Shown here: positions 1 through 13,530 of the stretch, piece by piece
Layout of the letters: each line of letters starts with the position of its first letter
Position numbering within the stretch: position 1 is the stretch's first letter
Notes under the pieces: model-generated
Databases searched by the model: none
What the model was told of the DNA's origin: nothing
The model's input: the letters and a program-made list of their open reading frames with translations, nothing else
Virus record (IMG/VR): IMGVR_UViG_3300044623_001231
Strand: one strand, 5' to 3'
Origin: a virus
Taxonomy: Duplodnaviria > Heunggongvirae > Uroviricota > Caudoviricetes
DNA length: 13,530 bases
Position numbers and translations under genes: made by a program

Positions 1-683
1 TTCCTTGTAAAAATGAGGAATTATATATAGGAAGGACTCTTCGTTCAATATCTAAACAAATTGGTATTGGGAATATCAAAATTATAATAGCAGATGCTAA
101 TTCAACTGATAATACAATATCAGTAATAGAAGCATCTAAAATATTATATGGATTAAATATAAAAATTATTGAAGGTGGTTCGGTTTCGGTTGCTAGAAAT
201 AAAGGAGCTAGACAAGCAGAAACTCCTTTTATTTTATTCTTAGATGCTGATACTGAATTATTAAGTAATGATATTATATATAAAGCTTTAACATCCATTA
301 AAGATGATGGATATTATTTAGCTACTGGAAAAGTAAAAAGTACATCCTCAACCTTACTATCAAAATTAGCATTTAAATTATTTGTATTTGTTCAAAAGTA
401 TTTATTATTCGAAACATTTTGTACGGGTCAATTCTTTATGATTAGTAGAGTTAGATTTCTAGCTATGAGAGGATTCGATGAGGAGGTAACCCACTCAGAG
501 GACTATCTATTGAGCAAGAGGATAGCCAGGAATCGATTTAAAATTGTAAATGGATATATCGGTCAGGATGATAGAAGATTTAAAAAAATGGGTTATTTTG
601 TATTCTTTTGGTTTTTGGTTAAGAACTACATCAACAAAAACAATAGGGAGTGGTTTATTAATGATGTAGGTTATTGGAAATAA
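1..683 (+). CDS. Glycosyltransferase family 2 (GT-A fold), 5'-truncated by the window edge
   Basis: The frame of listed ORF 438..683 is open back to position 3 and reads PCKNEELYIGRTLRSI...IIIADANSTDNT...SVARNKGARQAETPFILFLDADT...RGFDEEVTHSEDY. These are the GT2 N-terminal motif, the DxD motif and the ED motif. Confidence 0.92.
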   Translation, partial: PCKNEELYIGRTLRSISKQIGIGNIKIIIADANSTDNTISVIEASKILYGLNIKIIEGGSVSVARNKGARQAETPFILFLDADTELLSNDIIYKALTSIKDDGYYLATGKVKSTSSTLLSKLAFKLFVFVQKYLLFETFCTGQFFMISRVRFLAMRGFDEEVTHSEDYLLSKRIARNRFKIVNGYIGQDDRRFKKMGYFVFFWFLVKNYINKNNREWFINDVGYWK

Positions 684-1387
684 TGAAAGTAGAAGCAATG
701 TTTATATCAGATGTCCACTTAGGTTCTAAGGGATGTAACGCTGATAAATTATTAGAAGTTCTTAAAAAATATAAACCAGCTAAATTATTTTTAGTTGGTG
801 ATATCATTGATGGTTGGTTATTAAAAAAACGAAACTATTGGACTCAAGACTTTACAAATATAATAAGAAAAATTCTTTCTTATTCTAAGAATGGAACTGA
901 AGTAATTTATATTACGGGTAATCACGATGAATTCCTACGTTCATATTCATCAACTGAATTGGGTAATATAAAAATTATAGATGAGGTTGAGTGGAACGGA
1001 TATCTAATAACACATGGTGATTTATATGATGGGGTTGTACAACTTAAATGGTTGGGTATATTAGGTAGTTGGGGATATGAAGTTGCAATTACCATAGATA
1101 GATTCTTAAAGAAACGATTGGGTTATAAGAAATCATTTTCCAAAATGTTAAAGGATGGTGTTAAACAGGCAGTTAAATTTATTACCGATTTTGAAAATCA
1201 ACTTGCATATCAATCACATCATAGAAATTTAAAAGGAGTTATTTGCGGGCATATTCATAAACCAGATGACAAAAAAATATCCATCAAAGGGATGGATATT
1301 CATTATTTAAATTGTGGTGATTGGATTGAAAATAATTCCTATATCATATATGATAAAGGTGAGTTTGTGTTATGTAAATCTCTTTAA
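683..1387 (+). CDS. Calcineurin-like metallophosphoesterase, LpxH/PlcP family (often annotated UDP-2,3-diacylglucosamine diphosphatase); PlcP-like phospholipase C is plausible
   Basis: Motifs FISDVHLG, LVGDIIDGW, GNHDE, HGD, GVICGHIH and NCGDW. Start placed at ATG 683, which overlaps the GT2 stop (TAATG), rather than TTG 674. Confidence 0.88.
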   Translation: MKVEAMFISDVHLGSKGCNADKLLEVLKKYKPAKLFLVGDIIDGWLLKKRNYWTQDFTNIIRKILSYSKNGTEVIYITGNHDEFLRSYSSTELGNIKIIDEVEWNGYLITHGDLYDGVVQLKWLGILGSWGYEVAITIDRFLKKRLGYKKSFSKMLKDGVKQAVKFITDFENQLAYQSHHRNLKGVICGHIHKPDDKKISIKGMDIHYLNCGDWIENNSYIIYDKGEFVLCKSL

Positions 1388-1920
1388 ATATTATCAATTA
1401 TATAATCCAATGTAGCATCTTTACCTTTTAAATCCTTCCAATATTTGGAATTAATAAAGGTAGAATATAGGTTTTTCATATTAGTATCCGCTTCCATTTC
1501 CCAAGGTAATTTAACATATGATGCAATATCAGATTTCATTAACTTACCATAATCCTTTACATTGATATACTCCTTACCCTTCCATAGGATAGCACTATAT
1601 TCTTTATTTGGTAAGAGTTCTTTTTTAACAACCTGCTTAACATGCGTTAGTTCATGTATCATTGATTGTATAACTCTCTTATATGATTGATTTGGATTAA
1701 AATGTAAATAAAATTTACCACTATTTACTGAGTTTGAATTTAATGATATATCACCAATCATTCCCGCCTTCTCCTTTTTCTTTACTATAATCTTAGCATT
1801 AAATCCATACTTATCCATCATAAATGAAACTACCGATTTTACCAGCAGCGCTTCATGTGGTTTCATCTTCAAAGATGAACCAAATAAATCTTCATTCATT
1901 ATAGATTTTAATCGTATCAT
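1384..1920 (-). CDS. Putative zinc metallopeptidase-like protein (HExxH)
   Basis: MIHELTHVKQ followed by PWEMEA as the likely third-ligand region. Start is ATG 1920 (MIRLKSIMNE) or 1926. Confidence 0.65.
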   Translation of the reverse strand: MIRLKSIMNEDLFGSSLKMKPHEALLVKSVVSFMMDKYGFNAKIIVKKKEKAGMIGDISLNSNSVNSGKFYLHFNPNQSYKRVIQSMIHELTHVKQVVKKELLPNKEYSAILWKGKEYINVKDYGKLMKSDIASYVKLPWEMEADTNMKNLYSTFINSKYWKDLKGKDATLDYIIDNI

Positions 1921-1931
1921 ATACATAAATA

Positions 1932-1961
1932 TTTGCTTTTTTTAAAATCAGTATATATATT
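1932..1961 (+). promoter_or_regulatory. Putative promoter of the 2063 gene
   Basis: TTTGCTT (1932-1938), then a 17-nt spacer and TATATT (1956-1961). Predicted start site is about 1967-1968. Confidence 0.45.
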
Positions 1962-2062
1962 ATAGAAACCTTGTGGTTAAACCTTCAGTGTCCTTTGAGG
2001 CATTTGAGTTGGAGAAATACCAACGATTGAAGTTTTAAATACAAATAAAAAAATAAGGAAAT

Positions 2063-2890
2063 ATGAAACAATCAGTATGGACGAACAAGTCCAACCCTCA
2101 AGCGTTTGTTACGAAAGACAAACAAAGATTAAAACAATTCGAAGGTGAAGTATATCTCAAAGATGGAGATGAATACCAAATCGAATTATTCAACCCAACC
2201 CAAAATCACATTCTTGCAAAAATCAAAATCGATTCCGATTATATATCGGGTGGAGGTATTGTATTAAGACCCGGTGAGAGAACGTTTTTACAACGCTTCT
2301 TGGATACGAATAATAAATTTGTATTCAGAACATACGAAGTTGATAAAGAAGCAATTGAAGTTGGTGCTACGGCTAATAATGGATATGTAGAAGTAGAGTT
2401 CTATAATGAAATTAAAACGCAACCATTCAATAATGGAATATTATATGGTAATGGTACCACATATACATTCAATTCAACCGGAACTCCATTAGGAATGTGG
2501 AATGGAACAACTACAACCGGTGGAACATTAACCACAACCACATCAACTAATACGGCAACTTACTCAAATATTAACGCAAGTTATACATCAGGTGTTAGTT
2601 CTAGGAGATTAACCGATGGATTCCTATCGCACGTTAGTGGTATTGTAGAAGATAAATCACTTTCAGAAACAGGAATTACGGAAAAGGGTGGAAAATCATC
2701 ACAAGAGTTTGAAACATCTGATAGAAATTTTCTATCTGTATCATTTCATAACGTAGCATGGAGATTATTACCATTCTCAACGAAACATCTTAGTACAAAT
2801 GAATTAAATATATTGTATTGCGGTGGGTGTGGAGCTAAACGAAAGAAAGATTCTCACAAATTTTGTCCACATTGTGGAACACAATATTAA
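2063..2890 (+). CDS. Uncharacterised protein: beta-rich N-terminal domain, T/N/G-rich linker, C-terminal zinc ribbon
   Basis: 275-aa ORF with an A-rich leader. C-terminal CGGCG...FCPHCG is a double CxxC, and there is a low-complexity TTTTGGTLTTTTST linker. Confidence 0.85.
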   Translation: MKQSVWTNKSNPQAFVTKDKQRLKQFEGEVYLKDGDEYQIELFNPTQNHILAKIKIDSDYISGGGIVLRPGERTFLQRFLDTNNKFVFRTYEVDKEAIEVGATANNGYVEVEFYNEIKTQPFNNGILYGNGTTYTFNSTGTPLGMWNGTTTTGGTLTTTTSTNTATYSNINASYTSGVSSRRLTDGFLSHVSGIVEDKSLSETGITEKGGKSSQEFETSDRNFLSVSFHNVAWRLLPFSTKHLSTNELNILYCGGCGAKRKKDSHKFCPHCGTQY

Positions 2891-2917
2891 TTAGTTATAA
2901 CTAATCACAAGGTATTC

Positions 2918-2955
2918 AAAAAAAATCCACTCTATTAAGGGTGGATTTTTCTTTT
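2918..2955. terminator. Bidirectional intrinsic terminator
   Basis: AAAATCCACTCT-ATTA-AGGGTGGATTTT hairpin with A-tract and T-tract flanks, between the convergent 2063..2890 and 2960..3601 genes. Confidence 0.85.
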
Positions 2956-2959
2956 AATG

Positions 2960-3601
2960 TTAATTATTATCGTTTAACTCTTCTAATTCTTCCAATTGTT
3001 TCTGCAATCGGCTAACACTACCCCATACAATTGAAGCATTCGGGTCTAATTTCTTTATCTCTTCCACCAACTCATTACATTTGCCGGTTTTGAAGAATCG
3101 TTCTTCGATACCACGTGACAATTCATTTAAATGAGATGGAGCAGATATACTGATTCGTAAATCATAATCACACCATTTGGTTTTATAATCCCATATTAAC
3201 AATCCTTTAGTTAATTTCCTACTCAAATCATGTAAAAATCTATTACGAACTCTCACAATTGAATTATCGGAACCAAATAAGTGTAAGAATCGTAGAAACC
3301 ATCTAGGACACCATTTAGGTTTAGCCTCATAATCCATAGCAAGAACCAATGGATATATGGCTTTAAACAAATAACCAGTTCCCTCATATGGAACCGAACC
3401 TAAGTAGTGGTACTTCTCATAGAAATCCTTTGGAAAGAATATAGCACGGATATCATCCCATTTTAAATCTCTAGTATGAATCATTCCTTTCTTTCTACCT
3501 TTCCAAAATAGTATGGTATATTTTAAATTCCGCAACATCTCTTTGAATGTTGGCTTTGTCGGTTCAATATAGAATTTACTATTTTTATTTACCTTACTCA
3601 T
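2960..3601 (-). CDS. Hypothetical phage protein
   Basis: 213-aa ORF, tightly packed with its upstream neighbour (4-nt gap). No family recognised. Confidence 0.8.
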   Translation of the reverse strand: MSKVNKNSKFYIEPTKPTFKEMLRNLKYTILFWKGRKKGMIHTRDLKWDDIRAIFFPKDFYEKYHYLGSVPYEGTGYLFKAIYPLVLAMDYEAKPKWCPRWFLRFLHLFGSDNSIVRVRNRFLHDLSRKLTKGLLIWDYKTKWCDYDLRISISAPSHLNELSRGIEERFFKTGKCNELVEEIKKLDPNASIVWGSVSRLQKQLEELEELNDNN

Positions 3602-3605
3602 AACT

Positions 3606-3878
3606 TTACTTTAATTGATTATATCTTTTATTATTTTTTTTACGTTCCCATTCCATTTCAACATCTACCCATTTTCCCAAAGGACAGGCATCCATCTCCG
3701 GTGAATAAACTTTTGCGGTTAGAAAACATCCACATTCTACACAATGTATATATGGTTGGGTTAATTTAGAATCACAACTATCACATATCTCTATTCGTTT
3801 AGCAGCTAATTCAGATTGGATATCATTAGGATTAAACATTATACCCCAAGCTTTGAATATCTCCACTATCTTATTCAT
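3606..3878 (-). CDS. Small Cys-rich metal-binding protein (DUF6171-like pattern)
   Basis: KRIEICDSC...CVECGCFLTAK...CPLGKW pattern. Confidence 0.75.
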   Translation of the reverse strand: MNKIVEIFKAWGIMFNPNDIQSELAAKRIEICDSCDSKLTQPYIHCVECGCFLTAKVYSPEMDACPLGKWVDVEMEWERKKNNKRYNQLK

Positions 3879-3881
3879 AAC

Positions 3882-4115
3882 TTAATTCATTATTTGTTTA
3901 CAATCAAACGTTATTTTTTCATTTAATTTAGGTAATGTCTTACCTATAAATCGTACTTTCTTCTCCTCACCTGTTTTATCTAACTTAACATATAGATAAG
4001 CAGTATCAGTCCAAGAATAAGAAAGAGTAACAGTTACAACACCAGAACACTTTTCGGCAGCAGGTGTAAATCCATATATAGAGATTAGTATTAATATAAC
4101 TAATAATTTTTTCAT
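3882..4115 (-). CDS. Small secreted/membrane-anchored hypothetical protein
   Basis: The N-terminus MKKLLVILILISIYGFTPAA looks like a signal peptide. Spaced 1-3 nt from both neighbours. Confidence 0.75.
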   Translation of the reverse strand: MKKLLVILILISIYGFTPAAEKCSGVVTVTLSYSWTDTAYLYVKLDKTGEEKKVRFIGKTLPKLNEKITFDCKQIMN

Positions 4116-4116
4116 A

Positions 4117-4500
4117 TTATTTCTTTTCTACAATTTCTATTCGGATACTACCACCCTCATTTAACCATGCGTTTACCTTATATGGGTTTGAATCTACATT
4201 TGATGCAGATTGGATATAACCGGAGAAGTGAGGTTTATCACCATTCTCTATTCCAATTTCATATTGGAGGTCATACGTCTTAGAAGGTTTACCATTCCAA
4301 TTATCCAAACCCAACGTAACATTCATTTTATTAGTTCCATTGATTCGGAGGTGACCGGCTCCTTTGAGTTCTCCTAAAAAGGATTGGTATTCAGCATCAG
4401 TAGTAAATGATGGAGATGAACCATTTGTTTTTAATAACTTTCGATTTGCACGTAATTCTCTTACTTTGACAATAGAGTACTTTTTAACAGGTTTATTCAT
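4117..4500 (-). CDS. Hypothetical protein, first gene of a promoter-led unit
   Basis: 127-aa ORF preceded by the TTTAAACCCTTA leader motif and the promoter at 4528-4577. Confidence 0.8.
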   Translation of the reverse strand: MNKPVKKYSIVKVRELRANRKLLKTNGSSPSFTTDAEYQSFLGELKGAGHLRINGTNKMNVTLGLDNWNGKPSKTYDLQYEIGIENGDKPHFSGYIQSASNVDSNPYKVNAWLNEGGSIRIEIVEKK

Positions 4501-4527
4501 ATCTTAAGGGTTTAAATTTTATATACT

Positions 4528-4577
4528 CAAATATACGAAATTTAATCCATATAAACAAGCTATTAGTGAATTATTTT
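4528..4577 (-). promoter_or_regulatory. Bacteroidota-type sigma70 promoter
   Basis: -7 TATATTTG (4535-4528), 20-nt spacer, -33 CTTG (4559-4556), AAAATA at 4577-4572. Confidence 0.8.
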
Positions 4578-4581
4578 TAAT

Positions 4582-4614
4582 CCCCTATTCCCCTTAGAAC
4601 CCCACCGAATCCCC
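4582..4614 (-). other. Potential G-quadruplex motif
   Basis: Minus strand reads GGGG-ATTCGGT-GGGG-TTCTAA-GGGG-AATA-GGGG in an intergenic position. Confidence 0.55.
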
Positions 4615-4725
4615 GTCTATTTAAAAATTTTTATAAGGTGTCGTAAAAAGAGTTTGTTTGATTTCTATTGATAGTTAGCCACTTGGGTGTCTACCGAGCT
4701 ATTGGGTTGTCATCTAGCCGCTCTA

Positions 4726-4980
4726 TTATCGAACCCGTCTATTGGGTTGGGTTTCGATTGTTTTGGCAACCTTTACTCCCTTAGTAGGTTGAGGTTCCTC
4801 CGCTCCGGTTTTGTAATCACTCCACTTTAACCCAAAGAATAGGTTAGCCATTGTTCTACGGAACCAATTGGGCTTAGTAGTGAGAGCAAAAGAGATAAAG
4901 TAATCCTTATCCCCAATCTTCCATTCCCCTATCGGTTTGGGTGAAGGGGCTATACTCATTGTGTTCATTTCGTTTTTCAT
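4726..4980 (-). CDS. Hypothetical phage protein (start may be 4968 or 4959)
   Basis: ORF with KPNWFRRTMANLFFGLKW. It overlaps the 3' end of the upstream ORF. Confidence 0.7.
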   Translation of the reverse strand: MKNEMNTMSIAPSPKPIGEWKIGDKDYFISFALTTKPNWFRRTMANLFFGLKWSDYKTGAEEPQPTKGVKVAKTIETQPNRRVR

Positions 4981-5218
4981 TTTCTTTATATATTTCGTTC
5001 ATTATATTAAATACAACCTGGCAATCTTCATACTCCTCATCCTGAGTTAATTCAGAGAGTAGAGATTCCAAAGATGAATAAGGTATAAGTTCTACAATGG
5101 TTGATGGTTTGATAGTTCCCTTACGAAACGATTCTAACACCCATCCCAACGATTGTACCCGTATCCACCTTAGCTGTTTAATATCCAGCTCATCCATAGG
5201 GTAGAATTTATATATCAT
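4907..5218 (-). CDS. Hypothetical protein
   Basis: 103-aa ORF within a co-oriented gene run. Confidence 0.7.
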   Translation of the reverse strand: MIYKFYPMDELDIKQLRWIRVQSLGWVLESFRKGTIKPSTIVELIPYSSLESLLSELTQDEEYEDCQVVFNIMNEIYKENEKRNEHNEYSPFTQTDRGMEDWG

Positions 5219-5257
5219 ATAGATAAGTATTCCCTATACTGAGAAATGGAGTAACTA

Positions 5258-5482
5258 TCAAACCACCTCCTTATATACCCTACTCAAATCGTTCAATCTG
5301 CTTCTATCCTCAGAGGTATAAAACAAATCACCCAATACCCTATTGATAAACTCCATCTCTAATTTATATCCAATAGCAGTGAAATCATTTACCTTATGTA
5401 TAGGATGGGTTACTTCAATATGGAGTATCCTATATACCTTACGGAGGTATTCCTTCTGCTTATCGTTTATTGAGTACTTCAT
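5258..5482 (-). CDS. Hypothetical protein
   Basis: Start moved to ATG 5482 (MKYSINDKQ), 1 nt after the upstream stop at 5484-5486. Confidence 0.75.
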   Translation of the reverse strand: MKYSINDKQKEYLRKVYRILHIEVTHPIHKVNDFTAIGYKLEMEFINRVLGDLFYTSEDRSRLNDLSRVYKEVV

Positions 5483-5483
5483 C

Positions 5484-5843
5484 TTAATCCTCAAATTCCG
5501 GAACTCCGGCCGCTTCTAACAATTCAACATCATTTGGTTCAATCCATTGAGCTAACGATTGTAGTTCTACCAACTCACCCAAACTTATACGTTCCTTACG
5601 AATCTCTCCCCTTAGATACTCTAATCTCTCCGTTGGGTTCGAACTATATAGTTTCCAACTTAGGGATTCATCCGTACTCAAATCACAAGCAATCTCTATG
5701 TTGTTTAGATTAGTCCATACCTCATCCGATGTACTACTCGGTTCCCTAAACACATCCGCTAATCCCTTACTCCATATAAATTCCCTTATCACTCTAAGGT
5801 CATCCGATATCATCTCTAATCTATGCTTCAATTCGTTTTCCAT
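5484..5843 (-). CDS. Hypothetical acidic protein
   Basis: 119-aa ORF in the operon-like run. Confidence 0.75.
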   Translation of the reverse strand: MENELKHRLEMISDDLRVIREFIWSKGLADVFREPSSTSDEVWTNLNNIEIACDLSTDESLSWKLYSSNPTERLEYLRGEIRKERISLGELVELQSLAQWIEPNDVELLEAAGVPEFED

Positions 5844-6279
5844 ATAATACTCTTAAATGATTTAATAATTCTTTATCTACCTTATCGTATCCCTCTATTA
5901 GAAGTACTTTCTTTAATTGGTCTATAATAACATCACCACCAATCTCTCTACTTCCTATACGATAATCCCTTAGTGGTTCTATCCAAGCTAATAGGGTTTC
6001 GATTCCCTTTCGTTTATCTTCGGTTAATTTCATAATACTGTTTTCATTTGGGGTCATTGATTCAATCTCATTGGCAATCGCCAACTTCTCAATCTCATCC
6101 AATAGGGATTTATATGTAGCCGACCCACTAGCGGCTAGGTACTTACCCCAATCTCTATCTATTGATAGGAGCATTTCATCCAATTCATCCTTTGTTTCCA
6201 TTTCTTTTATTCGTTTGGCTTGGTCTAACGCTAATTTAGCATTATCAATACTCATCTGCCTTAATTCATCTGAATCCAT
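5821..6279 (-). CDS. Hypothetical coiled-coil protein
   Basis: Start moved to ATG 6279 (MDSDELRQ), immediately after the methyltransferase stop at 6281-6283. Confidence 0.75.
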   Translation of the reverse strand: MDSDELRQMSIDNAKLALDQAKRIKEMETKDELDEMLLSIDRDWGKYLAASGSATYKSLLDEIEKLAIANEIESMTPNENSIMKLTEDKRKGIETLLAWIEPLRDYRIGSREIGGDVIIDQLKKVLLIEGYDKVDKELLNHLRVLYGKRIEA

Positions 6280-6280
6280 A

Positions 6281-6823
6281 CTATACTCCTTTAATCCAGC
6301 TATGGTCTTTAAATACACCATCTACCTTATCATCAAATATGATTCCAATAGAGTGTCTTACATTACCCCACCCATAATCATGTCCAGATACGAATCCTCC
6401 TTTAGAGATTATAGTACGATAGTTATCAATATCAAACATCACACCCTGCACTGTATGTAATCCATCTATATACACTAAATCCCATTCCCGTTCCTTTAGT
6501 ATAGAAAAAGAACGTTCTGATGTATCTCTAATAGATTTAATATTAGGTATGTCCAACGTATTCCTTAAGAACTCTGAATAGACATCATCAAAAGGTGCGA
6601 ATGAACAAGCCATATCCGTAACATCATAGTTATCCATATAAGGGTCAACCGAAACAACTTCCTTAAAGTGTTTAGCGAATATCATTGTACTCTCCCCTAT
6701 ATACGAACCAATCTCAATCATCCTCATTTCCGATGTAGGTCTAATCTCATTAATCCAACGTATCATATCTTCGAGCCCTTCCACCTCATCGGGTGTTCTC
6801 ATTGTATAGAATTTGTTACTCAT
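6281..6823 (-). CDS. Class I SAM-dependent methyltransferase (Methyltransf_24-like)
   Basis: MIEIGSYIGES (motif I), VSVDPY, DLVYIDGLH and GGFVSGHDY. Confidence 0.88.
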   Translation of the reverse strand: MSNKFYTMRTPDEVEGLEDMIRWINEIRPTSEMRMIEIGSYIGESTMIFAKHFKEVVSVDPYMDNYDVTDMACSFAPFDDVYSEFLRNTLDIPNIKSIRDTSERSFSILKEREWDLVYIDGLHTVQGVMFDIDNYRTIISKGGFVSGHDYGWGNVRHSIGIIFDDKVDGVFKDHSWIKGV

Positions 6824-6917
6824 CCTTACCTTCGTTTTTATAATGTTGGTATGTGAACCAAACGTTAGTCATTCCCCAAACCACCATTAGTGGTAGTACT
6901 ACCCAATCACCTATCAT
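6816..6917 (-). CDS. 33-aa membrane micropeptide (not in ORF track)
   Basis: MIGDWVVLPLMVVWGMTNVWFTYQHYKNEGKDE. Starts by TAATG overlap with the upstream stop and ends by ATGAGTAA overlap with the methyltransferase start. Confidence 0.65.
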   Translation of the reverse strand: MIGDWVVLPLMVVWGMTNVWFTYQHYKNEGKDE

Positions 6918-7132
6918 TAGACATCCAATTTACCATTAGGATGAATCACAATATATGTGTATCCATGTACTGAATTAGTTTGAAACAAATCAGCGATATA
7001 CTTTGCCTCTTCGTAGGTATCCCATTCTACTGCAATACCCTCTGAATCATTAACCAAATGATATTTCTTAATATTATCGGGTTTATCTAATGTCTTTAGT
7101 ACTTTGTACTTTATTACCATTTCGTTTGTCAT
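6917..7132 (-). CDS. Hypothetical protein
   Basis: 71-aa ORF with an A-rich leader. Confidence 0.7.
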   Translation of the reverse strand: MTNEMVIKYKVLKTLDKPDNIKKYHLVNDSEGIAVEWDTYEEAKYIADLFQTNSVHGYTYIVIHPNGKLDV

Positions 7133-7241
7133 TTTTATTCTCCTTACGTTTTTTATCTCTTTTCATTGCCAATAGGAACCATACGGTTAAACCTGCTGCA
7201 CAAACACCAGCGATATCATTCACTATATCTGATATATCCAT
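7083..7241 (-). CDS. 52-aa single-TM protein with charged tail (not in ORF track)
   Basis: MDISDIVNDIAGVCAAGLTVWFLLAMKRDKKRKENK... Starts by TAATG coupling to the 7241..7426 stop and fills an otherwise empty gap. Confidence 0.6.
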   Translation of the reverse strand: MDISDIVNDIAGVCAAGLTVWFLLAMKRDKKRKENKNDKRNGNKVQSTKDIR

Positions 7242-7426
7242 TACTTATGTCTTTTTTCGTATTTAATCTTATTCAATTCAATATCGTTAAGAATCATATC
7301 CCTCTTTTTAGTTAGTTGATTAATCCTTACACTCCTTCCCCATTTACCAAGCCAATTAACAGGTACCATAGATTCCCACTTTTGTAATTCTTTGTTTACT
7401 TCTCTAAGTTCCTTTTTAAGTGCCAT
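7241..7426 (-). CDS. Small basic helical hypothetical protein, first gene of its unit
   Basis: 61-aa ORF directly downstream of the promoter at 7450-7500. Confidence 0.7.
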   Translation of the reverse strand: MALKKELREVNKELQKWESMVPVNWLGKWGRSVRINQLTKKRDMILNDIELNKIKYEKRHK

Positions 7427-7449
7427 TGTTGATTGGATTTTATATTATA

Positions 7450-7500
7450 CAAATATACGAAATAAATCCGACATATCCAAATATTAGACGTATTTATTTT
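7450..7500 (-). promoter_or_regulatory. Bacteroidota-type sigma70 promoter
   Basis: -7 TATATTTG (7457-7450), 20-nt spacer, -33 TTTG (7481-7478), AAAATA at 7500-7495. Confidence 0.82.
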
Positions 7501-7802
7501 ATCTCATTTCAGATAACCATTTAGATGGTACCCCCCAAGGGGGTATCTAAGGGTGTCAATCTCCCTACCGGAAAAAAACCAGGCTCGATACGAGAACAGG
7601 TAAGAGCCCCTCGTAACACGTTGACAATCACCTAATTACAAGAAACCTCAGTCCCCCCGTCCTCATTCACAAGCCCTTACCCACGCCCACCTCAAGCGCA
7701 GCTTTAACTCCGCCGGTTAAAGCCCCCACACTCAGGCACTTATCCTCCCTCACCTCCAGCATCTCTTTAGCAGGGGTTTCGGTTAGCCTACCTCACTTAA
7801 AC

Positions 7803-7874
7803 CTTTACTTTAGGGTAAAGTAAAGTTATAGCTTTACTTTTATGTATTAATAGTCAAGTTAAAGCTTTACTTTA
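7803..7874. repeat. CTTTACTTT repeat cluster
   Basis: Direct copies at 7803, 7832 and 7865, plus an inverted copy TAAAGTAAAG at 7816-7825 that forms a perfect 10-bp stem with 7803-7812. Confidence 0.8.
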
Positions 7875-8253
7875 GGTACTGCGCTCACTGCGTTCGCTTG
7901 AGCTGTATAGCTTGTATCTCTCTCCCCTATATACTATATGTTGTTATACTCCTATACTCCTATGTATTCTTTTTCTTCTCTATACTACTATACACTATAT
8001 ACCCCTTTATACTATCCGGTATATTACCATTAGGTATATTCTTAGCTATATTATTTTTATCAGATGTGTCCGGCTTCGAGTTCTCCAGGTAAGAATTTCA
8101 AACCCATAGGAATATTCCACCTGCCCCCTACGTTTTATATACGGAGGGATGGAATTTGTTACCCGGTAAGAAAAATGAACTGAACGGATTATTCCACCCT
8201 ACCCTATTGCATACAAGCGCTTGGATGGATTTTCTTACCCTGGCAATAGGGCA

Positions 8254-8282
8254 TAAGAAAAGGGGTATATCTCTATACCCCT
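8254..8282 (-). terminator. Intrinsic terminator of the tRNA-like unit
   Basis: Perfect 9-bp stem AGGGGTATA/TATACCCCT with a 4-nt loop, followed on the minus strand by TTTCTTA. Confidence 0.75.
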
Positions 8283-8328
8283 ATTTCTCCCTTAAATTAA
8301 TTAACCCCTTAATTAATAATATATTTCT

Positions 8329-8541
8329 TTAATATAGCTTTGGGACCACTAGCTCCACATAGGCCATTTCGTATGCATCTATATATGGTGTAGAATCTTC
8401 TCCAAATCTTCTTTGAAGCTCTTTAGCCAATCTATCTACCTCATCACCCATTCCTATGGATTCGGATTTAATCCTATACTCATCTACTCTTTCGTATATG
8501 CTCTCCAAGTCCCAGCTGTTCAGCGATTCGTATCCACTCAT
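8329..8541 (-). CDS. Hypothetical acidic protein
   Basis: 70-aa ORF that ends just upstream of the terminator. Confidence 0.65.
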   Translation of the reverse strand: MSGYESLNSWDLESIYERVDEYRIKSESIGMGDEVDRLAKELQRRFGEDSTPYIDAYEMAYVELVVPKLY

Positions 8542-8773
8542 TTGCGTTCTTTATTATTTTATGTTGTTGTTCTATCATGTGATTGAGGAATACCTCAACC
8601 GCTTGTTCTCTACTCCACTTCTTAGGATATACCAACCTATTACCCATTGGTATATACTCTTTTTTAATAAGCCCACTTCCTTTCGGTTCTTCCAATAGAA
8701 ACCACTCACCATCTACCTCTTTGAGATAGAGTAGGTTTTGTTGTTCTCTATTATTAGCTACCTGCTCTCCCAT
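8480..8773 (-). CDS. Hypothetical protein
   Basis: Start moved to ATG 8773 (MGEQVANN) with the A-rich leader AATAAAAGTGAAT. The longer TTG start would lie inside the tRNA-like element. Confidence 0.7.
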   Translation of the reverse strand: MGEQVANNREQQNLLYLKEVDGEWFLLEEPKGSGLIKKEYIPMGNRLVYPKKWSREQAVEVFLNHMIEQQHKIIKNANEWIRIAEQLGLGEHIRKSR

Positions 8774-8788
8774 ATTCACTTTTATTCG

Positions 8789-8860
8789 AGCGGAGAGTTG
8801 GAGCCGCCCCAACACCTTCTACCTGGTAGGTAGATGTCTTACTCTCAAGACCTCCTCCGC
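8789..8860 (-). tRNA. Atypical tRNA-Gly-like RNA, anticodon ACC (copy 2)
   Basis: GCGGAGG AG GTCT TGAGAGTA AGAC A TCTAC CT-ACC-AG GTAGA AGGT GTTGG GGCGGCT CCAAC TCTCCGC T. Complete 7/4/5/5 cloverleaf with U73, non-canonical T-loop, no encoded CCA. Confidence 0.85.
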
Positions 8861-8959
8861 AATTAATAGAACGATATCCGGCTTTAGTATCCCACTGCCT
8901 TATTGCAGTAGTATTCACACATTCGGTTTTATTAGATGTTGGCTTCAACCATTCTTTTG

Positions 8960-9031
8960 AGCGGAGAGATGAAACCGCCTCACCTCCTCCATATTGGTAA
9001 TATGGCGACTTTCTCTTAAGTCTTTCTCCGC
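8960..9031 (-). tRNA. Atypical tRNA-Gly-like RNA, anticodon ACC (copy 1)
   Basis: GCGGAGA AA GACT TAAGAGAA AGTC G CCATA TT-ACC-AA TATGG AGGA GGTGA GGCGGTT TCATC TCTCCGC T. Complete cloverleaf with U73, non-canonical T-loop, no encoded CCA. Confidence 0.85.
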
Positions 9032-9077
9032 AAATATCTTAGTAACGTTAGAGTTCTGTCTCAATCACATCACTATG

Positions 9078-9127
9078 TAAAGATACGAAATTTAATCGAT
9101 ATATCCTAATTAAATCTCTTTTATTTT
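9078..9127 (-). promoter_or_regulatory. Degenerate Bacteroidota-type promoter driving the tRNA-like pair
   Basis: -7 TATCTTTA (9085-9078), 20-nt spacer, -33 TTAG (9109-9106), AAAATA at 9127-9122. Confidence 0.65.
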
Positions 9128-9351
9128 ATAGAGAGGCCAGCCAATTGGCTCAAACTCTCTGAAAAATCTACACCGGCAATAACATTGCTTTCCTTTGGAA
9201 CCCCATTAGTTTCCCACTCCCTATTAATGAAGTAATCTAACTTACGATGAGCTGAATCAACTCCTCTTAGGTCACCACTAGCTACAGCCTCATTTAGCTG
9301 TGCAGTCCAATATTTGATTTTAGGCCAATAGCCACTTTCATACTTACTCAT
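9121..9351 (-). CDS. Hypothetical protein
   Basis: 76-aa ORF preceded by the TTTAAACCCTTA motif. Confidence 0.78.
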   Translation of the reverse strand: MSKYESGYWPKIKYWTAQLNEAVASGDLRGVDSAHRKLDYFINREWETNGVPKESNVIAGVDFSESLSQLAGLSIK

Positions 9352-9376
9352 ATCTTTTATCTTTTAAGGGTTTAAA

Positions 9377-9652
9377 TTAAGAACACATAGCGTTCCATAC
9401 TAACCACGATGGAGTTCTCTTCACTCCGGCCGCTGGTTTAACATTGTTATACTCTGAGGGAACCTCAGCCGTAACAGCTACGTTACCACAATCACTTATC
9501 GATAACAACACACTATTGAGGGTAGAGGAATGGTTATCTGAGAATCTCTTCCCAATCATAGACCTCAACTCATCAATCTTACTACCAACCTGAGTAGTTG
9601 TAATACTATTCAACTGCTCATTCATTCTGTCAATCACACTTAAATTTATCAT
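9377..9652 (-). CDS. Hypothetical protein
   Basis: Start moved to ATG 9652 (MINLSVIDR), 6 nt after the TAAACCCCTA leader motif. Confidence 0.75.
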   Translation of the reverse strand: MINLSVIDRMNEQLNSITTTQVGSKIDELRSMIGKRFSDNHSSTLNSVLLSISDCGNVAVTAEVPSEYNNVKPAAGVKRTPSWLVWNAMCS

Positions 9653-9665
9653 ATCTCTTAGGGGT

Positions 9666-9881
9666 TTAATTAAGTTCAATTTCAACTTCCGAACCATCAC
9701 TAGCGAATACACTCCTATCGTTGTAATCAGGTAGGGTTACGTTATAGAAACCTTCGTTGAAATCCGTAAGGGTTACATCCAACCATTCGGTTTCGATTTT
9801 ATTAGTTTCACAATATACTTCAAACTGTACCGGGTTCATACCAGCGGTTTCTTTGATTAGTTGTTGTAATGTAATTTTCAT
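9666..9881 (-). CDS. Hypothetical acidic protein
   Basis: Start moved to ATG 9881 (MKITLQQL), 3 nt after TTTAAACCCCTTA. Confidence 0.78.
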   Translation of the reverse strand: MKITLQQLIKETAGMNPVQFEVYCETNKIETEWLDVTLTDFNEGFYNVTLPDYNDRSVFASDGSEVEIELN

Positions 9882-9925
9882 TTTTAAGGGGTTTAAAGGT
9901 TTAATCACTCTCTCAATCTTATACT

Positions 9926-9975
9926 CTAATATACGAATAATAATTGAGACCTACAAGCCTTTTTTCAACTATTTT
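9926..9975 (-). promoter_or_regulatory. Bacteroidota-type promoter
   Basis: -7 TATATTAG (9933-9926), 20-nt spacer, -33 CTTG (9957-9954), AAAATA at 9975-9970. Confidence 0.75.
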
Positions 9976-9977
9976 AA

Positions 9978-10015
9978 TAAAAAAGGGATAGGACCGGCCT
10001 ACTGCTGGTCCTATC
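9978..10015 (-). terminator. Intrinsic terminator
   Basis: GATAGGACCAGC-AGTAG-GCCGGTCCTATC stem followed by CCTTTTTTA on the minus strand, just after the 10027 stop. Confidence 0.85.
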
Positions 10016-10026
10016 ACCTAATGTTA

Positions 10027-10311
10027 TTAAGCGAACATTTCTTTCTTAATCTCACGAGCCTTCTTTAAAGAAGTAGTGAATTGAGATTGACCTGCTACTC
10101 TAACTCTATAAGCTACACGGCCTGTGGCGTATGTAATCTTTTGAACGTTAGATACTGGTGTTTCATACAAATTCTTAGCTACTGCTTTACGATTAGTAAC
10201 CTTAGTTGATTTTGCTGATTTTGTTGATTTTGCCGGTGTGAACTTTACATCACTACCTAGGTTCTTGCTACCTTTGAAGGTAACGTTTGTAACTTTTGAC
10301 TTATTAGCCAT
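10027..10311 (-). CDS. Small Lys/Thr/Ser-rich basic protein, possibly nucleic-acid binding
   Basis: AKSTKSAKSTK repeat and C-terminal YRVRVAG...SLKKAREIK. Has its own promoter and terminator. Confidence 0.8.
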   Translation of the reverse strand: MANKSKVTNVTFKGSKNLGSDVKFTPAKSTKSAKSTKVTNRKAVAKNLYETPVSNVQKITYATGRVAYRVRVAGQSQFTTSLKKAREIKKEMFA

Positions 10312-10367
10312 AATTGTTGTTTGGTTGACCTGTACGCCATAAGGTTTTTTGTTTTAATAATGTACCA

Positions 10368-10399
10368 CTAAGATACTAAAAATTTTCCAATCTACCAAA
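10368..10399 (-). promoter_or_regulatory. Bacteroidota-type promoter
   Basis: -7 TATCTTAG (10375-10368), 20-nt spacer, -33 TTTG (10399-10396). Confidence 0.7.
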
Positions 10400-10405
10400 T
10401 TTATT

Positions 10406-10612
10406 TTAATAGAATAGGGATAGGGCCGCTCTCATCCCTTCCGTTGTCGATTTGTGAACCGATGATGGGATAGGGTTTAGGGTAGGTGAATCCTTATATT
10501 CCTTAAGGGCCGCTTTGATAGCTCCCTTACGGGTCTTAGCCCATACGGTATTCCAACCTCCACCTTCGAACGTAAACATATACTCTTTTAATTGTATAGT
10601 ACTCATATTCAA
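10406..10612 (-). CDS. Hypothetical phage protein
   Basis: 68-aa ORF abutting the upstream stop. Confidence 0.75.
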   Translation of the reverse strand: MNMSTIQLKEYMFTFEGGGWNTVWAKTRKGAIKAALKEYKDSPTLNPIPSSVHKSTTEGMRAALSLFY

Positions 10613-11185
10613 TTATTTAACGTAAATTAATGCTTTATCAATATTGGTTTGAGGAACTTTGTAACTCAATACCTTTTCAATGGCTTTCTCCAATGTAAGT
10701 ACTCCCCACACATATTCACCAGCCATCATACTTTTCAACATACGAACACAATCACCTACTGAACCAAACATTGGTTTGTTGTTAGTATGAACATACTTAA
10801 CACCAGCTTCGATATCCATTCCCTTCTCAGTCTTAACACCGGAGTTCTCATAGTAATCGTAAGTCTCATCCCATCCGTTATATTTTCCATATTCGAATTG
10901 GTTAGCGAAACGATTGATATCGTTGTAGGTTTCAACCTCAACCTCTGAACCATTTGGGTTCGATACATAAACATCTAAGGAGTTACCACCAGCGAATGAT
11001 GATGATTTAACTGAACATACCACATTTGGGTATTTTGCTTTAACAAATTGTTTCACCATTGAGGAGGCGATTGGACCACGTCCGTAAACATAAGGGGTAA
11101 CACCATCATTACGGAACCTAACAGAATCAGATGGTAAACTCATTTTGATTCCTTCTACTACTACGTTGATTTTCTTACTTTTCAT
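10613..11185 (-). CDS. LPD29-like (large polyvalent protein-associated domain) protein
   Basis: KQFVKAKYPNVVCSVKSSSFAGGNSLDVYV...FEYGKYNGWDETYDY resembles the LPD29 pattern (recognised by eye). Confidence 0.6.
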   Translation of the reverse strand: MKSKKINVVVEGIKMSLPSDSVRFRNDGVTPYVYGRGPIASSMVKQFVKAKYPNVVCSVKSSSFAGGNSLDVYVSNPNGSEVEVETYNDINRFANQFEYGKYNGWDETYDYYENSGVKTEKGMDIEAGVKYVHTNNKPMFGSVGDCVRMLKSMMAGEYVWGVLTLEKAIEKVLSYKVPQTNIDKALIYVK

Positions 11186-11242
11186 CTTTTATTAATTTTA
11201 GGGTTTTAAGGGTTTAAATCGGTGGGAACATCTCTCCCACTC

Positions 11243-11330
11243 TTACTATACTAAAGTACGACATTTATTTGACATACACAAGCCTTTTGCCATTTATTTT
11301 CAAAAAAAGTCGTAACGTGTTGATTACCAA
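11243..11330. repeat. Promoter-cassette repeat, copy A (similar to 12028-12116; shorter similarity to 13445-13501 and 9918-9975)
   Basis: Shared blocks TTACTATACTAAAGTAC, TTGACATAYACAAGCCTTT, CCATTTATTTT(T)CAAAAAA and AACGnGTTGATnAnCAA. Confidence 0.8.
11251..11300 (-). promoter_or_regulatory. Bacteroidota-type promoter
   Basis: -7 TACTTTAG (11258-11251), 20-nt spacer, -33 CTTG (11282-11279), AAAATA at 11300-11295. Confidence 0.75.
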
Positions 11331-11339
11331 TGAGATTAA

Positions 11340-11432
11340 TTAGGTAACCAATTCGGCTATAATATACATAAGGCAAAACCATATCACTACGGCTATGATA
11401 TACATATACTTGTTTAAAAATCGTTTTATCAT
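11340..11432 (-). CDS. 30-aa membrane micropeptide (not in ORF track)
   Basis: MIKRFLNKYMYIIAVVIWFCLMYIIAELVT, starting 9 nt after the 11442 stop. Confidence 0.55.
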   Translation of the reverse strand: MIKRFLNKYMYIIAVVIWFCLMYIIAELVT

Positions 11433-11441
11433 ACGTTTCTA

Positions 11442-11894
11442 TTAAGCGGCTTGTAACTCATTCATTACGAATGATTTACATGAGTGCCATTTGGTATTCA
11501 TCGATTTCCATATATTCCAGTCAACCATCTTAGGGAATGCTCCATGCATATCACCAACAGTCAAACTCTCCAATAGATTCTTATCGATACTATTCCATTT
11601 ACCACCTTTGATGGTTAGGATATTAAACCAATAAGATTTTCCATCAATTACTCGTTCCATCTGAACCACAGTGGTGTTCTTACTTAGGTAGTAAGGTAGG
11701 TTCTCTATCTTACACTCAACATCACCAATGACTGGGAATCCAGCTCTAGCTTTGGCTGTGTAACGGAATCGTTGTTCTTTTCCTAACTCAGTTAAATTAC
11801 TTACTCCAACGGTGTTTCCGTTGATTCTCATTGTACCATAGAATACATCACCACTCATAGTGCCTGTATTGATTGTGATTAAGGGGTTGTTCAT
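11442..11894 (-). CDS. Hypothetical protein
   Basis: 150-aa ORF preceded by TTTAAACCCTTAAATAAATAAT. Confidence 0.82.
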   Translation of the reverse strand: MNNPLITINTGTMSGDVFYGTMRINGNTVGVSNLTELGKEQRFRYTAKARAGFPVIGDVECKIENLPYYLSKNTTVVQMERVIDGKSYWFNILTIKGGKWNSIDKNLLESLTVGDMHGAFPKMVDWNIWKSMNTKWHSCKSFVMNELQAA

Positions 11895-12027
11895 ATTATT
11901 TATTTAAGGGTTTAAAAATCATTTCAACTTTAGGGGTAGATTCCAACTCAATTGGGTTGGCTCTCATCCTACACTCATTACCAGTAGCCATCAGAACCAT
12001 TATCAATATTATCTTTATCTCTCTCAT

Positions 12028-12116
12028 TACTATACTAAAGTACAATAAATTTTTGACATATACAAGCCTTTCACCATTTATTTTTCAAAAAAGTTCCAAC
12101 GGGTTGATAATCAACC
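12028..12116. repeat. Promoter-cassette repeat, copy B
   Basis: Collinear with 11243-11330 and ends in the perfect inverted repeat GGTTGAT-A-ATCAACC (12102-12116). Confidence 0.8.
12035..12084 (-). promoter_or_regulatory. Bacteroidota-type promoter
   Basis: -7 TACTTTAG (12042-12035), 20-nt spacer, -33 CTTG (12066-12063), AAAATA at 12084-12079. Confidence 0.75.
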
Positions 12117-12129
12117 GAATAGGTTTTGG

Positions 12130-12309
12130 TTAGGTATATACCAATTCCTCTATATCAGATACCGCTAATCCCACCTCATGCGATTCGGAACCTCCACCCT
12201 CTACCTCATCACAGGCCAGCTGATAGAATTCCAATATCTCATCCTTATAAATCGGATGTAACCTAATCAGTTTAGTAACGTACTCTCTTAACTCCATTAG
12301 TGTGTTCAT
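12130..12309 (-). CDS. 59-aa acidic hypothetical protein (not in ORF track)
   Basis: MNTLMELREYVTKLIRLHPIYKDEILEFYQLACDEVEGGGSESHEVGLAVSDIEELVYT, with an ATGA overlap on the upstream stop. Confidence 0.75.
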   Translation of the reverse strand: MNTLMELREYVTKLIRLHPIYKDEILEFYQLACDEVEGGGSESHEVGLAVSDIEELVYT

Positions 12310-12515
12310 AGTACTGGATATCCTTTAACAATGTTAACAATCGCTTGAATCTTTGGTGATGTGGCTCCTTCCAATTCCTTATATAGGTACCCATCAAAAA
12401 GTCCGTAGAGTTGGTTCATCAAATGAAATCCCTCCACCTCACCAATTAAATTTAAAACGGCTTCCCTAACCTCTCCGGTCATATGGGCGTGTCTGTCGAA
12501 TCGTGTGTAACTCAT
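12306..12515 (-). CDS. Hypothetical protein
   Basis: 69-aa ORF in a tight run. Confidence 0.75.
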   Translation of the reverse strand: MSYTRFDRHAHMTGEVREAVLNLIGEVEGFHLMNQLYGLFDGYLYKELEGATSPKIQAIVNIVKGYPVL

Positions 12516-12522
12516 ATCTTAA

Positions 12523-12597
12523 TTATTTTCGTTTTCGAAGTTCGGTGTTGATTGAAGCAAGGTACATTACCGTTACTATTAATAGGAATATTATCAT
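12523..12597 (-). CDS. 24-aa hydrophobic micropeptide (not in ORF track)
   Basis: MIIFLLIVTVMYLASINTELRKRK. It fills the gap between 12608 and 12515 and has an A-rich leader. Confidence 0.5.
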   Translation of the reverse strand: MIIFLLIVTVMYLASINTELRKRK

Positions 12598-12607
12598 CTC
12601 TTTTCGT

Positions 12608-12850
12608 TTATTTTTTCAACCATAGGTTATATACATAATCATAAGAAGTTTCCAGCTCATCAGCAAGACCATCGAACAATCTCTCTCTCACCAAACTATC
12701 CCAAACACCAATGTATTCGTACACATCACCACCAACAATCAGCTGGTTCAATAACCCAGCAAAGGTTGCTGTTTCACTAAGTTCCATTCCTAATCCATCT
12801 GAATTACAATCTGATGGGAAATTCTCTAAATAAAATTCTTTAATCTTCAT
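12608..12850 (-). CDS. Hypothetical acidic phage protein
   Basis: 80-aa ORF, 3 nt after TAAACCCCTTA. Confidence 0.8.
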   Translation of the reverse strand: MKIKEFYLENFPSDCNSDGLGMELSETATFAGLLNQLIVGGDVYEYIGVWDSLVRERLFDGLADELETSYDYVYNLWLKK

Positions 12851-12861
12851 ATCTAAGGGGT

Positions 12862-13125
12862 TTAGTTTTTACGTTGTCCTAATTTTCGTGTACCATATTC
12901 AATGGTTACCTGAGTATATGCTACTTCGTTCTCAAACATATACTTGTCCATTGAAACACTACCTTCTCTGGTCCATCTTTCAATGGTTTCATTGTTTTGT
13001 AGTTTTAGAAAAACATCTTCAGCTACTGTAATAGATTCTCCTTTTTTAAGGTACGTTGTTTCGATATTGTGAGTGTACTCTTTAATATCCTGCTTTGCTA
13101 CTAAAATAAATTCTCTATGTATCAT
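12862..13125 (-). CDS. Hypothetical protein
   Basis: 87-aa ORF, 3 nt after TAATCCCCTTA. Confidence 0.8.
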   Translation of the reverse strand: MIHREFILVAKQDIKEYTHNIETTYLKKGESITVAEDVFLKLQNNETIERWTREGSVSMDKYMFENEVAYTQVTIEYGTRKLGQRKN

Positions 13126-13136
13126 ATCTAAGGGGA

Positions 13137-13403
13137 TTAATATTGAATCATTGAAACCGGTACGTTGTAAGAAGCATATCCACCAACCACTCTTAGGTTA
13201 GCTTTGGTTCGGTTAATCTTAACAACCTCCAACTCCCTACCCTGCAACTTAGGATGGTTTACTTTAACTTTCATACCAACTTCCAATCCTATTTTCTTTT
13301 CTAAGGATTCAATGGTACGTTTCTGTTTAATCAACTGAACAACCATTTGGTTGATACTTCTTAGCTCTTCTACTGATAACTTTGATAATTGTGAATAGTT
13401 CAT
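13137..13403 (-). CDS. Hypothetical protein: N-terminal helix plus a probable SH3/KOW-like barrel
   Basis: LEVGMKVKV...LEVVKINRTKANL...YNVPVSMI pattern. First gene after the promoter at 13452. Confidence 0.75.
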   Translation of the reverse strand: MNYSQLSKLSVEELRSINQMVVQLIKQKRTIESLEKKIGLEVGMKVKVNHPKLQGRELEVVKINRTKANLRVVGGYASYNVPVSMIQY

Positions 13404-13451
13404 CTTTTATATTTTAAGGGTTTAAATTAATCTCTCTCTCAATCTTATACT

Positions 13452-13501
13452 CAAATATACAAAAAAGAATTGGATTGCACAAGCTTTTTGCCATTTATTT
13501 T
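13452..13501 (-). promoter_or_regulatory. Bacteroidota-type sigma70 promoter
   Basis: -7 TATATTTG (13459-13452), 20-nt spacer, -33 CTTG (13483-13480), AAAATA at 13501-13496. Confidence 0.82.
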
Positions 13502-13530
13502 TCCATTTTGATAGACTTTTTTTCCACATT

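Follow-up and report, generated by a model that had tools for sequence, protein, structure and literature searches.

Two tandem 72-nt tRNA-Gly-like RNAs of a large phage are, in the reading we favour, dedicated glycyl carriers that are insulated from the ribosome and serve the phage's Mom-type DNA modification, a role predicted from sequence to which we assign a probability of roughly 0.6. The RNAs keep what a synthetase, RNase P and a CCA-adding enzyme need and have dropped what the ribosome needs, which is the signature of a non-proteinogenic aminoacyl carrier. Since the same family of RNAs is elsewhere fused to Mom, whose co-substrate is Gly-tRNAGly, the client can be named and the elements can be read as Mom's glycyl carriers.

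Two tandem tRNA-Gly-like RNAs in a 271-kb phage genome

The window, by which we mean the whole 13,530-nt stretch of DNA that was analysed, corresponds to bases 143,979-157,508 of a viral record of 270,865 bp with 33% GC that is rated complete, and was found intact in 14 lake-water metagenome runs. On its minus strand lie copy 1 (positions 8960..9031) and copy 2 (positions 8789..8860), each 72 nt long. They are separated by a 99-nt spacer (positions 8861..8959, minus strand, delimited from the sequence) that is presumably part of one precursor transcript and removed by processing. The cloverleaf was the minimum-free-energy fold of each copy, at -25.1 and -31.5 kcal/mol (z ~ -3.2; no more than 1 in 200 shuffles was as stable), with stems of 7, 4, 5 and 5 bp in both, and its position agreed in each case with that given in an earlier, preliminary description of this DNA. 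The arrangement GCGGAG-N55-62-CTCCGC occurred twice in the window and in none of 200 shuffles. Two covariance models were used, R1, built from the window's two copies alone, and R2, a broader family model. Both copies matched both models, with scores of ~100 bits for R1 (100.8 for copy 1), and copy 1 scored 87 bits with R2.

Copy 1 has the acceptor stem GCGGAGA/UCUCCGC, A8, the D arm GACUU-AAGAGA-AAGUC, the variable loop AGGA, the T loop GGCGGUU and U73. Its anticodon arm is closed, with the loop UACCA and a U-A pair at 32-38, and in copy 2 the same loop UACCA is shut by C32-G38; these two pairs are the reason why the minimum-free-energy folds lengthen the anticodon stem. Copy 2 represents a second conserved subtype, in which the D loop UGAGAGUA is combined with the T loop GGCGGCU, giving the G-C form of the D-T tertiary pair, and it is 89% identical over 82 nt to one copy each in two other loci (L023 and L074).

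As had been described, the two copies share G1-C72, C2-G71, G3-C70, U73, U33-ACC-A37 and a 4-nt variable loop, and their stems differ through paired changes. The anticodon stems are CCAUA/UAUGG in copy 1 and UCUAC/GUAGA in copy 2, with both sides altered in 4 of 5 pairs; the D stems are GACU/AGUC and GUCU/AGAC, and the T stems GGUGA/UCAUC and GUUGG/CCAAC, respectively. The G-U pairs G7-U66 (copy 2) and G50-U64 (copy 1) are compatible with a minus-strand RNA only, and the neighbouring genes are on the same strand as both RNAs. CCA is not encoded by the genes: in the window copies, U73 is followed by CA or CG.

ARAGORN called no tRNA gene anywhere in the window, in keeping with the low score or pseudogene call that the preliminary description had expected. 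Rfam 15 gave no match at the gathering score, the tRNA model (RF00005) gave none at E≤10 on 651 bases, and none of the Rfam 15 tRNA mimics (YrlA, skipping-rope, DUF2693-FD, salivarius-1, viral TLS) matched the copies. A described Rfam family with the same loops, the finding that had been named as speaking against an undescribed class, was therefore not present in Rfam 15. A search of the source genome with R2 revealed no third copy; the next matches were canonical tRNA-Gly, tRNA-Phe and tRNA-Cys only.

A structural family with a closed anticodon loop and a rebuilt elbow

After the two copies themselves, the best match to R1 was the same phage's tRNA-Gly(UCC), with 29.9 bits as against 100 bits for the copies. 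Using a 97-aa ORF next to copy 2 as bait retrieved three related viral contigs, each with 1-2 RNA copies at the same place, and these showed new compensatory changes and UCC in place of ACC. The conserved loop and acceptor pattern led to a fourth viral contig (L009), where a pair of the RNAs lies within a tRNA array, 600 nt from tRNA-Gly(GCC). Applied to metagenome contigs, the same pattern idea matched at least 120 of them. On one genome per prokaryotic species the pattern returned 63 stretches, 26 of which were true R1 matches, nearly all from Planctomycetota and some from Elusimicrobia, Verrucomicrobia and Anaerolineales MAGs. A BLAST search with the region and with the single copies against 50,697 cultured-phage records found no true match, and thus no cultured carrier there. 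A loops-only pattern requiring UACCA was also tried and had no match in viral contigs, because relatives carry UUCCA or AUCCA. In total, the family comprised at least 176 copies, at least 148 of them distinct, in lake, marine and sediment metagenomes, phages and bacterial genomes. Homologues that retain the fold were thus recovered by ORF and pattern searches, with the covariance model of the two copies used to confirm them.

In model-fitted alignments of 98 distinct homologues, the 22 proposed stem pairs were formed in 99.0% of cells, compared to 70.0% in shuffles and 38-47% when the partners were slid by 1-3 columns. Changes on both sides were seen in 18 of the 22 pairs, and none of 500 shuffles matched the observed percentage paired or the covariation score. 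This supported the earlier proposal that the structure is under selection and that copy 2 and copy 1 are not the products of a decaying duplication.

Positions 32 and 38 form a Watson-Crick pair in 143 of the 148 distinct copies, and they covary (C-G 71, U-A 19 and A-U 7 on the 98-sequence set), showing that the anticodon arm is a 6-bp stem with a 5-nt NNCCA loop; some members have 8-nt anticodon loops. The first and last bases of the D loop always pair (C-G 89, U-A 59), so that the D stem has 5 bp. The D-stem pairs listed in the preliminary description are thus correct, whereas the extent of the stem had to be revised. The T loop is GGCGGYU or GGCAGUU across the family, and the D loop is UAAGAGAA, UGAGAGUA or CAAGAGAG. 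Furthermore, a tertiary pair covaries between base 2 of the D loop and base 6 of the T loop (A-U 136, G-C 6, U-A 1, A.A 5), which speaks for an L-shaped molecule whose elbow has been rebuilt.

The bases at the start of the anticodon loop are far less constrained. Position 33 is U in 64 copies, A in 47 (with a further 21 AU in 8-nt loops), G in 11 and C in 3, so that more than half of the copies lack U there. At position 34, 74 of the 148 copies have U, 40 have A and 34 have C, and G never occurs. This shows that ACC, which had been presented as a character of the RNAs, is not a family trait but one of three interchangeable forms, with UCC in close relatives, and that U33 and A34, neither of which is conserved in the family, do not define it.

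Glycine identity is kept whereas decoding features are lost

The window copies and the family keep G1-C72, C2-G71, G3-C70, U73, C35, C36, G10-C25 and G45. The bacterial tRNAGly identity elements for GlyRS and the tRNAGly consensus triple G10-Y25:G45 are listed in PMC9976931. G1C2G3 and U73 were present in 148/148 copies and G71 was invariant, where the search pattern itself accounts for part of the conservation of GCGG, CCA, GGCRG and CCGCU in this set; ten members found via the Mom protein, independently of the pattern, vary to some extent at A37, in the T loop and, once, at G3-C70. In a single case, a member from a Methanosarcinales MAG, the discriminator is A73, as in archaea.

In contrast, U8 (now A8), G18G19, T-Psi-C, the open 7-nt loop and a conserved U33 were lost across the family; the window copies do have U33. 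The source phage has an array of 25 canonical tRNA genes and a tmRNA ~27 kb from the RNA pair, and this array includes an ordinary tRNA-Gly(UCC) with U8, the D-loop GG, the T loop UUCGAUU and an encoded CCA, all of which are missing from the window copies. The best reading of the sequences is that the two elements are genes for stable RNAs derived from tRNA-Gly, and the lost decoding features predict that these look-alikes are unable to read codons. The kept and lost sets together agree with the preliminary view of RNAs that have the identity elements for bacterial GlyRS and differ from ordinary decoding tRNAs.

Homologous RNAs are fused to the gene for Mom

ORF clustering around all copies showed that an ORF of ~250 aa on the same strand always overlaps the RNA in cellular and high-GC loci, and in every cellular locus confirmed by covariance model this ORF, which terminates in the RNA, matched Pfam PF25680 (Mom), with E-values of 1e-30 to 1e-43. 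An alignment of eight diverse Mom sequences was too divergent for scanning, and closer alignments were used. In the reverse test, cellular loci were picked from species-representative genomes by the Mom protein only, and in 34 of 40 the R1 match began exactly where the Mom match ended; one of the 34 is a Dehalococcoides MAG. Two of the six loci without the RNA are truncated just past Mom. The mom ORF of ~50 distinct fused loci lacks a stop codon ahead of the RNA and stays open across it in the same frame, and in the cellular elements the same 72 nt constitute 24 in-frame codons of the mom ORF.

The fused copies and the window copies have shared derived characters, namely A8, YAAGAGAR, GGCRGYU and the NNCCA loop. 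Indeed, Mom-fused copies scored 50-78 bits with R1, the model built from the window copies alone, compared to 30-44 bits for canonical tRNA-Gly.

Outside the fused loci the association is looser. AT-rich marine contigs usually have a MoxR-like AAA_5 ATPase after the RNA (19 loci); two such contigs that reach further downstream (L104 and L128) have Mom 2.5-3 kb after the RNA, and longer AAA_5-type contigs such as L026 and L040 gave no Mom match. Within 10 kb of 80 viral Mom genes of this phage's type there was no family copy, and one of these loci (L212) had two weak matches only, of an intermediate tRNA-Gly-like form. Among large Mom-bearing records, a single RNA goes with two moms in G001, a related complete phage, so the numbers of RNAs and moms do not pair off. 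In G009, the RNA and Mom are 33 kb apart; three others carry an intermediate tRNA-Gly-like form with A8 and a closed NUCCA loop and with canonical D and T loops; and G006 had no RNA match. The Polaribacter phage P12002L, which has the nearest cultured Mom (46% identity), gave no R1 or R2 match; a Mom match was found in 280 of the 50,697 cultured-phage records (0.55%). The link between the RNA and Mom is thus not obligatory. With the RNAs of the source phage lying ~105 kb from mom and none of the 80 viral Mom genes having a copy within 10 kb, the evidence for the link in this clade consists of a few genomes in which both occur and of the homology of the RNAs to the fused forms.

Mom paralogues, a CCA-adding enzyme and a shared promoter-like motif in the source phage

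The source phage has two adjacent mom paralogues (255 and 267 aa) that match PF25680 with 152.5 and 150.7 bits, and both match the sequence of the Mu Mom structure (PDB 8bv8; E 2.6e-11 and 1.3e-5). Equivalents of Mu H58, Y59, R111, S124 and Y159 are kept in both. Paralogue 1 retains D149 and has K for R151, and paralogue 2 has N and G at the equivalents of D149 and R151. The phage encodes its own CCA-adding enzyme; its genome had no match to GlyRS (PF02091, PF00587). Fem-type transferases were absent as well, in that PF02388 (FemAB) and PF13480 (Acetyltransf_6) gave no match at E≤0.1, leaving Mom as the only known aminoacyl-tRNA-dependent transferase found in the genome. The search for Fem- or GNAT-type transferases suggested in the preliminary description thus came out negative for Fem and positive for Mom, which has the GNAT fold.

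A promoter-like phage motif (repeat D2; positions 9074..9110, minus strand, core 9083-9106) lies ~51 nt upstream of G1 of copy 1. It consists of 24 nt followed by [A/C]TTT[G/A] and contains a TAnnTTT[GA] element of the Bacteroidota -7 type; TAnnTTTG elements of this kind are known from Bacteroidota promoters. Across the 271-kb genome the motif has 11 sites, each on the gene strand, as against 0 in 5 shuffles. One of the other sites is 28 nt before the ORF of the CCA-adding enzyme and another is 22 nt ahead of a 67-aa ORF located in front of mom paralogue 2, so that the RNA pair shares the motif with the gene for the CCA-adding enzyme and with the operon that contains mom paralogue 2. The same motif is found 40-55 nt upstream of the RNA in four related phages (L007, L008, L009 and L010). 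Together with the nearest cultured Mom being that of a Polaribacter phage, the Bacteroidota-type element points to a Bacteroidota host. A scan for sigma-70 and terminator consensus sequences around the site stayed at chance level.

Downstream, the 97-aa ORF (positions 8480..8773, minus strand) starts 15 nt after copy 2 and is probably co-transcribed with the RNAs; its homologues (cluster 11) lie on the same strand, 7-65 nt downstream of the RNA, in 11 loci. Neither this ORF nor the other small flanking ORFs (76, 70, 111 and 94 aa) had a Pfam or PHROG match.

Contigs from RNA libraries also cover the site. In two libraries (X17 and X18), contigs of relatives with 90-95% likeness extend from the spacer into copy 1, with unmatched ends that resemble a relative's second copy, and DNA carry-over is possible for these. 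An 81-nt contig from one marine RNA library spans copy 1, again at contig level and with possible DNA carry-over. As contigs, from relatives and open to DNA carry-over, these data do not establish processed 75-nt RNAs.

A proposed pathway for a dedicated glycyl carrier

Mom of phage Mu has a GNAT fold and moves glycine from Gly-tRNAGly to adenine N6 in double-stranded DNA (Silva et al., Nat Commun 2026, PMC13219725), and an on-base rearrangement then yields N6-carbamoylmethyl-adenine (PMC13219725). This use of charged tRNAGly was reported recently, in a 2023 preprint and the 2026 paper (PMC13219725). Mu Mom accepts all three E. coli tRNAGly isoacceptors, and its authors suggest recognition near the 3' acceptor end and flag possible adverse effects of co-opting the translation machinery (PMC13219725).

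In the pathway that we propose, the pair would be transcribed from the phage promoter motif ~50 nt upstream, and RNase P together with 3' processing enzymes would cut the precursor. The non-encoded CCA would then be added by the phage's own or the host's CCA-adding enzyme, and host GlyRS would charge the RNA via G1-C72, C2-G71, G3-C70, U73, C35 and C36. The closed 5-nt anticodon loop and the remodelled D/T elbow are expected to exclude the RNA from EF-Tu and the ribosome. With the RNA barred from translation, its glycyl ester would be reserved for the phage's Mom-family enzymes, which may use it to put glycine on adenine N6 in double-stranded DNA, giving N6-carbamoylmethyl-adenine and protection from restriction. 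Among the three functions considered in the preliminary description, that of a glycyl donor for a tRNA-dependent transferase is therefore the one favoured, with the difference that the enzyme indicated is Mom and not a Fem-type protein.

We also entertain, tentatively and at somewhat less than even odds, a broader claim in which a widespread tRNA-Gly-derived lineage is Mom's private glycyl carrier, the elbow is Mom's handle, the fused genes control dosage and the subtypes serve the paralogues differently. The new elbow, made up of the 5-bp D stem, the AAGAGA loop, the GGCRGYU loop and the covarying 15-59 pair, might give Mom a handle on the RNA and at the same time be an anti-determinant that keeps EF-Tu and the ribosome away. 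Where the 72 nt double as mom codons, a transcript would yield either the mature carrier or an intact mom message but not both, which could provide built-in dosage control of a toxic enzyme. The two conserved RNA subtypes, in turn, might serve two Mom paralogues differently.

Alternative explanations

A role of the RNA in regulating Mom, either as an uncharged tRNA mimic that restrains a toxic enzyme or as a cis element through which RNase P excision controls the output of mom mRNA and protein, appears unlikely to us as the main function, even though the fused genes would accommodate it. In the ~50 fused loci that read through in frame, excision of the RNA would destroy the mom message, since the mom ORF has no stop before the RNA, and the literature on Mu describes Mom expression as tightly restrained. 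However, an element that merely binds Mom or is processed has no need of C35, C36 and a host-type discriminator, which are identity elements for a synthetase. Moreover, tandem copies stand free and far from mom, in L009 inside a tRNA array, which speaks for a stable RNA acting in trans. The regulator and donor roles are not exclusive and are compatible for the fused genes. The same free-standing copies would suit a decoy for tRNAGly-directed defences, such as anticodon nucleases or TacT-type GNAT toxins, that spares the translating pool. TacT-type toxins acetylate Gly-tRNAGly through U73 and G71 (PMC9976931), both of which are invariant in the family, and the 25 tRNAs and tmRNA of the genome are a typical anti-depletion set. 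Nevertheless, a decoy would leave unexplained why 34 of the 40 cellular loci selected by Mom have the RNA fused to the mom ORF, in modification modules of prophages and islands, and variable positions 33-34 in a closed loop make poor bait for an anticodon nuclease; we regard this function as improbable.

A working translational tRNA-Gly is less probable still. Such a tRNA might decode GGU or GGN via A34 or inosine, or, in the members with 8-nt loops, suppress frameshifts; the window copies do carry U33-ACC-A37 in a formally 7-nt loop, 8-nt loops do occur in some relatives, and the GlyRS identity set is intact. On the other hand, 32-38 is a covarying Watson-Crick pair, more than half of the copies have A, G or C at position 33, T-Psi-C and G18G19 are replaced, ARAGORN and Rfam reject both copies, and the phage already owns a canonical tRNA-Gly(UCC). 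The GGU-decoder or A-to-I reading raised in the preliminary description is unlikely for this reason, namely that 32-38 is paired and position 33 is free. That standard tRNA finders miss both copies would also be expected of chance hairpins or a decaying, duplicated tRNA pseudogene, but 148 distinct copies over phyla and habitats, with compensatory changes in four stems and tertiary covariation, reduce this to a negligible chance. Taken together, the evidence leaves the dedicated glycyl carrier for Mom as the best explanation of the two RNAs.

If this is true, a dedicated carrier would answer how Mom phages avoid draining translation. It would also join the staphylococcal cell-wall tRNAs as a second natural example of a tRNA lineage that has left decoding to supply a transferase, and show in compact form how far a tRNA core can be rebuilt while remaining a synthetase substrate. 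In practice, the family serves as a metagenome marker for Mom-type DNA hypermodification, its members now being unannotated or annotated as coding sequence.

Comparison with known systems

Part of this structure was noted before. In 2011, a 76-bp tRNA-Gly-like 'pseudo-tRNA' with the anticodon DCC was described inside the mom homologue of Dehalococcoides ssrA islands, and no function was offered for it (McMurdie et al., PMC3146451). The suggestion of a possibly undescribed class thus holds in that Rfam has no match and the function appears to be unpublished, and does not hold for the structure as such, given the 2011 report (PMC3146451). Our literature searches found no paper that joins the mom-embedded tRNA-like RNA and Mom's use of glycyl-tRNA; the paper on Mu Mom does not mention tRNA-like RNAs (PMC13219725), and a 2026 preprint on three tRNA-mimic families has no mention of Mom, glycine or phage. 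The structure was thus noted in 2011, and its functional link to Mom appears to be unpublished. Like the RNAs of the family, the Dehalococcoides pseudo-tRNA is a tRNA-Gly-like cloverleaf physically tied to mom, and the copy in a Dehalococcoides MAG locus picked by the Mom protein (L317) matched R1 with 60.1 bits. The L317 copy has a canonical T loop, UUCGACU, and a 7-nt loop, whereas the window copies have remodelled D and T loops and a closed anticodon loop; the pseudo-tRNA lies inside or abuts mom, whereas the window copies are free-standing, in tandem and ~105 kb from mom.

Mu Mom can act without such an RNA: Mu encodes no tRNA and uses the tRNAGly of its host. The source phage resembles Mu in having Mom-family proteins, and the donor chemistry needs an ester of the glycyl-tRNAGly type (PMC13219725). 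It differs in that Mu employs any host tRNAGly isoacceptor, whereas a dedicated, non-decoding carrier is proposed here. Compared to an ordinary phage tRNA-Gly, the RNAs share the cloverleaf, G1C2G3/U73, a 4-nt variable loop starting with AG and, in L009, a place within a tRNA array; they are set apart by the R1 scores of the two groups.

The closest analogy to the proposed function is found in staphylococci, where non-proteinogenic tRNAGly species are the glycine donors for peptidoglycan bridge synthesis of the FemXAB type. These extra tRNAGly genes have altered D/T regions, and their products are charged by GlyRS, kept from translation and fed to a GNAT-fold, aminoacyl-tRNA-dependent transferase. 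The same precedent is cited in the work on Mu Mom (PMC13219725, refs 55, 56), and by analogy the same logic may apply to the window RNAs. The two systems differ in the acceptor, which is a lipid II peptide in staphylococci and would be DNA adenine here, in the enzyme, Fem versus Mom, and in host range. The remodelling of the window RNAs is also far stronger than that of the staphylococcal tRNAGly, in that they have a closed anticodon loop and new elbow pairs and are invisible to tRNA finders.

Possible reading of the mom frame through the tRNA-Gly-like RNA

In Mom-fused loci outside the window (L133, L147, L187 and ~50 other distinct loci), the open reading frame for Mom, the GNAT-fold DNA-modifying enzyme, has no stop codon ahead of the RNA; examples of this arrangement are L133:5220-5957, L147:2870-3625 and L187:1557-2324. 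At these loci, an in-frame Ala codon begins with base G1 of the RNA, whose 72 nt make up 24 codons in the mom frame, of the AGEGSRETRNPPRIERSGQFRQSA type. Past the RNA, the frame remains open for another 7-157 nt, and 28 of 50 tails carry, at variable distance, a [PL]LF, QxLLF or QKMLF motif, which resembles a beta-clamp-binding motif. Taken together, the open frame and the tail motif suggest that the mom ORF genuinely reads through into the RNA and that the sequence has a dual use.

Intermediate and variant genes

Three other large phage records with Mom contain intermediate tRNA-Gly-like genes (L279:1501-1576, L280:1501-1574 and L282:1501-1575, minus strand; L281:1501-1575, plus strand). In these genes position 8 is A and the NUCCA loop, of 5-6 nt, is closed, but the D loop (GG) and the T loop (UUCGA) are canonical. 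They look like a step from tRNA-Gly(UCC) toward the remodelled class. In a single case, a copy adjoining Mom in a MAG assigned to Methanosarcinales (L313:3740-3815), U73 is replaced by A73, in agreement with the archaeal tRNAGly discriminator. In addition, ARAGORN called a 'tRNA-???' of 93 nt, whose anticodon has four bases (agta), at L009:11657-11749 (minus strand); it belongs to the tRNA array that contains the two tRNA-Gly-like genes of this contig.

Gene neighbourhoods

In AT-rich marine contigs, at 19 loci assigned to cluster 3, the RNA has a MoxR/CbbQ-like AAA_5 ATPase (~400 aa) 250-450 nt downstream. After this ATPase come UvdE and Mom, in that order, in L128:2790-6528, and small ORFs and then Mom in L104:1294-4541. 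At cellular loci (L133:5967-7961, with 12 more in Planctomycetota, and L155:4766-6091), the flanks of the Mom-RNA unit comprise an N6_N4 DNA methylase upstream and a conserved ~665-aa protein downstream, which had no match in Pfam. The gap to this protein is 35-140 nt in most cellular loci and 855 nt in three. A HARE-HTH protein is also present at some of them. The cellular neighbourhood possibly constitutes a module for modification or defence.

Promoter-like motif, ORF-poor stretch and mom paralogues of the phage genome

A promoter-like motif, GGATATNTCRNWTWWATTTCGTAT followed by [A/C]TTT[G/A], occurs at 11 sites in G000, the window's own genome, all on the minus strand, and at none in shuffled sequences. 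Three sites are in the window (4533-4556, 7455-7478 and 9083-9106) and eight elsewhere; each lies 21-50 nt upstream of an ORF start or 51 nt upstream of the RNA. Genes preceded by the motif include that of the CCA-adding enzyme and the operon containing mom paralogue 2. The motif resembles a -7 element of the Bacteroidota type.

Window positions 7500-8330 hold few ORFs and show elevated GC (0.44), G-rich runs, direct repeats (8085-8121/8162-8198 and 8147-8164/8223-8240) and a 27-nt imperfect palindrome (7816-7874). This stretch had no match in Rfam, and related phages keep only short pieces of it, e.g. 8038-8078. More non-coding RNAs may be located there.

The positions of Mu Mom D149 and R151 are occupied by D and K in mom paralogue 1 and by N and G in paralogue 2 (G000:C1:258746-259549, minus strand). 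In Mu Mom, the R151A substitution is inactivating. The two paralogues may differ in activity or role.

Follow-up and report, generated by a model that had tools for sequence, protein, structure and literature searches.

Two tRNA-like RNAs lying side by side in the genome of a large phage, with a core that departs from that of ordinary tRNAs at most of its hallmark positions, raise the question of what kind of molecule they are and what they might serve. They are encoded on a stretch of 13,530 nt (hereafter the window), which corresponds to positions 143979-157508 of the virus record IMGVR_UViG_3300044623_001231 (Caudoviricetes); this record comprises 270,865 bp at 33% GC and is rated complete. 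An earlier note, made from the letters of the window alone, had picked out 8789-9031, i.e. both RNA copies and the 98-nt spacer, and had reported A8, U14, A18, G19, G54, G55, C56 and G58 in each. All of these bases are confirmed on the minus strand, and the loops have exactly the sequences given there: UGAGAGUA and UAAGAGAA for the D loops, GGCGGCU and GGCGGUU for the T loops.

Each copy, 73 nt in total, comprises a 7-bp acceptor stem, a 4-bp D stem with an 8-nt D loop, a 5-bp anticodon stem with a 7-nt anticodon loop, a 4-nt variable loop and a 5-bp T stem with a 7-nt T loop. All 21 of the 21 stem pairs expected of a tRNA cloverleaf form in both, the minimum-free-energy folds are cloverleaves (z = -2.8 and -3.0), and the copies differ from each other by compensatory double changes at 7 pairs, a value reached in only 2 of 500 shuffles. 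Covariance models score copy 1 at 98.3 bits (model R1) and 83.5 bits (model R2). The two tRNA-like RNAs are real and not a product of chance. Both carry A8, U14, A18 and the run G54-G55-C56-G57-G58, so that the canonical core survives only at G19, C56 and R57. ARAGORN reports 0 tRNA genes across the window, and Rfam has nothing over the RNAs at gathering threshold, no tRNA match at E<=10 and, in the region as a whole, only three chance-level matches to unrelated families (E 0.5-3). Among the catalogued tRNA-like RNAs—viral TLS, Y RNA/YrlA, mascRNA and tmRNA—no curated covariance model matched.

Table 1. Features of the RNA locus (window coordinates; G001 is a syntenic relative).
Feature	Position	Strand	Details and basis
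Downstream flanking gene	8480..8776	(-)	98 aa from ATG at 8776; without known family; adjoins the RNA in G001 too
tRNA-like RNA copy 1	8788..8860	(-)	Sequence, cloverleaf minimum-free-energy fold, 21/21 stem pairs, covariance-model matches
Copy 1, ends			G1 = 8860, C72 = 8790, U73 = 8789, C74 = 8788
Copy 1, anticodon loop			CUACCAG; anticodon ACC = 8827-8825
Copy 1, key positions			A8 = 8853, U14 = 8847, A18 = 8843, G19 = 8842, A21 = 8840
Copy 1, T-loop positions			G54 = 8808, G55 = 8807, C56 = 8806, G58 = 8804
Spacer between copies 1 and 2	8861..8958	(-)	98 nt
tRNA-like RNA copy 2	8959..9031	(-)	Sequence, fold, stem pairs, covariance-model matches
Copy 2, ends			G1 = 9031, C72 = 8961, U73 = 8960, C74 = 8959
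Copy 2, anticodon loop			UUACCAA; anticodon ACC = 8998-8996
Copy 2, key positions			A8 = 9024, U14 = 9018, A18 = 9014, G19 = 9013
Copy 2, T-loop positions			G54 = 8979, G55 = 8978, C56 = 8977, G58 = 8975
Leader and putative promoter region, upstream of copy 2	9032..9120	(-)	Alignment with G001
Upstream flanking gene	9121..9351	(-)	76 aa; without known family; adjoins the RNA in G001 too

The surroundings of the RNAs are summarized in Table 1. Upstream of copy 2, the blocks GGATATATC, ATTTCGTAT and GTGATTGAGA are kept in an alignment with the syntenic relative G001, making this leader the probable promoter region of copy 2. A 64-aa ORF (8754-8948), which overlaps both the spacer and the RNAs, is probably spurious. 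Neither Pfam nor PHROG yielded a match for four neighbouring small proteins, the two flanking ones included; a search for loci related to the 98-aa downstream flanking protein gave no close relatives, and a DNA similarity search against GenBank phages gave no match. A weak hint of expression comes from a metatranscriptome library, in which an 81-nt contig covers 8959-9032 (copy 2), and RNA-library contigs from related phages span the spacer and both copies; in both cases these are contigs only, which may stem from carried-over DNA. The RNA-library data are Logan contigs in small shares, from which ends, strand and level are not readable and in which uncovered parts carry no meaning. An attachment site, an anticodon-nuclease decoy, a retron and a CRISPR-type RNA were each considered and dropped, as no neighbour or repeat supported them.

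If these RNAs are tRNAs in shape, the amino acid that they would carry is the next point to settle. Giege et al. are said to have given, in 1998, the identity set of bacterial GlyRS as G1-C72, C2-G71, G3-C70, U73, C35 and C36. In both copies this set is complete, a feature that had escaped the earlier note. The next-best match of a covariance model made from the two copies is the phage's own tRNA-Gly(UCC) (37.7 bits, E = 8e-7), and judged by sequence the two RNAs appear to be divergent paralogues of tRNAGly with a rebuilt core. CCA is not encoded in the window copies, where G or A comes after U73-C74; a homologue of the CCA-adding enzyme is encoded elsewhere in the phage. A search for a class-II aaRS core, with the alpha/beta-type families outside its scope, found none in the phage, which would leave charging to the GlyRS of the host and gives no support to an alpha2-type GlyRS encoded by the phage.

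Are the two copies an isolated curiosity? The first attempt to find relatives, an exact-loop pattern taken from the two copies, returned 3 chance matches only, none of them a cloverleaf. A route via synteny, consisting of a capsid-based search followed by a model search of whole records, led to one homologue each in two complete relatives; in one of these, the RNA has the two small genes of the window on either side. Another 17 fragmentary capsid-related contigs gave no RNA match and are uninformative, the RNA lying ~80 kb from the capsid gene. A pattern scan that fixed A8, AGAG at 16-19 and GCG at 55-57 found 38 viral loci where <1 random match was expected. Among 24 distinct members, 97.4% of the stem cells are paired and 15 pairs show compensatory change. 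To avoid circularity, a second scan left positions 8, 9, 14-21 and 54-60 unconstrained and fixed only stem and identity positions, which yielded >118 loci with 102 distinct sequences, canonical phage tRNAGly among them as an internal contrast. A model search of 80 loci picked solely for encoding Mom (see below) added further, more divergent members, and a bacterial genome collection contributed 11 true members in MAGs of Planctomycetota, Verrucomicrobiota and Anaerolineales. In all, the relatives number >100 distinct sequences from viral and bacterial assemblies. The identity elements are also kept in members found by covariance model only, in which no pattern had forced them, and CCA is encoded after U73 in many members of the family.

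The family makes it possible to ask how a tRNA with such a core might hold together. The earlier note held that the interacting elbow positions 18/55 and 54/58 had changed in concert, a claim that independent variation in homologues would have spoken against. Such variation was looked for in the 102 sequences and is not the case: with all four positions unconstrained, 18/55 is A/G in 56 and G/U in 46, with no mixed state, and 54/58 is G/G in 46, U/A in 45, A/U in 10 and C/A in 1, the last being the one exception to matched states. Positions 19/56 are G-C in 94 of the 102. The two modules, 18/55 and 54/58, assort independently of each other, every combination being seen, and the non-interacting control pairs 18/54, 14/58 and 17/55 mix freely. 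Clean double switches occur on near-identical backbones, both at 54/58 (L128 versus L100) and at 18/55 (L224 and L233 versus L230 and L244). When the tree is built with these columns left out, ~10 switches of state are seen at 18/55 and ~11 at 54/58, both sides always together, and the independent contrasts are all concordant (18/55 and 54/58: 4/4 and 3/3 on supported branches, 10 and 8 on all), with no concordant switching of the control 18 versus 54. The sign tests on well-supported branches comprise only 3-4 independent pairs and stay below significance; the claim of covariation is made because mixed states are wholly absent and clean double switches occur on near-identical backbones. This pattern supports an elbow in which D loop and T loop would still be joined, via alternative tertiary pairs. 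In the geometry that we infer, A18/G55 and G54/G58 would be isosteric with the canonical pairs. The target bases of TrmA, TruB and ThiI (U54, U55 and U8) are gone, as the earlier note had it, which can be read directly from the two copies.

The matter is different for positions 8 and 14, which had been read as a reversal of the near-universal U8-A14. A8 and U14 are indeed present, but the reversed reading calls for revision, as position 14 covaries with position 21: in 90 A8 sequences, 14/21 is C-G in 43, U-A in 37, U-U in 8 and U-G and A-G in 1 each. Position 48 tracks positions 14/21, and a 14-21 pair is already drawn in the minimum-free-energy folds of the copies. Since 14/21 covary in Watson-Crick fashion, the D arm is better read as a 5-bp stem with a 6-nt loop, the more likely arrangement being one in which the invariant A8 docks on this stem, and not just a reverse-Hoogsteen U8-A14 pair turned around.

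Why the core should have been rebuilt is suggested by the genes that accompany the family. Clustering of the ORFs around the first 38 loci revealed one dominant neighbour, Mom (PF25680, Pfam), which is encoded within ~1.5 kb and on the same strand in 23 of the 38; no conserved defence or toxin gene was seen there. The earlier note had missed this link, which is the likely reason for the rewiring. In phage Mu, Mom is a GNAT-type transferase that takes glycine from Gly-tRNAGly and places it on N6 of adenine in dsDNA (Silva et al., Nat Commun 2026, PMC13219725), whereupon an on-base rearrangement gives rise to 6-NcmdA, which blocks restriction (PMC13219725). Mom rejects Gly-tRNAAla and is active with all ordinary E. 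coli tRNAGly isoacceptors (PMC13219725).

The linkage holds from several directions. Mom lies directly upstream in most high-GC members, and it is present in the locus of 54/61 instances with A8/C14, 2/71 with A8/U14 and 0/19 with canonical U8/A14; records with canonical U8/A14 tRNAGly matches encode Mom in 0/20 cases. Conversely, 17 of the 80 loci picked only for Mom contain the RNA within 3 kb, always co-oriented and mostly directly downstream, with a copy just upstream in two (L165 and L180). In the bacterial MAGs, Mom ends 0-20 nt upstream in 10 of the 11 true members, and two pattern matches without a cloverleaf fold are also without Mom. All of the records with an A18/G55 member that are >=90% complete (10/10, the window phage included) encode Mom, with 2-3 genes each. 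A8/U14 members belong to large AT-rich phages with mom far off, and in the jumbo phages, which carry 2-3 mom paralogues, the RNAs lie 30-100 kb from mom with the same conserved loops and glycine identity elements. For the window phage, too, the link is one of co-occurrence and not of adjacency: its two mom genes (genome positions 258827-259510 and 260006-260671) are ~106 kb away from the RNAs. Their products score 152.5 and 150.7 bits against PF25680 (cut-off 27.1 bits) and align with Mu Mom (PDB 8BV8), the equivalents of the catalytic residues R111 and S124 being invariant, in a numbering whose offset was inferred from the S124A crystal construct.

The association is not one-to-one. Mom is missing from a complete phage of 354 kb whose A8/U14 tRNAGly has a canonical 18/55 pair, and A8/U14 occurs in a few phages without Mom; a model search of four further complete jumbo phages that do encode Mom yielded no strong family match, the scores remaining at canonical-tRNA level. 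Members with a canonical elbow (G18/U55 and U54/A58) also exist beside Mom, which is present in 15 of their 17 instances, and elbow rewiring is therefore not needed for the Mom link. The Mom-free 354-kb phage, the four jumbo phages, the canonical-elbow members beside Mom and the ~106 kb between RNAs and mom genes in the window phage are observations that count against a donor role of the kind set out below.

Where RNA and mom abut, the mom reading frame runs without a stop codon into the RNA in 47 of 50 distinct junctions. One might suppose that position 14 is C or U as the overlapping mom frame dictates, through avoidance of TAA/TGA; this was rejected, as in the common frame position 14 falls on the middle of a codon for Ser or Leu. 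The junctions bear more directly on the possibility that the RNAs are cis-acting processing or stability elements, i.e. tRNA-shaped punctuation that is cut by RNase P or RNase Z and shapes the neighbouring mRNAs, including that of mom in those cases in which its 3' end contains the RNA. Processing at such a junction would indeed truncate the message, and in the window a single transcription unit comprises the RNAs and a small gene on either side. Yet the loops and the glycine identity are unchanged in jumbo phages with 30-100 kb between RNA and mom, and a processing signal has no need of C35, C36, U73 or covarying elbow pairs, all of which makes this explanation very improbable.

What fits the RNAs better, and what we hold with moderate confidence, is that they are a dedicated and probably translation-insulated tRNAGly that feeds Mom. 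With the structure, the family, the tertiary covariation, the glycine identity elements and the genomic linkage to Mom in hand, we infer how the RNAs would be processed, charged, used by Mom and kept out of translation, along the following lines. The RNAs would be transcribed from their own unit and trimmed by RNase P and 3' processing, after which CCA would be added, presumably with the help of the CCA-adding-enzyme homologue of the phage. Host GlyRS would glycylate both RNAs, and the resulting Gly-tRNA would act as the activated-glycine donor for the two Mom enzymes of the phage, which would put glycine on N6 of adenine in double-stranded DNA, leading to the restriction-resistant base 6-NcmdA. 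The rebuilt core (A8, Y14-R21, A18/G55 and G54/G58), together with the loss of modification sites and a less constrained anticodon loop, would most likely bar this pool from ribosomal translation and/or tune it to Mom. A broader version of the claim, to which we give an even chance, is that many phages have such a private, translation-insulated tRNAGly whose purpose is to supply Mom with glycine for the hypermodification of DNA adenine; naturally covarying alternative contacts (A18/G55, G54/G58 or A54/U58, Y14-R21 and A8) would maintain its L-shape, and its gene, placed in-frame in the mom 3' end in many of them, would couple the enzyme to its co-substrate.

The anticodon loop is where this proposal meets its most obvious competitor, namely that the RNAs are working translational tRNAGly isoacceptors. 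Their ACC anticodon, perhaps deaminated to ICC, would then serve GGU and GGC in an AT-rich phage, the core being unusual but functional, and the co-occurrence with Mom would reflect the replacement of Gly-tRNA drained by Mom or a shared phage ancestry. U33 and A37 are retained in both window copies, whose anticodon loop has 7 nt and whose cloverleaf is regular, so that these copies may decode GGU, a point that weighs against the donor role as well as for a decoder. The phage also invests heavily in translation, with an ordinary set of 25 tRNAs plus a tmRNA, and Mom-free phages have A8/U14 tRNAGly with otherwise canonical loops. Against decoding, the two RNAs stand apart from that tRNA cluster by ~27 kb and have U54, U55 and G18 replaced. 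Across the family, U33 is found in only 33 of 55 distinct A8 + A18/G55 members and lost in the other 22 (40%; A in 17, G in 3, C in 2), compared with its presence in 11/11 canonical phage tRNAGly from the same scan. The anticodons are UCC, CCC or ACC only, with A34 common and G34 never seen, and close relatives differ at one and the same locus (the window has ACC, the syntenic copy of G001 has UCC), such that the anticodon appears free among the three. The loss of U33 and the absence of G34 look like signs of released decoding constraints, and a tight linkage to mom across unrelated phage types is unexpected for a general decoder. Overall, translation as the main task of these RNAs seems unlikely.

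Another possibility is that the RNAs mimic tRNAGly as regulators or decoys instead of acting as donors, either by binding Mom to curb its toxicity or time its activity, or as a sink for host factors directed at tRNAGly, such as tRNA nucleases or the GNAT toxins by which Gly-tRNAGly is acetylated. Linkage to Mom would suit any Mom-binding RNA, an altered elbow devoid of modification sites could block host readers, and Mom expression in Mu is toxic and tightly controlled (PMC3378877). A pure binder or decoy would have no need of C35/C36 in addition to the acceptor determinants, however, and the strict retention of the full GlyRS identity set, with U73 and an often encoded CCA, indicates that glycine charging matters. 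Nor is a defence or toxin gene among the conserved neighbours. We thus regard mimicry as quite unlikely.

A dedicated glycine donor for Mom would be of interest for several reasons. It offers a concrete, testable role for RNAs that are missed by every standard annotator, and it extends Mom chemistry in that it suggests phages supply a donor tRNA themselves rather than only scavenging that of the host. If true, DNA modification would for the first time have a tRNA devoted to it, and the natural classes of non-proteinogenic tRNAGly would number only two. The family also constitutes a natural mutagenesis series of the tRNA elbow, in which the coupled positions 18/55, 54/58 and 14/21 show which tertiary pairs can substitute for near-universal ones—information that is useful for RNA structure rules, tRNA detection models and the design of orthogonal tRNAs. 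Finally, the RNA provides a compact genomic marker of momylated phage DNA in metagenomes. As for precedent, neither the paper by Silva et al. (PMC13219725) nor its 2023 preprint nor a jumbo-phage survey that mentions Mom contains a mom-linked phage-encoded tRNA, and full-text literature searches likewise returned nothing. The chemistry between Mom and tRNAGly is already known; new here would be a tRNAGly of the non-proteinogenic kind in which both the partner and the core architecture are new.

How do these RNAs compare with the systems to which they are closest? Canonical tRNAGly shares with them the cloverleaf dimensions, the identity set, the G19-C56 pair and the next-best covariance-model similarity, the phage's tRNA-Gly(UCC) included. 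The phage RNAs differ in having A8 for U8, a Y14-R21 pair in place of A14, A18/G55 for G18/Psi55 and G54/G58 for T54/A58; moreover, the window copies are without an encoded CCA, lie outside the phage tRNA cluster and are missed by both ARAGORN and Rfam.

On the side of the enzyme, the closest system is Mom of phage Mu, of which the window phage and all near-complete RNA-carrying relatives encode homologues above the Pfam cut-off. Mu is described as scavenging tRNAGly from its host, with no phage tRNA mentioned (PMC13219725). The difference is that Mu depends on host tRNAGly, whereas here a special tRNAGly gene is carried together with mom, often abutting it. Given that Mu Mom takes ordinary tRNAGly, a private tRNA is not needed in principle, and this, too, counts against the donor role.

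On the side of the RNA, the closest counterparts are the non-proteogenic tRNAGly of staphylococci: NP1-NP3 of Staphylococcus aureus and S. epidermidis are glycine donors for the synthesis of peptidoglycan bridges by FemX/A/B, lack G18-G19 and U55, have TGC or TGT where a T loop would otherwise read TTC, and are hypomodified and kept out of translation (PMC7826273, PMC13443448). Weak EF-Tu determinants in the T stem are a further trait of this staphylococcal type. Set beside these features, the window copies have lost G18 and U55 as well as U8 and U54 but have kept G19, and the enzyme found as conserved neighbour or co-occurring partner is Mom and not Fem. Likened by such published features, the phage RNAs differ in being virus-encoded, in having Mom (DNA) instead of Fem (cell wall) as a partner, in carrying A8 instead of s4U8, and in keeping G19-C56 while compensating A18 with G55, with many also having G54/G58. 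They retain an anticodon loop of 7 nt, and ACC and CCC are among their anticodons. What both groups have in common is the loss of G18 and U55, TGC in the T loop being the outcome of G55, and apparently also the loss of the usual modification sites. Extra tRNAGly copies, normal charging by GlyRS and a partner with the GNAT fold that transfers the aminoacyl group off the ribosome complete the likeness, as proposed for the phage RNAs. By analogy, the phage tRNAGly would parallel the non-proteogenic tRNAGly that feed the Fem transferases in Staphylococcus and, if this is true, would be a second tRNA independently withdrawn from translation to serve a GNAT transferase, following a logic convergent with that of the staphylococcal Fem system.

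In nearly all of the distinct junctions between mom and the tRNA-like gene that were compared (47/50; locus L105 and 49 others, e.g. L100, L111, L117, L128 and L328), the mom frame has no stop codon ahead of the tRNA-like gene but spans the entire RNA, ending 2–130 nt past it (~460 nt in one case). RNase P cleavage at such read-through junctions would leave a non-stop mom mRNA, while the lack of cleavage would yield Mom with a tRNA-encoded tail, meaning that in both cases the enzyme and its co-substrate would be physically coupled.

The phage carrying the window encodes two Mom paralogues, arranged in tandem and sharing 45% identity, along with its two tRNA-like copies. Its jumbo phage relatives have two to three Mom genes and one to two RNAs per phage. 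At the level of the RNA itself, the last acceptor-stem pair, 7–66, is a G7/A66 mismatch in 13 of the 24 distinct family members aligned, mostly high-GC and Mom-adjacent ones; the corresponding pairs in the window copies are G-U and A-U.

Coordinates of the features discussed (G000:C1, contig of the window's own phage genome; L-numbers, loci with the RNA and/or Mom)
Feature	Location	Strand	Remark
Small flanking gene, 76 aa	window 9121-9351	minus	
Small flanking gene, 98 aa	window 8480-8776	minus	
CCA-adding-enzyme homologue and tRNA cluster	G000:C1:174079-174492 and 179964-186124		own genome
Mom (PF25680) paralogue 1	G000:C1:258827-259510		own genome, outside window
Mom (PF25680) paralogue 2	G000:C1:260006-260671		own genome, outside window
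Example Mom-RNA junction	L105:8573-9388		RNA at 9215-9287
Divergent subfamily member	L184:843-916		
Divergent subfamily member	L185:797-870		
Divergent subfamily member	L187:1204-1278		
Divergent subfamily member	L193:3566-3639		
Divergent subfamily member	L208:1109-1182		
Divergent subfamily member	L175:3602-3669		

The two small genes flanking the RNAs, whose arrangement is kept in the syntenic relative G001 (locus L098), belong to no known family; their proteins gave no Pfam or PHROG match. Elsewhere in the genome, a CCA-adding-enzyme homologue (PF01743, a 246-aa ORF) lies beside 25 clustered tRNA genes and a tmRNA, the latter with the tag AVELSTMTFEDAMSFVGADYAVAA. As to environmental occurrence, the exact stretch 8700–9130 of the window is present in 14 metagenome runs from lake water (X1–X14), and relatives are represented by RNA-library contigs from freshwater, wetland and marine samples.

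Variant tRNAGly classes were also seen in other viruses. A separate phage class, matching scan pattern C (L264, L276, L279, L280, L283, L297 and L309), has A8, U14 and U21 together with canonical G18/U55, a T-loop pair swapped to A54/U58 (ATCGTTA) and an encoded CCA; Mom was not found in the records of this class, one 240-kb contig among them. Detected by the covariance model only, a divergent Mom-adjacent subfamily (members in the table) has GCG/CGC acceptor ends, A8 and G55; its T stem also contains an additional, conserved A that bulges from the 3′ strand (CCGACC). Finally, further complete Mom-encoding jumbo phages (records G097 and G098) harbour odd tRNAGly variants (L333, L336 and L337) that carry G33 (loop CGUCCAG) and, in one, a D-loop insertion of ~20 nt, and whose model scores are no higher than the level of canonical tRNAs.
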